A stretch of DNA of 64,000 nucleotides from the NCBI GenBank assembly GCA_028715785.1, contig JAQURC010000001.1:204766-268765 (forward strand), read 5' to 3'. The notes below the pieces were generated by a model, which was given only the letters and a program-made list of their open reading frames with translations, made no database searches and was not told the origin of the DNA. This stretch comes from Candidatus Omnitrophota bacterium. Lineage in GTDB: Bacteria; Omnitrophota; Gorgyraeia; Gygaellales; Profunditerraquicolaceae. How positions within the stretch are numbered: position 1 is the stretch's first letter; the number at the start of each line of letters is the position of its first letter. Both the position numbers and the translations under genes were made by a program. This document shows positions 1-64,000 of the stretch, one piece after another.

Positions 1-1254
1 AATAATATTTTAAGCGGCGAGTGGGCAAACTCAAAGAACGATTTAAGGAACGTTAAATCCGCAATTGTTTACGAAAGCATCACCGAAGGTCCGCCTATTG
101 GAAAGGAAAGAAGTACGGATGAAATTATCGGCTTATTGAAAGAAACGGGGGCGGATCTCATTTTCCGCGGATTCTGGAGATGGGGCGTAGCCGTCGAATC
201 CCCTCAAGATATCCCGCCGGAGGTTGCCGGTGTGTACGCCGGGCGCATGAAAATCAAGCCGGAGGAGGTTCCTCTTTTGGCCGAAAAAAGCGGATACAAT
301 TACGCGGAGCTCGAGAAAAGAATTTCGGCGATAAAAAAAGAAAACCCCGGGGTAATATTCGTTGGTGCGACCGGAGCGCAACGCGTCAATAGAATTGACA
401 GGAACGATAAGACCGGGAAAATCTACAGCCAAAATGAAACATGGGCAATGGCGCTCGACCCTCGAAAGTGGGACATCCAAAGGAACGGCAAGCCGTTTAC
501 AAAAGAAGAATTCCAGGCGCTGTTTGCCGATTGGCATGGATGGGCGGAATCAGGACAATATGATCCAGGCAAAGTTCAAGCATATTTCCCGGATATTACG
601 AATCCGGATTACCAGGAACTTCTTTTGAGCTGGGCTTATAGGCAAATAGACGCCGGAGCGGATGCCATTTGGATTGATGGCTTGCCGCAGACACCCTTGA
701 TTTATCCCTTTGTAAAAGATGTGAATCATCCCGTTATCAAGGATTTCTATGAAGCCAGCCAGAAAATCATAGACGGAATTCATAAGTATGGACGGGCAAG
801 GGGAAAATATATTTACGTAGGTTCATGGGGGATACCGATTAAGTTTACCGAGGGAATGCCTTATATGCCGCCTAATATTGATTTTGTGACTATATCCCCG
901 GCCGAAAAAGAAATCGAAGAAAAAAATATCAGCCAGAGTTATGAAAAAATCGCGAATATAAGAAAGATATACGGCAATACTCCGGTGTTTGCGTTTATCG
1001 ACTGGGGCATTGACCCGTCGCCAACAACGGTTTTTAGCCAGACATTAAGCAAGGAAGAGCAGGGAGAAATGTTGCGGTTTCTTGATGTGTCATTTGCAAA
1101 AAAAGGCGTTAATTTTATCTATCCGCTCCATGGCGGATACCTCGAACTTAGCGCGAAGAAGCTCGCATTCGGCAAATACAGGAATTACGACAGCCTTGCC
1201 CCCGAGTTCGGCACTTACGAAACGATAAAAGAACTTGCGCAAAAGAAGAAATAA
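1..1254 (+). CDS. hypothetical protein, 5'-partial; the frame is open from window position 1 and the track start at 136 is a TTG
   Basis: No stop codon in frame 1 between positions 1 and 135. The upstream translation looks protein-like. No recognisable catalytic motif. Confidence 0.45.
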   Translation, partial: NNILSGEWANSKNDLRNVKSAIVYESITEGPPIGKERSTDEIIGLLKETGADLIFRGFWRWGVAVESPQDIPPEVAGVYAGRMKIKPEEVPLLAEKSGYNYAELEKRISAIKKENPGVIFVGATGAQRVNRIDRNDKTGKIYSQNETWAMALDPRKWDIQRNGKPFTKEEFQALFADWHGWAESGQYDPGKVQAYFPDITNPDYQELLLSWAYRQIDAGADAIWIDGLPQTPLIYPFVKDVNHPVIKDFYEASQKIIDGIHKYGRARGKYIYVGSWGIPIKFTEGMPYMPPNIDFVTISPAEKEIEEKNISQSYEKIANIRKIYGNTPVFAFIDWGIDPSPTTVFSQTLSKEEQGEMLRFLDVSFAKKGVNFIYPLHGGYLELSAKKLAFGKYRNYDSLAPEFGTYETIKELAQKKK

Positions 1255-1335
1255 GTATTGTGGCCTGCCGTTTATATTCTATTTCTTTTCCGAATAATTC
1301 GTGGTAGAATATAACAAAGCTAAGGAGAATAAACT

Positions 1336-1569
1336 ATGATTATGTCAATCGGATTGACTTTTCCGGGCTCACTGCAGGATGAAAGCATAATTTGTTATAT
1401 CTGTAAAAAATATAATGTTAACTTGAACATTATCGAGGCCTCTTTTTCTATGGATGCCGGATGGGCGATCCTGCAGATAGAAGGGCTTGAGGAAGAAATC
1501 AAAACGGTCTTTACCTACCTGTCGGAAAAAGGCGTAAAAGTACAGCAGATCCAGATAAATAAAAAATAA
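1336..1569 (+). CDS. small hypothetical protein (77 aa)
   Basis: ORF lies directly upstream of dnaX. Shine-Dalgarno-like AAGGAGA about 8 nt upstream. Confidence 0.35.
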   Translation: MIMSIGLTFPGSLQDESIICYICKKYNVNLNIIEASFSMDAGWAILQIEGLEEEIKTVFTYLSEKGVKVQQIQINKK

Positions 1570-1578
1570 TATTCCCCC

Positions 1579-3129
1579 ATGTCTTATACCGTATTTGCCC
1601 TAAAATGGCGCCCGCAGGATTTTGAAAGTATTATCGGGCAAGACCATATCGTCGGCACCTTAAAAAACGCGATCCAAAAAGGCCGCCTTGCCCATGCCTA
1701 TCTTTTTGCCGGGCCAAGAGGAGTGGGCAAAACTTCAACCGCAAGGATCCTGGCCAAAGCGCTTAATTGCAAAGAGGGCCCGACGTTAAAACCCTGCCAA
1801 AAATGCCCTTCATGTTTAGAGATTAATCAGGGCCGCTCCCTGGATGTTATTGAAATTGACGGCGCCTCTAACCGCGGTATCGATGAAATAAGGGCCCTGC
1901 GCGAAAATGTAAAATTCTCTCCCACGCAGGGTAAATATAAAGTTTATATCATTGATGAAGTGCATCAGATAACCCCTGACGGTTTTAATGCACTGCTTAA
2001 AACCCTTGAGGAGCCGCCGGAATTCGTAAAATTCATCTTTGCCACCACCCATCCGCAGAAGGTCATGCCGACGATTATTTCCCGCTGCCAGCGCATGGAT
2101 TTTCGCCGGATCACGGTCATTGAAATTATCGCCCAGCTTGAGAAAATTATCCGTGAAGAAAAAATTACGATCGATAAGGAAGTGCTTTTTGCGATTGCCA
2201 AAAGCAGCGATGGTTCATTGCGGGATGCCGAATCCATTTTGGACCAGCTGGTATCTTTTTCCCGGGGAAACGTATCTTTAAAAGACGCGATTTCTGTTTT
2301 AGGCATGGTTGAACAGGATGTTTTGTTTGAGCTCACCGACAAGATTATCCAAAAAGACCCGGCGGAATCCCTGAAGCTTTTTAACGCGATTATCGACGAT
2401 GGAAAAGACCCCGGCGTGTTCCTGGTTAACCTGATCGAGCATTTCCGCAACCTGATGGTGGCTAAAGTTTCCAAGGCGGATTCAAAATTAGTTGACCTGC
2501 CGCAAGAGGTTTGCGACCGCCTGTTTAAGCAGGGCCAATTACTAAGCCTAGAGGAGATCTTTACCGCTTTTAATATTTTAATCGCTACGCAGGAGATGAC
2601 CCGGCGCCTGGATTCCCAGCGGATACCCCTCGAGATAAGTTTGGTAAGATTGGCGTATAACAAGAGTTTGGAGAGCAAAAAACACGTTGAGTTAAGACCA
2701 GCGACGGTAGTTCCTGAAAAAAAAGAGCAGCCGGTTACGGAAGAGGCGGTCGAAGATGCTCCAACGCAAACTCCGCAGGCGTCAATTTCTTTGGAAAACG
2801 TAAAAAATGTTTGGAATAATATTCTAAATAACCTGGCCAAGATCAAAATGTCGGTATCTACCTATTTGAGCGAAGGGGAGCCGGTTAAGGTGCAGGGTAA
2901 TATGGTAACCGTAGGATTTCCTAAAAGTTGCTCCCTGCATAAAGAATCTTTGGATAGGAAAGAAAATAAGGACCTCATCGAGAAAACCGCCTCTGAATTA
3001 TGCAACGCGGATTTAAGGGTAAATTTTATTTTGACCGCGCAGATGCAGCAGGAAACGGATGCGCGCAGCAATCCTTTTATTAAGTCCGCTATCGAGATGT
3101 TCGGGGGAAGGGTGGTTAAGGAAGGCTAA
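1579..3129 (+). CDS. dnaX: DNA polymerase III subunit gamma/tau
   Basis: Walker A GPRGVGKTS and clamp-loader motifs (DEVH, SRC). dnaX-recR synteny. Confidence 0.9.
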   Translation: MSYTVFALKWRPQDFESIIGQDHIVGTLKNAIQKGRLAHAYLFAGPRGVGKTSTARILAKALNCKEGPTLKPCQKCPSCLEINQGRSLDVIEIDGASNRGIDEIRALRENVKFSPTQGKYKVYIIDEVHQITPDGFNALLKTLEEPPEFVKFIFATTHPQKVMPTIISRCQRMDFRRITVIEIIAQLEKIIREEKITIDKEVLFAIAKSSDGSLRDAESILDQLVSFSRGNVSLKDAISVLGMVEQDVLFELTDKIIQKDPAESLKLFNAIIDDGKDPGVFLVNLIEHFRNLMVAKVSKADSKLVDLPQEVCDRLFKQGQLLSLEEIFTAFNILIATQEMTRRLDSQRIPLEISLVRLAYNKSLESKKHVELRPATVVPEKKEQPVTEEAVEDAPTQTPQASISLENVKNVWNNILNNLAKIKMSVSTYLSEGEPVKVQGNMVTVGFPKSCSLHKESLDRKENKDLIEKTASELCNADLRVNFILTAQMQQETDARSNPFIKSAIEMFGGRVVKEG

Positions 3130-3728
3130 TGGCTAATTATACGGCTTCTATAGAAAAATTAATCGAATCTTTGATCAAGCTGCCCGGCGTTGGCAGGCGC
3201 AGCGCCGAACGTATCGTCGCCCATGTTTTAGGCGCCTCTGGCGATGAAATCAAAATTCTAGCCGAATGTTTGAACAAGGTAAAAGAGAACGTGCGTTCCT
3301 GCCGGATTTGCAATAACTTAAGCGAAGAAGAAACTTGCAAGATTTGCCAGGACTTGAGCCGGCAGAAGGATATTGTCTGCGTGGTGGAAAAACCCAGCGA
3401 TGTTACGGCGATTGAAAAAGCGGGTAATTTCCACGGTCTTTATCACGTTCTGCTTGGTTCGATATCTCCTCTTGAGGGAAGGGGCCCCGGCGACTTAAAG
3501 ATTGAGGGGCTTATCCAGAGGACAAAACAGGGCGGCATTAAAGAAATAATTATCGCTACCGACGCCGATACTGAAGGTGAAACTACCGGTATTTATCTTA
3601 CCAGGTTACTTAAACCATTAGGCGTGCATTTAAGCCGCATCGGATTAGGGATACCGGTGGGTTCAAACCTGGAATACGCTGATGCCACTACCCTTTCGAA
3701 GTCTTTGGAATCTCGCCGCGCAATTTAA
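3129..3728 (+). CDS. recR: recombination protein RecR
   Basis: N-terminal helix-hairpin-helix LPGVGRRSAERI, C4 zinc finger and Toprim domain. Start overlaps the dnaX stop. Confidence 0.9.
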   Translation: MANYTASIEKLIESLIKLPGVGRRSAERIVAHVLGASGDEIKILAECLNKVKENVRSCRICNNLSEEETCKICQDLSRQKDIVCVVEKPSDVTAIEKAGNFHGLYHVLLGSISPLEGRGPGDLKIEGLIQRTKQGGIKEIIIATDADTEGETTGIYLTRLLKPLGVHLSRIGLGIPVGSNLEYADATTLSKSLESRRAI

Positions 3729-3733
3729 TTCTT

Positions 3734-5659
3734 ATGATCAATATCACTAATCTTTCCAAAAATTACGGCGCCAAAATCCTCTTTGAGGATATTTCCCTTA
3801 ACATAAACCAGGGGGAGAAGATCGGCTTGATCGGGCCAAACGGCACAGGCAAGAGTACTTTATTTTCTTTGATCCTGCAAGAGACTGAGCCTTCCAAAGG
3901 AGAGGTCAGGGTAAATAAAGGGGTGCACATCGGCTATCTTCCCCAGGAAGCAAGCTTTAAATCCGACCATACGGTGCTGGCGGAATTAACCGAAGGCGAT
4001 GAGCGGATTATGCGCTTTAAAAAAGAAAAGGAAATACTGGAGTCTAAAAACGAAGCCGGCTCAAAACGTTACGGTGAAGTTTTGCATGAACTGGAAACTT
4101 TGGGTTTTTTTGAACTGGAGCATAAAGCCGAAAAGATCCTTTCGGGATTAGGTTTTAAAGAGAGGGATTTTAACCGCCTGATCGCGCAGATGAGCGGAGG
4201 CTGGCAGATGCGCGCCCTTTTAGCCAAACTGCTCACTTACCATTACGACCTTTTACTTTTGGATGAACCGACCAACTACCTGGATTTAAATGCTGCCTTG
4301 TGGCTTAAAGATTATCTGGCCGGTTTCCGGGGGACTTTTATCATGATTTCCCACGACAGGGCTTTTTTGACCGATGTTACCAACTATACGTTGATTTTGG
4401 AACACGGTTCAATTTTTAAAGTCCAGGGTAATTATGAACATTACGAGGAGATCAAAGCGCAGAAGCGCACGCATTTGCTTAAGCAATCCAAAGAGCAGGA
4501 TAAAAAAATCCAGCAGCTGGAAAAGTTTGTCTCAAGATTCCACGCCCAGCCGAATAAGGCGGCTTCCGTGCGGGCAAAACGGCGGGTTTTGGAAAAGCTG
4601 GAAGATGATAAGATTATTTTGCCTCCTGACCCGCGCCAGAGTATCCACGAATTTATTTTTCCGCAAACCCGCCGCTCAGGGCACAGGATAATCACCCTGG
4701 AAAATATTTCCAAATCTTACGGAGAGATTAAAGTTTATGAAGGCCTGGATTTTGAGATAGTCCAGGGAGAAAAAGCGGTTTTAGCCGGGGAAAACGGCGC
4801 GGGTAAATCCACTTTGCTGAAAATATTGGCGGGAATCGTGGAGATTGACAGCGGAAACAGGATTCTCGGCCATAATGTGGATATTGGTTATTTTTCGCAA
4901 ACCCGCACCGATGTCTTGAATGTTGAAAATACTGTTTTGCAGGAGGCTTATTCGGCGGCACCCGGCTATATGGCCGAAGAGTCGGTCAGGACGATCCTGG
5001 GCGCGTTTTTATTCAGCGGCGATGACGCGGATAAAAAAGTTAAGGTTTTATCCGGCGGAGAGAAGAGCCGGCTTATTTTGGCTAAACTCCTGATTGATCC
5101 TCCGAACTTCCTGCTTTTGGATGAGCCGACCACACACCTGGATGTGGACGCGGTTGACGCTTTAGTGCGGGCGCTAAAAAGTTATGAAGGCACGATTGTT
5201 TTTATCAGCCACGATATTTATTTTGTCAGTTCGGTGGCAAATAATGTTTTTGAAGTTAAAGGCGGCAGGATAAGGAAATTCCCCGGTACATTTGATTATT
5301 ATCTTGAGAAACGCGATACTTTAGTTGATACCGGGGAAGTTAAAAAACCAAAGGCTGTTTCTCATAAACCAGTTGACGAAGCGAAAGAAAAAGCCAAAGA
5401 AGAAGAGCGCCTGCGTAAAGCCGAAGAGAAGAAACGCAAAACCGATAATTCGCTTATCCGCGATAAAATCAATAAACTGCTGAGGAAAAAAGAGGAATTG
5501 GAGCTGGAAAGTTACGCCAAGGCCCGCGCCTTATCCAATCCGCATTTTTACCGCGACGAAGAGACAGCCAAAGAGTATGGCTGCCGGATGAAGGAGATTG
5601 AAAAGCTTATTTTGGAGATTTTAGGCCAGATAAAAGCTCTTGAAAACCAGATTATTTAG
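3734..5659 (+). CDS. ABC-F family ATPase (two tandem ABC domains, no transmembrane region)
   Basis: Two Walker A motifs (GPNGTGKST, GENGAGKST), two LSGG signatures and a lysine/glutamate-rich coiled linker and tail. Confidence 0.85.
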   Translation: MINITNLSKNYGAKILFEDISLNINQGEKIGLIGPNGTGKSTLFSLILQETEPSKGEVRVNKGVHIGYLPQEASFKSDHTVLAELTEGDERIMRFKKEKEILESKNEAGSKRYGEVLHELETLGFFELEHKAEKILSGLGFKERDFNRLIAQMSGGWQMRALLAKLLTYHYDLLLLDEPTNYLDLNAALWLKDYLAGFRGTFIMISHDRAFLTDVTNYTLILEHGSIFKVQGNYEHYEEIKAQKRTHLLKQSKEQDKKIQQLEKFVSRFHAQPNKAASVRAKRRVLEKLEDDKIILPPDPRQSIHEFIFPQTRRSGHRIITLENISKSYGEIKVYEGLDFEIVQGEKAVLAGENGAGKSTLLKILAGIVEIDSGNRILGHNVDIGYFSQTRTDVLNVENTVLQEAYSAAPGYMAEESVRTILGAFLFSGDDADKKVKVLSGGEKSRLILAKLLIDPPNFLLLDEPTTHLDVDAVDALVRALKSYEGTIVFISHDIYFVSSVANNVFEVKGGRIRKFPGTFDYYLEKRDTLVDTGEVKKPKAVSHKPVDEAKEKAKEEERLRKAEEKKRKTDNSLIRDKINKLLRKKEELELESYAKARALSNPHFYRDEETAKEYGCRMKEIEKLILEILGQIKALENQII

Positions 5660-5688
5660 TGTTAAAATGCCAGACAAATTTGGCTTAT

Positions 5689-5764
5689 TCCCCCTTAGCT
5701 CAGTTGGTAGAGCGAGAGACTGTTAATCTCCAGGTCCTAGGTTCGAGTCCTAGAGGGGGAGCCA
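5689..5764 (+). tRNA. tRNA-Asn (anticodon GTT)
   Basis: Cloverleaf with acceptor TCCCCCT/AGGGGGA, anticodon loop CUGUUAA, T-loop GTTCGAGTC and an encoded CCA. Confidence 0.9.
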
Positions 5765-6145
5765 TCTTTACGATTCCGCAAACCTTGAAGGTTAGCGGTT
5801 AACGCCTTACTCTTCGGAGTGAGGCGTTTTTGTTAGCGGAGATCACTCGGTAAAATTTGCTGCAGGGATGGTATATATAAGTCCAAGGCTATGTGGTTGA
5901 TTAATGCGGGGAGGGATTCTAGGGTATTGCCAGTCCTTGGAGTGGTGTCACTTTGCGCCACAGAAGCCTTACCGGGGATCAAGCATATTGTTCCAGACGT
6001 CTGTAATAATCCGGTTGGGAATTATCGGTATCCTAATTTAAGATTACGCTGGCATAGTATGCATTATTTTAAAATTAATTGCCACTAAGAAGAAAAGATG
6101 TATAATAAACAAATAAAGGGGCTACAAAATAAGCAAGGAGAAGAA

Positions 6146-7111
6146 ATGGCGACGTCAGAACAGATTAAGGCTTTGATCCGTTCCCACTACGACGATAATT
6201 CAGAGCAATTCTTTTCGACTGTATTACAGATTGCGGCCCATGAAGCACGCCAGGGGCATGGAGAGTTGGCCCATGAGATTCGCGATCTTGTTGATAAAAC
6301 TAGGAAAGAAAAATCTGAGAAGAATGTTCTGGTTTTCCCTCAGGAACTTAACGGTCTTATTTTTTCTGAAAAACCAGATGTTCCGTTATCAACCCTTGTT
6401 GTTAGTGATCAACTAAAGGTTAGGATTGAAAGAATCATAACTGAATTTCGCCAGCAAAATAAACTTAAAAACCATGGTTTGATTCATCGTAGAAAAATAC
6501 TTTTAGCCGGTGCGCCAGGAACAGGTAAGACTATGACGGCTAAAGTTCTGGCATCAGAATTAAAGCAATTATTACATATTATTCAGATGGACCGTCTTGT
6601 TACAAAATTTATGGGTGAGACTAGCGCAAAACTTAGGCAGATTTTTGATAAAATGTTGGTAATGCCGGGAGTTTATTTATTTGATGAGTTTGATGCTATC
6701 GGTAGCGAAAGAAACTTAGAGAATGATGTTGGTGAAATGCGCAGAGTGTTGAATTCTTTTCTACAGTTTATTGAAAAGGATACGTCAAATAATTTAATTA
6801 TCGCAGCTACAAATAACTTACGTTTACTTGATCGTGCATTGTTTCGAAGATTTGATGATGTTCTTCATTATGGTCTCCCGGAACAAACCTCCCGCTCTAG
6901 ATTAATCATGAATGTTCTAAGTACCTTTCGCGATAAGGATTTTTCTTTAGAAAGAGCTGCTAGGATTGCCGACGGACTTAGTCAAGCCGAAATTGATCAT
7001 GTCTGTAGAGATGCAATAAAGTTAACAATTTTAGACAATAAAGATTTCGTTGCCTCTAATTTATTTGAGAGTCTGTTAAAAGAACGCCGCTCAGCCTGTC
7101 AGAAAAAGTAA
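6146..7111 (+). CDS. AAA+ ATPase (classic AAA clade), ietA-like
   Basis: Walker A GAPGTGKT, Walker B LFDEFD and second region of homology ATNNLRLLDRALFRRFD. A strong RBS AGGAGA precedes the ATG at 6146, and the ORF is also open from 6098. Confidence 0.7.
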   Translation: MATSEQIKALIRSHYDDNSEQFFSTVLQIAAHEARQGHGELAHEIRDLVDKTRKEKSEKNVLVFPQELNGLIFSEKPDVPLSTLVVSDQLKVRIERIITEFRQQNKLKNHGLIHRRKILLAGAPGTGKTMTAKVLASELKQLLHIIQMDRLVTKFMGETSAKLRQIFDKMLVMPGVYLFDEFDAIGSERNLENDVGEMRRVLNSFLQFIEKDTSNNLIIAATNNLRLLDRALFRRFDDVLHYGLPEQTSRSRLIMNVLSTFRDKDFSLERAARIADGLSQAEIDHVCRDAIKLTILDNKDFVASNLFESLLKERRSACQKK

Positions 7112-7123
7112 CAATCATTAGTT

Positions 7124-9601
7124 ATGCCCAATAAAAGATTTCAGCATCTTTTTATTAAAGAAGCTCATACCGCAAAAAATTTTACAAGCACTTCATCCGG
7201 TGGCACTAAGCCACGCATTCCCGTTCGAGAAATAGAAGCCCACAGCCGTTTCCTCCAGGAAAAATTTAACGCCGCATGGACTCAAGCCCAAAATAAGCAG
7301 GCCGTAATACATGCTGCTAGGGAGGGGGTGTATATTGAATTTAAAGGTGATCCCGGGTATGAGTTAGTTACTAAAAGCTTGGAAGATATGCGTTCAAAGA
7401 GGATTCGATTATTAAATGTTCGAACTGAAAAAGAAGGTGAATTGCCAGTTATTTATGCCACTGTATATGTCCCCAATGATAAGAAAAATCATTTTCTAAA
7501 AAAAATTCAAGAGTATGCAGCAGAAAAATTAGAAACAGACCCGCCTAAAAATGCTTCATTGATTAATAGTATAGCAGATATCAGGGAAGCCATTATGGTT
7601 GAGTCATTTTGGCAAGATAAAAAAGAATTAATCCCTTCTACAGATGGCGCCTGGTGTGAGGTCTGGCTGAGTAGCGATAAAGAAGCAGTGCTGCAAAGAT
7701 TTAATGATCTGCTTGTTCGTGAAGAGATTAGGGCAGCCGATGGTTTAATAAAGTTTCCGGAGAGGATGGTGAAATTAATCTTTGTCAATAAAAGACAGCT
7801 AGAACGCCTAACGACATTATCTGATGATATTGCAGAATATCGTTTAGCAAAAGAAACAGCTGCTTTATTGCTAGAAATGGAAAACAAAGATCAAATGGAA
7901 TGGGTTAAAGATTTATTGTCGCGATGCCAAGTTAATCCTAACCCTAATGTTTCTGTTTGTATACTGGATTCTGGTGTAAATAACGGCCACCCGCTGCTTT
8001 CGTTAGTATTAAATAATGATGATTGTCAGGCTGTTGATAATAGTTGGGGGGTAGATGATCATGATGGGCATGGTACCCTTATGGCCGGGTTGTCTGCTTA
8101 TGGCGACTTACTGGCCTGTTTATTTAATAATCAAGCTGTTCGTCTGTACCACTGTCTCGAGTCTGTAAAAATGCTTCCCCCTCCGCCACAGAAAAATGAA
8201 GTAAAGCTCTGGGGGTATATTACCGATCAGGCAGTTAGCAAGGCTGAAATTAAGGCTCCTGAAAGAAAACGCATCGTATGCATGGCCATAACTTCAACTG
8301 ATACTCGAGATCAAGGTCGTCCTAGTTCTTGGTCGGGTCGTATAGATCAGCTCGCAATCGGAGAGGATAACGGAAACAAGAGGCTTTTTATTATATCCGC
8401 GGGGAATATGGATATTGATAGTATATTAAATTATCCTGATGCGCAAGAGATAGAATCTGTTCATGATCCGGCTCAATCATGGAATGCGCTTGTTGTTGGG
8501 GCGTATACCAAATTTGATCAAATAACAGACCGGACTTTTGCAGGTTTTATCCCAGTCGCCAAAGCCGGGGGACTGTCTCCTTTTAGCACAACATCTCAAA
8601 CATGGGAAGGTAAGTGGCCAGTCAAGCCTGATATTGTTATGGAGGGCGGGAACGTAATTCATGACGGCAAGGGATTCTGGGACCATCCAGGGGAAGTTTC
8701 TCTTTTGTCTACTTATCGTGATACGACAAAAAGTCATTTTCGTTTATTTAATATGACAAGCGCTGCAACCGCACAAGCTGCTTGGTTTGCTGCCCAAATT
8801 CAAAATATTTATCCCGATATTTGGCCAGAAACTATTCGAGCTCTTATGGTGCATTCATCGGAGTGGACTGATACTTTAAAAGCTCAATTCTTACCGGCAC
8901 AACCCACAAAAACAGATTATTCTAGGCTTCTGCGTATTTGTGGTTACGGAGTGCCCAATTTAACAAGAGCACTTTACAGCGCAGCAAATAATTTAACACT
9001 TATTGCTCAGTCTGAGCTACAGCCTTATGACAGAGAAGAAGGTGCAAGTAATTACAAAACAAAGGAAATGCATCTTTATGATCTGCCTTGGCCGAAGGAA
9101 GTCCTGCAAGAATTACCGCCAGATATTAAGGTTCAAATGCGTATTACCCTTTCTTACTTTGTAGAACCTGGACCAGGAGAAATTGGATGGAGGGATCGTT
9201 ATCGCTATGCTTCTCATGCGTTACGGTTTGATATAAAGTCTCCCAGCGAAACAAAAGAGCTTTTTCAAAAAAGAATAAATTTGGCAGCCAGAGAAGAGAA
9301 AGAAGGTCATCCTGGCACTCAAGGCGCATCAGATCACTGGACAATCGGGTCTAATGGTAGAGACAAGGGTTCGATACATTCTGATATTTGGGATGGTAAT
9401 GCTGCAGATCTGGCTGAATCGGGCGTAATTGCTGTTTATCCTGTAATCGGTTGGTGGCGCGAAAGAGCTTATCTTGGGAGATGGAACCAGAAATGTAGGT
9501 ATTCAATTATCGTTTCAATAATGACCCCTGAAGAAAAGATAGACATTTACACTCCTGTTGCGCATAAAATTGGTATTGCCGTACCCATTCCTATCAGCTA
9601 A
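7124..9601 (+). CDS. S8 family subtilisin-like serine peptidase (825 aa), ietS-like
   Basis: Catalytic triad motifs in order: ILDSGV (Asp), DGHGTLMAG (His) and MTSAATAQAA (Ser, GTSMA-like). Lies 12 nt after the AAA ATPase gene. Confidence 0.75.
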   Translation: MPNKRFQHLFIKEAHTAKNFTSTSSGGTKPRIPVREIEAHSRFLQEKFNAAWTQAQNKQAVIHAAREGVYIEFKGDPGYELVTKSLEDMRSKRIRLLNVRTEKEGELPVIYATVYVPNDKKNHFLKKIQEYAAEKLETDPPKNASLINSIADIREAIMVESFWQDKKELIPSTDGAWCEVWLSSDKEAVLQRFNDLLVREEIRAADGLIKFPERMVKLIFVNKRQLERLTTLSDDIAEYRLAKETAALLLEMENKDQMEWVKDLLSRCQVNPNPNVSVCILDSGVNNGHPLLSLVLNNDDCQAVDNSWGVDDHDGHGTLMAGLSAYGDLLACLFNNQAVRLYHCLESVKMLPPPPQKNEVKLWGYITDQAVSKAEIKAPERKRIVCMAITSTDTRDQGRPSSWSGRIDQLAIGEDNGNKRLFIISAGNMDIDSILNYPDAQEIESVHDPAQSWNALVVGAYTKFDQITDRTFAGFIPVAKAGGLSPFSTTSQTWEGKWPVKPDIVMEGGNVIHDGKGFWDHPGEVSLLSTYRDTTKSHFRLFNMTSAATAQAAWFAAQIQNIYPDIWPETIRALMVHSSEWTDTLKAQFLPAQPTKTDYSRLLRICGYGVPNLTRALYSAANNLTLIAQSELQPYDREEGASNYKTKEMHLYDLPWPKEVLQELPPDIKVQMRITLSYFVEPGPGEIGWRDRYRYASHALRFDIKSPSETKELFQKRINLAAREEKEGHPGTQGASDHWTIGSNGRDKGSIHSDIWDGNAADLAESGVIAVYPVIGWWRERAYLGRWNQKCRYSIIVSIMTPEEKIDIYTPVAHKIGIAVPIPIS

Positions 9602-9868
9602 TATTTTTTGTATAACATATTGCCAAAGTTATAATTTTGAGGAAGAGGGTGGTACTTTGGGAACGTCCCCGAACCAACTTTAACGGCTAAAGAAAGGATC
9701 GTTATTCGACCAGGCCATTCCTAAGCTTTTGGATGCTATAGGGGGTCAAAACAACCCCCGGGGTGGGTATGGTTTTTTGTTAAGAGTTAAGCAAAAGACC
9801 GTATTGCTTATCGTAGAAAATATCTCTGCAGATTTTGTCGGTTGCGAATGTGTGATACAGGCAGCCTT

Positions 9869-9896
9869 AGCCCTAGTGAAATCTAGGGCTTTTTTC
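9869..9896 (+). terminator. candidate rho-independent terminator inside the island spacer
   Basis: Stem AGCCCTAG/CTAGGGCT with a 6-nt loop, followed by TTTTTT. Confidence 0.4.
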
Positions 9897-10085
9897 TTGT
9901 ACGGACCAGGCAGCATCTTAAGGGAACATTTGAAGCCGGCGAGGGTTTCCGTTGGGGATATGAAATACCTTGATAATTCAAATGGTCAGGTTTAAGATAC
10001 CTTAGATGGAGATTTCAAAAGCTACTGTTAGGGTTATTATTAAAATACAAACTGTCAGGATTATGCTTTTTAAGCTATTGTAGAA

Positions 10086-11423
10086 ATGAAAAAAGACAAA
10101 AAAATAATATTATTAGGACTATCCGCAAAGCGCTTTTTTAGAAAAGTAAGAAGTAGATTAATCAGAAGGATTTATGATGGAGGTAGGGTATCTAAACAAA
10201 AAAGACATAAATATCATATTTCTTCAAGAAAACATTATGCAGAAATAAAAGCTTCAAAACATGGAGGATTAGAATCTATTACAATCAAAATTCCAAAGAA
10301 ATTTTGTTTTATTAAGGATCCCGTTGGTACAAGTAGATTTTTCGAGAGATTAAGAAAAAAATTTCATAAAGGTTTACCTCGCGATATTTTTATAGATCAT
10401 AAATCCACTGAAGAAATTGGCTTAGCTGCCTCTTTTTTATTCGATCAAATCATGAAAGAAGAAGCAAGGTTTTGGGCAGGGAGTAGAATCAAAATAAGGT
10501 TATCCGGAGTGATATCTGACTTTAAGCAAGTCAATAATTTCTTATTATCATTTGGAATTTTGAATGAGTTAGGTATTTCGCATAGGAATTTTGGTAACGA
10601 AAAAGTCGACGTTGACTATGCTGAGAAATATTATACTTTTAAAATGAGCGGTTCGAAAGCGAAACCTCAATTGGCAAGCTTTGCAAGTGTTGGCGTAGTA
10701 GAATATTTTAATACTTGTCTTGAATATAATGGATTCAAAATAGCGGATCCGGCAAGAATTTCACTTGTTGATAGAATGGGAGAGATTATTTGTAACGCAG
10801 AAGAGCACTGTGGGAATGAAAAAGGGGAATGGTTTGCTTTGGGGTGCTACAATAAAGAAACTCATAATTGTAGCTTTGCAATAATTAATTATGGAAAGAC
10901 AATTTATGAGACCTTATCTGATAAAGATTCCACTGCTTCTGATGTAATAGAGAATGTGCAAAAGATTATAGATAGCCATAGACCCTTTTGGCAGAAGATT
11001 TACGGTTTGATGTTTAAGAAAGAGCATGAAGAGCCTACTTGGAGTATTATGGCTCTACAGGATGGCATTAGTTCAAAAAGAACAAATACAGGAAGAGGAC
11101 GAACTAGAGGCCAAGGGATCATGGATGTTTTGAGTTTTATAGAATTGATTAAAGCCGGAAGCAATGGGGCTGAAATTTGCTTGCTATCCGGGCATTCGGC
11201 TGTTAAGATAGATTACAGTTATCCAATAATCGCTAAAGAGGTAGGGTCAGCAAAAGAAAAACGAAGGTTTATTACATTCAATAAGGAAAATGATTTAAAG
11301 ATTCCTCCTGACGGAGATAAGGTATTATTTTTTGACGATAAATTTCAAGGAACAATCTTTACTGGAAGTTTTAAGCTGGACAAAAAATATTTGGAAGAAA
11401 GGTTAAAGCAGGAAAATGGATAA
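10086..11423 (+). CDS. GHKL/histidine-kinase-like ATPase family protein (445 aa); RsbW-like N-box, no histidine kinase dimerisation/H-box seen
   Basis: N-box E-x3-N-A-x2-H in EIICNAEEHCG. Glycine-rich G-box-like segments QDGIS and GRGRTRGQGI. Basic N-terminus. Confidence 0.5.
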   Translation: MKKDKKIILLGLSAKRFFRKVRSRLIRRIYDGGRVSKQKRHKYHISSRKHYAEIKASKHGGLESITIKIPKKFCFIKDPVGTSRFFERLRKKFHKGLPRDIFIDHKSTEEIGLAASFLFDQIMKEEARFWAGSRIKIRLSGVISDFKQVNNFLLSFGILNELGISHRNFGNEKVDVDYAEKYYTFKMSGSKAKPQLASFASVGVVEYFNTCLEYNGFKIADPARISLVDRMGEIICNAEEHCGNEKGEWFALGCYNKETHNCSFAIINYGKTIYETLSDKDSTASDVIENVQKIIDSHRPFWQKIYGLMFKKEHEEPTWSIMALQDGISSKRTNTGRGRTRGQGIMDVLSFIELIKAGSNGAEICLLSGHSAVKIDYSYPIIAKEVGSAKEKRRFITFNKENDLKIPPDGDKVLFFDDKFQGTIFTGSFKLDKKYLEERLKQENG

Positions 11424-11763
11424 GTTAATTAATTTAGCTGATTTTCTCATAGGCAATGAAACTACTTTAGTTGGAAGGGATAATGGGGAAAATGTCTTTG
11501 ATAAGCTTGTTAAGGCAGGCTTAAGTTTCGTTGATCTTGAAAGTAAATTTGATAAAATAATCATTGGTATACCTGATAGAGTAGTCAGCATCAATAAATC
11601 TTTTTTTCTAGGTTTGTTTGAAACCGTCATTGAAAGATTAAAAAAGGGCGGTTTTTATGCAAAATATGATTTTGAAACAAGCGAGCATATTAAAAATAAA
11701 ATTGAAAGTCATGTAGATGCGGCCCTATTAAATGCAAGTCAAAAGGATATCTTAAATGCCTGA
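11416..11763 (+). CDS. small STAS-like protein resembling DUF4325 (115 aa)
   Basis: Pattern L-x-G-R-x-x-G…II-I-G-I-P-D-R-V-V-S-I-N-K-S-F-F-L-G-L-F matches the DUF4325 STAS-like consensus as I recall it. The start overlaps the GHKL gene by 8 nt. Confidence 0.45.
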   Translation: MDKLINLADFLIGNETTLVGRDNGENVFDKLVKAGLSFVDLESKFDKIIIGIPDRVVSINKSFFLGLFETVIERLKKGGFYAKYDFETSEHIKNKIESHVDAALLNASQKDILNA

Positions 11764-12346
11764 TCCTATTGTTAATTCTACAATAGCGCAAAATGCTGTT
11801 GCTGTTTCGGCTGCTGCTTTCAACCCTTCAGCTTTTTGGTCCATGTTGACTCTGGTATTCAACATAGTTCTTAGCATGTTTAATATTCTCTGGTTTCATA
11901 TTAAGCGATCAAACAAAAGAAAATATGAGCTGGAGTTTACATTTTATGAACTTTTAGTAATTAACTCTTCCAAAGATCTGATTGGGTTGTTATCAAAAAT
12001 GAAGAAAGAGTTAAACTCTTTAGCTCTTAAAGCCCGGGGCGGAATTAAAGCCGGATTTTCTAGGAAAGATGTAGAAGAACATATTGAGCACTTAGATCAA
12101 TTTATATTCGAATTACAGGTAAATACTATTCCACTGATTAAAGGATATTCAATGGATCTGGGAAGTAAAATTGATAAGTTAGTCGAAGATTGTCACGATC
12201 AAACGACAGATCTATTTAGCAAATTTGATCGTCAAACTATCCCCGTTGATTTAGAGAATAGGCTATATGGTAGCTTTTCAGTTCTGGAAACTCAATATCT
12301 TGAGCGTATATTTAAAAATATAAAAGAGTATTGTCCCCACTGTTAG
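11756..12346 (+). CDS. single-pass membrane protein with coiled C-terminal domain ending in CPHC (196 aa)
   Basis: Hydrophobic segment FWSMLTLVFNIVLSMFNILWF. Translationally coupled to the upstream gene by an ATGCCTGA overlap. Confidence 0.5.
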   Translation: MPDPIVNSTIAQNAVAVSAAAFNPSAFWSMLTLVFNIVLSMFNILWFHIKRSNKRKYELEFTFYELLVINSSKDLIGLLSKMKKELNSLALKARGGIKAGFSRKDVEEHIEHLDQFIFELQVNTIPLIKGYSMDLGSKIDKLVEDCHDQTTDLFSKFDRQTIPVDLENRLYGSFSVLETQYLERIFKNIKEYCPHC

Positions 12347-12520
12347 AAAATTACTTTGTATCCCAAGCTTGTATTCTAAATATGTTTTTTAAAGTTTCTT
12401 TTTGTCAAAGGCACTAATTGTACAAGTTATGCAAGCACTAAGTTAGCTTCTTCAAATAGTACTTTAATAATACTAAGTTCGGTTTCAAGCTCAATATCCC
12501 TGTTGCGAAATGCGTCATAT

Positions 12521-12536
12521 AGGGGGAGCCAATCTT
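12521..12536 (+). repeat. attR-like direct repeat of the tRNA-Asn 3' end
   Basis: AGGGGGAGCCA(A)TCTT is identical or near-identical to 5754-5769. Confidence 0.5.
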
Positions 12537-12573
12537 CAGAGGGGTTTATTTTTTTTAAGGTATAATTTAATCA

Positions 12574-13149
12574 ATGAAAACCAAGAACGTTTATATTATT
12601 GCCGGCCCAAATGGTTCCGGTAAAACCACGTTCGCAAATGAATTCTTGCCGGAATACGCAAAATGCCAGAATTTTGTCAATGCCGACCTTATTGCACAAG
12701 GCTTATCGCCTTTTTCTCCCCGGGCAGCAGCAATAAAAGCCGGTAGGCTCGTATTAGAGCAGATCCGTAGTTTGGCAGAAAAGAATGTTGATTTTGCATT
12801 CGAGACAACCTTATCTGGTAAATCTTACGTGCGATTGCTAACAAGCTTAAAAAATAAAGGCTACACAATAAATCTTTTCTTTCTTTGGATTCCCAACGCC
12901 GAGTTTGCTTTGGGTCGTATAAAAGACAGGGTAGCCAGTGGCGGACATGATGTACTCGCAGCAGACGTAAAACGAAGATTTAATAGAGGGATATATAATT
13001 TCTTCAAATATTATAAGCCTTTATCCGATACTTGGTTATTATTCAATAACGCAGACGCTATACCTCGCCTAATTGCCAGAGAGAAAGACGGGAAAACGGA
13101 TATTATTGATAAAGAAATGTATGAGAAAATAATAAAATTCACGAGGTGA
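12574..13149 (+). CDS. zeta-toxin-like / AAA_33 P-loop kinase family protein
   Basis: N-terminal P-loop YIIAGPNGSGKTT. Size and motif spacing fit the zeta toxin family. Confidence 0.6.
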   Translation: MKTKNVYIIAGPNGSGKTTFANEFLPEYAKCQNFVNADLIAQGLSPFSPRAAAIKAGRLVLEQIRSLAEKNVDFAFETTLSGKSYVRLLTSLKNKGYTINLFFLWIPNAEFALGRIKDRVASGGHDVLAADVKRRFNRGIYNFFKYYKPLSDTWLLFNNADAIPRLIAREKDGKTDIIDKEMYEKIIKFTR

Positions 13150-13154
13150 ATCTA

Positions 13155-13316
13155 ATGACAAAAAAGACATTACAGTTAAAAGCCATAAAAGCGCTCAAAG
13201 AAGCCGTGCGTAAAGTAGTAGAGGAGCATAAGCACAGCGGTCGGCGTCTTGTTGTGTGGCGTAATGGTAAATTAATGCGGATACCCGCTTCTCAAGTGTT
13301 GCGAAAAGCCAATTAA
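13155..13316 (+). CDS. unannotated 53-aa ORF directly downstream of the kinase (possible antitoxin/partner)
   Basis: ATG lies 6 nt after the kinase stop. Translation is MTKKTLQLKAIKALKEAVRKVVEEHKHSGRRLVVWRNGKLMRIPASQVLRKAN. Below the 60-aa cutoff of the ORF track. Confidence 0.35.
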   Translation: MTKKTLQLKAIKALKEAVRKVVEEHKHSGRRLVVWRNGKLMRIPASQVLRKAN

Positions 13317-13428
13317 ATTAATAAACGATTCGCCATCGCTGGCCGTTTTTTGAATTATTTAAGCCAGCTATAAGCTCTACAGAAAAGTTCGGTAATTTAC
13401 CCCTATCGGGGAGTTTGCTTCGGGAAAG

Positions 13429-13455
13429 CCGAGTATTTTTATACTCGGTTTTTTT
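13429..13455 (+). terminator. rho-independent terminator
   Basis: CCGAGTAT-TTTT-ATACTCGG followed by TTTTTTT. Confidence 0.6.
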
Positions 13456-13571
13456 ATTGCTAAACTCATCTTCTCCAAATATTTGTTGTATAACCTTTTG
13501 CTGGAGTTATAATTATATAAAATGTAGCGCTCTAAAAAACTGTGATGAGATAAACCAAAAACAAGAGAAAC

Positions 13572-13997
13572 ATGGCTTTTAAAGAGAAATTACAAACGGG
13601 GAAATTGGCTGCGGTTTTATCTATATTCCTTATCTTATTTGTTATAGCTTGGCCGCTTTTACATGGCGCCTCGGACGGGAAATTATACCAGTTTCTTGCT
13701 TACGTCATTGATAAGTCGCCTGAGTGCGCGTCTTGTCCGCCGCAGAACGTTTCAGTTTCTAACATAATGAATGCACGGAAAGAAGACCCCTCGGTATTGA
13801 CAATCACAGTGGGCTCTAGCCCGCATATCGGTAAGTTAGTCATAGGGGCGCAATACCGTTTTTATATTAAAATTTATCAAGCATCAAATTCCCTGGAACT
13901 TATTTATTATGAGGAAGCCAACAACCAGCAGCCTATGAATGATTATGCAGCCCAGAGAATCAGCTTTCCAGAGTTTCTCCGAAAATTAGGGAAATAG
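13572..13997 (+). CDS. hypothetical membrane-anchored/secreted protein
   Basis: N-terminal hydrophobic helix, no known motif. Confidence 0.4.
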   Translation: MAFKEKLQTGKLAAVLSIFLILFVIAWPLLHGASDGKLYQFLAYVIDKSPECASCPPQNVSVSNIMNARKEDPSVLTITVGSSPHIGKLVIGAQYRFYIKIYQASNSLELIYYEEANNQQPMNDYAAQRISFPEFLRKLGK

Positions 13998-14082
13998 GGA
14001 GCGGCCCTAGAATATATTACTTGTAATTCCGGGATTTGTGCTAAAATATAGCAAAGAAAAGCTGAATTACAAAGGAGGGAAT

Positions 14083-14421
14083 ATGGAAAAGCTTGCGGTA
14101 TTAATGGCGGTAATATGCCTGATTTTCAGTATCGGCGTATTAGGCTGTGGGCAGCAAAAAGCTTCTTCAGTCAGCGAAGTAATCAAGACGGCAGAAACAA
14201 TGCCGACAGTGAAAGCAAAAGTAGATTATCTTATTGGCCAGGCAAATGCTTTTTATAACTCCAAAGAATATCAGCAGGTAGTGGATATAGCTAATTACAT
14301 CTTATCTAAAGTAGATCGAAACTCCCAGGATGCCAGGAGCCTGTTAGAGAAAGCCAAAACTGCATTAAGCGCTGCCGCAAAGAATGCCGCCTCCGATGTT
14401 ACCAAAGGCCTGGGGTTTTAA
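14083..14421 (+). CDS. small lipoprotein
   Basis: RBS AAAGGAGGGA precedes the ATG. Signal peptide with lipobox LGC. Confidence 0.5.
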   Translation: MEKLAVLMAVICLIFSIGVLGCGQQKASSVSEVIKTAETMPTVKAKVDYLIGQANAFYNSKEYQQVVDIANYILSKVDRNSQDARSLLEKAKTALSAAAKNAASDVTKGLGF

Positions 14422-14574
14422 AGCATGGCCTACCTAAAACTTCAAGAGCAGTTTCAGAAGATTCCCGTTAACTTCTTAAGAATTCATGCGGTTATCCAAA
14501 TTATCATCGGAGTATCGATGGTTGTTTTAAAACGGCGGATATTATAAACCAGTAGTTGAACAAAAGGAGGAGAT

Positions 14575-14742
14575 ATGAAAATAGTAAAAATCATCTTGGC
14601 TATTTTGCTTCCCCCCGTGGCCGCGTTTATACAGGTAGGCCTGACGACTCACTTCTGGGTCAATGTAATACTTTGCCTTTTGTTCTATATTCCGGGGATA
14701 TTGCATGCCTTGTGGCTGGTTTTAACTGATAAGAAGAGTTAA
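14575..14742 (+). CDS. YqaE/Pmp3 family small membrane protein (55 aa)
   Basis: MKIVKIILAILLPPVAAF…YIPGILHALWLV matches the UPF0057 pattern. RBS AAGGAGGAG. Missed by the ORF track because it is under 60 aa. Confidence 0.7.
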   Translation: MKIVKIILAILLPPVAAFIQVGLTTHFWVNVILCLLFYIPGILHALWLVLTDKKS

Positions 14743-14779
14743 GCGCAGTTTATTATTATAAAAGTCAAAAGGAGGCAAG

Positions 14780-15406
14780 ATGAAGAATTATTTAGTTGAG
14801 TTTATCGGTACTTTTTTATTTCTTCTTGTTATCGGACTTTGTGTTATTGAACCGGGGAGTGCCGGAGCAATGGCGCCTTTAGCAATAGGCGCGATATTAA
14901 TGGTAATGGTCTATGCGGGCGGGCACATATCCGGGGGGCATTATAATCCCGCAGTTACCCTTGGCGTTTGGATGCGCGGTAAATGCAAGGCAAAGGACGT
15001 TCCTCTTTATATGCTCGCCCAAGTTTTAGGCGCATCTTTTGCTTCCTTGCTGGCCGTAAAAATAAAAGGCGACAGCTTAATCGTTGCGGCAGCACCTGAT
15101 ACCATTAATGCCTTGTTAGCAGAGTTCATTTTTACTTTTGCGCTGGTTTATGTCGTATTGAATACGGCAACTTCTAAGAAGACAGCGGGCAATTCATATT
15201 ACGGATTAGCGATAGGTTTTACTCTAATGACAGCCGCTTACGCGATAGGCAATATCTCCGGGTGCGCTATTAATCCGGCAGTGGCTATCGGGCTGACCGT
15301 GATGGGATTAAGCAGTTTAAGCAACCTCTGGATTTTTCTTGTGGCTAATTTTGCGGGTGGGGCCTTAGCCGCCGTTATTTTTAAGATTACAGAAGCGCAA
15401 GAATAA
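14780..15406 (+). CDS. MIP family channel (aquaporin)
   Basis: Two NPA motifs (HYNPAVT, INPAVA) and six-TM hydropathy. Confidence 0.85.
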   Translation: MKNYLVEFIGTFLFLLVIGLCVIEPGSAGAMAPLAIGAILMVMVYAGGHISGGHYNPAVTLGVWMRGKCKAKDVPLYMLAQVLGASFASLLAVKIKGDSLIVAAAPDTINALLAEFIFTFALVYVVLNTATSKKTAGNSYYGLAIGFTLMTAAYAIGNISGCAINPAVAIGLTVMGLSSLSNLWIFLVANFAGGALAAVIFKITEAQE

Positions 15407-15438
15407 CTGTGAAATTCGTTCATCAGGGAGGGGTTGAA

Positions 15439-15468
15439 ACGCCGGGTATTTTTTGCCCGGCGTTTTTG
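15439..15468 (+). terminator. rho-independent terminator after the aquaporin gene
   Basis: ACGCCGGG / CCCGGCGT stem followed by TTTTT. Confidence 0.6.
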
Positions 15469-15555
15469 TTTAAAATTCTCCATTAATCAGCAGTATGAGA
15501 AAAACAGTTGCTTTCTGCTTATCTTATGTTATAAAATGAAAAGAAAGGAGTTTAT

Positions 15556-16170
15556 ATGTGCCCCAAGATCAGAATATCGGTTCTGTCTCTATTGATTGTA
15601 GTTACAGCCTTGTCGCTGACAGGTTGTTGCGGGGTTTTCTCCTCGATGCCCTGGTGTCCGGATGTGCCGGAACCCACTGATGCAGAAATTGCGGCCAGGA
15701 TAGAAATTAAAAAGAACCGGGAGCTGGCAGAAGCGGCAGTTTCGGAAATTAAGGAAAAGTTTAAAGGGAAAGAAACAAAAACATCCTACGTTACTGCCAA
15801 GGACCTGTATATTAAAGCTATGAGCGAGAATAATGCCTGGCTGTCGGTACTTGCATCGAGCATAGAGAACAATGAGAATTTGGAAAAAGCGGATTCTTTT
15901 AAAAAACAGTCAAAGATAGCCGCTGATACTGCGGGATCCTTCCTGGCGTATGGAAGAGAGTTATTAATTAGCAAGCCCGGCGCGGAAAAAGCTGTTTTTG
16001 CAACAAAGAGCTTGGCGCTGGCGCCTATCGCTGACTTGATAACAGCGCTTGTGGCCAATGGGATAACTATTTGGAAAGCGAATATGGCTCAGAGAGCCCA
16101 GGCAAGAAGAGACCGGGCAGATAATATCAGGAAAGATTTAAGCTGGAAAACATGGAAACAGATCGAATAG
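15556..16170 (+). CDS. lipoprotein, function unknown
   Basis: Signal peptide with lipobox LTGC. Confidence 0.45.
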   Translation: MCPKIRISVLSLLIVVTALSLTGCCGVFSSMPWCPDVPEPTDAEIAARIEIKKNRELAEAAVSEIKEKFKGKETKTSYVTAKDLYIKAMSENNAWLSVLASSIENNENLEKADSFKKQSKIAADTAGSFLAYGRELLISKPGAEKAVFATKSLALAPIADLITALVANGITIWKANMAQRAQARRDRADNIRKDLSWKTWKQIE

Positions 16171-16234
16171 CGCCTGAAGTTTTCTGCTTTTGACGATATT
16201 GAAGAAGCCAAGGATTGGTTGGTAAAAATATAAT

Positions 16235-16729
16235 ATGCCAGATCCCCAGCGGTTTAAAAAAGCAGGCGGTTATCCGGTTATTTTCTGGTCAGTTTATAAG
16301 AAAAAACCCAAAATACTGTGCATTGTTTTATCTAAAAATTCTAAATCATTTCCAGGTTCCGCCGCTTCTTCCTGCCCGGAAATTAATGTTATTGGCGATC
16401 GGATTGAAAAATTTTTAAACGGAGAGGATGTCCATTTTCCTTTAAACATGCTGCGTCTTGACCTTTGTCCGGTTTTTCAGCGAAGGGTCCTTACCGCCGC
16501 ATATGATATTGCCCGCGGCAGAACCAGCACTTATCAACTTATTGCAAAGCAGCTGGGAAAACCTAATGCCGCCAGGGCCGTTGGGACGGCTTTAGCCGCT
16601 AATCCTTTTCCGTTATTTATCCCCTGTCATCGCGTTATCCGTTCCGACGGCTCACCGGGCGGTTATCTGGGCGGGCCGAAGATGAAACGAGTTTTATTAC
16701 GTAAGGAGGGTAGCTATGAAAAAAATTAG
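16235..16729 (+). CDS. ogt: methylated-DNA-protein-cysteine methyltransferase
   Basis: Active-site PCHRV motif and the C-terminal DNA-binding domain pattern. The true start may be internal. Confidence 0.75.
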   Translation: MPDPQRFKKAGGYPVIFWSVYKKKPKILCIVLSKNSKSFPGSAASSCPEINVIGDRIEKFLNGEDVHFPLNMLRLDLCPVFQRRVLTAAYDIARGRTSTYQLIAKQLGKPNAARAVGTALAANPFPLFIPCHRVIRSDGSPGGYLGGPKMKRVLLRKEGSYEKN

Positions 16730-17663
16730 GAACATATTGATTGTGGCTGTTATCTCCGTTTTTGCCATTGTCATCATTAGGGACCAGGTGATCAAGTCTG
16801 TAATAACGGTTACAGCCACGCAGGTTGTCGGGGCGCCGATCCATATAGACGGATTTTCTCTGGGGATTTTTAAGCAGTCGGTGAGAATATCCGGATTTAA
16901 AATATATAATCCTAAAGGATTTTCCAAGGGCATCCTTGTGGATTTGCCGAAGATCAATGTCCGTTGTGATTTAGGTTCTTTATTTAAGAATAAGCTGCAT
17001 TTGGTAAACGTCGAGGTTGAATTAAAAGAGATAGGCCTTGAGAAAAATAGCGAAGGGAGGTTAAATGTCGACGCCTTGAAAGTGGCAAAACAAGAGCGGG
17101 GCAAGGAGGATAAATCGTCCAAACAGATGCCGATGCGGCTGGATACGGTCAAGCTTGGGATCGGAAGGATTGTTTTAAAAGATTACAGCGCGCAAAAAGA
17201 CCCGGCCGTTAAAGTATACGATATAAATATAAATAAAACTTATAAAAATATTACCAGCGCCCAGCAGTTGGCCGCCCTGATACTGTCTGAGCCGATGAAA
17301 TCAGCCGGAATAGAGGGGGCTAAAATTTACGGAGCCGCGATGTTGGCCGGGGTGGCGGTTTTACCGGTAGCGGTGGCGGCAACCTTTATCGGACGAGACA
17401 GCGTCCAGCATGAATTTATTGCCGGTTTTGATAATGTGTTTGAAACAAGCTCGGTTGTTTTGAAAAAAATGGGCAGGCTTACTAAAGAAGATAAGCCAAA
17501 CGGTATCCTGGGGGCCGAAATTGACTCCGCCCAGGTAGCTTTAAAGATCAGGAAAAAACCCAATAATAAAACCGAAGTGGTAATCTCGGCGAGAAAATAT
17601 CTTCTGCCCAAACCGGAAATAGCAGGCGGGGTTCTTTATAAAATTTCCGAAAAAATAAAATAA
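16716..17663 (+). CDS. hypothetical N-terminally anchored protein
   Basis: N-terminal transmembrane helix. No motif recognised. Confidence 0.4.
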   Translation: MKKIRNILIVAVISVFAIVIIRDQVIKSVITVTATQVVGAPIHIDGFSLGIFKQSVRISGFKIYNPKGFSKGILVDLPKINVRCDLGSLFKNKLHLVNVEVELKEIGLEKNSEGRLNVDALKVAKQERGKEDKSSKQMPMRLDTVKLGIGRIVLKDYSAQKDPAVKVYDININKTYKNITSAQQLAALILSEPMKSAGIEGAKIYGAAMLAGVAVLPVAVAATFIGRDSVQHEFIAGFDNVFETSSVVLKKMGRLTKEDKPNGILGAEIDSAQVALKIRKKPNNKTEVVISARKYLLPKPEIAGGVLYKISEKIK

Positions 17664-17728
17664 GCCGGGCATATATTTATTGAAAAAGAATACGGTATTG
17701 AGGTATAATAGTTTTAACAGGAGATTCT

Positions 17729-18571
17729 ATGCGCACGTTTATTTTGCTATTTCAATGCCATGACCGGAAAGGGATTGTTGCTAAGATCTCGGATTTTATT
17801 TTAAAGCACCAAGGCAATATCGTTACCGCCGATCAGCACAGCACCGACCCGCAGGGCGGGTATTTTTTTATCCGTGTCGAGTTCATTTTAGATCAAGACC
17901 AATATGCCAAAAAAGATTTAATTTCGGCATTTTCTCCTATCGGCAAAGAGTTTGGCGCGGATTGGAATTTTTATGATAAGTCCGAGAGCCTGCGTATGGG
18001 GATATTTGTATCCGAACCCGACCATTGCCTGGTAGACCTGCTGTATTTATGGAACGCCGGGGAATTAAGGGTCAAGATCCCTTTTGTTTTGAGCAATTAT
18101 GAAAAACACCGTAAAGCGGTAACCGGCTGCAATATCCCATTCTATTATGTGCCGGCCAATAAAGATAACCGCCGGGAATCAGAGCTGCTTGCTTACGCGG
18201 CTGGTTCTACGGATTTTTTGGTATTGGCCCGTTACATGCTGGTGCTTTCCCCGGATTTCCTGAAAAAATATAATCAGGATATAATTAATATCCACCACGG
18301 TTTCCTCCCTTTTTTTAAAGGCGCTGACCCTGCCGGCCGGGCGCTTGCTGAAGGGGTAAAGGTCATCGGTTCAACCGCGCATTTTGTAAGTAACCGGCTT
18401 GACGAAGGGCCGATCATCGCCCAGGAGGTTGAGCATGTGTCGCATAAAGACAACCGGGAAGAGCTGATCAGGAAAGGCAGGAATTTAGAGAAAAAGGCGC
18501 TGGCGGCAGCCGTCTCCAGCTATATCGATTACCGCATTATTAAACACGAAAATAAAACCATAGTTTTTTAA
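17729..18571 (+). CDS. purU: formyltetrahydrofolate deformylase
   Basis: ACT domain at the N-terminus, then a formyl-transferase domain with the NIHHGFLP motif. Confidence 0.85.
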   Translation: MRTFILLFQCHDRKGIVAKISDFILKHQGNIVTADQHSTDPQGGYFFIRVEFILDQDQYAKKDLISAFSPIGKEFGADWNFYDKSESLRMGIFVSEPDHCLVDLLYLWNAGELRVKIPFVLSNYEKHRKAVTGCNIPFYYVPANKDNRRESELLAYAAGSTDFLVLARYMLVLSPDFLKKYNQDIINIHHGFLPFFKGADPAGRALAEGVKVIGSTAHFVSNRLDEGPIIAQEVEHVSHKDNREELIRKGRNLEKKALAAAVSSYIDYRIIKHENKTIVF

Positions 18572-18587
18572 TAAAAGGAGGCAGGTT

Positions 18588-18962
18588 ATGGCAAAGTTAT
18601 ACGTAAAGGGTTTTGGGTTTGCCTGCGGTATTGTTGCAGCCGCTCTTACCCTGATAGTAGGCGTGCTAAAGATACTTTTTTATCTGGAATGCGGGTTGAA
18701 TAAGACTATGGCGATGATTTACCTGGACTACCACCCGACGCTCTTTAGCGTAATTTTAAACTCGGTCTGGGGTTTTATTTTCGCATCTTTGATCGGCAGC
18801 GCCATTGCCTGGCTCTATAACCGGATTATCGAGGAGAGCGGTAAAGAAATCCAAGAGAAGATAAAATTAGTCGCCCGCTCCATTTGGGAAAGTAAAGGCA
18901 AGCCGGAAGGCGGCTCGGCTGATGATTGGAGAGAGGCGGAAAAAAGGGTCAAAGGGTTTTGA
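18588..18962 (+). CDS. membrane protein with C-terminal DUF2934-like motif
   Basis: Two transmembrane helices. Tail motif DDWREAEKRV. Confidence 0.4.
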   Translation: MAKLYVKGFGFACGIVAAALTLIVGVLKILFYLECGLNKTMAMIYLDYHPTLFSVILNSVWGFIFASLIGSAIAWLYNRIIEESGKEIQEKIKLVARSIWESKGKPEGGSADDWREAEKRVKGF

Positions 18963-19785
18963 TTCTCTGAATAACAGCATGGATGCTTGATTCCGGGGTA
19001 GAGGCGCCGGCGGTTATGCCTACGTTTTTAGCATTATTTAACCAGGGTTTTTTTATTTCTTTGGCAGAGCTGATCCAGTAGGTGCGGTTATTTAAAGGCT
19101 TGGCGATCTCATAAATTCTTTTGGTATTGGCGCTTGTTTTGGAGCCGATAATAATCATCACATCGTTTTTCAGCGGCATAGTTTTGACTTCCCCTTGCTT
19201 GATCCTGGTGGGATTGCAGATAGTGTTATGAAATTCAACTATCGGTATATACCGGCGCAGCACATCCAGGATCTTCTGCACATTATCCAGGTTTTGAGTT
19301 GATTGCACGACCACCCCCGCCCGCCGGATATGTTTGATTTTTTCTATCGGTATATTTTCAAGTTTATCGATTATAACCGCCTTTGATTTAAGCCCTCCGG
19401 CAATCCCCTGCACTTCATCGTGCCGCTTATCCCCGATGACGATTATCCGGCAGCCGCTATTTTCCAATTTACCGGCGATCGCGTGTATTTCTTTTACCAT
19501 CGGGCAGGTAGCGTCGATGATCGTATAACCTAAATCCAATGCTTTCTTTAATGTTTTATTGGAGCAGCCATGCGCCCGGATGAGCAATGTTTTTCCGGCG
19601 CCCCTGCCAAGCCGGCTGATTTTTTTGATCCCGGCGCGCTGGATCTGCCTGACCACCTCTTCGTTATGCACGATATCACCGAGCATAAATATGGGTTTCT
19701 TGGTTTTTACGGTTTCCAGGGCGATAGTAATTGCCTTCCTTACCCCGAAACAGAATCCCGCTGATTTTGCCAAGTGTATTTTCAT
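18949..19785 (-). CDS. ispH: 4-hydroxy-3-methylbut-2-enyl diphosphate reductase
   Basis: N-terminus MKIHLAKSAGFCFGVRKAI and the conserved Cys ligands. Confidence 0.9.
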   Translation of the reverse strand: MKIHLAKSAGFCFGVRKAITIALETVKTKKPIFMLGDIVHNEEVVRQIQRAGIKKISRLGRGAGKTLLIRAHGCSNKTLKKALDLGYTIIDATCPMVKEIHAIAGKLENSGCRIIVIGDKRHDEVQGIAGGLKSKAVIIDKLENIPIEKIKHIRRAGVVVQSTQNLDNVQKILDVLRRYIPIVEFHNTICNPTRIKQGEVKTMPLKNDVMIIIGSKTSANTKRIYEIAKPLNNRTYWISSAKEIKKPWLNNAKNVGITAGASTPESSIHAVIQRIKTL

Positions 19786-20822
19786 ACTTTAAGGATTTTT
19801 TGGGAAAAATCAACCAGCGCCTGTTTATATCTTTTATCCATTTTTAAGCCGTCAATTTGATTTGCGGCTTTTACGGATAAATATTTTATCTGATTTTGCG
19901 CGTAAGCCAGCGCTCCGGTTTTAACAATAATTTCGCGTATTTTAATAAACCCGCTCTCCTTTACGGATTTTCCCCCCATAATTCTTTTTATCGCCAGCTT
20001 CTCTTTTCTGCCGGATTTAGCGAAGGCATACCAGATAAGCAGGGTTCTTTTCGCTTCTTTAATGTCGGTTATATTCGATTTACCGGTTTCTTTTTCTTCG
20101 CCGAATGTTCCGATTATATCGTCTTTGATCTGGAATGCCCTGCCCAGGAGCATGCCGTAAGAATACAGTTTTTTAATCTGGCTGGTTTTTGCTCCGGCAA
20201 GAGTAGCCCCCATAGCCAGCGGGGAGGCAAAAGTGTAGTTTGCGGTTTTATAGTCATAAATTTTGTAAATATCTTCCCGGGTAACTTTCTCGATGGGCTT
20301 GATTCCCAGCAATAGCTCAATAAATTCTCCGCTGCCTGTGTATAAGGCGGCCCGGATAAGTTTTTCCAGCGCTGCTTCTTTGCGTTTTGGATCCTCTTTG
20401 ACCGCCAAAAAAGCATCCAGGGCCATGGCGTAGATAACATCGCCGGCGACTATGGCTAAATCTTCTCCGCTGAACTTAACTTTTTTATTTCCGGAAAGAT
20501 ATTTCTTTAACCGGGTATGCATCGAGGGTTTGCCGCGGCGCATAGAGGATTTGTCGATAATATCATCATGGACCAGCATGAAGTCATGCAGCAGCTCTAA
20601 GGAGAGGGCGCTGCGGTAAAGGCTCAAAGGATTCTTTTTCGAAAACCCGAGATAGCCGATACAGAATAAGATCGGCCTTACCCTTTTGCCGTCGCGTAAA
20701 ATAAACTCTTTTATGCTTTTAAAAAGTATAGGAGAGAGCTTGTTTAAGGTGTATAATTGGTCTATCGAGCGGGTATAGACACGCAGTTCTTTTTCAATTC
20801 TATTTTTAATTTTCAAAAACAT
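19782..20822 (-). CDS. polyprenyl diphosphate synthase (trans-IPPS family)
   Basis: First DDxxD motif LVHDDIIDKSSMRRGKP and second QIKDDI. Confidence 0.85.
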   Translation of the reverse strand: MFLKIKNRIEKELRVYTRSIDQLYTLNKLSPILFKSIKEFILRDGKRVRPILFCIGYLGFSKKNPLSLYRSALSLELLHDFMLVHDDIIDKSSMRRGKPSMHTRLKKYLSGNKKVKFSGEDLAIVAGDVIYAMALDAFLAVKEDPKRKEAALEKLIRAALYTGSGEFIELLLGIKPIEKVTREDIYKIYDYKTANYTFASPLAMGATLAGAKTSQIKKLYSYGMLLGRAFQIKDDIIGTFGEEKETGKSNITDIKEAKRTLLIWYAFAKSGRKEKLAIKRIMGGKSVKESGFIKIREIIVKTGALAYAQNQIKYLSVKAANQIDGLKMDKRYKQALVDFSQKILKV

Positions 20823-20876
20823 AGGGTTATGTTAACATATAAAATATAGTTGTGCAATTATTTTACCTTTTTTGAT

Positions 20877-22004
20877 ATGAAGAAGGTCATGATTATCGGC
20901 GCCGGTTTTGCCGGCTTAAGCGCGGCAAGAAGGTTATCCGGTCGCGGCTTGGGGCTTAAGGTTACTCTTTTTGACAAAAAAGGATATTCTGATTTCCTGC
21001 CGCTTCTTCCTGACTGCATCGGCAGGGGCATTAACCCCCAATTTCTTATCTGCGATATCGCAAAAATTTGCCGGCAGCTTAAAATAAATTTTATTAAAGA
21101 AGAAGTTGTTTCCGTAGACCTTGAGTCTAAACATGTTTTTATCTCATCAGCCAACTATGTTTATGATTATTTGATTATTGCCAGCGGCAGCCAGACAAAC
21201 TTTTTTTCTAACCAGGCGGCGCAAAATTATGCTTATGCTTTAAACAATACAAATGATGCTAAAAAGATAAATGAGGCGCTTGTTAGCAATAAATTCGAGC
21301 ATTTTATCGTCTGCGGAGGAGGTTACACCGGAGTAGAGGCCGCCGCTAACTTATGGCTGTATTTTAAAAAAGCCGGCTTGGAGAAGAAAATTATTATTGT
21401 TGAACGGGCGCCGTCAATATTAGGGCCCCTGCCGGATTGGATGAAAATTTATGCGCAGGATAATTTAAAGAGTATGGGGATTGAAGTCCTGGCCAATTCG
21501 GTTATCGAAGAGATAGAAGAGGATAAAGTCAGGGTTTCCGCCCGCCCGGTGTTTGAAAAAGCCATGCTTATCTGGGTACCCGGTGTAAGGACCGCCGATT
21601 TCATACAGAATCTGCCGGTTGAAAAGAACCCTCAGGGCAGGATAGTTGTGGACGAGTATTTAAGGGTAAACCCGCGCTGTTTTTGCGCCGGGGATACGGC
21701 TTTTTTCGAAGATAAAAATAATTTTTTAAGAATGGCGGTCCAGTTTGCCATTAACGAAGGCAACCAAGCGGCGGTTAACATAATCAGAAGCATCAAGGGC
21801 CTTGCGCTTGAAAAATTCCGTCCGCTGGATTTAGGTTATATTATTCCCCTGGCCAATAATAAGTCCTGCGGGGAGGTTTTTGGTTTCAAGGCAAAGGGGC
21901 GATTAGCGACGGGGCTGCATTTTATGATGTGTATTTTTCGCCTGCGGGGTTTAAGTAACCGCCGGGGTTTGATCCGTAATCTTTTAAGGCACCCCGCGCT
22001 ATAA
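20877..22004 (+). CDS. FAD-dependent pyridine nucleotide-disulfide oxidoreductase, type II NADH dehydrogenase-like
   Basis: GxGxxG motifs IIGAGFAG and VCGGGYTG. Start chosen at MKKVMIIG. Confidence 0.7.
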   Translation: MKKVMIIGAGFAGLSAARRLSGRGLGLKVTLFDKKGYSDFLPLLPDCIGRGINPQFLICDIAKICRQLKINFIKEEVVSVDLESKHVFISSANYVYDYLIIASGSQTNFFSNQAAQNYAYALNNTNDAKKINEALVSNKFEHFIVCGGGYTGVEAAANLWLYFKKAGLEKKIIIVERAPSILGPLPDWMKIYAQDNLKSMGIEVLANSVIEEIEEDKVRVSARPVFEKAMLIWVPGVRTADFIQNLPVEKNPQGRIVVDEYLRVNPRCFCAGDTAFFEDKNNFLRMAVQFAINEGNQAAVNIIRSIKGLALEKFRPLDLGYIIPLANNKSCGEVFGFKAKGRLATGLHFMMCIFRLRGLSNRRGLIRNLLRHPAL

Positions 22005-22045
22005 GGAATTGCGCGGGTATGCCCTTTTGGGCAAGGAGGTGAAAG

Positions 22046-22435
22046 ATGCTAGACTGGGGAATATTGGTTTTGAGGCTGGGAATAGGGATTATGTTTGTGG
22101 CGCATGGCCTGCAAATGGCTTTTGGATTATTCGGCGGGCCGGGAGTCAGAGGTTTTTCCGGGATGCTTACCAGTTTAGGGTTTTTCCCGGCGATATTCTG
22201 GTCCTACGTTGCCTCATATACGGTGTTAGCCGGGGGGCTATTGCTGATTGCCGGGGTGCAAACCCAGGCGGCCGCGACCCTGCTTTTGGTTTTTATCCTT
22301 ACTGCCGCGATAAAAGTGCATTTAAGTAAAGGATTCTTTTTGTCTAACGGCGGTTTTGAGTATACCTTTGTTATTGCCGCAACCTGCCTTGCCCTTATTT
22401 TATTGGGCCCGGGAAAGTTCACTATTTTCCGTTGA
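22046..22435 (+). CDS. DoxX family membrane protein
   Basis: Four-TM hydropathy and the DoxX-like N-terminus MLDWGILVLRLGIG. Confidence 0.65.
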   Translation: MLDWGILVLRLGIGIMFVAHGLQMAFGLFGGPGVRGFSGMLTSLGFFPAIFWSYVASYTVLAGGLLLIAGVQTQAAATLLLVFILTAAIKVHLSKGFFLSNGGFEYTFVIAATCLALILLGPGKFTIFR

Positions 22436-22466
22436 TTGGCGGATTTATTGTGCTATATTTAATAAC

Positions 22467-23642
22467 ATGCTGAAAATAACGCGGGATTTTTTTATCTTTT
22501 TACTGCTGGCCGCACTATTGCCGGCAAAAATCCTGGCAGCTGATAAACAGGATCTGCCCAGGCTGATTATCTTTCATTCACTTAGCTGCCACCGGTGCGT
22601 TGAGGTAAAGCAGGAGGTAATGCCCGCCCTTGAGAATGAATTTAAGGATAAGCTTATTTTTGAGTACCGTGATATAGGCCAGATCGAGAATTACACGATG
22701 GTTTTGGGCTTGTTGAAGAAGAGCGGCGCCAGCACTTCATTTCAGACTCCGCTTTTTTATTTGGGGGGTAAATTTCTGAGCGCGCAGGGACAGGTTGGAG
22801 ATAATTTACGTAATTTTATTCTGCAAGGTTTGAAGAATATCCAGCCAGCGGCGCAGCCCGCCGGCTTTGATTTAACCGCGCATTTTAAAAGTTTTGTCCC
22901 GGCGGCAATAATTATCGCCGGGCTTGAGGATGGGATAAATCCCTGCGCCTTTACGGTGATTGTATTCTTTATATCTTTTCTTGCCGTGCAGGGTTACCGC
23001 AGGAGAGACCTTATTTTTATCGGTGCGGCGTTTATCTTTGCCGTATTCCTGACCTATTTAGGTATTGGTTTGGGGATTTTTAATTTCTTTTATCATTTTA
23101 AGGGGTTTGGGTTGATCAGCCGCTGGTTTAACCTGATTATCGGGGCTTTGAGCATTTTGTTTGGTATCTTGGCTGTTTATGATTTTATCAAATTTAAGAA
23201 AACCGGCTCTACCGATGAATTAATCTTGCAGCTGCCTAAACCGGTTAAGGAGCGTATCCATAAGGTGATCGGATTTTTTTACCGCAAGAGCCCGGAAGAG
23301 AAAGAGGGCAAATCCTTGCCCGGCGTTGGCAAGCTTGTGCTTAGCGCCCTGATTACCGGATTTTTGGTTTCACTGCTTGAGGCGGTCTGCACCGGCCAGA
23401 TGTATTTACCGACGATATCCTTTGTCTTAAAATCCAGCACCCTTAAACTGCAAGCCTTGGGATATCTTTTGTTGTATAATATCATGTTTGTAATTCCGCT
23501 GATCGTGATTTTAATTCTTGCGCTCTTGGGCACATCCAGCGCGCAGTTTTCTAACTTTCTAAAAAAGCATCTGGGGCTGATAAAAATTCTCATGGCAGTT
23601 TTATTTTTTAGTTTGGGGTTATTCTTAATCTGGAGAGCTTAA
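22467..23642 (+). CDS. thioredoxin-like domain fused to a CcdA/DsbD-family thiol-disulfide transporter
   Basis: Signal peptide, then a CHRC motif, then a multi-TM region with the GINPCAF motif. Confidence 0.6.
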   Translation: MLKITRDFFIFLLLAALLPAKILAADKQDLPRLIIFHSLSCHRCVEVKQEVMPALENEFKDKLIFEYRDIGQIENYTMVLGLLKKSGASTSFQTPLFYLGGKFLSAQGQVGDNLRNFILQGLKNIQPAAQPAGFDLTAHFKSFVPAAIIIAGLEDGINPCAFTVIVFFISFLAVQGYRRRDLIFIGAAFIFAVFLTYLGIGLGIFNFFYHFKGFGLISRWFNLIIGALSILFGILAVYDFIKFKKTGSTDELILQLPKPVKERIHKVIGFFYRKSPEEKEGKSLPGVGKLVLSALITGFLVSLLEAVCTGQMYLPTISFVLKSSTLKLQALGYLLLYNIMFVIPLIVILILALLGTSSAQFSNFLKKHLGLIKILMAVLFFSLGLFLIWRA

Positions 23643-24013
23643 TGCGTAAGATCATAAGTCTATTTTGCTTTAGTTTTTTAATTTTCCAGCTGGCTTGTGC
23701 GGAGAAAGAAGTTATTGATCCTAATCTATGGGATTTTGGCAAGGCCAAACAGGGGCAGGTCTTAAAACACGATTTTCTATTTAAGAATGAGACTAAAAGT
23801 GTTTTAAATATAACCGGCGTAAACACATCCTGCGGATGCACTGCTTCGCAGTCGGACAAGAAATCTTTAAAACCCGGGGAGAGCACGGCGATAAATGTAA
23901 GTTTTAACTCCCATGGCTACCTGGGTGAAGTTAAGCAGTTTATATATGTCAATACCGATAATGCCGATCTGGCAGTAGTCAGATTCACAATTAAAGCTCA
24001 AATAACCAAATAA
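23642..24013 (+). CDS. secreted DUF1573-like protein
   Basis: Signal peptide and a beta-rich segment of about 100 aa. Confidence 0.4.
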   Translation: MRKIISLFCFSFLIFQLACAEKEVIDPNLWDFGKAKQGQVLKHDFLFKNETKSVLNITGVNTSCGCTASQSDKKSLKPGESTAINVSFNSHGYLGEVKQFIYVNTDNADLAVVRFTIKAQITK

Positions 24014-24020
24014 AGAGAGG

Positions 24021-24992
24021 ATGGATAATATGTGGTCATTACAGTTGAGGATGTGGTTATTGGTAACTCTTTTGTTCGGGATTATTTACGCCTTGATCGT
24101 CATCGTCGGAAGAAGTTTTTTGCACGTGGGAGGTTTTAGCTTCTATTTAATTATCTCCCTGGTAATGATGTTTATCCAGTATATGCTGGGGCCCAAGCTT
24201 GTGGAATGGAGTATGCGCGTAAAATACATCAAGCGGGAAGAAAACCCCCGCCTGTTCCAGATGGTGGAATCTTTGAGCGTGCGCGCAAATATTCCTATGC
24301 CCAGGATCGGCATTGCCCAGATCGATATACCCAACGCCTTTGCTTTTGGCCGCTCGATCAGAGATGGCAGGGTATGCGTAACCGCCGGGATTATGAGGTT
24401 GCTCGACGATGAAGAATTAAAGGCGGTGCTTGGGCATGAATTAAGCCACCTGAAGAATCGTGATGTCCTGACGATTACCTTGCTTTCAGTGATCCCGATG
24501 ATTATGTACCGGATTGCCTGGCAGTTTTTATTTTATGGCCGCCGGCGTGATGAGCGGGGCGGCAATACCGTATTGATCGGCCTGGCCGCTTTCTTATTTT
24601 ATTTCCTGACCAATCTTTTGGTACTTTATGCCTCGCGTATCCGGGAGTATTTTGCCGACCGGGGTTCGGTGCTTTTGGGGAACCAACCCAAGGCTTTGGC
24701 TTCCAGCCTTTATAAATTGGCTTACGGGTCAGCAAAATTAAATCCGGAATCTCTAAAACAAACTGAAGGAATGAAGGCTTTCTTCATCAACGACCCGTCT
24801 CGAGGCCGCAAGGAAGTCCTGGAGTTAGCGCAATTGGATCTGGATAAAAGCGGCACGATTGATGCTTCTGAGCTGGATTTACTTAGAAGATCAAGTATAC
24901 GCCTGAATTTAGGGGATAAGATGCTTGAGCTTTTAAGCACGCACCCGAATATGCTTAAGCGTATCAAGAAGCTTTCCGAATATAGGGCATAA
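24021..24992 (+). CDS. htpX: M48 family zinc metalloprotease
   Basis: HELSHLKNRD zinc motif and four transmembrane segments. Confidence 0.8.
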   Translation: MDNMWSLQLRMWLLVTLLFGIIYALIVIVGRSFLHVGGFSFYLIISLVMMFIQYMLGPKLVEWSMRVKYIKREENPRLFQMVESLSVRANIPMPRIGIAQIDIPNAFAFGRSIRDGRVCVTAGIMRLLDDEELKAVLGHELSHLKNRDVLTITLLSVIPMIMYRIAWQFLFYGRRRDERGGNTVLIGLAAFLFYFLTNLLVLYASRIREYFADRGSVLLGNQPKALASSLYKLAYGSAKLNPESLKQTEGMKAFFINDPSRGRKEVLELAQLDLDKSGTIDASELDLLRRSSIRLNLGDKMLELLSTHPNMLKRIKKLSEYRA

Positions 24993-25065
24993 CTCCATCT
25001 GCTTTCCGCAAAAGCTGGAAATTTTATGAAATAGCATATATTATTAGCGGGTGGCAAGCCTTGGG

Positions 25066-25205
25066 CTCGAACAGCATCTCAAAAATTCGAGCGGGCAAGG
25101 TTCCGCCGAAGGCGGAGAGCAAGAATTTTTGCCGAAGCGAAGATTTTCCACGCTGGGGAAAATCGAGCGGTGCTGCGAGAGACAAGGCTTGACAGGACCC
25201 GCGTA
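25066..25205 (+). repeat. structured intergenic repeat, copy A of a three-copy family
   Basis: Shares the core GAGCGGGCA-GGTT…GCCGAAGCG-AG…GCTGGGG…GGTGCTGCGAGA-ACAAGGC with 41703-41840 and 57411-57553. Confidence 0.6.
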
Positions 25206-25293
25206 AAGTATTAAATTTCCCTTTAAAATTTACAGCTTTATCCCTCCATTTTCTTTTGACATAACCCTAAATCTACTATATAATTACTAAACT

Positions 25294-26787
25294 ATGGACA
25301 TTAATGAGATTATTCAGCAAAGAATTGCCAAATTAGGGGCGCTTAAAGCTAAAAATGTGCCTTTATACCCTGCCAATGTGCCTTTACATTTAACTATTGG
25401 TGAGGCCTTGGCTAATTTTGAAGAAGGTAAAAAGGTTACTCTTTGCGGCAGGGTTATGGCTAACCGCGGCCACGGTAAGGTCAATTTTATGGACCTGCGG
25501 GATGCCACCGGCAAGATCCAGCTTTATGTCAAAAGGGATATTATCGGAGAAGAAAAAGCCGCGCTTCTTGAGCAGTTGGATATTGCCGATATCATCAGCG
25601 CAAGTGGAGAGCTTTTTAAAACCCACACCGGTGAATTCACGCTCAAGGTCGAAGATTTTAACATCTTATCCAAGGCCCTGCGGCCTTTACCTGAAAAATG
25701 GCATGGTTTAAAAGACGTTGAACTGCGTTATAGGCAGCGTTACCTGGATTTGCTTTCCAATGAAGAGGTAAAAAAAGTATTTTTGTTGCGGGCAAAGATC
25801 ATCCGGGCTATCCGTAATTTTCTCGACGAGCGAGGTTTCCTGGAGGTTGAGACTCCGATGATGCATGATATCCCGGGGGGCGCCGCCGGAAGGCCTTTTA
25901 AGACCTTCCATAACGAATACGGAATGGATTTATTTTTAAGGATTGCCCCGGAGCTTTATTTAAAACGGCTTCTGGTGGGCGGGCTTGACCGGGTCTATGA
26001 GATTAACCGCTCTTTTCGCAATGAAGGCGTATCCACGCGGCATAATCCGGAGTTTACGATGCTGGAGGTTTATCAGGCCTACACTGATTGCGAAGGGATG
26101 ATCAATTTAACGCAGGATTTAATTTGCCATATCGCCAAAGAGGTTTTAGGCAAAGAGGAGCTGGTTTATCAGGGTAAGATCCTTAGCCTCAAAGTTCCCT
26201 GGGCCCGGCAGTCATTCGCCCAATTGGTTAAGGATAAGTTTGGAATAGAGCCGCAAGATGATGCGGCTAAAATGCTTAATAAATTACAGGCAAAGGGATA
26301 TGCTTCGGATAAGGACCGCCTGAGCCGCTCTCAAATAAATAAAATTGTTGAGGACGCCCTGGAGCAGGAGCTGCAAGCCAATCCGGTTTTCATTACGGAT
26401 TATTTTACCAGCCTTTGTCCTTTGGCCAAGGTTAATAAAGATAACCCGTTGATTTCAGAGAGGTTTGAGCTCTACGTCGCGGGGATGGAGATTGCCAATG
26501 CTTATTCTGAGTTGAATGACCCCTTGGAACAGCGCCGGCGTTTTGAAGAAGAGATTAATGACCTTGCATCCGAAGAAAATAAGTTAGAGAATAATGGTTT
26601 GGCTTCCAATAGCCAAAGCCAGAAAAACGTGGATAATGATTATCTTTTAGCCTTAGAGCACGGTATGCCTCCGGCAGGAGGATTGGGCATCGGCATTGAC
26701 CGGCTGCTGATGTTATTTACGGACCAGGCCTCAATCAGGGATGTAATTTTATTTCCTTTGCTGCGGCCGGTGGAAGAGGTAATATGA
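25294..26787 (+). CDS. lysS: lysine-tRNA ligase (class II)
   Basis: Class II aaRS motifs, OB-fold N-domain and GGLGIGIDRL motif 3. Confidence 0.9.
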   Translation: MDINEIIQQRIAKLGALKAKNVPLYPANVPLHLTIGEALANFEEGKKVTLCGRVMANRGHGKVNFMDLRDATGKIQLYVKRDIIGEEKAALLEQLDIADIISASGELFKTHTGEFTLKVEDFNILSKALRPLPEKWHGLKDVELRYRQRYLDLLSNEEVKKVFLLRAKIIRAIRNFLDERGFLEVETPMMHDIPGGAAGRPFKTFHNEYGMDLFLRIAPELYLKRLLVGGLDRVYEINRSFRNEGVSTRHNPEFTMLEVYQAYTDCEGMINLTQDLICHIAKEVLGKEELVYQGKILSLKVPWARQSFAQLVKDKFGIEPQDDAAKMLNKLQAKGYASDKDRLSRSQINKIVEDALEQELQANPVFITDYFTSLCPLAKVNKDNPLISERFELYVAGMEIANAYSELNDPLEQRRRFEEEINDLASEENKLENNGLASNSQSQKNVDNDYLLALEHGMPPAGGLGIGIDRLLMLFTDQASIRDVILFPLLRPVEEVI

Positions 26788-27995
26788 TTTCAGAATTATG
26801 GCTTAGCCAAAGATATTTAAGGGCAGGCAAAAAAGAAAAAATTATCTCCATCACCGCCCTGATTTCGATGGTCGGTATCGGTATCGGAGTGATGGTATTA
26901 ATTGTGGTTATCTCGGTAATGAGCGGATTTGACCGGTTCCTGGAGGATAAAATGGTCGGCACCAATGCCCACCTTTCGCTTGAGTTTCAAGGCGGGTCAA
27001 AGGATCCCTACCGGGTAATCGATAAGTTAAAAACTTTTTCTTATGTCAAAGGCGCCGCTCCTTTTATTAGCGGCCAAGCCCTGGTAAAAAGCGGGAAATC
27101 TATTTTCGGGGTAGAGGTGCGCGGCATAGACCCGAAATCGCAGGCAGAGATATCCAAGATCAATGAGTATTTAAAACTAGGCAGCTATAATTTGACAGGC
27201 AATGAGGTGGCCGTAGGAGAGGAGTTGTCTTTGCGCCTGAATCTGGCTATCGGCGATAGTATCAGCCTGATCTCTCCGGTTACTTTGGCCAAAACCGATT
27301 TTAATATCAAAGGTATTTTTAACAGCGGGATGTATCTTTATGATTCCGGCCTGATTTTAACCAGTATTAAAGGGGCGCAGGATTTTTATAAAATTCCCGA
27401 TACGGTAAGCGGGATCGCCATCAAAGTAGATAATATTTATAAAGTAGAGGATGTAAAGGAGAAGCTGTATCGGGACTTAAAAGGTTTTGGGGCTTACCAG
27501 GCGCGCACCTGGATAGATGCGAACAGGAATTTCCTGGAGGCTTTAAAGCTTGAGAAAATAGTTATGTTTATCGTAGTGACGATGACGACCGTGGTTGCCG
27601 CGTTCGGTATTGTGGGCACCCTGATTATGTCGGTGATGAGCAGGATAAAGGATATCGGGATTCTGCGTTCGGTCGGAGCCAAAACCAAAAGTATCCTGCA
27701 GATTTTTGTTTTTCAGGGTATGGCCATCGGCTTAAGCGGTATTTTGCTGGGGTTGGCCGCAGGGGTATCTTTGGCGTTTTCGTTAGACAAAGTCGTGGAT
27801 ATAATCTCCCGGATTATCGGCAGGAGCCTGATTCCGCAGGATATTTATTATTTTAACCGTATCCCGGTCAATATCAACAGCGCGGATATCAGCTTGATCG
27901 TAATCTGTGCCCTGGTCATAACTTTACTTGCCAGTATTTATCCGGCATATTACGCCACCAGGATAATTCCCAGCGAGGCGGTCCGGCATGAATAA
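26784..27995 (+). CDS. lipoprotein-releasing system permease (LolC/E family, FtsX-like)
   Basis: MacB-like periplasmic domain between TM1 and TM2. Paired with lolD. Confidence 0.8.
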   Translation: MISELWLSQRYLRAGKKEKIISITALISMVGIGIGVMVLIVVISVMSGFDRFLEDKMVGTNAHLSLEFQGGSKDPYRVIDKLKTFSYVKGAAPFISGQALVKSGKSIFGVEVRGIDPKSQAEISKINEYLKLGSYNLTGNEVAVGEELSLRLNLAIGDSISLISPVTLAKTDFNIKGIFNSGMYLYDSGLILTSIKGAQDFYKIPDTVSGIAIKVDNIYKVEDVKEKLYRDLKGFGAYQARTWIDANRNFLEALKLEKIVMFIVVTMTTVVAAFGIVGTLIMSVMSRIKDIGILRSVGAKTKSILQIFVFQGMAIGLSGILLGLAAGVSLAFSLDKVVDIISRIIGRSLIPQDIYYFNRIPVNINSADISLIVICALVITLLASIYPAYYATRIIPSEAVRHE

Positions 27996-28671
27996 CAAGG
28001 AGATGCTTAAGGCCAGTTCGATTTGTAAAAGTTACCGTGATATTACCAGCAACCTCGAAGTATTAAGGAATATAAATTTTAGCGTAGCCGAGGGGGAATT
28101 CCTGGCGATCCAGGGGCCCTCGGGAGCGGGAAAATCAACACTCCTGCATATTTTAGGGGGTTTGGATAACCCAACCGCGGGTAAAGTTTATTTTGAAGGA
28201 AACAGTGTCTATGGCTTAAATGAAGACGAGCTGGCGGGTTTCCGTAACCGCAAAGTTGGTTTTGTTTTTCAGTTTTTTCATTTGTTACCGGAGCTAAACG
28301 CCCTGGAAAATGTTTTACTGCCCGGCATTTTAAAATCGTGGTGGGAAAGGAAAAAAAGCCAAGCTGCCGCCGCGGAACTTTTAGAAAGATTGGGTTTAGG
28401 GCAAAGGCTTACGCACCGGCCGCCCGCTCTGTCCGGCGGAGAGCAGCAGAGGGTGGCGATCGCCCGGGCATTAATCAATAAGCCGCGCCTTTTGCTTTGC
28501 GATGAACCGACGGGTAATTTAGATTCAGAGAACGGAAAAAATATCCTGCGGCTTTTAATCGACCTTAACCGTAACGAGAAAATAACGATTGTCATGGTTA
28601 CTCATGATAAGGAGATTGCTATCGGGGCAAGCAGGGTCATCCATCTGAAAGACGGAGTCATTTTACATTAG
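27988..28671 (+). CDS. lolD: lipoprotein-releasing system ATP-binding protein
   Basis: Walker A GPSGAGKST, LSGGEQQR signature and Walker B LLLCDEPTGNLD. Confidence 0.85.
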   Translation: MNNKEMLKASSICKSYRDITSNLEVLRNINFSVAEGEFLAIQGPSGAGKSTLLHILGGLDNPTAGKVYFEGNSVYGLNEDELAGFRNRKVGFVFQFFHLLPELNALENVLLPGILKSWWERKKSQAAAAELLERLGLGQRLTHRPPALSGGEQQRVAIARALINKPRLLLCDEPTGNLDSENGKNILRLLIDLNRNEKITIVMVTHDKEIAIGASRVIHLKDGVILH

Positions 28672-28676
28672 TTCCC

Positions 28677-28750
28677 GTCATTGCGAGCCACGTAGTGGCG
28701 AAGCAATCTCGATTTGGATTGCTTCGTCGCCTACGGCTCCTCGCAATGAC
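28677..28750 (+). repeat. 74-nt imperfect palindrome (hairpin) between lolD and ilvE
   Basis: GTCATTGCGAGCC…GAAGCAATC / GATTGCTTC…GCTCCTCGCAATGAC. Confidence 0.5.
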
Positions 28751-28770
28751 ACCTTATATGAGAGGAGAAA

Positions 28771-29643
28771 TTGATGAAAATTTATATCAACGGTAAATTT
28801 TATGAAAAAGAAAACGCCAAAATTTCTGTGTTTGATCACGGCCTGCTTTATGGCGACGGAGTTTTTGAAGGCATCCGTTCTTATGACCGCCGCGTGTTCA
28901 AATTGAAAGAGCATATCGACCGGCTTTTTGAATCTGCCCAAAGTATTATGCTCAAGATCCCTTTGACCAAAGAGCAGATGATCAAGGCCGTAGTGGGTAC
29001 GCTTAAGGCCAATAAATTAGCCGATGCCTATATCCGCCTGGTGGTTACCCGCGGGGAAGGTGACTTAGGGCTTGACCCGCGTAAATGCTATAAAGGGGCA
29101 ACGATTATTATTATCGCCGATAAGATTGCTTTATATCCACAGAAGCTTTATCAAGATGGTTTAAGTATTGTTACCGTGCCGACGGTGCGCAACCTGCCTG
29201 AAGCGCTTAATCCCCAGATCAAGTCCTTGAATTATTTAAATAATATCCTGGCCAAAATCGAAGCCGGCAATGCCGGATGCGATGAAGCGATCATGCTGGA
29301 TTCTTTAGGTTATGTGGCCGAGTGCACCGGGGACAATATCTTTGTGGCCAAAGGCGGGCATCTTTACACGCCGCCGCAATGCATGGGCACTTTACGCGGG
29401 ATCACCCGCGATTCAATTTTAGAGATCGCCCGCAAGAACAAGATTGCCGCGCACGAGCATGTAATTACCCGCCATGAAGTTTATATTTCCGACGAGTGTT
29501 TCCTTACCGGGACTGCCGCCGAGGTTATTCCGGTGGTCAAGGTGGATGGCCGGGTTATCGGCCGGGGCAAGCCGGGCGTCCTTACGTTTACGCTAATGAA
29601 AAAATTTAAAGAGTTGACCGCTAAAGACGGAGTAAAATATTAA
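28771..29643 (+). CDS. ilvE: class IV aminotransferase (branched-chain amino acid aminotransferase)
   Basis: N-terminus SVFDHGLLYGDGVFEGIRSY, typical of the fold-type IV BCAT/DAAT family. Confidence 0.7.
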   Translation: MMKIYINGKFYEKENAKISVFDHGLLYGDGVFEGIRSYDRRVFKLKEHIDRLFESAQSIMLKIPLTKEQMIKAVVGTLKANKLADAYIRLVVTRGEGDLGLDPRKCYKGATIIIIADKIALYPQKLYQDGLSIVTVPTVRNLPEALNPQIKSLNYLNNILAKIEAGNAGCDEAIMLDSLGYVAECTGDNIFVAKGGHLYTPPQCMGTLRGITRDSILEIARKNKIAAHEHVITRHEVYISDECFLTGTAAEVIPVVKVDGRVIGRGKPGVLTFTLMKKFKELTAKDGVKY

Positions 29644-29644
29644 T

Positions 29645-30163
29645 ATGCTTTGTGATATCTGCGGAAAAAATCCGGCAACCGTGCACTTGACCGAAATTAT
29701 CGATGACCAGATGAATGAGCTGCATTTATGCGAAGAGTGCGCCAGGACCAAGAGCGCGGCCATGGAGCAGCAGTTTGGTTTAAGCGACCTTTTGGCCGGG
29801 ATGGTTGATTTTCAGAAACCCTCTGCTAAAGAAGAGGAATTGGTTAATATTAAATGCTCCAGCTGCGGCCTAAGCTACGCGGATTTTAAGAAGATCGGAA
29901 GGCTTGGCTGCGGTGAGTGTTATGATGTTTTTCGCAAGTACCTGGCGCCTTTGTTAAAACGTATACACGGCTCAAACCAGCATGTCGGTAAAAGCCCTTT
30001 AAAAATAAAAACCACCGTTACCAGGGTTACTAAAAAAAAGATCGATCTTGCGGAATTAAAAGAGCAGCTGCAAAAAGCAATCCAGAAAGAGGCTTTTGAA
30101 GAAGCGGCGCGCCTGCGCGACCAGATAAAAGAAATAGAAAGTAAAAAAGGAAAAGAAGGTTAA
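29645..30163 (+). CDS. mcsA: protein-arginine kinase activator McsA (zinc fingers + UvrB/C motif)
   Basis: CxxC pairs (CDICG, CEEC, CSSCG, CGEC) and a C-terminal UVR motif EEAARLRDQI. Confidence 0.7.
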   Translation: MLCDICGKNPATVHLTEIIDDQMNELHLCEECARTKSAAMEQQFGLSDLLAGMVDFQKPSAKEEELVNIKCSSCGLSYADFKKIGRLGCGECYDVFRKYLAPLLKRIHGSNQHVGKSPLKIKTTVTRVTKKKIDLAELKEQLQKAIQKEAFEEAARLRDQIKEIESKKGKEG

Positions 30164-30164
30164 T

Positions 30165-31217
30165 ATGCAGATCAATGATTTGATCAACCACACCAGCGAA
30201 TGGCTTAAAGGCACGGGCCCGAATTCGGATGTTGTTATTTCCAGCCGGATCCGGCTGGCCAGAAACCTCACTAAACTTCCTTTCCCTCATTGGGCCAGTA
30301 AGGCGCAATTGAATGAAGTGATGGATAAAGCCAGCCAGGCGATGCTAAAGATCGAGCCGCTTAAAAAATCCACGCTCTTTATGCTGGCGAATTTAGACAG
30401 CATCGATAAACAGTTTTTGGTGGAAAGGCACCTGATGTCTATCGAGCATACCCAGAAGACCGAGCAGAAGGCGGTATTGGTCAATGATGAAGAAAACATC
30501 GCGGTAATGATCAACGAAGAGGACCATTTACGCATGCAGCTGATGCAGTCGGGGTTTAATCTTTTTGAGGCCTGGAATATTATTAACGGTATCGACGATG
30601 CTTTGGCCAAGCTTTTGGATTACGCCTACCTGCCGGATTTTGGTTATCTTACCGCCTGTCCCACAAATACCGGCACCGGCATGCGCGGCTCGGTGATGCT
30701 GCATCTGCCGGCATTGGTGATGAGCCGGCAGATCGAGCGGGTACTGGCGGCAATCGCCAAATTAAGCTTTACAACGCGCGGCCTTTACGGCGAAGGCACG
30801 CAGGCCAGCGGCAATTTTTTCCAGATCTCCAACCAGGTTTCTTTGGGGCACAGTGAAAACGAGATCATTGAGAACCTTAACAGCCTGATCCGCCAGATCA
30901 TCGAGCAGGAAACGCAGACCCGGGAGATCATGATCTCTAAAAGTAAAGACGTTTTAGAGGACAGGATTAACCGTTCCTTAGGTATTTTAAAAAGCGCCCG
31001 GATCATTACCAGCCAGGAGACGATTGAATTGTTATCGATGGTGCGGCTGGGAAGCGACCTGGGCATGATTAAGGATATTGACCGGCTGACGATCAATGAA
31101 CTTTTTATTATCACCCAGCCGGCGCATCTGCAGAAATTGCAAAATAAAAAACTTTCTTCGCCGGAAAGGGATTTGGCCAGGGCGGAATTGATTCGCAAGA
31201 AACTTAATTTGTTATAG
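30165..31217 (+). CDS. mcsB: protein arginine kinase (ATP:guanido phosphotransferase)
   Basis: Phosphagen-kinase active-site motif CPTNTGTGMR. Confidence 0.85.
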   Translation: MQINDLINHTSEWLKGTGPNSDVVISSRIRLARNLTKLPFPHWASKAQLNEVMDKASQAMLKIEPLKKSTLFMLANLDSIDKQFLVERHLMSIEHTQKTEQKAVLVNDEENIAVMINEEDHLRMQLMQSGFNLFEAWNIINGIDDALAKLLDYAYLPDFGYLTACPTNTGTGMRGSVMLHLPALVMSRQIERVLAAIAKLSFTTRGLYGEGTQASGNFFQISNQVSLGHSENEIIENLNSLIRQIIEQETQTREIMISKSKDVLEDRINRSLGILKSARIITSQETIELLSMVRLGSDLGMIKDIDRLTINELFIITQPAHLQKLQNKKLSSPERDLARAELIRKKLNLL

Positions 31218-31272
31218 GGATGCATTATTTAGACGTTAGAATTAACTCTGTCGATTTTTATTAATTATCAAT

Positions 31273-31306
31273 TACGGTAGGGGAGGTTTAAACCTCCCCT
31301 ACCGTA
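31273..31306 (+). promoter_or_regulatory. perfect 34-nt palindrome upstream of clpC (operator or attenuator hairpin)
   Basis: TACGGTAGGGGAGGTTT|AAACCTCCCCTACCGTA, 28 nt before the clpC start. Confidence 0.4.
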
Positions 31307-31333
31307 GAAAATCGTTATCTAGAAGGAGAAACT

Positions 31334-33754
31334 ATGTTTAATCGTTTTACGGAGAGAGCAAGAAAAGTAATTATTTTAGCAAAAGAAGAGGCCAGGCGTT
31401 TTAACCACGATTATATCGGCACCGAGCATATATTGTTGGGGTTAGTCCGGGAAGGTGAAGGTGTGGCGGCTGCGGTATTGCAGAAGCTGGATGTTTCACT
31501 TGAAAATATCCGGCTTGAGATAGAAAAGCTGGTGCAGCCCGGGCCCACCACCCAGATTATCGGCGATATTCCTTTTACTCCCCGCGCTAAAAAAGCTTTA
31601 GAGCTGGCCGCCGAAGAAGCCCGTTCCCTGGGGCATAATTATATCGGCACCGAACACCTTCTTCTGGGGCTTATCCGCGAAGGTGAAGGTATTGCCTCGC
31701 AGGTATTGTTAAATTTAGGCATGGATTTAAATTCTGTGCGTAATGAAGTGATGGGGCTTTTAGGGTCTTCTTTACCGGGCTCCGGCGCAGGAGGCGCTCA
31801 GGCGGCAAAATCAAAGACCCCTGCCCTGGATGCTTTTGGCCGCGACCTTACGGCGCTGGCCAGGGAGAATAAATTGGATCCGGTAATTAACCGCAAACAG
31901 GAAATTGAGCGGGTAGTCCAGATTTTAAGCCGGCGCACCAAGAATAACCCCGTGCTTTTGGGTGAGGCCGGGGTAGGAAAAACCGCGATTGTCGAGGGTT
32001 TGGCCCAGTTGATTATCGCCGGTAATATTCCCGAAGTTTTAAGAGGAAAGCGCCTGGTGGTTTTGGATTTGGCGCTGATGGTTGCCGGGACCAAATACCG
32101 CGGGCAGTTTGAAGAAAGAATTAAGGCGATTATGGAGGAGATCAAACGTTCGCAGGATATAATTATTTTTATCGATGAGCTGCACACCCTGGTGGGAGCC
32201 GGAGCCGCTGAAGGGGCAATCGATGCCTCCAATATTATGAAGCCGGCGCTTTCCCGCGGAGAGATGCAGTGTATCGGGGCAACCACCGTCGATGAATACC
32301 GTAAATATATCGAAAAAGACGCGGCTTTAGAGCGCCGTTTTCAGACGATCATGGTCGAGCCTCCGACCGTGGAGCAAACCATTGAGATTTTAAAAGGCCT
32401 GCGCGATAAATACGAAGCGCATCACCGGGTTACTTTTAAAGACGAGTCTCTGGAGGCCGCCGCTAAATTAAGCGACCGTTATATTTCCGGAAGGTTTATG
32501 CCGGATAAAGCCATTGATTTAATCGATGAAGCCGGTTCACGGGCGCGCTTAAATGTTTTAATTGTCCCGGACAATATAAAAAAGATCGAAGCCGATGTTG
32601 AATCTTTAAGAAAAGAGAAAGAGTCTTACATCAAGAGCCAGGATTTTGAAAAAGCCGCTTCTCTGCGGGACCAGGAGCGCATGGCCCGCCAGGAGCTGGA
32701 AAAATTAAATAAAGAGTGGAGCCAGGCGAAAGATAAAATGCGTCCGGAAGTCACTGCCGAAGATATCGCTAAAATCCTGGCGCAGTGGACAGGGATCCCG
32801 ATTTTCAGGCTAGAGGAAAAAGAAAGCGAAAAACTGCTCAAGATCGAAGAAGAGCTGCATAAGCGGGTAGTCGGACAGAACGAAGCTATCGAAGCTATCG
32901 CCCACGCGGTGAGGCGCTCGCGCGCCGGGATCAAAGACCCCAAGCGGCCAATCGGTTCATTTATATTTTTGGGCCCTACCGGGGTCGGTAAAACCCTGCT
33001 TGCCCGGGCGCTGGCGGAATTTATGTTCGGCGACGAAGACGCTCTCTTGCAGTTGGATATGTCGGAGTATATGGAGAAGTTTAATGTTTCCCGCCTGATC
33101 GGGGCTCCTCCGGGATACGTCGGTTATGAAGAGGGCGGCCAGCTTACCGAACGTGTCCGCCGCCGGCCTTACGCGGTCATACTTCTGGATGAGATTGAAA
33201 AAGCGCATCCGGATGTTTTTAATTTACTGCTGCAGGTTTTTGAAGAAGGCAGGCTTACCGACAGCTTCGGCCGCAAAGTCGATTTTAAGAATACGATCAT
33301 CATTATGACCTCCAACGTGGGAGCGGAATTGATCCGCAAGACCGGCTCGTTGGGGTTTAGGACGCAGAAGGAGGAAGGCACTTATCAGGATATGAAGGAT
33401 AAATTGCTTGAATCCGTCAAGCATGCTTTTAAGCCGGAGTTCTTAAACCGTATCGATGATATTATTGTTTTCAGGCAGTTAGCCAAAGAGGAGCTCTCGC
33501 AGATCATCGATATCGAGATCGGTTATGTCATCCAGCGCCTGAAGGACCAGAAGATAACTTTAGAGGTCAGCAGGGAGGCCAAGGATCTTTTAATCGAAAA
33601 AGGATTTGATCCGGTTTTTGGCGCCCGGCCCTTAAAGAGGACCATCCAGAGGTTCCTGGAAGACCCGTTGGCAGGGGAGATCATCTCTAAAAAATATAAG
33701 GAGGGCTCTTCGATTAAAGTAACGCGCAAAAATGAAGAGCTTGTTTTTGAATAA
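31334..33754 (+). CDS. clpC: ATP-dependent Clp protease ATP-binding subunit ClpC
   Basis: Two Clp-N repeats, two AAA modules (GEAGVGKT, GPTGVGKT) and a UVR motif between them. Confidence 0.9.
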   Translation: MFNRFTERARKVIILAKEEARRFNHDYIGTEHILLGLVREGEGVAAAVLQKLDVSLENIRLEIEKLVQPGPTTQIIGDIPFTPRAKKALELAAEEARSLGHNYIGTEHLLLGLIREGEGIASQVLLNLGMDLNSVRNEVMGLLGSSLPGSGAGGAQAAKSKTPALDAFGRDLTALARENKLDPVINRKQEIERVVQILSRRTKNNPVLLGEAGVGKTAIVEGLAQLIIAGNIPEVLRGKRLVVLDLALMVAGTKYRGQFEERIKAIMEEIKRSQDIIIFIDELHTLVGAGAAEGAIDASNIMKPALSRGEMQCIGATTVDEYRKYIEKDAALERRFQTIMVEPPTVEQTIEILKGLRDKYEAHHRVTFKDESLEAAAKLSDRYISGRFMPDKAIDLIDEAGSRARLNVLIVPDNIKKIEADVESLRKEKESYIKSQDFEKAASLRDQERMARQELEKLNKEWSQAKDKMRPEVTAEDIAKILAQWTGIPIFRLEEKESEKLLKIEEELHKRVVGQNEAIEAIAHAVRRSRAGIKDPKRPIGSFIFLGPTGVGKTLLARALAEFMFGDEDALLQLDMSEYMEKFNVSRLIGAPPGYVGYEEGGQLTERVRRRPYAVILLDEIEKAHPDVFNLLLQVFEEGRLTDSFGRKVDFKNTIIIMTSNVGAELIRKTGSLGFRTQKEEGTYQDMKDKLLESVKHAFKPEFLNRIDDIIVFRQLAKEELSQIIDIEIGYVIQRLKDQKITLEVSREAKDLLIEKGFDPVFGARPLKRTIQRFLEDPLAGEIISKKYKEGSSIKVTRKNEELVFE

Positions 33755-34539
33755 TGCTTACGTTATTTTTCATTGACCTGGGCCGCAGGATAATTACTTT
33801 TATGTATTTCTGCGGCGGCTTAGCCAATTTAACCGCGCAAACCGTGTATTTGACGCTTAAGCCTCCGTATAAATACGGCCATATAATCGAACAATCCAAT
33901 AAAGCCGGTTATGAAAGTTTCCCGATTGTTTCGGTGGTTGCTTTGTTTATCGGTTTTATCTTTGCTTTGCAGTCAGCGTATTTTATGCAGCGCCTGGGCT
34001 CGGAGATGTATATTGCCAGCCTTGTAGCTTTGGCGATCGTGCGCGAATTAGGCCCGGTGATTACGGCGCTGGTAGTTGCCGGCAGGGTCGGGGCGTCCCA
34101 TACCGCCGAGCTTGGTTCCATGCAGGTTACCGAGCAGATCGACGCCTTGGAAACTTTAGCGGCTAACCCCGTGAAATACCTGGTAGTCCCGCGCTTTGTG
34201 TCTCTAAGCCTGATGCTTCCCATCCTTACCTTGTATGCCGACATTATCGGCATACTGGGCGGTTACCTTATCTGCGTCCTGAAACTGGGGATTACCAGCA
34301 GTATGTATATGCATATAACCTTTACCGCGCTGTTCTATAAAGATTTGTTCACCGGGTTATTCAAGTCCTTGATCTTTGGAATGATTATCGCTTTGGTAAG
34401 CTGCTATGAAGGTTTTAACGTCGAAGGCGGGGCCGAAGGGGTCGGTAAGGCGACGATGCGTTCGGTAGTCGTTACTTTTCTCATGATCATCGCCGCTGAC
34501 TGTATCTTTACCGCGCTTTTTTATTTTATTTTTCCTTAA
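33754..34539 (+). CDS. mlaE: ABC transporter permease MlaE family
   Basis: YrbE-type five-TM permease. Followed by the ATPase and an MCE-domain protein. Confidence 0.75.
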   Translation: MLTLFFIDLGRRIITFMYFCGGLANLTAQTVYLTLKPPYKYGHIIEQSNKAGYESFPIVSVVALFIGFIFALQSAYFMQRLGSEMYIASLVALAIVRELGPVITALVVAGRVGASHTAELGSMQVTEQIDALETLAANPVKYLVVPRFVSLSLMLPILTLYADIIGILGGYLICVLKLGITSSMYMHITFTALFYKDLFTGLFKSLIFGMIIALVSCYEGFNVEGGAEGVGKATMRSVVVTFLMIIAADCIFTALFYFIFP

Positions 34540-34541
34540 AA

Positions 34542-35309
34542 ATGATCGAGATAGAAAACTTAACCAAGAGGTTCGGCACCAACTTAGTTTTGGACCGGCT
34601 GAATTTAAAGGTGCCCACCGGCCAGACCTGCGTAATTATCGGCAGGAGCGGCTGCGGGAAATCGGTTTTACTCAAACATATCGTCGGGTTATTAAAACCG
34701 GACAGAGGCAGGGTTTTGGTTAACGGCAAAGAGGTGGCTGGCTTAAAAGAATTAGAATTAAACGCCCTGCGCTCTAAAATCAGCATGGTATTTCAGGGCG
34801 GAGCGCTTTTTGATTCGATGAATGTCGCTGAAAATGTCGGTTTTGGTTTATTTGAGCATACGCGTATCAGCCAGAAAGAAATCCTGGAGCGCGTGGAGGA
34901 ATCTTTATCTTTAGTGGACCTGGGCGGGATCGGTAACCTTATGCCTTCGGAGTTAAGCGGAGGGATGAAGAAACGCGTGGCCCTGGCGCGGGCGATTTGC
35001 ATCAAGCCTGAAATTATTCTCTATGATGAGCCGACTACGGGAGTCGATCCGATTACCGCCGACAGCATTAACCGGCTTATCCGCTCGCTCCATGATAAAT
35101 TAAAAGTCACTTCCTTTGTGGTTACTCATGATATGCGCAGCGCCTACCACATCGCCGACCAGATTGCTATGCTGTATAAAGGAAAAATAATTTTAGAAGG
35201 GACGCCTGAACAGATCCAGCATACTCAAGACCCGGTAGTGCACCAGTTTATTAACGGGCTCTCCAAGGGGCCGATAACCGAAGCAATCGATACTTTTAAG
35301 GAGGCTTAA
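34542..35309 (+). CDS. mlaF: ABC transporter ATP-binding protein MlaF family
   Basis: Walker A GRSGCGKS, LSGGMKKR signature and Walker B ILYDEPTTGVD. Confidence 0.8.
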   Translation: MIEIENLTKRFGTNLVLDRLNLKVPTGQTCVIIGRSGCGKSVLLKHIVGLLKPDRGRVLVNGKEVAGLKELELNALRSKISMVFQGGALFDSMNVAENVGFGLFEHTRISQKEILERVEESLSLVDLGGIGNLMPSELSGGMKKRVALARAICIKPEIILYDEPTTGVDPITADSINRLIRSLHDKLKVTSFVVTHDMRSAYHIADQIAMLYKGKIILEGTPEQIQHTQDPVVHQFINGLSKGPITEAIDTFKEA

Positions 35310-35924
35310 ATGATATTCGGAAAAACCAAATTAGAGCTAAAGGTGGGCATTTTTGTTTTTATAGGCCTGGTAATCTTAGTTACTTTTATATTATCGATTG
35401 GCGGATTTAAAACCTGGAGTTCCGGATACCGGATCAATGTCAATTTTAATTTTGTTAACGGCGTGAAAGTCGGAGCGCCGGTGCGTTTTGCCGGAGTCGA
35501 TGTGGGGGAGGTAAAAAGGATTAAGCTGGAATTTGTCCCCGGGGAAAGCCGTTCAAATGTGTGCCTGGTAATTTGGGTCAGAGATATTATCAAGATCCCG
35601 GCTGATTCCACGGTTTGGGTAAATACCCTGGGGTTGTTGGGGGAAAAATATGTGGAGATAATACCCGGTAAAGATTATGCCAACCCGGTTAAAGAAAATG
35701 GGGCCATGGCCGGAATTGATCCCTTGCCGATACATACGATATTCAATGAGGCTGAAAATATAATGCGCAACCTGGATGAGGGCCTGGCCCAGATCAGGAA
35801 TAAAGAGGGCACATTGGGCAAGCTTATTTACGACGACAAGCTCTATAAAGAACTGGATGCCATGGTTACCGATGTGCGCAAGAATCCCTGGAAGTTATTT
35901 TTCAGGACTAAAGAAAAGAAATAA
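35310..35924 (+). CDS. mlaD: MCE-domain protein MlaD family
   Basis: N-terminal TM helix followed by an MCE domain (GAPVRFAGVDVGEV). Confidence 0.75.
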   Translation: MIFGKTKLELKVGIFVFIGLVILVTFILSIGGFKTWSSGYRINVNFNFVNGVKVGAPVRFAGVDVGEVKRIKLEFVPGESRSNVCLVIWVRDIIKIPADSTVWVNTLGLLGEKYVEIIPGKDYANPVKENGAMAGIDPLPIHTIFNEAENIMRNLDEGLAQIRNKEGTLGKLIYDDKLYKELDAMVTDVRKNPWKLFFRTKEKK

Positions 35925-37318
35925 TGAAAACAAAATCGGTTTTTAGCTGTTCAAATTGCGGGTATCAATCGCCCAAATGGCTGGGTAAGTGCCCGGATTG
36001 CAACAGCTGGAATTCTTTTAACGAAGAAGATTATGCTGTCCCCGCATCCGGGACCAAAGAAAGGGTCTCTTTGTATAAAGAGGGGCCGGTACTTTTAAGG
36101 GATGTGGTGGCTAAGGATGAAGACAGGTTAAAGACTAATATTGTCGAACTGGACCGGGTTTTAGGCGGCGGGATTGTCAAGGGCTCGGTGATTTTAATCG
36201 GCGGTGACCCCGGAGTAGGCAAGTCTACTATTTCTTTGCAGGTTTCTAACCACCTGACTAAACAGGGCCTGGGCGTGCTTTATGTCAGCGGCGAAGAAAG
36301 CGTGGCCCAGACTAAATTACGCGCCCGGCGTTTGGGTGAATCCGGCGCGGATAATCTTTATATCGTCAATCAAACGGACTTATCCTTAATTGTCGAATAC
36401 ATCAAAAAATTAAAACCCCAGGTTGTCATCATCGATTCCATCCAGGTTATTTTTGATTCCGGGATCAGCTCTTCTCCCGGCAGTGTCAGCCAGGTAAGAG
36501 AGTGCGCCGGGATCCTGACGCAATTAGCCAAAACTACCGCAACCTCGATTTTTATCATCGGCCATGTTACCAAAGAAGGTACCCTGGCCGGGCCGCGGGT
36601 TTTAGAGCATATCGTGGACACGGTGCTTTATTTTGAAGGGGACCGTTTCGCCATCTACAGGATATTGCGCGCGGTGAAAAACAGGTTTGGCTCAACCAAT
36701 GAAATCGGCGTATTTGAAATGGGGGCGCAGGGTTTGGCGGAAGTAAAGAACCCGTCGGAGATATTCCTTTCGGAGCGGCCCAGCGATGTTTCCGGCACAA
36801 TTGTGACTTCGATTTTGGAAGGGACGCGGCCGCTTTTGGTTGAGATCCAGTCATTGGTTTCAAGAAGCAGTTTCGGCTATGCCCGCAGGCGGGCGCAGGG
36901 TTTTGATTTTAACCGTCTTTCTTTGCTGGTTGCGGTGTTAGAAAAACGGATGGGGCTGGCCCTTGAAGCGGAAGATATATTTGTGAATGTTGCAGGAGGC
37001 ATAAAAATCGAAGACCCGGCGGCGGATCTAGCGGTTTGCGCTGTGATCGCTTCAAGTTTCCGGGAGCAGGTGGTCTTGCCGCGGGCGGTAGTTTTAGGAG
37101 AAGTGGGGTTAAGCGGGGAGATTAGAAGTATTTCGCAGGTACTCACGCGGATCAATGAAGCGGAAAAGCTGGGTTTTAAGCATTGCGTATTACCCAAAAA
37201 CAGCATCAAGAATATTAGACTTAAAACCTCGGATATGGAAATTATTCCCGTTTCTACTTTAAAGGAAGCTTTAGATACTATCTTAGGATCATTTGTGGGC
37301 AAGGAGGCAAAGAAATGA
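35924..37318 (+). CDS. radA: DNA repair protein RadA/Sms
   Basis: C4 zinc finger [18 protein letters not shown], RecA-like Walker [15 protein letters not shown] motif and a Lon-like C-terminal domain. Confidence 0.9.
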
Positions 37319-38295
37319 ATTTATTATTAGCGCGGCTTTTATTTATTTTAGGCAGTATGGCGATTGGCTATCAGACGGTGGTGATTAACGGTTCCGGTTT
37401 AATCGGTTTGGTCGTCGGCGCTTTAGTGGCATTGGTAATGATTGCCGCCGAAGCAGGGTTGCGTAAAGTTTCGGTAAGCGGCCTGTCCAGCGCGGTATTT
37501 GGGTTGATCTTAGGGTTGATCATGGCCAAGCTGGTCGGAGATGCTTTTAGTATTGCCCCTATCGATCCGGTTGCGCTTTCCAGGATCAGGGTGGGGCTGA
37601 CTTTGGTTTTTTGCTACCTGGGCATGGTCATGGCCCTGCGCGGAAAAGATGAATTTAATATCATCATCCCTTACGTGCGCCTGCGCCGGCAGGACCAGTC
37701 GCAGGACGTGGTGCTTTTGGATACCAGCGTGATTATCGACGGCAGGATCGTGGACCTTTGTAAAACCCGTTTTTTAGGGGGCAAAATCATCATCCCGAAA
37801 TTCGTGCTTCGGGAATTACAGCAGATCGCCGATTCTACCGATCCGATCAAGCGCCAGCGGGGCAGGCGGGGGCTGGAGATACTAAATGCGATCCAAAATG
37901 AACCGGGCATGGATATTACGATTCATGAACAAGATTTTACCGAGACCACCGAGGTGGACGCAAAGCTGGTATTGCTGGCCAAGCTGCTGGAAGCCAAGAT
38001 CCTTACCGTTGATTTTAATTTAAACCGCGTCGCCAGTATCCAGGGGATCAAGGTTTTAAATATCAATGAACTGGCCAACGCTTTAAAACCCGTGGTTTTT
38101 CCCGGGGAAGAGATGCGGATCAAGTTGATTAAAGAAGGTAAAGAGCATAACCAGGCGGTGGGCTACCTTGATGACGGCACGATGGTGGTAGTTGAGGATG
38201 CCCGCAGGTTGCTCGGCCAGGATGTTAAAGTTGTGGTCACCTCAGTCCTGCAAACTCAGGCCGGCAGGATGATCTTTACAAAAATAGAAAAATAA
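37315..38295 (+). CDS. PIN and TRAM domain membrane protein (YacL-like)
   Basis: N-terminal TM helices, a PIN-like region [14 protein letters not shown] and a C-terminal TRAM-like beta domain. Position after radA as in Bacillus. Confidence 0.7.
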
Positions 38296-38972
38296 TGCTT
38301 AGCGCGATTGTTCTGGCCGCGGGGCAGGGCAGGCGGCTTAATGCTTTGGTACCGAAGCCTTTAGTAAAAATTGGCAATTTGCCGGCAATAGTTTATTCTC
38401 TTGGGGTTTTAAACAGGCATCCGGATATTGATGAAATTATCGTGGTGGTTAGCGCAAGCAATCAGCAAGCAATCAGCAATGTCCTAAAGAAATATTCTTT
38501 TAAAAAAATAAAAGCTTTTGTTTTGGGCGGGGCGCGCCGGCAGGATTCGGTAGCTAATGGCTTAAAAGTTGTCAGCGTAAAGAGCGATTGGGTACTGATC
38601 CATGATTCGGCCCGGCCGTTTATTGAGCGTGAATTGATTGGTAAGGTTATCGTTGCCGCCAAAAAAACCGGCGCGGCTATATTAGGGGTACCGGTGAAAG
38701 CAACGATTAAAAGCGTCAAAGCGGGCTCGTTGGTTGATAAAACCGTGGACAGGGTTAATCTCTGGGAGATCCAGACTCCGCAAGTTTTTAAAAAAGAGCT
38801 TATTGTTGAAGCTTATAAAAAATATTCCCGAGGCGATGTTACGGATGACGCTTCTTTGGTGGAGAAATTGGGAAAAAAAGTTCAGGTTGTTTTAGGCAGT
38901 GATGAAAATATCAAAATTACTACTAGCGTTGACCTATTGTTTGCCGGAGAGATTGCCAGGAGGCATTGGTGA
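38295..38972 (+). CDS. ispD: 2-C-methyl-D-erythritol 4-phosphate cytidylyltransferase
   Basis: N-terminus AIVLAAGQGRRL. ispD-ispF adjacency. Confidence 0.85.
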   Translation: MLSAIVLAAGQGRRLNALVPKPLVKIGNLPAIVYSLGVLNRHPDIDEIIVVVSASNQQAISNVLKKYSFKKIKAFVLGGARRQDSVANGLKVVSVKSDWVLIHDSARPFIERELIGKVIVAAKKTGAAILGVPVKATIKSVKAGSLVDKTVDRVNLWEIQTPQVFKKELIVEAYKKYSRGDVTDDASLVEKLGKKVQVVLGSDENIKITTSVDLLFAGEIARRHW

Positions 38973-39460
38973 TGCAATTTAAAGTCGGGATAGGTTATGA
39001 TATCCATCGATTGATCGCGGGCAGGCCGTTATTTTTAGGGGCGGTAGAGATCCCCTATATTAAGGGCCTCTTGGGGCATTCCGACGGTGACGCCTTGATC
39101 CACGCGCTTTGCGACGCTTTGCTAGGAGCTTTAGGGCTGGGGGATATCGGCGAACATTTTCCGGATACGGATCCTAAATATCAGGGTATTGCCAGCAGCA
39201 AGCTACTCCAAGCCGTCAAGGGGTTAGTGGATAAGAGCGGTTATCAAATCAATAACCTGGATGTCGTCATTATCGCCCAGGAGCCTAAGCTGGTGCCGTT
39301 TAAGCAACAGATGAAAGAAAATATTTCTTCACTTCTTGGCATCGGCCAGGAAGTTTTAAACATCAAAGCAAAAACAAATGAAGGGCTGGACGCGGTAGGA
39401 AATCGGGAGGCAATCGCCTGTTACGCGGCAGCTTCTTTGGTTAAGGGGGGCGTAAAATGA
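38966..39460 (+). CDS. ispF: 2-C-methyl-D-erythritol 2,4-cyclodiphosphate synthase
   Basis: IGYDIHRL and HSDGD zinc-binding motifs. Confidence 0.9.
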
Positions 39461-40146
39461 TGATTTCTTTGATTATAAATATATTGATTTTAATAGCGGT
39501 GCTTTATTTAATTAAGTTTATGCTTATTTCCGTGATTTTTTACGCCGATATCAGGGCGGCGCAAAAAAGGGATCCGGCGGCAAAAAGTTTTATGGAGATA
39601 ATCTTGCTTTATCCCGGGCTGCACGCTTTAATTTATTATCGGCTGGCGCATTGTTTATATCAAACGCATTTATTTTTTCTGGCGCGCCTTTTATCCCAGA
39701 TTGCCCGGTTTTCTACCGGTATTGAAATCCATCCGGGGGCCAAAATCGGCAAACGGTTTTTTATCGACCATGGCTTAGGCGTGGTGATTGGGGAGACCGC
39801 GATTGTCGGAGATGATGTTTTGCTTTACCAGGGTACAACCTTGGGCGGGACTGGAATCGTTAAGGGAAAACGCCATCCTACTGTCGGCAATAATGTGGTG
39901 ATCGGAGCCGGCGCCAAAGTTTTAGGTAATATTACCATCGGAGATAATTCTTATATCGGGGCAAACGCGGTGGTGGTCAAAGATGTTCCGCCAAATTCCA
40001 CGGTTGTGGGTGTTCCCGGAAGGATTACCAAACAGGACGGCAAAAAAATGGATATTAGCCTGGACCATGTGCATATACTGGACCCGATCATGCAGTCGAT
40101 CGAAGAGCTGGAAGAGAGAATGAAGAGATTGGAAAAGAAACTATAA
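39457..40146 (+). CDS. cysE: serine O-acetyltransferase
   Basis: Left-handed beta-helix hexapeptide repeats and the SAT-type motif [14 protein letters not shown]. Confidence 0.8.
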
Positions 40147-40269
40147 ATCTTGTGTAATGTGTAAAGCGGGCGTAACGAAAGTTATGTGTAACGAAAAAAA
40201 GATCCTACATTACACAATCAATCATTACACCGACATTACACGTTACACATTTAACGTTACACGAATTTT
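40147..40269 (+). promoter_or_regulatory. dyad array of GTGTAA(C) / TTACAC half-sites between cysE and cysS
   Basis: Three GTGTAA plus one GTAAC on the left (40152-40192). Five TTACAC on the right (40210-40261). The two sets are reverse complements. Confidence 0.4.
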
Positions 40270-41682
40270 ATGCCTATTTTCATATATAATTCCCTCACAA
40301 GAAAAAAAGAAGAATTTGTCCCCTTAAAGCCAAAAGAGATTAAGATGTATGTCTGCGGCCCTACGGTTTATGATCAGCCGCATATTGGGCATGCCCGTAG
40401 CGCATATATCTTTGATGTGATCAGAAAGCATTTAATATACAGAGGATACAAGGTTAAATTTGTCAGGAATGTAACTGATGTCGATGATAAGATTATCGAT
40501 AAGGCGCAAAAAGAATTTAAGGGAGAGGACCTAAACGCAGCGGTTAAAAAGGTTTCTACCAAATACCTGGACATTTATCATGAAGATATGAAAAGCTTAG
40601 GCATCCTTGATCCGGACGTTGAACCCAGGGCAACCGAGTATGTCAGCCAAGAAAATCCTTTAATGCAGAAATTTATCGGCCAGCTTATTAATAAGGGCTG
40701 CGCTTATGTTTCTGAAGGCGATGTGTATTTTGATATCAAAAAAGCAAAGGATTATGGTAAATTATCTAACCAGGCGATAGAAAAAATGGAAGCAGGGGCA
40801 AGGATTGGCCTGGGTGAAAAAAAGAGAGACCCGCTTGATTTTGCTTTATGGAAGGCAGCTAAATCCGGAGAGCCTGCCTGGGACAGCCCCTGGGGAAAAG
40901 GCAGGCCTGGTTGGCATATCGAGTGCTCCGTAATGAGTTCGGATATCTTAGGGGATGAATTTGATATCCACGGCGGCGGCCTGGATCTTATTTTTCCTCA
41001 CCATGAAAACGAAATTGCCCAATCTGAAGCTGCGGGTAATAAATTTGCCCGCTACTGGATACATCACGGTTTACTTACTATTAATGGTCAGAAAATGGCT
41101 AAATCTTTAGGTAATTTTATTACCATAAAGGATTTTCTGGGTGAATATAAAGACGCAGATATTTTAAAATTATTCTTTTTATCCACGCATTATTTACATC
41201 CTATAGATTATAACGATAAAAAAATCGAAGAAATAAAACAAGCGCTGGACAGGATTTTAAATTTTTCCTGGAAAGCTCGTGATATATCTTATTTTGGAGC
41301 TTCTGTTAGTAATGAGATCGAAGAAATTAATGTAATCAAGAATGAGTTTGTGGAAGCCATGGATGACAATTTTAATACGCCACAAGCCATATCTTGTATA
41401 TTTAATCTAGTAAATTTGGCTTATAAAAATATGGATAACGCTGTTTTTGTTAAAACAGCTGAATACGCCTTAGTAGAATTTTCCACAATCCTAGGCCTTT
41501 CACCTGCAAAATTACAACTTCTTAACGTAGATTACGAAATTGAGTCTAAGATTCTTGAAAGAAATAAGGCGCGTAAAGAAAGGAATTTTGCTTTAGCAGA
41601 TAAGATAAGAAAAGAATTGGAAGGAAAAGGGGTCATATTAGAAGACAAGAATGATAAAACAATCTGGCGTAGAAAATTGTAG
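40270..41682 (+). CDS. cysS: cysteine-tRNA ligase
   Basis: HIGH motif as HIGHARS, KMSKS motif as KMAKS and zinc-binding cysteines. Confidence 0.9.
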   Translation: MPIFIYNSLTRKKEEFVPLKPKEIKMYVCGPTVYDQPHIGHARSAYIFDVIRKHLIYRGYKVKFVRNVTDVDDKIIDKAQKEFKGEDLNAAVKKVSTKYLDIYHEDMKSLGILDPDVEPRATEYVSQENPLMQKFIGQLINKGCAYVSEGDVYFDIKKAKDYGKLSNQAIEKMEAGARIGLGEKKRDPLDFALWKAAKSGEPAWDSPWGKGRPGWHIECSVMSSDILGDEFDIHGGGLDLIFPHHENEIAQSEAAGNKFARYWIHHGLLTINGQKMAKSLGNFITIKDFLGEYKDADILKLFFLSTHYLHPIDYNDKKIEEIKQALDRILNFSWKARDISYFGASVSNEIEEINVIKNEFVEAMDDNFNTPQAISCIFNLVNLAYKNMDNAVFVKTAEYALVEFSTILGLSPAKLQLLNVDYEIESKILERNKARKERNFALADKIRKELEGKGVILEDKNDKTIWRRKL

Positions 41683-41702
41683 TGCCTGACTTGGTTTGTT
41701 TC

Positions 41703-41840
41703 GGAGCGCACGTGAGAATTTTGCGCGGGCACGGTTGCCCTTGATAAATGTCTCGGCAGAGCGCAAAATTCTGGCCGAGCGAAGATTTTCCACTCTGGGG
41801 AAAATCGAGCGGTGCGCGGAGAAACAAAACAAGGCAGACG
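41703..41840 (+). repeat. structured intergenic repeat, copy B
   Basis: Core conserved with copies A and C. Left stem GCGCA…TGCGC, where copy A has GCTCGAA…TTCGAGC. Confidence 0.6.
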
Positions 41841-41859
41841 CTGGAGGGAAGATTGAGAT

Positions 41860-42468
41860 ATGAAAGGTAAATTCATTACATTCGAAGGGTCGGAGGGCTG
41901 CGGCAAAAGCACGCAGTCAAAGATGCTTTTTAGCCACCTTAAATCCAAAGGTTTAAGGGTTACCTATCTGCGCGAGCCCGGCGGCGTAAAGGTAAGCGAG
42001 ATCATTAGAAAAATCCTGCTTGATTCCAAAAATAAAATATCTCCTTTAGCCGAAACCTTGCTTTATATGGCGGCCCGCGCCCAGGTGGTTGAAGAAATTA
42101 TTAAACCCGCGCTTATCGCCGGGAAAATTGTTGTCTGCGACCGGTTCATGGATTCGACGATTGCTTATCAGGGTTATGGTTTAGGCATCGATATAAAACT
42201 GATTAAATCAATCGGTAATTTTGCCACCCAAGGCATAGCGCCGGATTTGACTATTTTTTTAGACCTGCCGGTTAAAAGCGGGCTGAAATACCGGCATAAT
42301 TGCAAAGATCGTATCGAGCAGCGCTCGGTTAGTTATCATGAAAAAGTAAGGAAAGGGTATCTGGCGCTGGCTAAAGGCCAGCCGCAAAGGATAAAAATCG
42401 TCAAGGTCCAGGAAGATAAATTTAAGACGCAAGAGAAGATCAGGGAGATCGTCAATGCGCTTTGCTGA
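41860..42468 (+). CDS. tmk: thymidylate kinase
   Basis: P-loop FEGSEGCGKST and a DRF/Y motif. Confidence 0.85.
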   Translation: MKGKFITFEGSEGCGKSTQSKMLFSHLKSKGLRVTYLREPGGVKVSEIIRKILLDSKNKISPLAETLLYMAARAQVVEEIIKPALIAGKIVVCDRFMDSTIAYQGYGLGIDIKLIKSIGNFATQGIAPDLTIFLDLPVKSGLKYRHNCKDRIEQRSVSYHEKVRKGYLALAKGQPQRIKIVKVQEDKFKTQEKIREIVNALC

Positions 42469-43414
42469 TATTTTAGGGCACCAAAAACCTTTAGCGATAA
42501 TCAACGCTTATATCCAAGGCTCCGGTTTTTCCGGAGGATTTATTTTTAGCGGGCCGGAGGGGATCGGCAAGCGGATGGTCGCTAAAATGGTTGCCCAAAA
42601 ATTAAACTGTACGGCTCAAACTGATAAACCCTGCGGCCTCTGCGATTCATGCCGCAAGATCGAAAATTCAGGGCATCCGGATTTGCATATTATCGAAAAC
42701 GGCGAAGCGCAAATAAAGATCGAAGATATCCGCGGTATTTTGCGGGAGGCAAGTTTTAAGCCGTATGAAGGGGCAATGAAGGTTTTTATTATCGATAACG
42801 CCCATAAACTTAATACCGAATCAGCCAATTCTTTACTGAAAATACTGGAGGAGCCTCCTAAGAGCACGTTGATTATTTTAATCACCCATAAACCGCAGAA
42901 TATTATCAAGACCGTGCTTAGCCGCTGCAAGGTGGTCAAGTTTGCTCCTTTGGTCAGGGCAGAACTTGAGGATTTTTTGATTAAAGATCATTCCCTGGAT
43001 AAACTTAGCGCGCATTTTCTTGCTTATTATGCCGAAGGCAGATTAGGTCTGGCCTTGAAACTCAAGGATTCTTTGCAATTGCAGGAGAAAAACAAAATAT
43101 TTAATTCCTTTGTGCTTTCCGCAAAACCCCTTGATCGTAACTTGATGGGGCAAACTAAAGAGCAGTTGCGTTTTTCCTTGAATATTCTTGCTTCCTGGTT
43201 CAGGGACCTGTATCTGCTTAAGGCGGGCTTGCCGGATAAAGAAATAATCCATCTAGACCGCCGGGAGGATTTATTAAAATTAATTCCTAAATTTTCATTT
43301 AAAGAACTTGATAATATTATGGCAGCTATTTCAGAGAGCACCCTGTATTTGGAAAGAAATATCAACAGCAAATTACTTTTGCACAACTTAGGAGCGCAAC
43401 TATGGAAGGCATGA
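42455..43414 (+). CDS. holB: DNA polymerase III subunit delta'
   Basis: Degenerate Walker A GPEGIGK, a zinc module CGLCDSC and the SRC motif. Confidence 0.8.
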   Translation: MRFADILGHQKPLAIINAYIQGSGFSGGFIFSGPEGIGKRMVAKMVAQKLNCTAQTDKPCGLCDSCRKIENSGHPDLHIIENGEAQIKIEDIRGILREASFKPYEGAMKVFIIDNAHKLNTESANSLLKILEEPPKSTLIILITHKPQNIIKTVLSRCKVVKFAPLVRAELEDFLIKDHSLDKLSAHFLAYYAEGRLGLALKLKDSLQLQEKNKIFNSFVLSAKPLDRNLMGQTKEQLRFSLNILASWFRDLYLLKAGLPDKEIIHLDRREDLLKLIPKFSFKELDNIMAAISESTLYLERNINSKLLLHNLGAQLWKA

Positions 43415-44214
43415 TTTTAGTCCAACTCAGGAATTCCGGCCTGGTCCAGCTTTATCATGCCGGGAATTTAATTTTAAAAGCCGGGGATTGCGTGATTGTC
43501 GAGTGCGACCGGGGCCTAGACTATGGAAGCGTTGTTTTACCGGGGCATGCCCGTTGCTGCGCCGTCGAAGAAGGCGGCGCAAAAGAGCCGCCGAAAAAAA
43601 TAATCCGCCTGGCCAGGGAAAGCGACCTCAAGCAGATTGAAGATAACACCATTAAAGCCAAAGAAGCGTATAGCGTTTGCGAAAAAAAGATACTGGAACA
43701 TAAATTGGAGATGAAGCTGGTGAAGGCGGAGTATTCCTTTGACCGCTCCAAAATTTTATTTTACTTTACTTCCGACGGCAGGGTGGATTTCCGTAACTTG
43801 GTCAAGGACCTGGCGAAAATGTTTAAGGCGCGCATCGAATTAAGGCAGATCGGGGTCAGGGATGAAGCCCGGCTTTTTGGCGGATACGGCTCATGCGGCC
43901 GCGAGCTTTGCTGCAAAAAATTCCTCAAAGATTTTGAGCCGGTAACCATCAAGATGGCCAAAGAAGAAGGGCTGCCGTTAAACCCTCCCAAAATTTCGGG
44001 CTTATGCGGCCGGCTGATGTGCTGCCTTTCCTATGAATATGAAACCTACAAGCTGCTTTCAAAAGGCCTGCCGCACGAAGGAGAGCATGTAACTACCCCC
44101 CAGGGCAAAGGCAAGGTTGTCAGCATTAATGTTTTTAAGCGGGTAGTCGGCGTAGAGCTTGAAGAAGGCGGTTATCTTGAAGTAAGCTATAAAGAAAAAG
44201 AGCATGGCAAATAA
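43402..44214 (+). CDS. PSP1 domain protein (RicT/YaaT-like)
   Basis: PSP1 C-terminal domain and cysteine cluster CGRELCC…CGRLMCC. Follows holB as in Bacillus. Confidence 0.75.
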   Translation: MEGMILVQLRNSGLVQLYHAGNLILKAGDCVIVECDRGLDYGSVVLPGHARCCAVEEGGAKEPPKKIIRLARESDLKQIEDNTIKAKEAYSVCEKKILEHKLEMKLVKAEYSFDRSKILFYFTSDGRVDFRNLVKDLAKMFKARIELRQIGVRDEARLFGGYGSCGRELCCKKFLKDFEPVTIKMAKEEGLPLNPPKISGLCGRLMCCLSYEYETYKLLSKGLPHEGEHVTTPQGKGKVVSINVFKRVVGVELEEGGYLEVSYKEKEHGK

Positions 44215-45739
44215 ATTTTATATTACCACTCCTATTTATTATGTGAATGCTTCTCCGCACATCGGCCATTCATACACTAATATTGCCGCAGATACCCTGG
44301 CCCGCTATAACCGCAATATCCTGGGAAAAGAAAATGTCTGGTTTCTTACCGGAACCGATGAACACGGACAGAAGATCAAAAAAGCAGCGGATGAGGCCAA
44401 ACTTGCCCCGATCGAATTCGTCGATAAAGTAGTGATCCAGTTCAGGGATTTGTGGAAGAAGCTTGAGATATCCAACGATGACTTTATCCGCACAACCCAG
44501 GACAGGCATATTAAATTCGTGCAAAAGTCGCTTCAGATCGTCTATGATAAAGGGGATATTTACGAGGGTAAATACGAAGGCTGGTATTGCACTCCCTGTG
44601 AAACATTCTGGCCGCTTTCGCAGATTACCGATAATCTTTGCCCGGACTGCCACCGCCCGCTTGAGAAGATCAGCGAAACTAATTTTTTCTTTAAGTTATC
44701 AAAATACCAGGACTGGCTGATTAAATATATTAAAGATACCGATAAGAATCCCGAACGGATCCATTATATTCAGCCGGTCTCCAGAAGGAACGAGGTTTTA
44801 GGGTTTTTAGAGAATAATAAATTAGAGGATCTTTGTATATCCCGGCCGGTTGAGCGGCTAAGTTGGGGAATCCCCCTGCCGTTTAGCCCAAAGCATGTTA
44901 CCTATGTCTGGTTTGACGCCCTGATTAATTATATCAGCGCCGTCGGCGAATTTGACAGCCAGAATATCTATCGCTCCGACTGGTGGGATAAGGATGTTAA
45001 GGTGGTGCAGCTTTTGGGTAAAGATATTTTAAGGCATCATGCGATTTACTGGCCGATTATGCTGGAGGCTTTGGGGATCAGGCAGCCGGATACGATTTTT
45101 GCCCATGGCTGGTGGATGATCAATGAAGACAAGATGTCCAAATCGCGCGGCAATGTGGTTAATCCGGTGGAGATGGTCGATAAATTCGGCATTGATGTCT
45201 ACCGGTATTTTCTTTTGCGCGATGTGCCGTTTGGTTTAGACGGGAACTTTTCCGAAGAGGCGATAATCAAGAGATTTAACGGTGACCTGGCCAATGACCT
45301 GGGCAATCTTATTTATCGCACGCTGACGATGGTTGAAAAATACTACGCGGGTAAAATCCCGGATTTGGATATTGAGAATACCATTTATGATCAGAGCGGG
45401 GAGGTGATAAAAGAAAAATTGGCAGGTTTGTCAAAGGAAGTTTCTCTGCCACTTAGCTGGGGAAATGATTTTAGTCTGGCCCTTGAAAAAATTTGGGAGC
45501 TAATCGGCATCACCAATAAATATGTTGAGCAGACCAAGCCCTGGAATTTAGTTAAAGAAGAAAAAGATGAAGAGCTCAAGAGGTTTATTTATTTATTGGT
45601 TTACGCGATTCGAAAGATCGGCCGCCAAATCGCTCCGTTTATGCCAAAGACCGCGGAGTCGATTATTCTGCAGTTAGGCGGCGCGGAGATTAAAAAAGGC
45701 GCCCCATTATTTCCGCGCATTGAAATTAAAAAGAAATAA
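44204..45739 (+). CDS. metG: methionine-tRNA ligase (short form)
   Basis: HIGH motif as HIGHSYT, KMSKS motif and a CxxC…CxxC zinc knuckle. Confidence 0.9.
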   Translation: MANKFYITTPIYYVNASPHIGHSYTNIAADTLARYNRNILGKENVWFLTGTDEHGQKIKKAADEAKLAPIEFVDKVVIQFRDLWKKLEISNDDFIRTTQDRHIKFVQKSLQIVYDKGDIYEGKYEGWYCTPCETFWPLSQITDNLCPDCHRPLEKISETNFFFKLSKYQDWLIKYIKDTDKNPERIHYIQPVSRRNEVLGFLENNKLEDLCISRPVERLSWGIPLPFSPKHVTYVWFDALINYISAVGEFDSQNIYRSDWWDKDVKVVQLLGKDILRHHAIYWPIMLEALGIRQPDTIFAHGWWMINEDKMSKSRGNVVNPVEMVDKFGIDVYRYFLLRDVPFGLDGNFSEEAIIKRFNGDLANDLGNLIYRTLTMVEKYYAGKIPDLDIENTIYDQSGEVIKEKLAGLSKEVSLPLSWGNDFSLALEKIWELIGITNKYVEQTKPWNLVKEEKDEELKRFIYLLVYAIRKIGRQIAPFMPKTAESIILQLGGAEIKKGAPLFPRIEIKKK

Positions 45740-45750
45740 GTTCTGTTTTT

Positions 45751-46512
45751 ATGTTAATTGACACGCATTGCCATCTTGATTTTCCTCCCTTTGACCCGGA
45801 TCGCGACGCGGTTATCCAGCGGGCAAAAGCAATGGGGATCGCTTATTTTATCAATATTGGTTCAACGTTAGAATCTTCAACTGCTTCCTGCGCATTGGCG
45901 CAGAAGTATGGGGAGGTTTATGCCAGTGTGGGAGTGCATCCGCATGATGCCGATACTTTTAACTCGCAGGCAGAGGATAAATTAAAAAGTTTAGCGCAAA
46001 AGAATAAGGTAATTGCCATCGGAGAAACCGGCTTGGATTATTACCGCAACTTATCCAGCCAGGATAATCAAAAACAGGCATTTATCAAACAGATTGAGTT
46101 AGCCAAAGATTTAAAGCTGCCGCTGGTGATCCACTGCCGGCAGGCGGAGAAGGACACACTGCAAATTTTAAAAACCGCGCTGCCGCTTCGGGCAGTGGTG
46201 CACTGTTTTTCCGGCGATGAAAATTTTCTGCGAGAATGTTTAGGCGCAGGATTTTTTATTTCTTTTACTTGCAATATTACTTATAAAAAAGCTCAAGGCC
46301 TACGAGATATGGTTAGGTTGGTTCCGCTTGATCGGTTAATGCTTGAGACTGACGCGCCGTATTTATCGCCGGAAGGTTTCCGGGGAAAACGCAACGAGCC
46401 GCTTCAGATAAAATTACTGGCAGAAGAGGTCAGCCGGCTCAAGGGGGCCAGTTTTGCCGAAATCGCGGAGAAAACTACCCAAAATGCAAAGGAATTCTTT
46501 AAATTACCATGA
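45751..46512 (+). CDS. tatD: TatD family metal-dependent hydrolase
   Basis: N-terminus MLIDTHCHLD and downstream His/Asp metal ligands. Confidence 0.85.
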   Translation: MLIDTHCHLDFPPFDPDRDAVIQRAKAMGIAYFINIGSTLESSTASCALAQKYGEVYASVGVHPHDADTFNSQAEDKLKSLAQKNKVIAIGETGLDYYRNLSSQDNQKQAFIKQIELAKDLKLPLVIHCRQAEKDTLQILKTALPLRAVVHCFSGDENFLRECLGAGFFISFTCNITYKKAQGLRDMVRLVPLDRLMLETDAPYLSPEGFRGKRNEPLQIKLLAEEVSRLKGASFAEIAEKTTQNAKEFFKLP

Positions 46513-47684
46513 GAATAAAAGGGGACGGTTCTATCAGACGGTTTTATGAAGAAGAGAACCGTCCCCTTTATTCTAAAGTTTCCGTGGTTAAATGCGCCGG
46601 TTATGAACCGGCAGGCGTTGAGCTGGCGGTAAGGAATACAGTTAATCTCTTGGGCGGGATTACTAATTTTATTAAACCCGGCTCACGCGTATTGGTCAAG
46701 CCTAATCTTTTGATGTCTAAAGGGCCGGAGTGCGCTATTACCACTCATCCCGAAGTAGTCAGGGCGGTCATTCATATATTAAAGGAAATAAACTGCCAGG
46801 TTATTGCCGGCGACGGCCCGAGCGTCTGGGGTAAGTATATTGAAAATGTGGACCAGGTATATGATCTAACCGGCATAAGAAAAGTTTGCCGGGAGGAGGA
46901 TGTGCGCCTGGTTACTTTTGATAAACGCAGGATGCGCGCAAAATTTCCGCTGACAACCTGGCTTGATGAATGCGATCATTTGATCAGCCTGCCTAAATTT
47001 AAAACCCATGAGTTTACTTTGCTTACCGGAGCAATCAAGAATCTTTTTGGCCTGGTCTCCGGAACTTACAAAACCGAGCTGCATAAGGATTATTTTGAGC
47101 CGCCTGAATTTGCCAAGATCCTGGTGGATATATATCAGGAGGCCAGGCCCGCCCTGACGATTATCGACGGGATATTAGCCATGGAAGGGGATGGCCCGGC
47201 AACCAGCGGAAAACTTCGTGCGCTTGGCCTTTTATTAGGCGGTGCGGATTGCGTGGCTCTGGATACGGTGATGGCCAAAATTATGGGGATTAGCAATCAG
47301 GAGGTTTTAGCGACAAAAGAGGCAGCCCGGCGCGGCTTAGGGGAAAATCAGCTTAGCCGGATCAAGATCGAGGGAGAGGATATTGATAAATTAAATATCC
47401 GGCCGTTTATCCTTCCGGTAAATTCGGTAAAAATAAATAAGCTGCCGCTGGCGGTTAAAAAGATACTTAAAAGCCTGATCAGGTATTATCCTTATTGCCT
47501 GGATCCAAAATGCATCCACTGCGGCCGCTGCGTTAAAGTTTGCCCGCGCCAGTGTATTCGTCTTTCCGCCCGCATTCATTTTGATTATAAAAAATGTATT
47601 GCCTGTTTCTGCTGCCAGGAGAGCTGTCCGGAAGCAGCCATCGGCGTAAAGAAGAGTATCCTGGCTAAAATTATAGGACTATAA
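46509..47684 (+). CDS. DUF362 domain protein with C-terminal 4Fe-4S ferredoxin domain; N-terminus uncertain because a REP hairpin occupies codons 4-20
   Basis: DUF362 consensus begins near SKVSVVKC. Two CxxCxxCxxxCP clusters. Alternative GTG start near 46577. Confidence 0.55.
   Translation: MRIKGDGSIRRFYEEENRPLYSKVSVVKCAGYEPAGVELAVRNTVNLLGGITNFIKPGSRVLVKPNLLMSKGPECAITTHPEVVRAVIHILKEINCQVIAGDGPSVWGKYIENVDQVYDLTGIRKVCREEDVRLVTFDKRRMRAKFPLTTWLDECDHLISLPKFKTHEFTLLTGAIKNLFGLVSGTYKTELHKDYFEPPEFAKILVDIYQEARPALTIIDGILAMEGDGPATSGKLRALGLLLGGADCVALDTVMAKIMGISNQEVLATKEAARRGLGENQLSRIKIEGEDIDKLNIRPFILPVNSVKINKLPLAVKKILKSLIRYYPYCLDPKCIHCGRCVKVCPRQCIRLSARIHFDYKKCIACFCCQESCPEAAIGVKKSILAKIIGL
46521..46566 (+). 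repeat. REP-like palindrome (variant copy)
   Basis: GGGGACGGTTCTATC…AGAACCGTCCCC. Arms identical to the REPs flanking the transposase at 51960. Confidence 0.6.
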
Positions 47685-48739
47685 TGTATATCCGCACAAT
47701 AGACTGGAAGAATAATAAAATCAGGTTGATCGATCAAACCAAGCTACCGCGCAAGTTGGCTTATCTTGATATTGATAACTTAAAAAATTTATGGCAGGCA
47801 ATAAAAATAATGCAGGTGCGCGGTGCTCCGGCATTGGGGGCAGCTGCCGGTTTGGGAATGTACTTAGGAATCAAAGATTATCCGGGCTCTGACTGGTCGG
47901 GATTTAGCCGCAGGTTGAATAAAGCGGCTGGATATATCGCCAGTTCCCGCCCGACAGCCAGGAATTTATTCTGGGGTATTGAAAGGATTTGCCGGATTGC
48001 TGAAAATAATAAAAAGCAGCTAATCCCTAAGATTAAAAAAATTATTCTTTCCGAAGCCAAAAAGATTATGCGGGAGGATATGGTTTCCTGCCGTAAAATC
48101 GGCGCCTGTGGGGCAAAGTTACTTAAAGATAGCAGCACGGTTTTGACAATCTGTAATGCCGGAATACTGGCGACCATTGATTATGGCACCGCTTTGGGAG
48201 TAATTTACCGGGCTAAGGAAGAGGGCAAGAAAATAAAAGTTTTTTCCTGTGAAACGCGGCCTTTATTGCAGGGGGCGCGTTTGTCCGTCTGGGAATTGCA
48301 TCAGAAAGGCGTGGATGTGACGATGATCGCCGATAATACCGCAGCCTGGCTTATGCGTAACGGAGAGATCGACGCGGTGATTGCCGGCGCAGACCGGATT
48401 GCCGCCAACGGGGATTCCGCCAATAAGATCGGCACTTTGAATCTGGCGATCCTATGTAAATACCACAAGATACCTTTTTATATCGCAGCGCCCAAGAGCA
48501 CATTTGATTTAAAGATAAAAAATGGCCATAGTATTGAGATTGAAATGCGCAAAGCAGAAGAGGTGAGTAAAATTTTACTGAAGAAAGATATTGCTCCGTT
48601 TGGGGTTAAGGTATTAAATCCTGCTTTTGACGTTACGCCCCACCAGTTAATCAGCGCGCTGATCACGGATAGAGGAGTTATTCGGCGGCCTTATTTTAAA
48701 AATATCAGGAAAATTTTGGAGAGAGAAAAATGCGTTTAA
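47684..48739 (+). CDS. mtnA: S-methyl-5-thioribose-1-phosphate isomerase (eIF-2B alpha/beta/delta family)
   Basis: Family motifs RGAPALG and AGADRIAANGD. Confidence 0.8.
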   Translation: MYIRTIDWKNNKIRLIDQTKLPRKLAYLDIDNLKNLWQAIKIMQVRGAPALGAAAGLGMYLGIKDYPGSDWSGFSRRLNKAAGYIASSRPTARNLFWGIERICRIAENNKKQLIPKIKKIILSEAKKIMREDMVSCRKIGACGAKLLKDSSTVLTICNAGILATIDYGTALGVIYRAKEEGKKIKVFSCETRPLLQGARLSVWELHQKGVDVTMIADNTAAWLMRNGEIDAVIAGADRIAANGDSANKIGTLNLAILCKYHKIPFYIAAPKSTFDLKIKNGHSIEIEMRKAEEVSKILLKKDIAPFGVKVLNPAFDVTPHQLISALITDRGVIRRPYFKNIRKILEREKCV

Positions 48740-49626
48740 AAGAGATTGGCGAATTTGGGTTAATTAAGAGGTTCCAAAAGAAAATCAAGACCGACTCTTC
48801 GGTGGTTGCAGGCAGCGGAGATGATTGCGCGGTCTTAAAATTAGATAAGAATAAATACCAATTATTCACCACTGATATGATCGTTGAGGGGGTAGATTTT
48901 AGAAAAAATGATAATCTGGAGCTTGTGGGAAGAAAGGCTTTGGCTATTTCAATCAGCGATATTGCCGCCTGCGCCGGCCTGCCCAGACATGCGGTAGTCT
49001 CCCTTGGCCTGCACAAAAATATGCAAGTTGACCAGATTGACCTGTTGGCCCGGGGTTTATGCGATCTGGCAAAAAAATTCAAGATCAATATTGTCGGAGG
49101 CGACATCAGCGCGGCGGATAAATTGATCATTAATGTCAGTATGCTGGGTGAGGTTGAAAAAAATAAGCTCTGCCTGCGCCGCGGCGCCAAGGTTGGCGAT
49201 ATAATTATGGTTACCGGTGAATTTGGGGGATCAATCAAAGGAAAGCATTTGAAATTTACCCCCCGCCTGAAAGAGGCGCGTTTTCTGGCGGATAATTTTA
49301 AAATTAACGCGATGATCGATGTTTCCGACGGGTTAATCCAGGATTTGGGGCACATTTTAGAGCAGAGCGCGGTAGGGGCGGTTTTGTATGAAAGCCTTAT
49401 TCCGCTAAGCGCGGCGGCAGAGGGCGTTACGGATGCGCTTTGTTCAGGCGAGGAGTTTGAATTGCTTTTTACCGCATCCAGGGATTGGGTCAATAAAATT
49501 ATCAAGAGCTCCAAATATCATTTTAAAGTTATCGGTGAAATCATGCCGGAAGCGTTTGGCTTAAGGTTGATTGACCTTAACAATAAATATTCTAAACTTA
49601 AACCTCAAGGCTACCGGCATTTCTAA
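48730..49626 (+). CDS. thiL: thiamine-monophosphate kinase
   Basis: AIR-synthase-related fold. N-terminus EFGLIKRF…GDDCAVL. Confidence 0.8.
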   Translation: MRLKEIGEFGLIKRFQKKIKTDSSVVAGSGDDCAVLKLDKNKYQLFTTDMIVEGVDFRKNDNLELVGRKALAISISDIAACAGLPRHAVVSLGLHKNMQVDQIDLLARGLCDLAKKFKINIVGGDISAADKLIINVSMLGEVEKNKLCLRRGAKVGDIIMVTGEFGGSIKGKHLKFTPRLKEARFLADNFKINAMIDVSDGLIQDLGHILEQSAVGAVLYESLIPLSAAAEGVTDALCSGEEFELLFTASRDWVNKIIKSSKYHFKVIGEIMPEAFGLRLIDLNNKYSKLKPQGYRHF

Positions 49627-50094
49627 ATGGAAGAATTATCTACTTCAGTTAGTCAAACATTAAAAATAGGCAGGAAGCTGGCGCGTAATCTTACCGGAGG
49701 CGAGATCATTCTTTTATCCGGTTCACTAGGCGCAGGAAAGACGGTTTTAGCCAAAGGGATCGCGCAGGGCCTGGGGATTAATAAGGATAATGTGATCAGC
49801 CCGACCTTTGTTTTGTTACGTGTGCACCAAGGCAAACATTTACTGCAGCATTTTGACCTTTACCGTGTTGGAACCATCGAGGATATTTTTAGTTTAGGGT
49901 ATGAAGAGTATTTTTACTCGCAAGCGGTGACGATTATTGAATGGCCCGAACGGTTAAAATTCCTCTTGCCAAAGGAATTTTTAAAGATTAAGCTATTGAC
50001 AAAGGCCAAGAATAAAAGGCTGCTTAAATTCAGCGCTAAAGGCAGAAGACATAAAGGATTATTGGAAAAAATCCATGAAGATACTCGGCATTGA
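49627..50094 (+). CDS. tsaE: tRNA t6A biosynthesis ATPase TsaE
   Basis: P-loop GSLGAGKT. Size is right. Confidence 0.8.
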   Translation: MEELSTSVSQTLKIGRKLARNLTGGEIILLSGSLGAGKTVLAKGIAQGLGINKDNVISPTFVLLRVHQGKHLLQHFDLYRVGTIEDIFSLGYEEYFYSQAVTIIEWPERLKFLLPKEFLKIKLLTKAKNKRLLKFSAKGRRHKGLLEKIHEDTRH

Positions 50095-50752
50095 TACGAC
50101 GACCAAAAACCTTTGCCTGGGGGTTTATGCCGGCGGTAAGCTCTACGAATATAATCTTGAGGTAGGCAGGAGCCTTTCGGAATTACTGGCTCCGACGATC
50201 CAGAGGGTGGTTGCGGCGGCAGGGTTAAAAATAGCGGATATCGATTATTTTGCCTGCGGCCTGGGCCCAGGGTCTTTTACCGGCATGCGTATCGGCCTGG
50301 CCACGATCAAAGGATTAAGCCTGGTCAGAAATAAACCGGTTATCGGCATATCTTCGCTGGATATCTTAGCCGGCAATGTCGGGCCGACAGAGCGGCCGAT
50401 TGTTACCGCTCTTGATGCCAGAAGGGGGCTTATTTACTGCAGCTCTTATAAATATGAGAGGGGATCGCTAAAACGTAAAAGCCCGTATTCTCTTTTAAGT
50501 TTAGATGAATTTTTAAAAAGATTCCGCGCTGCCAAGCCGGTAATTTTAGGAGACGCTTTAGCCTTATATGGAAACAGAATATCAACCGGCATAAAAGGCG
50601 CGGCTGTTTTGGACAAGGATTATTGGGGTTTGAAGGCGCATAATCTTATGGAGTTGGCCCTGGTAAAAATCAAGGCCAGGCAATTTACTTCGGCGCTGAA
50701 TGTAAAACCAATTTATTTATATCCCAAAGAATGCCAGATAAAGACAAAATAG
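50075..50752 (+). CDS. tsaB: tRNA t6A biosynthesis protein TsaB
   Basis: N-terminus MKILGIDTTT. Inactive Kae1/YeaZ family. Confidence 0.8.
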   Translation: MKILGIDTTTKNLCLGVYAGGKLYEYNLEVGRSLSELLAPTIQRVVAAAGLKIADIDYFACGLGPGSFTGMRIGLATIKGLSLVRNKPVIGISSLDILAGNVGPTERPIVTALDARRGLIYCSSYKYERGSLKRKSPYSLLSLDEFLKRFRAAKPVILGDALALYGNRISTGIKGAAVLDKDYWGLKAHNLMELALVKIKARQFTSALNVKPIYLYPKECQIKTK

Positions 50753-51852
50753 GTTACCGGCCCACCTGGGCAGAGGTCAACCTGAATAATTTAGAACATA
50801 ATTTCAAAGAGGTTAAAGCTCTCCTTGAGCCCCGGACAAAAATCCTGGTTACCGTAAAAGCCGATGCTTACGGCCATGGGTTGGTCCCCGTCGCCAAGAG
50901 ATTGTCCGCCTGCGGCGCGGATTATTTAGGGGTTGCTTCTATTGATGAAGGGATAAAATTAAGAAAGGCAGGCATAAAAACACCCGTCTTGCTCCTTGGC
51001 CTGATCCTGAAAAAAGATATCCGGCCGCTTTTTACCTATTGCTTTACTCCGACGGTTTGCGATCAAGAAATGGCTTCTGCCATTGACACTATGGCCGCTA
51101 AGCTAAAAAAGAAAATAAGCTTACATATAAAAGTGGATACCGGCATGGGCAGGATCGGAGTTTTGCCTGATGGCGCGTTTAAATTAGCCAAAGATATACA
51201 TAAGCTTAAGCACGTCAGGATTGAAGGTATTTTTACGCATTTTGCCTTTGCGGATCTTGACCGCAAGTTTACCGATTATCAAGTCAATTTATTTGAGAAG
51301 CTGGTGGGTGATTTAAAGAAAAGCGGTATCGTTATCCCCCTGGTGCACGCCGCTAACAGCATCGGCTTGATCGACTACAAAGACAGCCATTTTACCATGG
51401 TCAGGCCGGGTCTGGTCATCTATGGCTTGTATCCTAAAGAGCGGCTGCGCATAAAATTAAAACCCGTTTTAAGTTTAAAGACCCGGATTATTTTTATTAA
51501 ACGTGTCCCCGCAGGCACCGGCATAAGTTACGGCCGCACTTATATAACTAAACGGCCAAGCCGCATTGTTACTTTGCCTATTGGTTACGGCGACGGTTAT
51601 CCGCGCAACCTTTCCAATTTAGCCTGGCTTTTGATCGGAGGCAGGAGATTCCGCGTCGCCGGCCGGATTTGTATGGATCAGATCATGGTTGATATCGGCA
51701 ATTTCAGGCCGAAGGTCGGCGATGAAGTTGTCTTAATCGGAGAGCAGGGCAGGCAGAAAATTACCGTTGAAGAGCTTGCTGAATTATCCGGCACCATTCC
51801 TTATGAGATTGTCTGCGGTTTAGGCAGCCGCATCCCCCGAATTTATAAATAA
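50731..51852 (+). CDS. alr: alanine racemase
   Basis: PLP-binding lysine motif VTVKADAYGHG. Confidence 0.85.
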   Translation: MPDKDKIGYRPTWAEVNLNNLEHNFKEVKALLEPRTKILVTVKADAYGHGLVPVAKRLSACGADYLGVASIDEGIKLRKAGIKTPVLLLGLILKKDIRPLFTYCFTPTVCDQEMASAIDTMAAKLKKKISLHIKVDTGMGRIGVLPDGAFKLAKDIHKLKHVRIEGIFTHFAFADLDRKFTDYQVNLFEKLVGDLKKSGIVIPLVHAANSIGLIDYKDSHFTMVRPGLVIYGLYPKERLRIKLKPVLSLKTRIIFIKRVPAGTGISYGRTYITKRPSRIVTLPIGYGDGYPRNLSNLAWLLIGGRRFRVAGRICMDQIMVDIGNFRPKVGDEVVLIGEQGRQKITVEELAELSGTIPYEIVCGLGSRIPRIYK

Positions 51853-51853
51853 A

Positions 51854-51899
51854 GGGGACGGTTCTATCTTTCAAAAAAACGCTTGATAGAACCGTCCCC
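51854..51899 (+). repeat. REP palindrome (left flank of the transposase)
   Basis: GGGGACGGTTCTATCTTTCAAAAAAACGCTTGATAGAACCGTCCCC, a perfect 15-bp stem. Confidence 0.7.
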
Positions 51900-51959
51900 T
51901 CTTTATTTTAGTTAGATTCTCTCTTCTTTTGCGTCAATTGTAGTAAAAGGAGGGTTTTT

Positions 51960-52514
51960 ATGCCTAGGGCTAAACGGATAATTCCAGAAAATTCGGCTTT
52001 ACATGTTATCAGTAGGGGCAACAACCAAAATATTATATTCCATAGTGATAATGATAAACTACGCTACTATACGCTATTACGAAGCCTAAAAGAGGAGAAT
52101 AAAATCGATATTTTTCATTATTGCTTGATGAATACCCATATTCATATCATTTTAAATCTTAATCCAGATAGTGCTTTATCAAGATTCATGAAGCAGTTAA
52201 ATTTGACTTACTTTCATTATTACCGAAAAAAGTATGGTTATTTTGGCCATTTTTGGCAGGACAGATTTAAGAGTAATATTATCGATACGGATTCGTACCT
52301 GTTGCAATGTGGTAAATATATTGAACTTAATCCTGTCCGCGCAGGTATGGTGAATTACCCAGGAGAGTATTCATTTTCGAGTTATAATTATTATGCCAAT
52401 AATAAACCGGATGAGCTTATTACTTTAAGCCCGGCATATCTTGGATTATCAGATTCTGCTAAAATAAGACAAGAGCAATATGTTAATTTTGTGGTTGATA
52501 GCAATATAATATAA
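51960..52514 (+). CDS. REP-associated tyrosine transposase (IS200/IS605-like Y1 HuH transposase)
   Basis: HuH motif NTHIHII and C-terminal YIELNPVRAGMV, typical of these transposases. Flanked by identical REPs. Confidence 0.8.
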   Translation: MPRAKRIIPENSALHVISRGNNQNIIFHSDNDKLRYYTLLRSLKEENKIDIFHYCLMNTHIHIILNLNPDSALSRFMKQLNLTYFHYYRKKYGYFGHFWQDRFKSNIIDTDSYLLQCGKYIELNPVRAGMVNYPGEYSFSSYNYYANNKPDELITLSPAYLGLSDSAKIRQEQYVNFVVDSNII

Positions 52515-52520
52515 AATCTA

Positions 52521-52566
52521 GGGGACGGTTCTATCTTTCAAAAAAACGCTTGATAGAACCGTCCCC
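52521..52566 (+). repeat. REP palindrome (right flank of the transposase), identical to 51854-51899
   Basis: Same 46-nt sequence in direct orientation. Confidence 0.7.
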
Positions 52567-52575
52567 TACCTAGAT

Positions 52576-53676
52576 TTAAGGGAGTTTGGCGATAAGATAG
52601 AGGCTGGTGGATAAGACGATCATGTGGCTTAATGAGGCGGATAAAGCGGGCATAAGCAACCCGGATTTTCCCAGCGCCAGGCACACGGCATCCAGGACAT
52701 AGTAAAAAAATCCCACCATAATCGATACTCCGATAGCCGACATTCCCGTGGCGCGTTTACGCATCATCAGCGAAAAAGGGATCCCCAGAAATATGATTAT
52801 TACGCTTGTAAACGGCGAACTAAACCGCTGGTAAAGGTCCACCTTTAAATTCCGGATGATCCCCGTTGCCCCGCTCTTGGAAAGCCTCCAGATATAATTC
52901 TGCATCTGGCGTATATTCATCTGTTCCGGCTTTTGCCTTAAGGACGCGATGTCCTGCGGAGTTTCCGGTATGCTCATGATTTCTTCTTCCATGTAAATCG
53001 GCTCATCGATTACCTGCCCGTTCTGGTCAAAACTATAAGTGATCGTCTGGAAAAACCTCCACAGCCCGTCCTGATAGACGCCCTTGGAAGCAATAATTTT
53101 TTGGGTCAGGTTCTGGTGCTGGTCATGCTCGAGGATAGTGATCCCTTCCATGGTTTTGGTGCCAAGTGAAAATTTATTGATGAAAAATAACCTGTTCCTT
53201 AATCCGTACATCGAAAGGTTGGTGATCGTTTCGGCTGTTGCGGGTTTATTTTTTATTGCGTCTTCTTCTATCTGGGTTTTGATCTTTTGATTTTCAACCA
53301 AAGAAGGAGGGACTAACCTGTCGCTTACCCAGAATACCGCCAGGCTGATTAGTAAACCAAAAATCAGAGCGTCTCTGGCAATCTCAAATATACTCAAGCC
53401 GCTTGAACGCATGGCAATTATTTCATTATTATGATTGAGCCTGCCGAAGGTATAGACCGTGCTTAACAGGCAGGCAAAGGGAGAGACTTGTACGAATATT
53501 ATCGGAAGATATGATAAATAATAGCGGACCAAAAGCGCTAAAGTTGCCCGGTGTTTCAATATCTCGTCTAAATTTGAAAGCAGGTCAATAACAATATAAA
53601 GAAAGAGGAAAACAAAAAGACAGGAAAAAAATATGGTGACGATCGATTTTAAGATATAGCGGTCTAAGATGCGCAT
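52576..53676 (-). CDS. lptG: LPS export permease LptG (YjgP/YjgQ family)
   Basis: Six-TM permease with a periplasmic beta-jellyroll insert. Paired with an upstream paralog. Confidence 0.7.
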   Translation of the reverse strand: MRILDRYILKSIVTIFFSCLFVFLFLYIVIDLLSNLDEILKHRATLALLVRYYLSYLPIIFVQVSPFACLLSTVYTFGRLNHNNEIIAMRSSGLSIFEIARDALIFGLLISLAVFWVSDRLVPPSLVENQKIKTQIEEDAIKNKPATAETITNLSMYGLRNRLFFINKFSLGTKTMEGITILEHDQHQNLTQKIIASKGVYQDGLWRFFQTITYSFDQNGQVIDEPIYMEEEIMSIPETPQDIASLRQKPEQMNIRQMQNYIWRLSKSGATGIIRNLKVDLYQRFSSPFTSVIIIFLGIPFSLMMRKRATGMSAIGVSIMVGFFYYVLDAVCLALGKSGLLMPALSASLSHMIVLSTSLYLIAKLP

Positions 53677-54767
53677 AGTTTATAGGTTAAGTAGCCTCCA
53701 ACTCCGGCAAATATAATATTTGGGATCCAGCAGGCAAGGGTGGCGGGAATGGCCCCTTCGATGGCCATTGCCACCAGGCCTATATACAAGGGATAATAGC
53801 AGATGATAATCAGCACGGCAATCCCGATGTTAATGGTTTTTTCGCGCCGGCGCGTAATGATCCCCAGCGATGAACCCAGGAGCATAAACACAAAACAGGA
53901 AAATGCCAAAGCCAGCTTTTCATGTATCTTGGTAATCAGGGGGGCAGGGCTTATCCCTTCGTTTTTTAATTTTTTCGCCTCTTTCTTTAATTCCCGAATG
54001 GTCATTTCTTTGTATTTTTTATCCACAACCTTATCCTGCATCTGGGCCATATCCAGGTTCATAAAATAAGTGCGGAAATTAAGCTTATAAAAGTTAGTGG
54101 GGTTTTCCGGGTCCGGTTCATCGCTTGTTCCGTCGATGAGTTTTAATTTTATGGCGTTTTTTCCTGGAATGGTGATAAATTCCCCGGCGCGGGCGACAAT
54201 CGTGCGCGTGGGCTTGTCTTCGCCTTGCGGTTCATAAATGCGGATGTTGTTGAGCCGGTTCTTTTTCTGGTCCACATGATAGATGAAAAGGACGTATTTC
54301 TGGAAGGAGTCGATAAATACCCCTTCTTCGAATGCCGCGGTAGGATTTTTTATCCCCATTTCCTGCAGGACCCTGCGGTAAGCAAAATGCGCGTAAGAGG
54401 CCGCCTGATCGTTAAAAACCGCCAGCGCCAAACTTAAAGCCAGGCCGATGGTCAATAAGGGGAGGATCAATTTAAACAAATTTATTCCGCTTGCCCGTAT
54501 TGCGATCACTTCGTTATCTCCGGATAACCTGCCAAAAGCAAGCAGTATCGCCACCAGTATCGATATGGGCAGGGTATAGGTAACGATATAAGGAGTAAGA
54601 TAGATAAAAATCTGCACCACGCTGAAGATGTCCACTCCTTTATTGATGACTAAATCGGCAATGCGTTTTAAATTGCCGATCAATACCATCAGGAAAGTTA
54701 ATGTTCCAAGGCATAGAAGCAGGGGCCCGATAAATTCCTTCAAAATATAATTACGCAGTATTTTCAT
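53664..54767 (-). CDS. lptF: LPS export permease LptF (YjgP/YjgQ family)
   Basis: Paralog of the previous gene, overlapping it by 13 nt. Confidence 0.7.
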   Translation of the reverse strand: MKILRNYILKEFIGPLLLCLGTLTFLMVLIGNLKRIADLVINKGVDIFSVVQIFIYLTPYIVTYTLPISILVAILLAFGRLSGDNEVIAIRASGINLFKLILPLLTIGLALSLALAVFNDQAASYAHFAYRRVLQEMGIKNPTAAFEEGVFIDSFQKYVLFIYHVDQKKNRLNNIRIYEPQGEDKPTRTIVARAGEFITIPGKNAIKLKLIDGTSDEPDPENPTNFYKLNFRTYFMNLDMAQMQDKVVDKKYKEMTIRELKKEAKKLKNEGISPAPLITKIHEKLALAFSCFVFMLLGSSLGIITRRREKTINIGIAVLIIICYYPLYIGLVAMAIEGAIPATLACWIPNIIFAGVGGYLTYKLCAS

Positions 54768-54768
54768 T

Positions 54769-55494
54769 TTAGTTGGCTAAAGTCATTAAAAGGACTATCT
54801 TGGCTCCGGCTTCCTTTAAACTTTTAGCTGCTTCGTTTGAGGTGGCCCCGGTAGTCAATACGTCGTCGATAAGCAGTAAGTTTTTGTCTTTAATCAGCTG
54901 CGGTTTGGTAACCAGAAAGCTTTTCTCTACATTGCGCATGCGCTCCTGCGGAGTTAGCTCCGTTTGAGTCCTGGTCGGTTTATTGCGGATCAACCCGTCA
55001 GTTAATACCTCTTTATCAAATTCCCTGCCTATCTGCCGGCTTAAAATTTCGGCCTGGTTGAATTCCCTTTCTCTTTGCCGGCTTTTATGCAGCGGTACCG
55101 GGACGATGAAATCAAGATGTTCAATCGGTAAATTATAATCCCGGATAAAAGTATTTATAATCGAGCCCAAGGGCTCACCCAGATAATCTTTGCCGCCATA
55201 TTTAAATTCATGGATCAATTTTTTTATCGCGCCCGTATATAGGCAGGGGCTGAATGCCCGGTCAAAATAGAATTTTACGTTTGAACAGCTTGCGCAGGCG
55301 TTTTTCTCGATTGCTTTGGCGTCCAGGTGCCTGCCGCATGAGGCGCAGAAAGGAGGCAGGTTCTTTTCGACCTTGTCCCAGCAAGCGGGGCAGACTAAAT
55401 CCCGCTCTTTGGCTGCTTCGATCCTGTTTTTACAAACCAGGCAGTAGTTTGGATAAATTAAATCCTTTAATCCTTTAAGCAGGCCGGACAACAT
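54769..55494 (-). CDS. ComF family protein (zinc ribbon + phosphoribosyltransferase domain)
   Basis: CLVC…CPAC and CASC…CASC ribbons. PRTase motif LLIDDVLTTGAT. Start placed at MLSGLL, but the ORF is open to 55677. Confidence 0.65.
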   Translation of the reverse strand: MLSGLLKGLKDLIYPNYCLVCKNRIEAAKERDLVCPACWDKVEKNLPPFCASCGRHLDAKAIEKNACASCSNVKFYFDRAFSPCLYTGAIKKLIHEFKYGGKDYLGEPLGSIINTFIRDYNLPIEHLDFIVPVPLHKSRQREREFNQAEILSRQIGREFDKEVLTDGLIRNKPTRTQTELTPQERMRNVEKSFLVTKPQLIKDKNLLLIDDVLTTGATSNEAAKSLKEAGAKIVLLMTLAN

Positions 55495-55570
55495 AAAGAT
55501 ATAATAACAATGAAAACCGGCTTTGTCAAAGTAATTGACAGCCGGCTGTATCGAGAGTAGAATTATTGTC

Positions 55571-56131
55571 ATGAAAAAGACAAACCCCGCGGAATTAAAG
55601 GAAAAATTATTTAAATTGTTGAATAAAGATGCCCTGAAAAGAGGTAAATTCGTGCTTTCTTCGGGTAAGGAAAGCAATTATTATCTTGACGGCCGGGTAA
55701 TTACCCTGACTCCGGAAGGCGCGTATCTGGCTGCCGGAATTATCCTGGATATGATTAAAGATGAAGCTGTGGATGCTATCGGCGGCCCGACTTTGGGGGC
55801 TGATCCTATTGCGGGGGCGCTGGCTGTTTTAAGCTATATAAATAAACAGCCGATTAAGTGTTTCATTGTGCGCAAACAGGCCAAAGAGCATGGGACGCAG
55901 AGGCAGGTTGAAGGGCCGGAGCTAAAAAAAGGCGATCGGGTAATTCTTATCGATGACGTGGCGACCAGCGGCAAAGCAATCCTGGAGGCTAAACAGGCAT
56001 TGGATAAAATCGGGGTAATCGCCGGGAAGGCAATCGTAATTGTCGATCGCGACCAGGGGGCTGTTGAAAATTTAGCCAAAGCGGGTTTAAAGTTGGAGTC
56101 AATCTTTCAAATCGCCGATTTTGGCCTCTAA
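55571..56131 (+). CDS. pyrE: orotate phosphoribosyltransferase
   Basis: PRPP-binding motif VILIDDVATSG. Confidence 0.8.
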   Translation: MKKTNPAELKEKLFKLLNKDALKRGKFVLSSGKESNYYLDGRVITLTPEGAYLAAGIILDMIKDEAVDAIGGPTLGADPIAGALAVLSYINKQPIKCFIVRKQAKEHGTQRQVEGPELKKGDRVILIDDVATSGKAILEAKQALDKIGVIAGKAIVIVDRDQGAVENLAKAGLKLESIFQIADFGL

Positions 56132-56139
56132 ATATTTCC

Positions 56140-57384
56140 GTGGAAAAAATAAAAATCGTAGTAGTCGGCGCAGGGCCATCGGGGATGATGGCGGCAATCC
56201 GGGCGGCAGCTCTTGGCCGGGAGGTAACCCTGCTTGAAAAAAAGAGCACCCTGGGCAACAAACTCCTTTTAAGCGGCAAGGGCCGCTGCAATCTCACCAA
56301 TACCGAAGATCTTCAGGATTTCCTCAAGCGTTTTTCTAAAGGCGGCGATTTCTTAAGGGATGCTTTTAAAAAGTTCTTTCATTCGCAGTTGATTGCTTTT
56401 TTTGAAGAGCGCGGCTTAAAACTAAAAGTTGAGCGCCAGATGCGCGTCTTCCCTCAAAGCGACCGGTCTTCCGGCGTCCTGGATATATTAAAAAAAGAAT
56501 TGGAAAAACTTGGCGTAAAGATTATTTGCAAGAGCCAGGTTATTGATTTGCTGGTTAAAGACGGGAAAGTCCGGGGGGTACGTTTAGAGGATGAAAAAAT
56601 TATTACCGCTGATCGGATAATTTTAGCCGGCGGAGGGGCAAGTTACAGTCTTACCGGTTCCGACGCATCAGCAATAAATATCGCTAAAAAATCCGGCCAT
56701 ACCGTTGTGCCTTTGCGGGCAGGTTTGGTTGCTTTGGATGTAAAACAAAGTTACCCTAAAAGATTGGAAGGTTTAACCCTGCGTAATATCCGGCTTGAGT
56801 TTTCCGGCGGCAAAACGCAGATTATTTCCGAGGTTGGGGAATTAGTTTTTAGCTCAACCGGGATATCCGGGCCGCTGGTGATTACTTTAAGCGGCAGGGT
56901 GATCGATTTGCTGGCGGCAGGCAAAAAAGTTTACGTGGATATAGATTTAAAGCCGGCGTTATCTATCGAACAACTGGATGGCCGCCTGCTTAGGGAGTTT
57001 AAAGCTAATTCTAAAAAAATTATCCAGAATACGCTTAAAGAATTATTGCCCCTGCGTTTGATTAAAGTTTTTATGGATACCACGGGAATCGCTCCGCTTA
57101 CAAAATGCAGCCAGATTACTCAAGAGCAAAGGCAAAAGATAATTTCTTTACTCAAAAGTTTCCGAATGGAGATTTCCGGGCCGCGGCCCCTTGAAGAAGC
57201 TATGGTTACTCGCGGCGGAGTCAGCTTAAAGGAGATAAATCCGCGCAGCATGGAATCGCGCCTGATCAAGGGCCTGTATTTTTGCGGGGAGATGATCGAT
57301 GTGGACGCCGATACCGGCGGATTTAACCTTCAGGCGGCTTTCTCGACGGGATATTTGGCCGGAGAAAATGCAGCATCAAGTTAA
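56140..57384 (+). CDS. HI0933/BaiN-like FAD-dependent flavoprotein
   Basis: Dinucleotide motif VVGAGPSGMMAA. Family length about 410 aa. Confidence 0.7.
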   Translation: MEKIKIVVVGAGPSGMMAAIRAAALGREVTLLEKKSTLGNKLLLSGKGRCNLTNTEDLQDFLKRFSKGGDFLRDAFKKFFHSQLIAFFEERGLKLKVERQMRVFPQSDRSSGVLDILKKELEKLGVKIICKSQVIDLLVKDGKVRGVRLEDEKIITADRIILAGGGASYSLTGSDASAINIAKKSGHTVVPLRAGLVALDVKQSYPKRLEGLTLRNIRLEFSGGKTQIISEVGELVFSSTGISGPLVITLSGRVIDLLAAGKKVYVDIDLKPALSIEQLDGRLLREFKANSKKIIQNTLKELLPLRLIKVFMDTTGIAPLTKCSQITQEQRQKIISLLKSFRMEISGPRPLEEAMVTRGGVSLKEINPRSMESRLIKGLYFCGEMIDVDADTGGFNLQAAFSTGYLAGENAASS

Positions 57385-57410
57385 AGTTATATTTACGGGT
57401 GACGAGACTT

Positions 57411-57553
57411 GATTCGAGCAGCATCTCAAAAATTTGAGCGGGCATGGTTGCCCACAATAAATGTTTCGGCAGAGCGAAAATTTTTGCCGAAGCGCAGCGA
57501 GCCACGCTGGGGCGAGCAAGCGGTGCTGCGAGAACAAGGCTCGGCAGGACCCG
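57411..57553 (+). repeat. structured intergenic repeat, copy C
   Basis: Left half matches copy A almost exactly. Middle matches copy B. Confidence 0.6.
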
Positions 57554-57565
57554 TAAATAATATAT

Positions 57566-58915
57566 ATGATGAGCAAAATTTACTTAGCCTCTAAATCCAA
57601 AGCCAGGAAGAAGCTGTTAGAGAAATTCGGCCTGAAGTTTAAAGTCCTTTCCTCTAAAATTAAAGAGAATGACCGGCGCGGAAATTTATCCTACGCGCAA
57701 TTAGTTAAAAATAACGCGCGCGACAAGGCCAGAGAAGTTGCCGGCAGGGTAAAAGAGGGTATTATTATTGCCGCCGATACGATCTGCGTGCAGGATGGGA
57801 AAATATTCGGCAAGCCCAAAAACATACGCGTTGCCCGGATTATGCTTAAGAAATTATCGAGTGCGCCGCAATGGCTTTATACCGGCCTGGCAGTTATAAA
57901 AAAAGATAAGGGCAAAGATCGAATCGCCATTGACTATGAGAAAACAAAAGTTTATATGGATCAATTAAGCGATAGAGAGATCAATAATTATTTCAAGCAG
58001 GTTTCTCCTTTGGATAAAGCGGGGAGTTTTGACATTCAAGGCAAGGGGGCATTTTTTATCAAGAAGATAGACGGTTGTTTCTATAATGTCGTCGGCCTGC
58101 CTTTGCGGAAACTTTATCGTATTTTTCAGAAACTGGGGGTGTTGTCTTTAATTTGTTTTGCCTGGGCGCTCTCCGGCTGTTCCACCGAGTATAATCTTGC
58201 CACCAAACAGGAGGAAAAATATTACTACAGCACGGATAAGGAAGTAGCTATGGGCCAGGCGATCAACCGCCAGGTGGAGAAGGAATTAAAATTTTCCAAC
58301 GACCCTTTACAGAAGAAACGCGTAGAGGATATCGGCAAAAAAATAGCCGCGGTAAGCGACAGGAAAGAGATCGATTACTATTTTCAGGTTTTGGATGATG
58401 ATACGGTAAATGCCGTTTCTTTGCCCGGAGGCTATGTCTATGTCAACAGCGGATTATTGGATAAGGTTTCCAGCGATGATGAACTGGCCTGCGTTTTGGC
58501 GCACGAGGTAGGCCATATCGTCGCCCGGCACAGTATCAAAAAACTCCAGGCAATGCAAAGTTATTCCATATTAAGATTGTTAGTGGCTGTAACTCCTGCT
58601 CCCGGAACAGGGGAAGTAGGCTCTGCCGCGGATGCCGCTTTTTTGCAATTTCTTCTGGGTTACAGCCGCGAGGATGAGCTGCTGGCGGACCAATTGGGTG
58701 CCCGCTACGCTAAATTGGCAGGTTATGACCCGCACGGCATGATCACTTTTCTGACCAGGCTGCAGGATATAAACCGCAGGATGCCGCTTAAGGAGCGTTC
58801 CTATTTTAAAACCCACCCCTATGTGCCTGACAGGATCAGGGTAGTTAAGCAGGAACTGGGGGAGCAAATCAGCTTCGGGGATTATATCAACATTGAACAA
58901 GAAACTCACAAATAA
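57566..58915 (+). CDS. maf: Maf nucleotide pyrophosphatase (residues 1-191) joined in frame to a lipoprotein M48 zinc peptidase (from GTG 58139)
   Basis: Maf N-terminus IYLASKSKARKKLL. Then signal peptide VLSLICFAWALSGC and the HEVGHIVARH motif. No stop codon lies between them. Confidence 0.6.
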   Translation: MMSKIYLASKSKARKKLLEKFGLKFKVLSSKIKENDRRGNLSYAQLVKNNARDKAREVAGRVKEGIIIAADTICVQDGKIFGKPKNIRVARIMLKKLSSAPQWLYTGLAVIKKDKGKDRIAIDYEKTKVYMDQLSDREINNYFKQVSPLDKAGSFDIQGKGAFFIKKIDGCFYNVVGLPLRKLYRIFQKLGVLSLICFAWALSGCSTEYNLATKQEEKYYYSTDKEVAMGQAINRQVEKELKFSNDPLQKKRVEDIGKKIAAVSDRKEIDYYFQVLDDDTVNAVSLPGGYVYVNSGLLDKVSSDDELACVLAHEVGHIVARHSIKKLQAMQSYSILRLLVAVTPAPGTGEVGSAADAAFLQFLLGYSREDELLADQLGARYAKLAGYDPHGMITFLTRLQDINRRMPLKERSYFKTHPYVPDRIRVVKQELGEQISFGDYINIEQETHK

Positions 58916-60026
58916 AATATTTTATTTTTTAGCGGCAATTTTGTTAACCTTTTCCAGTTTGTTGGCCGCGGAGAATCGGCCTAAAGGAAATATGAATAAT
59001 AAATCAGCAGATTTAAGTAAAGCCAATTTCGATAATCCGTTTGGAGTTTTAGAGTTCCTGCATTGGAACCATTCTTGGAACAACTATAAATATTCCGGTG
59101 ATCGTGATTTGGAGAAAACTGTTTCCTTGATGCAGGAGGCCGGGGTTGGCTGGGTAAGATTGGATTTTCTGTGGGGGGATATTGAAGCGCAAGAGGGTAA
59201 GTTTGATTTTTCCAGATACGATAACATCGTTAAATTACTCAAAGGTAAAGGAATCAATATCTTGGGTATTTTGCATTACAGTACAAGTTGGGCTTCTTCC
59301 TGCGGAGAATGGAATTGCCCGCCCAAAGATAATAAAATATTCGTCAATTACGCGGGCAAAGTTATACAGCGCTATAAGGAGCAGGTTAAATACTGGGAGG
59401 TTTGGAATGAGCCGGATTCTGCTATCTACTGGAAACAACAGGACAGCCTTAATTCCTATTGCGGCCTGCTAAAAGAAGTGTATCTGGCGGCTAAAAAAAT
59501 AGATCCGGATTGTAAGATCCTAAACGGCGGTATTGCCAATGGGCCGGCCAGCATCAATCACCTTTATGACAATGGGGCCAAAGATTATTTTGATATATTA
59601 AACCTGCATTTTTTCGAAAGCCCTTTACATGGCAAAGGCGGCATAAAAGGTTTAGCCGGTTATTTTAACCTTGCCCATAAGATAATGCTGCGCAACGGGG
59701 ATACCAAGAAGAAAATCTGGGTAACTGAAATCGGTTGTCCCGGGGTAAAGTTGGGATTAAAGGCGGATAATTGGTGGATGGGTAAAAATCCTGATGAACG
59801 CCAGCAAGCCCAATGGGTAAAAGACGTGTATACTGAACTATTAAAAGATCCCCGGGTGGAGAAAATTTTTTGGGCTTTTTTCCGGGACACTAAAAATCAC
59901 TGGAAAAATGGGGTAGATTATTTTGGTTTAGTGCGCTGGGATTATTCCCGCAAACCCTCTTTTAAAGCCTATCGAGAGTGCCGCCGGAAATGGAAGGACA
60001 AAGTCATGAAGCTTAGGGGTAAATAA
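58893..60026 (+). CDS. secreted glycoside hydrolase (TIM-barrel clan GH-A, GH5/GH39-like)
   Basis: Signal peptide. Acid/base motif WEVWNEPD and nucleophile context VTEIGCP. Confidence 0.55.
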   Translation: MNKKLTNKIFYFLAAILLTFSSLLAAENRPKGNMNNKSADLSKANFDNPFGVLEFLHWNHSWNNYKYSGDRDLEKTVSLMQEAGVGWVRLDFLWGDIEAQEGKFDFSRYDNIVKLLKGKGINILGILHYSTSWASSCGEWNCPPKDNKIFVNYAGKVIQRYKEQVKYWEVWNEPDSAIYWKQQDSLNSYCGLLKEVYLAAKKIDPDCKILNGGIANGPASINHLYDNGAKDYFDILNLHFFESPLHGKGGIKGLAGYFNLAHKIMLRNGDTKKKIWVTEIGCPGVKLGLKADNWWMGKNPDERQQAQWVKDVYTELLKDPRVEKIFWAFFRDTKNHWKNGVDYFGLVRWDYSRKPSFKAYRECRRKWKDKVMKLRGK

Positions 60027-60088
60027 GTGTTTTTCCTCTGAGAAATACTTAAAAGGTGATTTGTCGGATAAGCTGCACACTCCAAAAT

Positions 60089-60616
60089 TCAGGCTTTTTT
60101 GTTTTCATCGTAAGTACGAAATCCGATTATCCTCTTCTCCTTTACCGGGGGTAGTTCCAGTAATTGCTTTATAGCCTGGAAAACTATTACAAATTGCTTA
60201 TCGTATTTTTTCTCCATTTCTTCAATCTTATGTTTAAGATCTCTGTTAGTTAAAAGCATGCGCCTTAATTGGGTAAAAGCCCGCATAATTTGGATATTTA
60301 CCATAATAGCCCGGTTACTGTTTAATACACCCGATAACATGGCTATCCCTTGCTCTGTAAAGGCATAGGGCAAGACGGTTGAATGCTTCATAGAATCGAA
60401 CCGGTCGCAAATTGCGACTAGTTCATCTTTTTCTTTTTTGGTCAATTGAAGCATAAAATCTTCCGGGAACCGTTTAATGTTACGTTTTACCTGTTCGTTC
60501 AATCTTTTTGTCGTTACCTCATACAATTGCGCCAGGTCTCTATCCAACATCACTTTTTTACCCCTTACTACAAAAATCTTACTGGTTATTACTTCTATAG
60601 AAATTAATTCAGGCAT
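60089..60616 (-). CDS. ORF6N/KilA-N-like domain protein (phage antirepressor-type)
   Basis: N-terminus MPELISIEVITSKIFVVRGKKVMLDRDLAQLYEV is typical of the ORF6N domain. Confidence 0.6.
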   Translation of the reverse strand: MPELISIEVITSKIFVVRGKKVMLDRDLAQLYEVTTKRLNEQVKRNIKRFPEDFMLQLTKKEKDELVAICDRFDSMKHSTVLPYAFTEQGIAMLSGVLNSNRAIMVNIQIMRAFTQLRRMLLTNRDLKHKIEEMEKKYDKQFVIVFQAIKQLLELPPVKEKRIIGFRTYDENKKA

Positions 60617-60851
60617 ATTTTATCTCTCCTTTCTACCGCAATAGACGGCTCGAATGGTAAAATCTAACATAAAATCTTTTTCTTCAATAGGAATTTTGTT
60701 AGGTTTTAGGCCCTAAAAAAAGGAATTCGGCATGAGGCAATACCGGATTTTTTATTGCAGTAACTTGCGGAATATGGGGGGGAGTTGATTGGTACATTCA
60801 ATTTCGCTTAATGTCTATTTTGAGTGAATGGGAGGAGAGAGATATTAATAA

Positions 60852-60935
60852 ATGGTGCGGGAGGAGGGAGTTGAACCCTCAAGGGTTGCCCCACACGCTT
60901 CTGAGACGTGCGCGTCTGCCATTCCGCCACCCCCG
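60852..60935 (-). tRNA. tRNA-Leu (anticodon CAG), type II with long variable arm
   Basis: Acceptor GCGGGGG, anticodon loop CUCAGAA, long variable arm and an encoded CCA. Confidence 0.85.
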
Positions 60936-61060
60936 CAAAAATCAGATTAAGTATATCTTAGCGCAATACTCCTGTCAATTAGTTATCAATTCCGGTTATA
61001 AATGAATTGCGGCAAGGATTTTTTGCTGTTATAATAATAATTTACTAAAGAGGAGAAATA

Positions 61061-62017
61061 GTGTTTTTGGAGCATTTTAAAATCACCGGACTTGCCATGG
61101 CCCAGATATTCATTTTGGGGGCTTTGGGTTATTATTTGGTCAGGAAAAATATGCTTTCCCACCCCGGGCTTGACGCTTTAAGCCGCCTGGTGATCCAGGT
61201 TATTTTCCCGGCTATGATCTTTACCCAGCTGCTGCAGAATTTCAGCTTCAGCCTTTATCCGAATTGGTGGATTTTCCCGCTGGTCAGCCTGGCGATTACC
61301 GCTTCCGGCCTGCTGGTAGGTTTATTTTTACTTAAGCTTATAAAGTTAAAAAACCATAAACTGCAGTTTTTAAGCCTGGCGGGTTTTCAGAATTCCGGAT
61401 ACCTGCCTTTGGCGATGGTGGCCGCCATATTTTCCGGCCAGGAGCTGAACAATATTTTTATTTATATATTCCTGTTCCTGTTGGGTTTTGATCTAGTGGC
61501 CTGGTCGCTGGGAATATACCTGCTTACTTACGATAAAGAGGCAAAGTTTAAACTGCGGCATATTTTCAGCCCTCCGGTAATCGCGAATTTATCGACCCTT
61601 GCGCTTATAGCGCTGGGGTTAAATAAATTCATACCGGCGGTCATATTTAAACCTGTCCAGATGATCGGTAACTGCACCCTGCCTTTGGCCTTGATTGTCG
61701 TCGGAGGAAACGTTGCTTTAGCGCGCCTGAAGAATATCGATAAAAAGGCGGTTTCCTTTTTTCTCTTAGGCAAGTTGATTATTCTGCCGCTGTTAGGCAT
61801 GTGGATTGTGCTGAAGCTGGGCCTGCCGCAATTATTTGGTTTTTTAATCGTCATGCAGTTAGCCATGCCCTCGGCAACCTCTTTATCGGTGATTATCCGC
61901 CATTATAACCGGGAAGACGCTTTGATCAGCCAGGGGGTATTTTTTAGCCACATCATCAGCTTAGTTACGATACCGTTATTTTTAGGTTTATATTTATCGC
62001 TGGTTGTGCTAAAATGA
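61061..62017 (+). CDS. AEC family (auxin efflux carrier-like) transporter
   Basis: Ten-TM hydropathy with an internal repeat. Typical length. Confidence 0.7.
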   Translation: MFLEHFKITGLAMAQIFILGALGYYLVRKNMLSHPGLDALSRLVIQVIFPAMIFTQLLQNFSFSLYPNWWIFPLVSLAITASGLLVGLFLLKLIKLKNHKLQFLSLAGFQNSGYLPLAMVAAIFSGQELNNIFIYIFLFLLGFDLVAWSLGIYLLTYDKEAKFKLRHIFSPPVIANLSTLALIALGLNKFIPAVIFKPVQMIGNCTLPLALIVVGGNVALARLKNIDKKAVSFFLLGKLIILPLLGMWIVLKLGLPQLFGFLIVMQLAMPSATSLSVIIRHYNREDALISQGVFFSHIISLVTIPLFLGLYLSLVVLK

Positions 62018-62469
62018 GTAAAATTATCATAACTAACCGCAAGGCTTATAGGGATTATGAAGTCTTAGAATCCGTAGAGAGCGGTATTGAGCTTAAGGGG
62101 TCGGAAGTAAAATCCCTGCGCGCCGGCAAAATTAATTTAGACGACAGTTTTGCCCGCTCTGAAAAAGAAGAGATTTTTTTATACAACGCCCATATCAGCC
62201 ATTACACCGAGGCTAGTTACCTAAACGTTGACCCGGACCGGCCGCGTAAGCTTCTTTTACATAAGAATCAAATCCAAAGAATTACCGGCAAGCTTACCCA
62301 AAAAGGCCTGACCTTAATTCCGTTAAAAATTTATTTTAATGACCGGGGTTTTGTTAAAGTGGAATTGGCGCTTTGTAAAGGCAAAAAACTTTACGATAAG
62401 CGCGAAAGTATCAAGCGCAGGGAAACGGATCGTGAAATGCGCCGGGCGGTAAAGAGTAAAAGAAAATAA
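62014..62469 (+). CDS. smpB: SsrA-binding protein
   Basis: N-terminus NRKAYRDYEV…GIELKGSEVKSLR and a basic C-terminal tail. Confidence 0.9.
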   Translation: MSKIIITNRKAYRDYEVLESVESGIELKGSEVKSLRAGKINLDDSFARSEKEEIFLYNAHISHYTEASYLNVDPDRPRKLLLHKNQIQRITGKLTQKGLTLIPLKIYFNDRGFVKVELALCKGKKLYDKRESIKRRETDREMRRAVKSKRK

Positions 62470-62474
62470 ATAGG

Positions 62475-62885
62475 GGGGGTGAAAGGGTTCGACTTAAGAT
62501 ATGTCGGATAAAAGCAGCATGCCGCGGACGCATGGTTAGCCGCGTTAATAACCCGTGCACAATATAAACGCAAACACAAACACGCAAGTGTTCAATCGCT
62601 TAGCGCCAAAAACAGCAATGTTTTTAGCGCCTGTAGCGGGCGTACCAGCCTTCGGACTTCATTAAGTCCGAAGCCTCTAACCGTCTACGCCTACGGGACG
62701 GATTAGGGCCTTAGTAGGATAGCTCCGGTGGTTGCCTTTGAAGCCGGAGCGAAATTTAAAAGGCTGCTCCTTGCAAATCCTGCCATGTAGAAGTTGCAAG
62801 GTTAAGATAAATTACAAGGCTAAGCATGTAGCGGCTTTTATTTGATTACTTAAGGACGGCGGTCCGATTCCGCCCACCTCCACCA
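62475..62885 (+). ncRNA. ssrA: transfer-messenger RNA (tmRNA)
   Basis: 5' GGGGGTGAAAGGGTTCGAC pairs with the 3' CACCTCC-A-CCA end, including a G3:U wobble. T-arm GGCGGTCCGATTCCGCC. Lies directly after smpB. Confidence 0.85.
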
Positions 62886-62892
62886 TAAAATT

Positions 62893-63987
62893 ATGAAAGT
62901 GGATAAATCTTTAAAATTATTTTTTCTTTCTATCTCCCTGGTTCTCTTAATCAGTGGCTGCGTTAGCGTTCCAACCGGAGAAAATATCGCTGCTTATTCT
63001 ATCGGCGGAAAAACCTATTATCCTTTAATCAGCCTATGCGATCTGCGCCATATCCCGATGCAGTATGAGCCGCTTTTGCGCACGGTTTATTTGAGCAGTA
63101 ACAATAAGTCCGTGAATTTGCGGGTAGGGGATAGCCTGATTTTAGTTAATGATAACATCATGCATTTAAATTCTCCCGTGGATGTTTATCAAGGCACGAT
63201 TGTGGTGCCGAGGCAGTTTAAAGAAGAGGTTTTTGATGTATTGTTTAAACCGGCCGCCGCGGCGCTTCGCCGCCGCGGAGCGGGTAGAATAAAATTAGCC
63301 AGAGTTGTTATCGACGCCGGCCACGGAGGCAATGATCCCGGAGCCATCGGCAGAAGCGGCTTAAGGGAAAAAGATATAAATTTAGATATCGCCAAAAGAT
63401 TAAGCAGCCTTTTGAAAGAGGAAGGCGTGCAGACAGCCCTCACCCGTTCAACGGATAGGTTTATCCCCCTTTCCAGCCGGGTGAGCATTGCCAATAGATC
63501 CGGGGCGGATTTATTTATCAGCGTTCATTCTAACGCCGCGCGTTCGCGTTCTTTAAGCGGCTTTGAAGTTTATTATGTTGCCCCCAGCGTCAGTGACGCC
63601 AAACGCGCCGCCCTTACCGCAAGGAGCGCTTCATTAAATTTAAAGGACGCTGCCTTTGCCAGCAGCTCCCAGGATTTAAGGACAATTGTCTGGGATATGA
63701 TTTATGCCAATAGCCGGGCTGAATCTATAGCGCTCTCTCATTCTCTATGCAGGATCATGGATTCCTGTATTGACGCTAATATTTTGGGAGTAAAAAATGC
63801 CCGTTTCCAGGTGTTAAAAGGGATCAGGATGCCGGGCATATTGATTGAGGTGGGTTTTGTTTCGAATCTGAACGAAGAAAGATTATTAAGGACCGCCGCG
63901 TATCGCCAAAAATTAGCCGAAGGCATAGTGGAAGGCCTGAGGGATTATTCACAGGATATGGCATTAGTGGAGGAATCGAGAAGATGA
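62893..63987 (+). CDS. N-acetylmuramoyl-L-alanine amidase (Amidase_3) with N-terminal AMIN-like domain
   Basis: Lipoprotein signal LISGC. Amidase_3 motif VVIDAGHGGNDPGAIG. Confidence 0.8.
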   Translation: MKVDKSLKLFFLSISLVLLISGCVSVPTGENIAAYSIGGKTYYPLISLCDLRHIPMQYEPLLRTVYLSSNNKSVNLRVGDSLILVNDNIMHLNSPVDVYQGTIVVPRQFKEEVFDVLFKPAAAALRRRGAGRIKLARVVIDAGHGGNDPGAIGRSGLREKDINLDIAKRLSSLLKEEGVQTALTRSTDRFIPLSSRVSIANRSGADLFISVHSNAARSRSLSGFEVYYVAPSVSDAKRAALTARSASLNLKDAAFASSSQDLRTIVWDMIYANSRAESIALSHSLCRIMDSCIDANILGVKNARFQVLKGIRMPGILIEVGFVSNLNEERLLRTAAYRQKLAEGIVEGLRDYSQDMALVEESRR

Positions 63988-64000
63988 GCTCAATCGGTAT

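Follow-up and report, generated by a model that had tools for sequence, protein, structure and literature searches.

Three intergenic segments in the genome of a Candidatus Omnitrophota bacterium resemble each other, and the question they raise is whether they serve the genes beside them or are copies of a dispersed element. The window, by which we mean the whole 64-kb stretch of DNA that was analysed, had been read once before from its sequence, and that earlier note offered several roles for the segments, among them cis-acting leaders of lysS, tmk and maf, terminators and a REP-like dispersed element.

Results

Three copies of a repeat in the window

The three plus-strand segments that the earlier note had grouped by a common conserved core were recovered, and nothing else in the window, in a search with a covariance model of the family, R1, at E up to 1; each match has an E-value of 1e-38 or lower. 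The model was built from 53 family members and contains 170 positions and 41 pairs. We refer to the family as F1 and to its copies in the window as A, B and C, see Table 1. The copies in the window are 163-170 nt long, and the unit of the family as a whole 165-170 nt; the copies are real, and their 5' ends lie some 20 nt further out than had been proposed. None of 200 shuffles was as stable as the real copies (z-scores in Table 1 are against dinucleotide shuffles).

All three copies are intergenic, run on the same strand as their neighbouring genes and are located just upstream of a gene. Copy A is found 51 nt after the stop of an M48 peptidase gene (24992) and 87 nt before the ATG of lysS (25294). 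The 5' end of copy B falls within the stop codon of cysS (TAG, 41680-41682) and its 3' end is 11 nt before the ATG of tmk (41860), while copy C is separated by 7 nt both from the stop of a gene for an HI0933-like FAD protein (57384) and from the ATG of a maf-M48 fusion gene (57566). The distances to the next start codon are therefore 87, 11 and 7 nt, and not 40-90 nt as first estimated.

Some other features of the window should be mentioned. Between copy A and the lysS start there is a perfect TTGACA-17-TATAAT promoter, ending 9 nt before the ATG and kept in three relatives, and the lysS transcript is probably almost leaderless. In the gene downstream of copy C, a Maf and an M48 peptidase domain are fused into one protein of 449 aa, a fusion that is kept in more than 100 Omnitrophota protein clusters (77-95% identity). 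The window also contains a tmRNA gene (175.8 bits) that adjoins smpB, and two tRNA genes.

Table 1. Positions of the F1 copies, their structural parts and other features in the window and in related loci (L numbers).
Feature	Sequence	Position	Strand	Remarks
F1 copy A	window	25044-25206	+	R1 153.4 bits, full length; MFE -73 kcal/mol, z -5.7
F1 copy B	window	41679-41848	+	R1 138.0 bits; MFE -70.9 kcal/mol, z -4.4
F1 copy C	window	57392-57558	+	R1 156.4 bits; MFE -76.9 kcal/mol, z -6.5
P1 5' arm, copy A	window	25044-25077	+	UUAGCGGGUG-GCAAGCCUUG-..CUCGAACAGCAU; pairs with 3' arm
P1 5' arm, copy B	window	41679-41711	+	
P1 5' arm, copy C	window	57392-57424	+	
P1 3' arm, copy A	window	25169-25206	+	asymmetric bulge (GA)CAGGA before ACCCGC
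P1 3' arm, copy B	window	41811-41848	+	
P1 3' arm, copy C	window	57522-57558	+	
P2 domain, copy A	window	25079-25133	+	A/U helix CAAAAAUUC / GAAUUUUUG
Invariant P2 loop, copy A	window	25093-25101	+	GGGCAAGGU
P2a, copy A	window	25102-25116	+	hairpin of variable length and sequence
P3 domain, copy A	window	25137-25168	+	GC/GC base, GAA/GA internal loop, stem GAUUUUCC/GGAAAAUC, loop ACGCUGG
P3 domain, copy B	window	41779-41810	+	
P3 domain, copy C	window	57492-57521	+	
Proposed pseudoknot, copy A	window	25095-25097 with 25152-25154	+	GGC (P2 loop) with GCU (P3 loop)
Possible F2-like remnant	window	~24999-25030		just upstream of copy A
lysS promoter	window	25256-25296		
Maf-M48 fusion gene	window	57566-58915		
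tmRNA	window	62475-62885		
tRNA	window	5689-5761		
tRNA	window	60856-60936	-	
RAYT-like ORF	window	51960-52514	+	184 aa
RAYT-D1 unit	window	51847-52567		721 bp
D1 hairpin	window	46514-46572		
D1 hairpin	window	51847-51903		
D1 hairpin	window	52512-52567		
D1 hairpin	L286	8940-8990		site A
D1 hairpin	L279	9905-9985		site C
Inverted F1	L276	3023-3197		site C; core matches R1 on - (129.6 bits)
F1 upstream of crcB	L055	3120-3285		
F1 upstream of crcB	L003	54-220		
F1 upstream of crcB	L041	1122-1291		
F1-ended element	L084	1262-1303		
F1-ended element	L081	4413-4498		
F1-ended element	L054	7049-7115		
F1-ended element	L057	4212-4304		
F1-ended element	L063	5146-5238		
F1-ended element	L050	1115-1215		
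F1-ended element	L061	5568-5671		
F1-ended element	L066	939-1025		
F2 copy	L019	4894-5067		
F2 copy	L002	5921-6097		
F2 copy	L039	205-388		
F2 copy	L043	1445-1625		
F2 copy	L036	637-812		
F2 copy	L014	3770-3937		
F2 copy	L284	9762-9939		opposite strand
F2 copy	L075	3494-3659		
Further family	L079	4450-4693		CGAGCGAAUG...UGAGCGAGAA motifs

The fold of F1

The two ends of F1 form an interrupted closing stem of about 35 bp, P1, which opens into a three-way junction with the P2 and P3 domains. The consensus of the 5' arm of P1 is UUUAGCGGGU-G-GCGAGGCUUG..UUCGAGCAGCAUC and that of the 3' arm is GGUGCUGCGAGA.CAAGNCUCG-(G/A)CAGGA-CCCGCUAAA. P1 is asymmetric in the entire family: one G in the 5' strand faces CAGGA in the 3' strand, with GGGUG versus CAGGACCC. 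In P2, the A/U helix is followed by either tandem G.A/A.G or two Watson-Crick pairs and then by a GC/GC step; in the internal loop an invariant GGGCAYGGU faces GA, and a GAGC block is also present in this domain of copy A. The P3 stem is 7-8 bp long, and its sequence varies by subfamily with the pairing kept (in copy C with a tandem G.A/A.G in the middle of the stem), while its loop ACGCUGG is invariant. Five unpaired blocks are near-invariant, GCGGGCAYGGU, GAGCG, GAAGCG, the loop ACGCUGG and RAGCGGUGC, and together the core contains about 40 such nucleotides.

Covariation was counted in 85 aligned matches, using a model-fitted alignment that by construction favours the structure. Standard pairs occupy 93.9% of the paired cells, versus 37-47% when the partners are slid by 1-3 columns, and 36 of the 44 pairs are changed on both sides, a number that none of 500 column shuffles reached. 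By domain, this holds for 19 of the 21 pairs in helices 1-3 (P1) and for 10 of the 11 pairs in helices 4, 5 and 7 (P2). An alignment made with MAFFT agrees, with 29 of 41 pairs compensated. F1 is thus a structured family with compensatory changes and not a decaying duplicate, as the earlier note had argued.

The helices on which that argument was built fared less well, as two of the three cited as covarying were mis-assigned and only P3 was correct. P3 is the GAUUUUCC/GGAAAAUC hairpin that copies A and B have in common, and 5 of its 7 pairs covary. The proposed left helix (GCTCGAA/TTCGAGC in A, GCGCA/TGCGC in B) joins non-homologous columns, and its covariation among 53 sequences does not exceed that of shuffles. 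In the GGGCA-NGGT-TGCCC hairpin described for B and C, GGGCA belongs to an invariant unpaired block; GGGCA and UGCCC can pair in 81% of the cells and never covary. Instead, UGCC is the 5' strand of P2a and has its partner GGCA further downstream, with strong covariation. The CCGCC-GAA-GGCGG hairpin of copy A does exist and is a short P2a, which means that its homologue in B and C is UGCC...GGCA and not the GGGCA hairpin; a relative of 92% identity has a long P2a at the same site.

From the sequence comparison we tentatively propose a 3-bp loop-loop pseudoknot between the P2 and P3 loops. Its cells are paired in 98.7% of cases, a number that covers three pairs and few events and in which the P3 loop of most copies was fixed by the seed pattern. 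All three copies with GCGGCCA have the P3 loop CGGUGG, a single-sided change is found in no copy, and one U-to-C change (G.U to G-C) and one C-to-U change (C-G to U.G) both keep the pairing.

The two strands of F1 are not equivalent. G.U outnumbers A.C in the paired columns by 84 to 18, and the element strand is more stable than its complement in all 78 full-length copies (mean fold energy -81.2 versus -69.9 kcal/mol, p 1.7e-14). Taken together, the G.U excess and the predicted stabilities argue that what is selected in F1 is a single folded strand, of RNA or of single-stranded DNA, rather than a double-stranded site.

Distribution of the family

Each GTDB species was represented by one genome and searched with an exact pattern derived from the 3' half of F1. 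Of the 74 loci obtained, almost all carry the label Candidatus Omnitrophota, often with several in one genome, and four are chance matches in coding DNA of other phyla. In 70 of the loci, which come from 42 Omnitrophota assemblies, R1 identifies 84 copies, all of them intergenic. The seed pattern is missing in 14 of the 84, which are extra copies within the same 8-kb loci. The genomes span 45% to 73% GC, and F1 is conserved across all of this range.

R1 has no match in 1.1 Mb of control DNA, made up of 418 kb of metagenomic cysS loci (most probably from other phyla) and 720 kb of viral contigs. The strict pattern is also absent from the viral contigs, and a looser one hits 80 chance loci there, none of which matches the covariance model.

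The comparison with Rfam that had been suggested as a check gives no family for F1. At the gathering threshold, Rfam 15 finds only the tmRNA and the two tRNAs in the window; it has no match in the region of copy A even at E up to 10, and in 14 related loci it reports a single TPP riboswitch, located elsewhere. No Rfam 15 model for a riboswitch, T-box, leader, ribozyme, sRNA, 6S RNA, Y RNA or HEARO matches F1. K-turn, hammerhead, twister-sister and retron ncRNA were compared by eye and rejected, as their defining motifs are missing or wrongly ordered. In the literature, we found no account of such elements in Omnitrophota. F1 is a real, previously undescribed structured repeat that is specific to Candidatus Omnitrophota.

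Orientation and neighbouring genes

For the 84 copies, flanking genes were assigned as ORFs by a simple longest-ORF rule. Upstream genes are on the same strand as F1 in 34 cases versus 39 on the opposite one, downstream genes in 36 versus 40, and about half of the copies are antisense to both neighbours. The neighbours are diverse, unrelated housekeeping genes, and neither transposases nor reverse transcriptases are enriched among the proteins next to the 84 copies. The orientation does not significantly follow the local GC skew either (44 of 79), a weak test given that the skew follows gene strand at this scale. The median spacer is about 86 nt on the 5' side and about 16 nt on the 3' side, and many copies start 0-7 nt after the upstream stop and end 7-20 nt before a start codon.

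The information content of the 70 nt upstream of 78 copies reveals no promoter signal at a fixed distance beyond the end of the element itself. The words CTCGCTC and TTCGCTCG are enriched upstream and at first resembled a motif, but they belong to partner repeats on the reverse strand. When copies A, B and C were scanned for promoters and terminators, the lysS promoter downstream of A was the one result apart from weak sites at chance level. The flanks of F1 are arranged as U-rich, stem, A-rich, i.e. in the reverse order of a terminator. An intrinsic terminator, one of the roles suggested earlier, can be discarded, as no U-tract follows the stem and nothing on the element strand of the three copies in the window resembles a terminator.

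In three species F1 is located 4-10 nt upstream of crcB and in the same orientation, a spot where a fluoride riboswitch is usually expected.

Variable sites in close relatives

Contigs of relatives were found via homologues of the Maf-M48 and LysS proteins. At site C, between the HI0933-like gene and maf, F1 is on the plus strand in the window and in a relative with 95% Maf identity (L275). At 92% identity, one relative (L276) has the core on the opposite strand next to a left arm identical to that of the window, and another (L283) is empty, with the stop codon overlapping the ATG. In two contigs at 91% (L277 and L278) F1 is reduced to its outer right arm, which has been joined to the upstream ORF by a deletion between two ATCAAG repeats (microhomology). 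The site is filled by a nested D1 hairpin doublet, see below, in L279 and L280 (88%) and is empty in L281 and L282 (84%). In the inverted copy of L276 the core is reverse-complemented and the right arm is the complement of a 5'-arm type. This is not the product of a single crossover in the arms; by analogy, the inversion resembles the flip/flop of hairpin ends.

Site A, between M48 and lysS, contains F1(+) in the window and an orthologous copy, also F1(+), in L285 (LysS identity 92%). A different 180-nt repeat, F2, takes its place on the opposite strand in L284 (94%), and a single D1 hairpin in L286 (86%). The lysS promoter is kept in all four, downstream of whichever repeat fills the spacer. 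Between cysS and tmk, F1 is present in the window as well as in L011, L007 and L032; L084 and L081 have elements of 42 and 86 nt with F1-type termini there, L075 has an F1 stump plus F2, and in L076, L078, L082 and L083 the spacer measures 0-60 nt.

Within one genome, F1 copies at different loci can be 96% identical, and truncated copies as well as a partial duplicate that includes flanking sequence were found (L016, L067, L069). Several sites are occupied even in species that share just 55-67% identity in the flanking proteins, and F1 is there more conserved than the proteins. Between close relatives, F1 is thus gained, lost, inverted, truncated and replaced by other repeats.

These sites bear directly on the idea that F1 is a cis-acting RNA of its host operons, i.e. 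a leader, riboswitch or attenuator of the downstream gene or a terminator or stabiliser of the upstream one. The copies in the window are all co-oriented with their neighbours just upstream of genes, at site A F1 sits where a relative has the terminator-like D1, upstream of the conserved lysS promoter, and stabilisation of 3' ends by its long stems would be conceivable in either orientation. However, the antisense copies make up about half of the family, the downstream genes have no common function, relatives have maf and lysS without F1 or with an inverted one, and there is neither a U-tract nor an Rfam match. A cis-acting leader, as proposed for lysS, tmk and maf, is excluded because the orientation is random and the site is variable in relatives at lysS and empty, inverted or deleted at maf. 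F1 as a control region for these three genes is thus ruled out, and a cis-acting function in general is largely refuted as the primary role and very improbable.

The same sites speak to mobilisation through RNA, in which F1 would be a SINE- or retrozyme-like element, maybe with a self-cleaving or self-ligating core, copied by a reverse transcriptase encoded elsewhere. A strand-specific fold inserted in random orientation would fit an RNA intermediate, P1 brings the 5' and 3' ends together, the 3' flank is A-rich, and the invariant nucleotides centred on the junction and the loop-loop contact resemble small ribozymes in style. Yet two of the changes at site C, the inverted core flanked by unchanged arms in L276 and the deletion by microhomology in L277 and L278, are events at the DNA level, no copy has a reverse transcriptase beside it, and no ribozyme or intron family of Rfam matches at E up to 10. 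We consider this route quite improbable.

Modular ends and partner repeats

The terminal module of F1, UAGCGGGUG(R)C...CAGGACCCGCUA, is not confined to this family: it is found around at least eight different interiors, of 42-104 nt. These F1-ended elements (Table 1) have the terminal stem and the CAGGA bulge in common with F1. Further families with CGAGCGAAUG...UGAGCGAGAA motifs occur upstream of L070, L001, L005 and L030, and in L079.

In 16 head-to-head doublets F1 faces a close neighbour 5'-to-5' at a distance of 0-70 nt. The partner is another F1 subfamily in six doublets, F2 in eight (of 14 F2 copies found) and an element with the F1 terminal module in two; tail-to-tail arrangement was seen in one case only. 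The simplest idea for this rule would be an insertion preference beside the 5' flank of another element.

Besides F1 there is another structured family, F2, whose repeats measure about 180 nt and are usually found head-to-head with F1. It is characterised by inverted ends of its own (CTAGAAGATTTCCG...) and by a conserved core (GTGCAAGGAGTTACGACGAG...GAGTCGTAAACCGCAGCACACGGCGAAAATTTTC), without a match in Rfam. The D1 hairpins form a REP-like family that is terminator-shaped (A-rich, stem, U-rich), and in relatives they fill the same spacers, sites A and C, that hold F1 in the window.

Could F1 copies instead be genes for independently expressed, trans-acting structured RNAs with a cellular function, such as RNP scaffolds or protein sponges? 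This would account for the deep conservation, the covariation, the invariant loops, the probable pseudoknot and the strand-specific stability, and the same intergenic sites are reused across distant species. The longer spacer on the 5' side (about 86 versus 16 nt) would also leave room for a promoter. However, there is no conserved -35/-10 at a fixed upstream distance and no terminator, many copies are packed tightly against stop and start codons, and head-to-head partners, at 0-35 nt, are too close for promoters. Copies are moreover truncated, inverted, deleted or replaced in close relatives, and the termini are common to simple hairpins. On balance this explanation is unlikely.

Comparison with known systems

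F1 works most like REP/REPIN, ERIC or BOX, and its size, architecture and linkage place it outside these families. Of the roles offered in the earlier note, the evidence favours the REP-like dispersed element. REP/REPIN are recognised as a folded single strand, and like them F1 is extragenic, multi-copy and found in both orientations and in inverted doublets. It is an imperfect palindrome with conserved bulges, persists vertically for long with its sequence conserved across species, has no clear target duplication, and a RAYT-like gene is present in the same window. The differences are that F1 has 165-170 nt with a three-way junction and invariant loops, while a REP hairpin has 20-40 nt; that it lacks an unpaired GTAG-like 5' tetranucleotide, as its UUAG/UUUG/UUUA covaries with the 3' end and is therefore paired; and that its doublets join different families, always 5'-to-5'.

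The RAYT-like ORF of the window encodes a Y1 transposase (Pfam Y1_Tnp, E 1.8e-16) that comes closest to the model for REP-associated tyrosine transposases (NCBIfam REP_Tyr_transpos, 63.3 bits, which is below the model cut-off of 80). Both its flanks are occupied by D1, a hairpin with a 16-bp stem (AGGGGACGGTTCTATC...GATAGAACCGTCCCCT), and not by F1, and because of this the protein is at best a relative of the enzyme that mobilises F1. The RAYT-D1 unit is found at the same spot in L277 and is absent from L275, L279, L281 and L283. A RAYT gene flanked by F1 copies, the arrangement by which REP/REPIN-RAYT systems are recognised, does not occur in the window, and in the 8-kb pieces of the 70 loci no transposase is located between or beside F1 ends.

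ERIC/IRU, BOX and Correia (NEMIS) elements are, as F1, intergenic imperfect palindromes of 100-200 nt in usually transcribed DNA, in both orientations and without a linked transposase, and compensatory changes suggest selection on their structure. BOX is in addition similar in its modularity, with conserved ends and variable interiors. All of them come from other phyla, lack sequence similarity to F1 and are essentially linear hairpins, whereas F1 has a branched core, ~40 near-invariant unpaired nucleotides, a probable pseudoknot and strong strand asymmetry.

With the IS200/IS605 PATEs, F1 shares a strand-specific fold with G.T pairs and bulges and an orientation independent of genes. However, IS200/IS605 have two separate subterminal hairpins on one strand while F1 is one global hairpin, and no Y1 or Rep gene is linked to F1, though Y1 genes are present in these genomes. 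The 5' flank of F1 is often TTTAC or TTTAG, but this stretch is paired with the 3' end. The branched (T/Y-shaped) hairpin, the repeated GAGC/AGCG motifs and the flip-like core inversion of L276 recall HUH-moved and parvoviral termini; parvovirus hairpin termini are T-shaped and bear GAGC repeats, and the likeness to F1 is one of analogy.

Finally, F1 is similar to the MITEs of DDE transposons (e.g. IS630/Tc1) in size, presence/absence polymorphism, nested insertions and terminal inverted repeats, the first 10 nt being identical at both ends (UUUAGCGGGU / ACCCGCUAAA termini). It is often flanked by TA on both sides (copy C, L007, L081, L084, L276). MITEs of the IS630/Tc1 type have a TA target duplication, and a duplication would not keep pairing; in L054, L041 and L045 the flanks are TG...CA instead, with the pairing kept. 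A target-site duplication of F1 is not established, the empty sites in L283 and L281 being too diverged to place the junctions. F1 further differs from MITEs in that its ends are made unequal by a conserved 4-nt indel and are thus not equivalent double-stranded sites, in that no autonomous partner was found in the 8-kb pieces of the 70 loci, and in its conserved and covarying interior. To our knowledge, no described REP or MITE is as elaborate as the core of F1.

Discussion

We suggest that F1 is a non-autonomous, mobile, REP/MITE-like palindromic repeat in which the single-strand fold is the selected unit, and we put the probability of this at roughly 0.6. The fold would be conserved as the substrate of a trans-acting enzyme that copies F1. 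We favour a route in which an HUH/Y1-type transposase acts on single-stranded DNA, as with REP/REPIN and the ends of IS200/IS605, because the two ends keep their asymmetry, the direction of transcription makes no difference to the orientation, there is no evident duplication and Y1 genes exist in these genomes. The conservation across the phylum would then mean that the repeats have long lived together with the enzyme that mobilises them, and not that they serve the genes beside them. Any influence on these genes, such as stabilisation of RNA 3' ends, insulation or occlusion of start sites, would be a by-product.

Against a mobile repeat, F1 is linked to no transposase, its housekeeping neighbours are not enriched in transposases, a target-site duplication is not established, and its copies are absent from the viral contigs searched. 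At several sites that are also occupied in more distant species, F1 is moreover better conserved than the proteins that flank it. Further, the elaborate junction, the invariant loops and the probable pseudoknot are what is expected of a functional RNA. A TA-duplicating DDE transposase, an RNA intermediate or a cellular RNA function are possible alternative routes, the last two mainly because the core is elaborate.

It can also be speculated, although we find it doubtful, that the branched fold of F1, with its three-way junction, loop-loop pseudoknot and GAGCG-type motifs, represents a new class among nucleic acids and serves an Omnitrophota enzyme as its specific substrate or cofactor, and that together with F2 and the P1a-closed elements it makes up a multi-family replicator system throughout the phylum. 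By analogy, the fold might then be a T-shaped single-stranded DNA hairpin that is processed by an HUH nuclease with flip/flop inversion; another possibility is a catalytic or protein-scaffolding RNA. If true, this would be a previously unseen replicator system of families that dock 5'-to-5'.

Taken as a mobile repeat, F1 is unusual among bacterial interspersed repeats, as it combines clear mobility with RNA-like structural conservation (36 covarying pairs). It provides a test case for intragenomic replicators kept by a dedicated enzyme versus recruitment as functional RNAs. Its covariance model marks Omnitrophota contigs and also explains many conserved structures between genes that might be taken for riboswitches or leaders. 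The Omnitrophota are uncultured, ultra-small and probably host-dependent bacteria with compact genomes, a phylum without genetics. That their short spacers are colonised by several elaborately folded repeat families gives a handle on the dynamics of these genomes.

Follow-up and report, generated by a model that had tools for sequence, protein, structure and literature searches.

Between alr and lptG, on a contig of a Candidatus Omnitrophota bacterium, lies a short gene for a Y1/HUH protein with an identical palindrome on either side. The gene is single-copy within the 64-kb window, that is, the whole stretch of DNA analysed here. The locus raises the question of what kind of system this is: a repeat with its dedicated enzyme, a mobile element, or something else. 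The sequence-only reading of this DNA took the palindrome for the REP sequence of the genome and the protein for its cognate transposase, a REP-associated tyrosine transposase (RAYT).

The anatomy of the two palindromes, A and B, was described correctly from the start: a repeat search and folding both agree with two perfect 46-nt copies in direct orientation, each with a 15-bp stem. The sequence GGGGACGGTTCTATCTTTCAAAAAAACGCTTGATAGAACCGTCCCC is found twice on the + strand, 46/46 identical, for a 46-nt repeat of which 100 shuffles give zero expected copies (Table 1). Each perfect stem closes a 16-nt loop; in the second copy it reaches 17 bp with the flanking TA counted. As single-stranded DNA, A and B fold with -19.7 and -20.6 kcal/mol (z = -6.7 and -8.5). 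Their identity ends sharply at the outer G and C runs of the cores, and the outer flanks are unlike. Palindrome A begins 2 nt past the alr stop codon (51850-51852); there, a weaker outer palindrome, AAATAAA/TTTATTT, lengthens the hairpin to approximately 51847-51907.

A third hairpin, palindrome C, had also been reported, with the same arms and another loop, and both pattern search and folding bear it out. Its arms are the same 12 nt as in A and B (15 with AAA/TTT), around a different 22-nt spacer. Beyond these three, no hairpin-pairing copy exists at up to two mismatches in the 64 kb. No GTAG or GTGG, the GT[AG]G foot of REP sequences, occurs at either palindrome foot, where the preceding letters are AAATAAA, AATCTA or AATAAAA. 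Rfam gives no match at the palindromes or at the 57.4-kb insert.

Table 1 Features of the Y1 locus and of related sites, in positions of the window.
Feature	Position	Strand	Description
Palindrome C with AATAAAA/TTTATT flanks	46514..46572	.	Hairpin proper 46521-46566
Palindrome A	51854..51899	.	Left core GGGGACGGTTCT + 22-nt spacer + right core AGAACCGTCCCC
Leader, core to ATG (TTTTAGTTAGATTC...ACGTCAATTGTAGTAAAAGGAGG)	51900..51959	+	Shine-Dalgarno AAGGAGG at 51947-51953
Y1/HUH ORF, TIRYT type (TnpA_Y1 subclass 2.1)	51960..52514	+	184 aa; H60-I-H62, W99-Q100, Y120-IELNP, S140-S141
Palindrome B	52521..52566	.	Same orientation as A; between Y1 stop (52514) and convergent lptG stop (52576)
Empty site AGTAATTG/ACAGCC	55530..55545	.	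L122 has a 61-nt same-core palindrome there

The ORF starts 6 nt after AAGGAGG, and its leader is kept in an alignment of eight loci whose proteins are 59-87% identical to that of the window. A promoter scan finds no clear strong sigma-70 promoter on the + strand before it. Both motifs cited in the sequence-only reading, NTHIHII and YIELNPVRAGMV, are indeed read in the 184-aa translation. Residues 12-122 match Pfam Y1_Tnp (PF01797) with 60.8 bits, against a cutoff of 23. The AlphaFold model of the protein has a pLDDT of 80.5, and its best PDB match by Foldseek is chain 4er8_A of E. coli TnpA_REP (E = 4.6e-8, TM 0.66/0.72), followed by the TnpA structures of IS608, IS200 and ISDra2. Y120 aligns with Y115 of TnpA_REP and HIH with its HMH; the catalytic residues H60, H62 and Y120 are all kept. 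Alignments of 13 and 48 relatives show no variation in the HUH motif, Tyr120, N124 and Q100/R102; P125 is likewise constant in the smaller alignment and nearly so in the larger.

Among NCBIfam profiles, the RAYT equivalog NF047646 is the best match, yet its 63.3 bits fall below the cutoff of 80; the IS200 profile NF033573 scores 24.6 against 55. We compared the protein with the TIRYT and RAYT reference sequences printed in the supplement of Di Nocera et al. 2013 (PMC3733652). By blastp, eight TIRYT proteins match it with 95-130 bits, at 31-41% identity across some 140-180 residues, whereas three canonical RAYTs reach only 35-48 bits, with 24-28% identity over shorter stretches. The assignment made from sequence alone therefore stands in part: the Y1_Tnp score and the 4er8 match confirm a Y1/HUH protein of the RAYT-like class, but alignment to reference RAYTs, the check proposed for it, gives a weak match, and with TIRYTs closer and the equivalog cutoff missed the protein is not a canonical RAYT.

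The motifs THIH, FWQ, YIELNP and FSSY fit the subclass 2.1 row in Table 1 of Quentin et al. 2018 (PMC6006769). The subclass is characterised there by NHVH (NH[VYF]H with its variants), W[EQ], YIELNP or Y[IV]HLNP and the SS extension; its members are 238 aa long at the median and have HTH-like domains at the C-terminus. The window protein has N-T-H-I-H where most relatives have N-N-H-V-H. According to the same authors, subclass 2.1 is Group 1 of Bertels and probably corresponds to the TIRYTs of Di Nocera, and no REP-like sequence is reported for it. Bertels et al. 2017 (PMC5581495) describe Group 1 as the most IS-like RAYT group, with flanking 16-mers in only about 12 copies. The family is large: at E <= 1e-3 we count 27,599 clusters at 50% identity. 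Close relatives with a source name are labelled 'transposase' and come mostly from Candidatus Omnitrophota.

A relative of 225 aa (P0018) aligns with TIRYTs end to end, including their ...G..F...RGRPxK tail. The window protein is without this C-terminal tail of about 40 aa (...IGSxxF...RGRPxK in the 225-aa relatives), and it is likewise missing from its closest relatives, of 185-194 aa. Bacillota relatives of 249-258 aa show weak HTH matches. We read the missing tail as the truncation of a family member, not as grounds for exclusion from TIRYT/subclass 2.1. The RGRPxK motif resembles an AT-hook, and the tail may bind A/T-rich flanks. As full-length members keep the tail, the window protein may have lost DNA targeting, and in its clade tail loss may go together with immobilisation of the gene.

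The relation between gene and palindrome becomes clear in the relatives. In L123 and L124/L125, where full-length genes of 225 aa occur in unrelated surroundings, a single GGGGACGGTTCT precedes the ATG by about 67-70 nt, and a single AGAACCGTCCCC adjoins or overlaps the stop codon. Each core lies within AATAAA...ATTTATT; the gene therefore sits between inverted single cores. We extended the comparison to a total of 83 loci centred on the gene. A metagenome scan supplied 80 of these, with proteins 33-100% identical, and a core was accepted at up to one mismatch. Both cores are present in 35 of the 83, down to a protein identity of about 37%: the left one lies 31-170 nt upstream of the ATG, the right one between -1 and +65 nt from the stop. 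With 11 further loci that have one core only, 46/83 carry at least one, at a chance rate that we estimate at about 7e-4 per 300 nt. Polarity is constant: in every core-bearing locus the left core is the upstream one and the right core the downstream one. Where this core is absent, the inverted repeats contain the variants GGGGTCAGGTCT, GGGGACAGATCT, GGGGACAC and GGGACCGTTTCT, all fitting GGGGWSAS, which is the TIR (terminal inverted repeat) consensus of Di Nocera et al. 2013 (PMC3733652). In Oribacterium (L063), a homologue about 37-39% identical stands between two palindromes of the same core, with five palindromes in 8 kb.

In the ancestral layout, a gene of 225 aa has one core on either side; the 46-nt units of the window are core doublets. 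Since the palindromes consist of two cores and a conserved 22-nt spacer, they are REPIN-like; the spacers form one 22-nt repeat family, present in both orientations. By inspection, the doublet spacer has no obvious similarity with the inner ends of the full-length element, and an origin by internal deletion, as for a MITE, is unsupported. Single cores differ in their folding: the single TIR at L173, whose core lies within a short inverted repeat of its own, folds on itself (-9.8 kcal/mol, z = -3.6), while the AT-rich single cores of Omnitrophota do not (L124, 0 kcal/mol). Altogether, we consider it likely that the ORF is a vertically inherited, C-terminally truncated TIRYT (equivalent to subclass 2.1 and to RAYT Group 1) and that the palindromes are TIR-core doublets of a REPIN/MITE-like kind.

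All three palindromes of the window directly follow stop codons, those of alr, tatD and Y1/lptG, with T-rich tracts behind them on one or both strands. This could make them ordinary terminators or hairpins of mRNA ends that have nothing to do with the Y1 gene, their likeness being coincidental or convergent. We give this explanation very little credence: the same 12-mer accompanies the gene with fixed polarity in over half of the surveyed loci, including as single cores unable to form terminators, the spacers belong to one repeat family, and the unit has inserted within a coding sequence and also directly ahead of a promoter-like sequence. A promoter/terminator scan does not call the palindromes as terminators, because their loops exceed its 8-nt limit. 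They probably serve also as transcript-end hairpins, a secondary role suggested by their post-stop positions and T-rich tails.

The core is not confined to Omnitrophota. In a pattern scan of one genome per species we found at least 120 loci with at least 136 hairpins, against about 0.06 matches expected by chance (our estimate). Among the matches listed, the core-spacer-core design occurs in Bacillota (the most), Bacteroidota, Actinomycetota, Omnitrophota, Elusimicrobiota, Aminicenantes, a Planctomycetales MAG and a deltaproteobacterium. Also among the matches listed, the core of 50 out of 116 hairpins, where about 5 are expected, lies inside a lineage-specific short inverted repeat, an arrangement that we denote X-core-X'. 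As the core is conserved while the surrounding stems vary, this suggests that the core itself is read by the protein. A full-text literature search for the exact 12-nt string returned only chance primer matches. The core contains CGTC, and we considered the 'CGTC-tagged REP' superfamily; we rejected it, as its members have stems of 8-9 bp, loops of 4-5 nt, a terminal CGTC tag and no transposase.

The presence of one core in Bacillota, Bacteroidota, Actinomycetota and other phyla means that the palindrome is not a private REP of the window genome, and a genome-specific REP is thereby ruled out. Of the earlier claim, the word cognate survives, as the cores do flank relatives of the gene. A canonical REP/RAYT pair (REPtron), in which a genome-specific REP is served by a dedicated RAYT, would account for the class-2 Y---NP motif, the 4er8-like fold, the best NCBIfam match, the single copy, the vertical inheritance and the flanking palindromes. 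It is nonetheless unlikely: NF047646 stays below its cutoff, the GT[AG]G foot is absent, the protein is far nearer TIRYTs than RAYTs, the core is shared by many phyla instead of being lineage-specific, the ancestral layout has single TIRs and not REP hairpins, and the 64 kb hold only three copies.

More tentatively, and with more doubt than confidence, we suggest that the core could be a near-invariant recognition or nick site for subclass 2.1 enzymes across phyla. It would often be presented on a stem loop (X-core-X'), like the origins of HUH Rep proteins, and the doublets would form one REPIN-like miniature family in at least eight phylum-level groups.

In the window and in two relatives from metagenomes, L121 and L122, the genes follow one order, metG-tatD-DUF362-mtnA-thiL-tsaE-tsaB-alr-Y1-lptG-lptF. 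Compared with the window, the housekeeping proteins of L121 and L122 show 72-95% identity, with synonymous sites near saturation, and the Y1 proteins 82-87%. The dN/dS of the Y1 gene is 0.088-0.092 in all three pairwise comparisons. Synteny and low dN/dS together indicate that the truncated gene is held by selection at one chromosomal site. That it is instead a decaying pseudogene with no present function might be argued from the loss of about 40 C-terminal residues and from L122, whose ORF runs into the downstream palindrome. With a dN/dS near 0.09 in each comparison, all catalytic and family-invariant residues kept and a strong Shine-Dalgarno sequence, we find this most improbable.

The same synteny bears on another reading, in which an autonomous insertion sequence, still active as a mobile TIRtron, would recently have arrived between alr and lptG. 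Relatives 75-79% identical (L123, L124) do occur in unrelated contexts, bounded by single inverted cores: one is beside a serine recombinase/restriction-modification island, another beside an RHS toxin gene. A P. aeruginosa plasmid has three matching places in 24 kb, and Group 1 is, as mentioned, the RAYT group closest to insertion sequences. Against this, the gene is found at the same place in three genomes, although synonymous divergence is saturated in their housekeeping genes; the two original single TIRs have disappeared, as have the 3' 40 codons; the window has one copy only; and just 24 of 72,556 plasmid records carry a relative. A recent arrival is therefore very unlikely, and we retain a fixed, vertically inherited TIRYT.

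The palindromes of the locus vary. Behind alr, all three genomes have one with an identical core, but the spacers differ; the spacer of the window is flipped relative to L121 and L122, with 14/22 identity in flipped orientation against 3-4/22 in the same one. At the 3' end of Y1, the window and L122 have orthologous palindromes. The L122 palindrome truncates the Y1 ORF, which ends inside it, and its outer flanks are orthologous to those of palindrome B, AAAATCTA/TAGATTT. In L121 a decayed half-site is left there, and an extra SHOCT gene is followed by a further, degenerate palindrome. Only in the window is the flanking pair identical from core to core over 46 nt, with unlike outer flanks. An identity that ends at the cores indicates recent copying or conversion bounded by them.

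Two clean insertion polymorphisms were found. At the first, the window has an empty site just upstream of a promoter-like TTGACA-N17-TAGAAT (read by eye), whereas L122 is filled (Table 1). The second is the tatD/DUF362 junction: L121 has the uninterrupted site ACCATGAGCACTAAAGTT and the window has palindrome C, as a 59-nt block in place of 2 nt. In L122, a longer insertion (about 85 nt) at the same junction has ATGAG on both sides, and the DUF362 start is recreated downstream. The core-spacer-core doublet is thus the repeated unit and is present or absent at orthologous sites, as expected of a REPIN. In total there are three palindromes in the 64-kb window and five in the 18.5 kb of L122.

Palindrome C amounts to an in-frame insertion, net 57 nt or 19 codons, right behind the DUF362 start codon. 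This codon and the tatD stop overlap in the letters ATGA. The palindrome had been placed in codons 4-20 of the DUF362 ORF; it does lie inside its 5' end, and the codons are 5-20. The sequence-only reading asked whether translation begins downstream instead, at a GTG near 46577. The sole in-frame alternative is a GTG at 46584-46586, without a Shine-Dalgarno sequence, and a start there would cut off conserved DUF362 residues. DUF362 orthologues begin at the ATG overlapping the tatD stop (MSTKVS... or MSAKIS...); in L121 this ATGA overlap is intact and the protein has 373 aa. The alignment to the NCBIfam DUF362 profile begins at residue 23 of the window ORF. Given the orthologous starts and the shortcomings of the GTG, comparison of the N-termini favours a translated insert over a downstream start, with the 19 additional residues probably tolerated.

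IS608 TnpA and E. coli TnpA_REP act on folded single-stranded DNA by cutting and rejoining it, and a mechanism can be proposed on their model. The window enzyme would recognise the core in folded single strands, for example in the lagging-strand template; Tyr120 and a metal held by H60 and H62 would then cut and rejoin the DNA at the core boundaries. Core-bounded segments could be moved or copied in this way, either as a gene-carrying unit or as miniature doublets. Such an activity would explain the presence or absence of the unit at orthologous sites, the spacer flips and the exact homogenisation of A and B, though gene conversion between nearby copies could account for the identity of A and B without any enzyme. 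Catalysis on the palindromes of the window, with the corresponding cleavage sites, is presumed from these better-known enzymes: we found no biochemical study of any subclass 2.1 member in the literature searched, and core cleavage therefore stays an analogy only.

Compared with described systems, the locus resembles most the TIRYT/TIRtron (PMC3733652). It has a Y1/HUH protein with the TIRYT signature and TIRs with a GGGGWSAS-type motif, here GGGGACGG with 7/8 matching positions; the TIRs are also moderately abundant dispersed repeats, often dimers, and the full-length relatives have a GRPxK tail. It differs in its Omnitrophota host, in TIR doublets instead of single TIRs, in the lost tail and in a conserved block of 12 nt (GGGGACGGTTCT). 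With subclass 2.1/Group 1 (PMC6006769, PMC5581495) it shares xHVH/HIH, WQ, YIELNP, the SS extension, the low copy number and the wide taxonomic spread. Unlike what is described for subclass 2.1 (PMC6006769), hairpin-forming TIR-core doublets here flank the gene and are dispersed as well, and the protein has 184 aa against the median of 238.

The likeness to the REPIN-RAYT system (Bertels & Rainey 2011, PMC3116915) lies in a single-copy, vertically inherited Y1 gene bracketed by cognate palindromes, and in an apparent mobile unit made of two inverted recognition sequences which, with the short spacer between them, form a single long hairpin. Structurally, the E. coli TnpA_REP/REP complex (4er8, PMC3479197) is the best match of the window protein. 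In contrast to REPIN-RAYT and TnpA_REP, the GTAG foot is missing, the core is near-invariant across phyla and the protein remains below the NCBIfam RAYT cutoff. A REP repeat has tens to hundreds of copies per genome; the counts here cover 64 kb of the window and 18.5 kb of L122. With TnpA of the IS200/IS605 family (IS608, ISDra2) the protein has in common the HUH/Y1 fold and, presumably, a single-strand cut-and-rejoin chemistry. It departs from that family by Y---NP in place of Y---Q, the absence of tnpB, an NF033573 score well short of its cutoff, a single-copy, syntenic gene and ends formed by inverted repeats, where IS200/IS605 elements have dissimilar subterminal hairpins on a single strand. 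The system is thus neither a canonical REPtron nor an IS200/IS605 element, but a new member of the TIRtron/TIRYT kind already described. What is new is the Omnitrophota host; the 12-nt extent of the core, its fixed polarity and its constancy across phyla; the hairpin-forming doublets with a conserved spacer; and the truncated, syntenic form under selection.

For annotation, the N-terminus of DUF362 in this genome holds a 19-codon palindrome insertion, and Omnitrophota genes of this type that are called 'transposase' probably reside in the genome as host genes, not as active insertion sequence copies. Subclass 2.1 (Group 1, TIRYT) is the largest RAYT-like group, and what is known of its substrate and function goes no further than a short TIR consensus. 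Together with its relatives, this locus gives a 12-nt core with fixed polarity relative to the gene. It also gives a natural series that leads from a mobile-looking unit, with single TIRs and 225 aa, to a gene that is truncated and fixed, accompanied by doublets and under purifying selection. Along with the clean filled and empty sites, the core and the series ease biochemical and evolutionary tests. Should the core prove to be a common site for these enzymes across phyla, this would contradict the published absence of a REP-like partner for subclass 2.1, and one universal substrate would make the largest and least understood RAYT group testable.

The core-spacer-core palindrome, GGGGACGGTTCT...AGAACCGTCCCC, recurs in several copies per 8-kb stretch in Oribacterium, Rossellomorea, Muribaculaceae and Coprococcus, among the matches listed from the pattern scan (loci L001-L120). 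Within this same set, spacer and outer stem differ by lineage. A literature search found no published description of the repeat. In Oribacterium (locus L063), the longest ORF of the gene upstream of the Y1 homologue (59-892, minus strand) runs across a palindrome (...TGDGSRRREPSPV...); either a further palindrome lies at the 5′ end of the coding region or the ORF is over-extended.

Among the matches listed, 50 of 116 hairpins have a short inverted repeat, its sequence specific to the lineage, on either side of the constant 12-nt core (X-core-X′), against about 5 expected. With this arrangement, each arm of the palindrome could fold as a small hairpin presenting the core in its loop.

Features discussed in this section, with their positions; the tmRNA gene and the two tRNA genes are commonplace and serve as context.
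Feature	Sequence	Position	Score (bits)
Palindrome at alr site	window	51854-51899	
Palindrome at alr site	L121	9891-9936	
Palindrome at alr site	L122	9892-9937	
X-core-X′ example	L012	3787-3850	
X-core-X′ example	L003	3160-3225	
X-core-X′ example, single terminal inverted repeat	L173	4900-4960	
Multi-copy palindromes	L063	21-6429	
Multi-copy palindromes	L026	4679-7721	
Multi-copy palindromes	L022	7125-7909	
Multi-copy palindromes	L065	3031-6953	
tmRNA gene	window	62475-62885	175.8
tRNA gene	window	5689-5761	
tRNA gene	window	60856-60936	

At the alr site, the 22-nt spacer of the window palindrome is inverted with respect to its orthologues in both L121 and L122, the metagenomic relatives that share the gene order: identity is 14/22 when the spacer is flipped and 3-4/22 in direct alignment. 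Recombination of one arm with the other could have turned the loop around; the alternative is replacement of the unit. On the other side of the Y1 gene, the stretch 10559-11480 of L121 holds a 260-aa SHOCT-domain gene with a palindrome remnant at each end: a decayed half-site, AGGGATGGTTCT, at 10560, and a degenerate full palindrome at 11434-11479. At exactly that place the window has palindrome B alone. Gene gain or loss has thus occurred between palindromes here.

Two further repeats were noted in the window. The ends of an intergenic block of about 190 nt (57385-57570) form an inverted repeat, ATTTACGGGT...ACCCGTAAAT; in its place L122 has only 62 nt, core palindrome included. The block, which has no Rfam match, could be a further small element, or else encode a structured RNA. 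A perfect, loop-free palindrome of 34 nt (31273-31306; TACGGTAGGGGAGGTTT/AAACCTCCCCTACCGTA) bears no relation to the core family.

At synonymous sites, the Y1 gene has diverged less than its surroundings between the window and L121: its dS is 0.77, below that of all neighbour genes (1.2-2.7 or saturated). Those neighbours make L121 and L122 the closest pair, a grouping with which the Y1 identities disagree. Conversion or exchange in the past could lie behind this pattern, as could nucleotide-level constraint.

Finally, the Y1 protein matches a 24-kb Pseudomonas aeruginosa plasmid (NZ_CP116719.1) at three places, with 36% identity. In contrast to the one syntenic Y1 copy of the window, the plasmid relative is multi-copy, as an IS would be.
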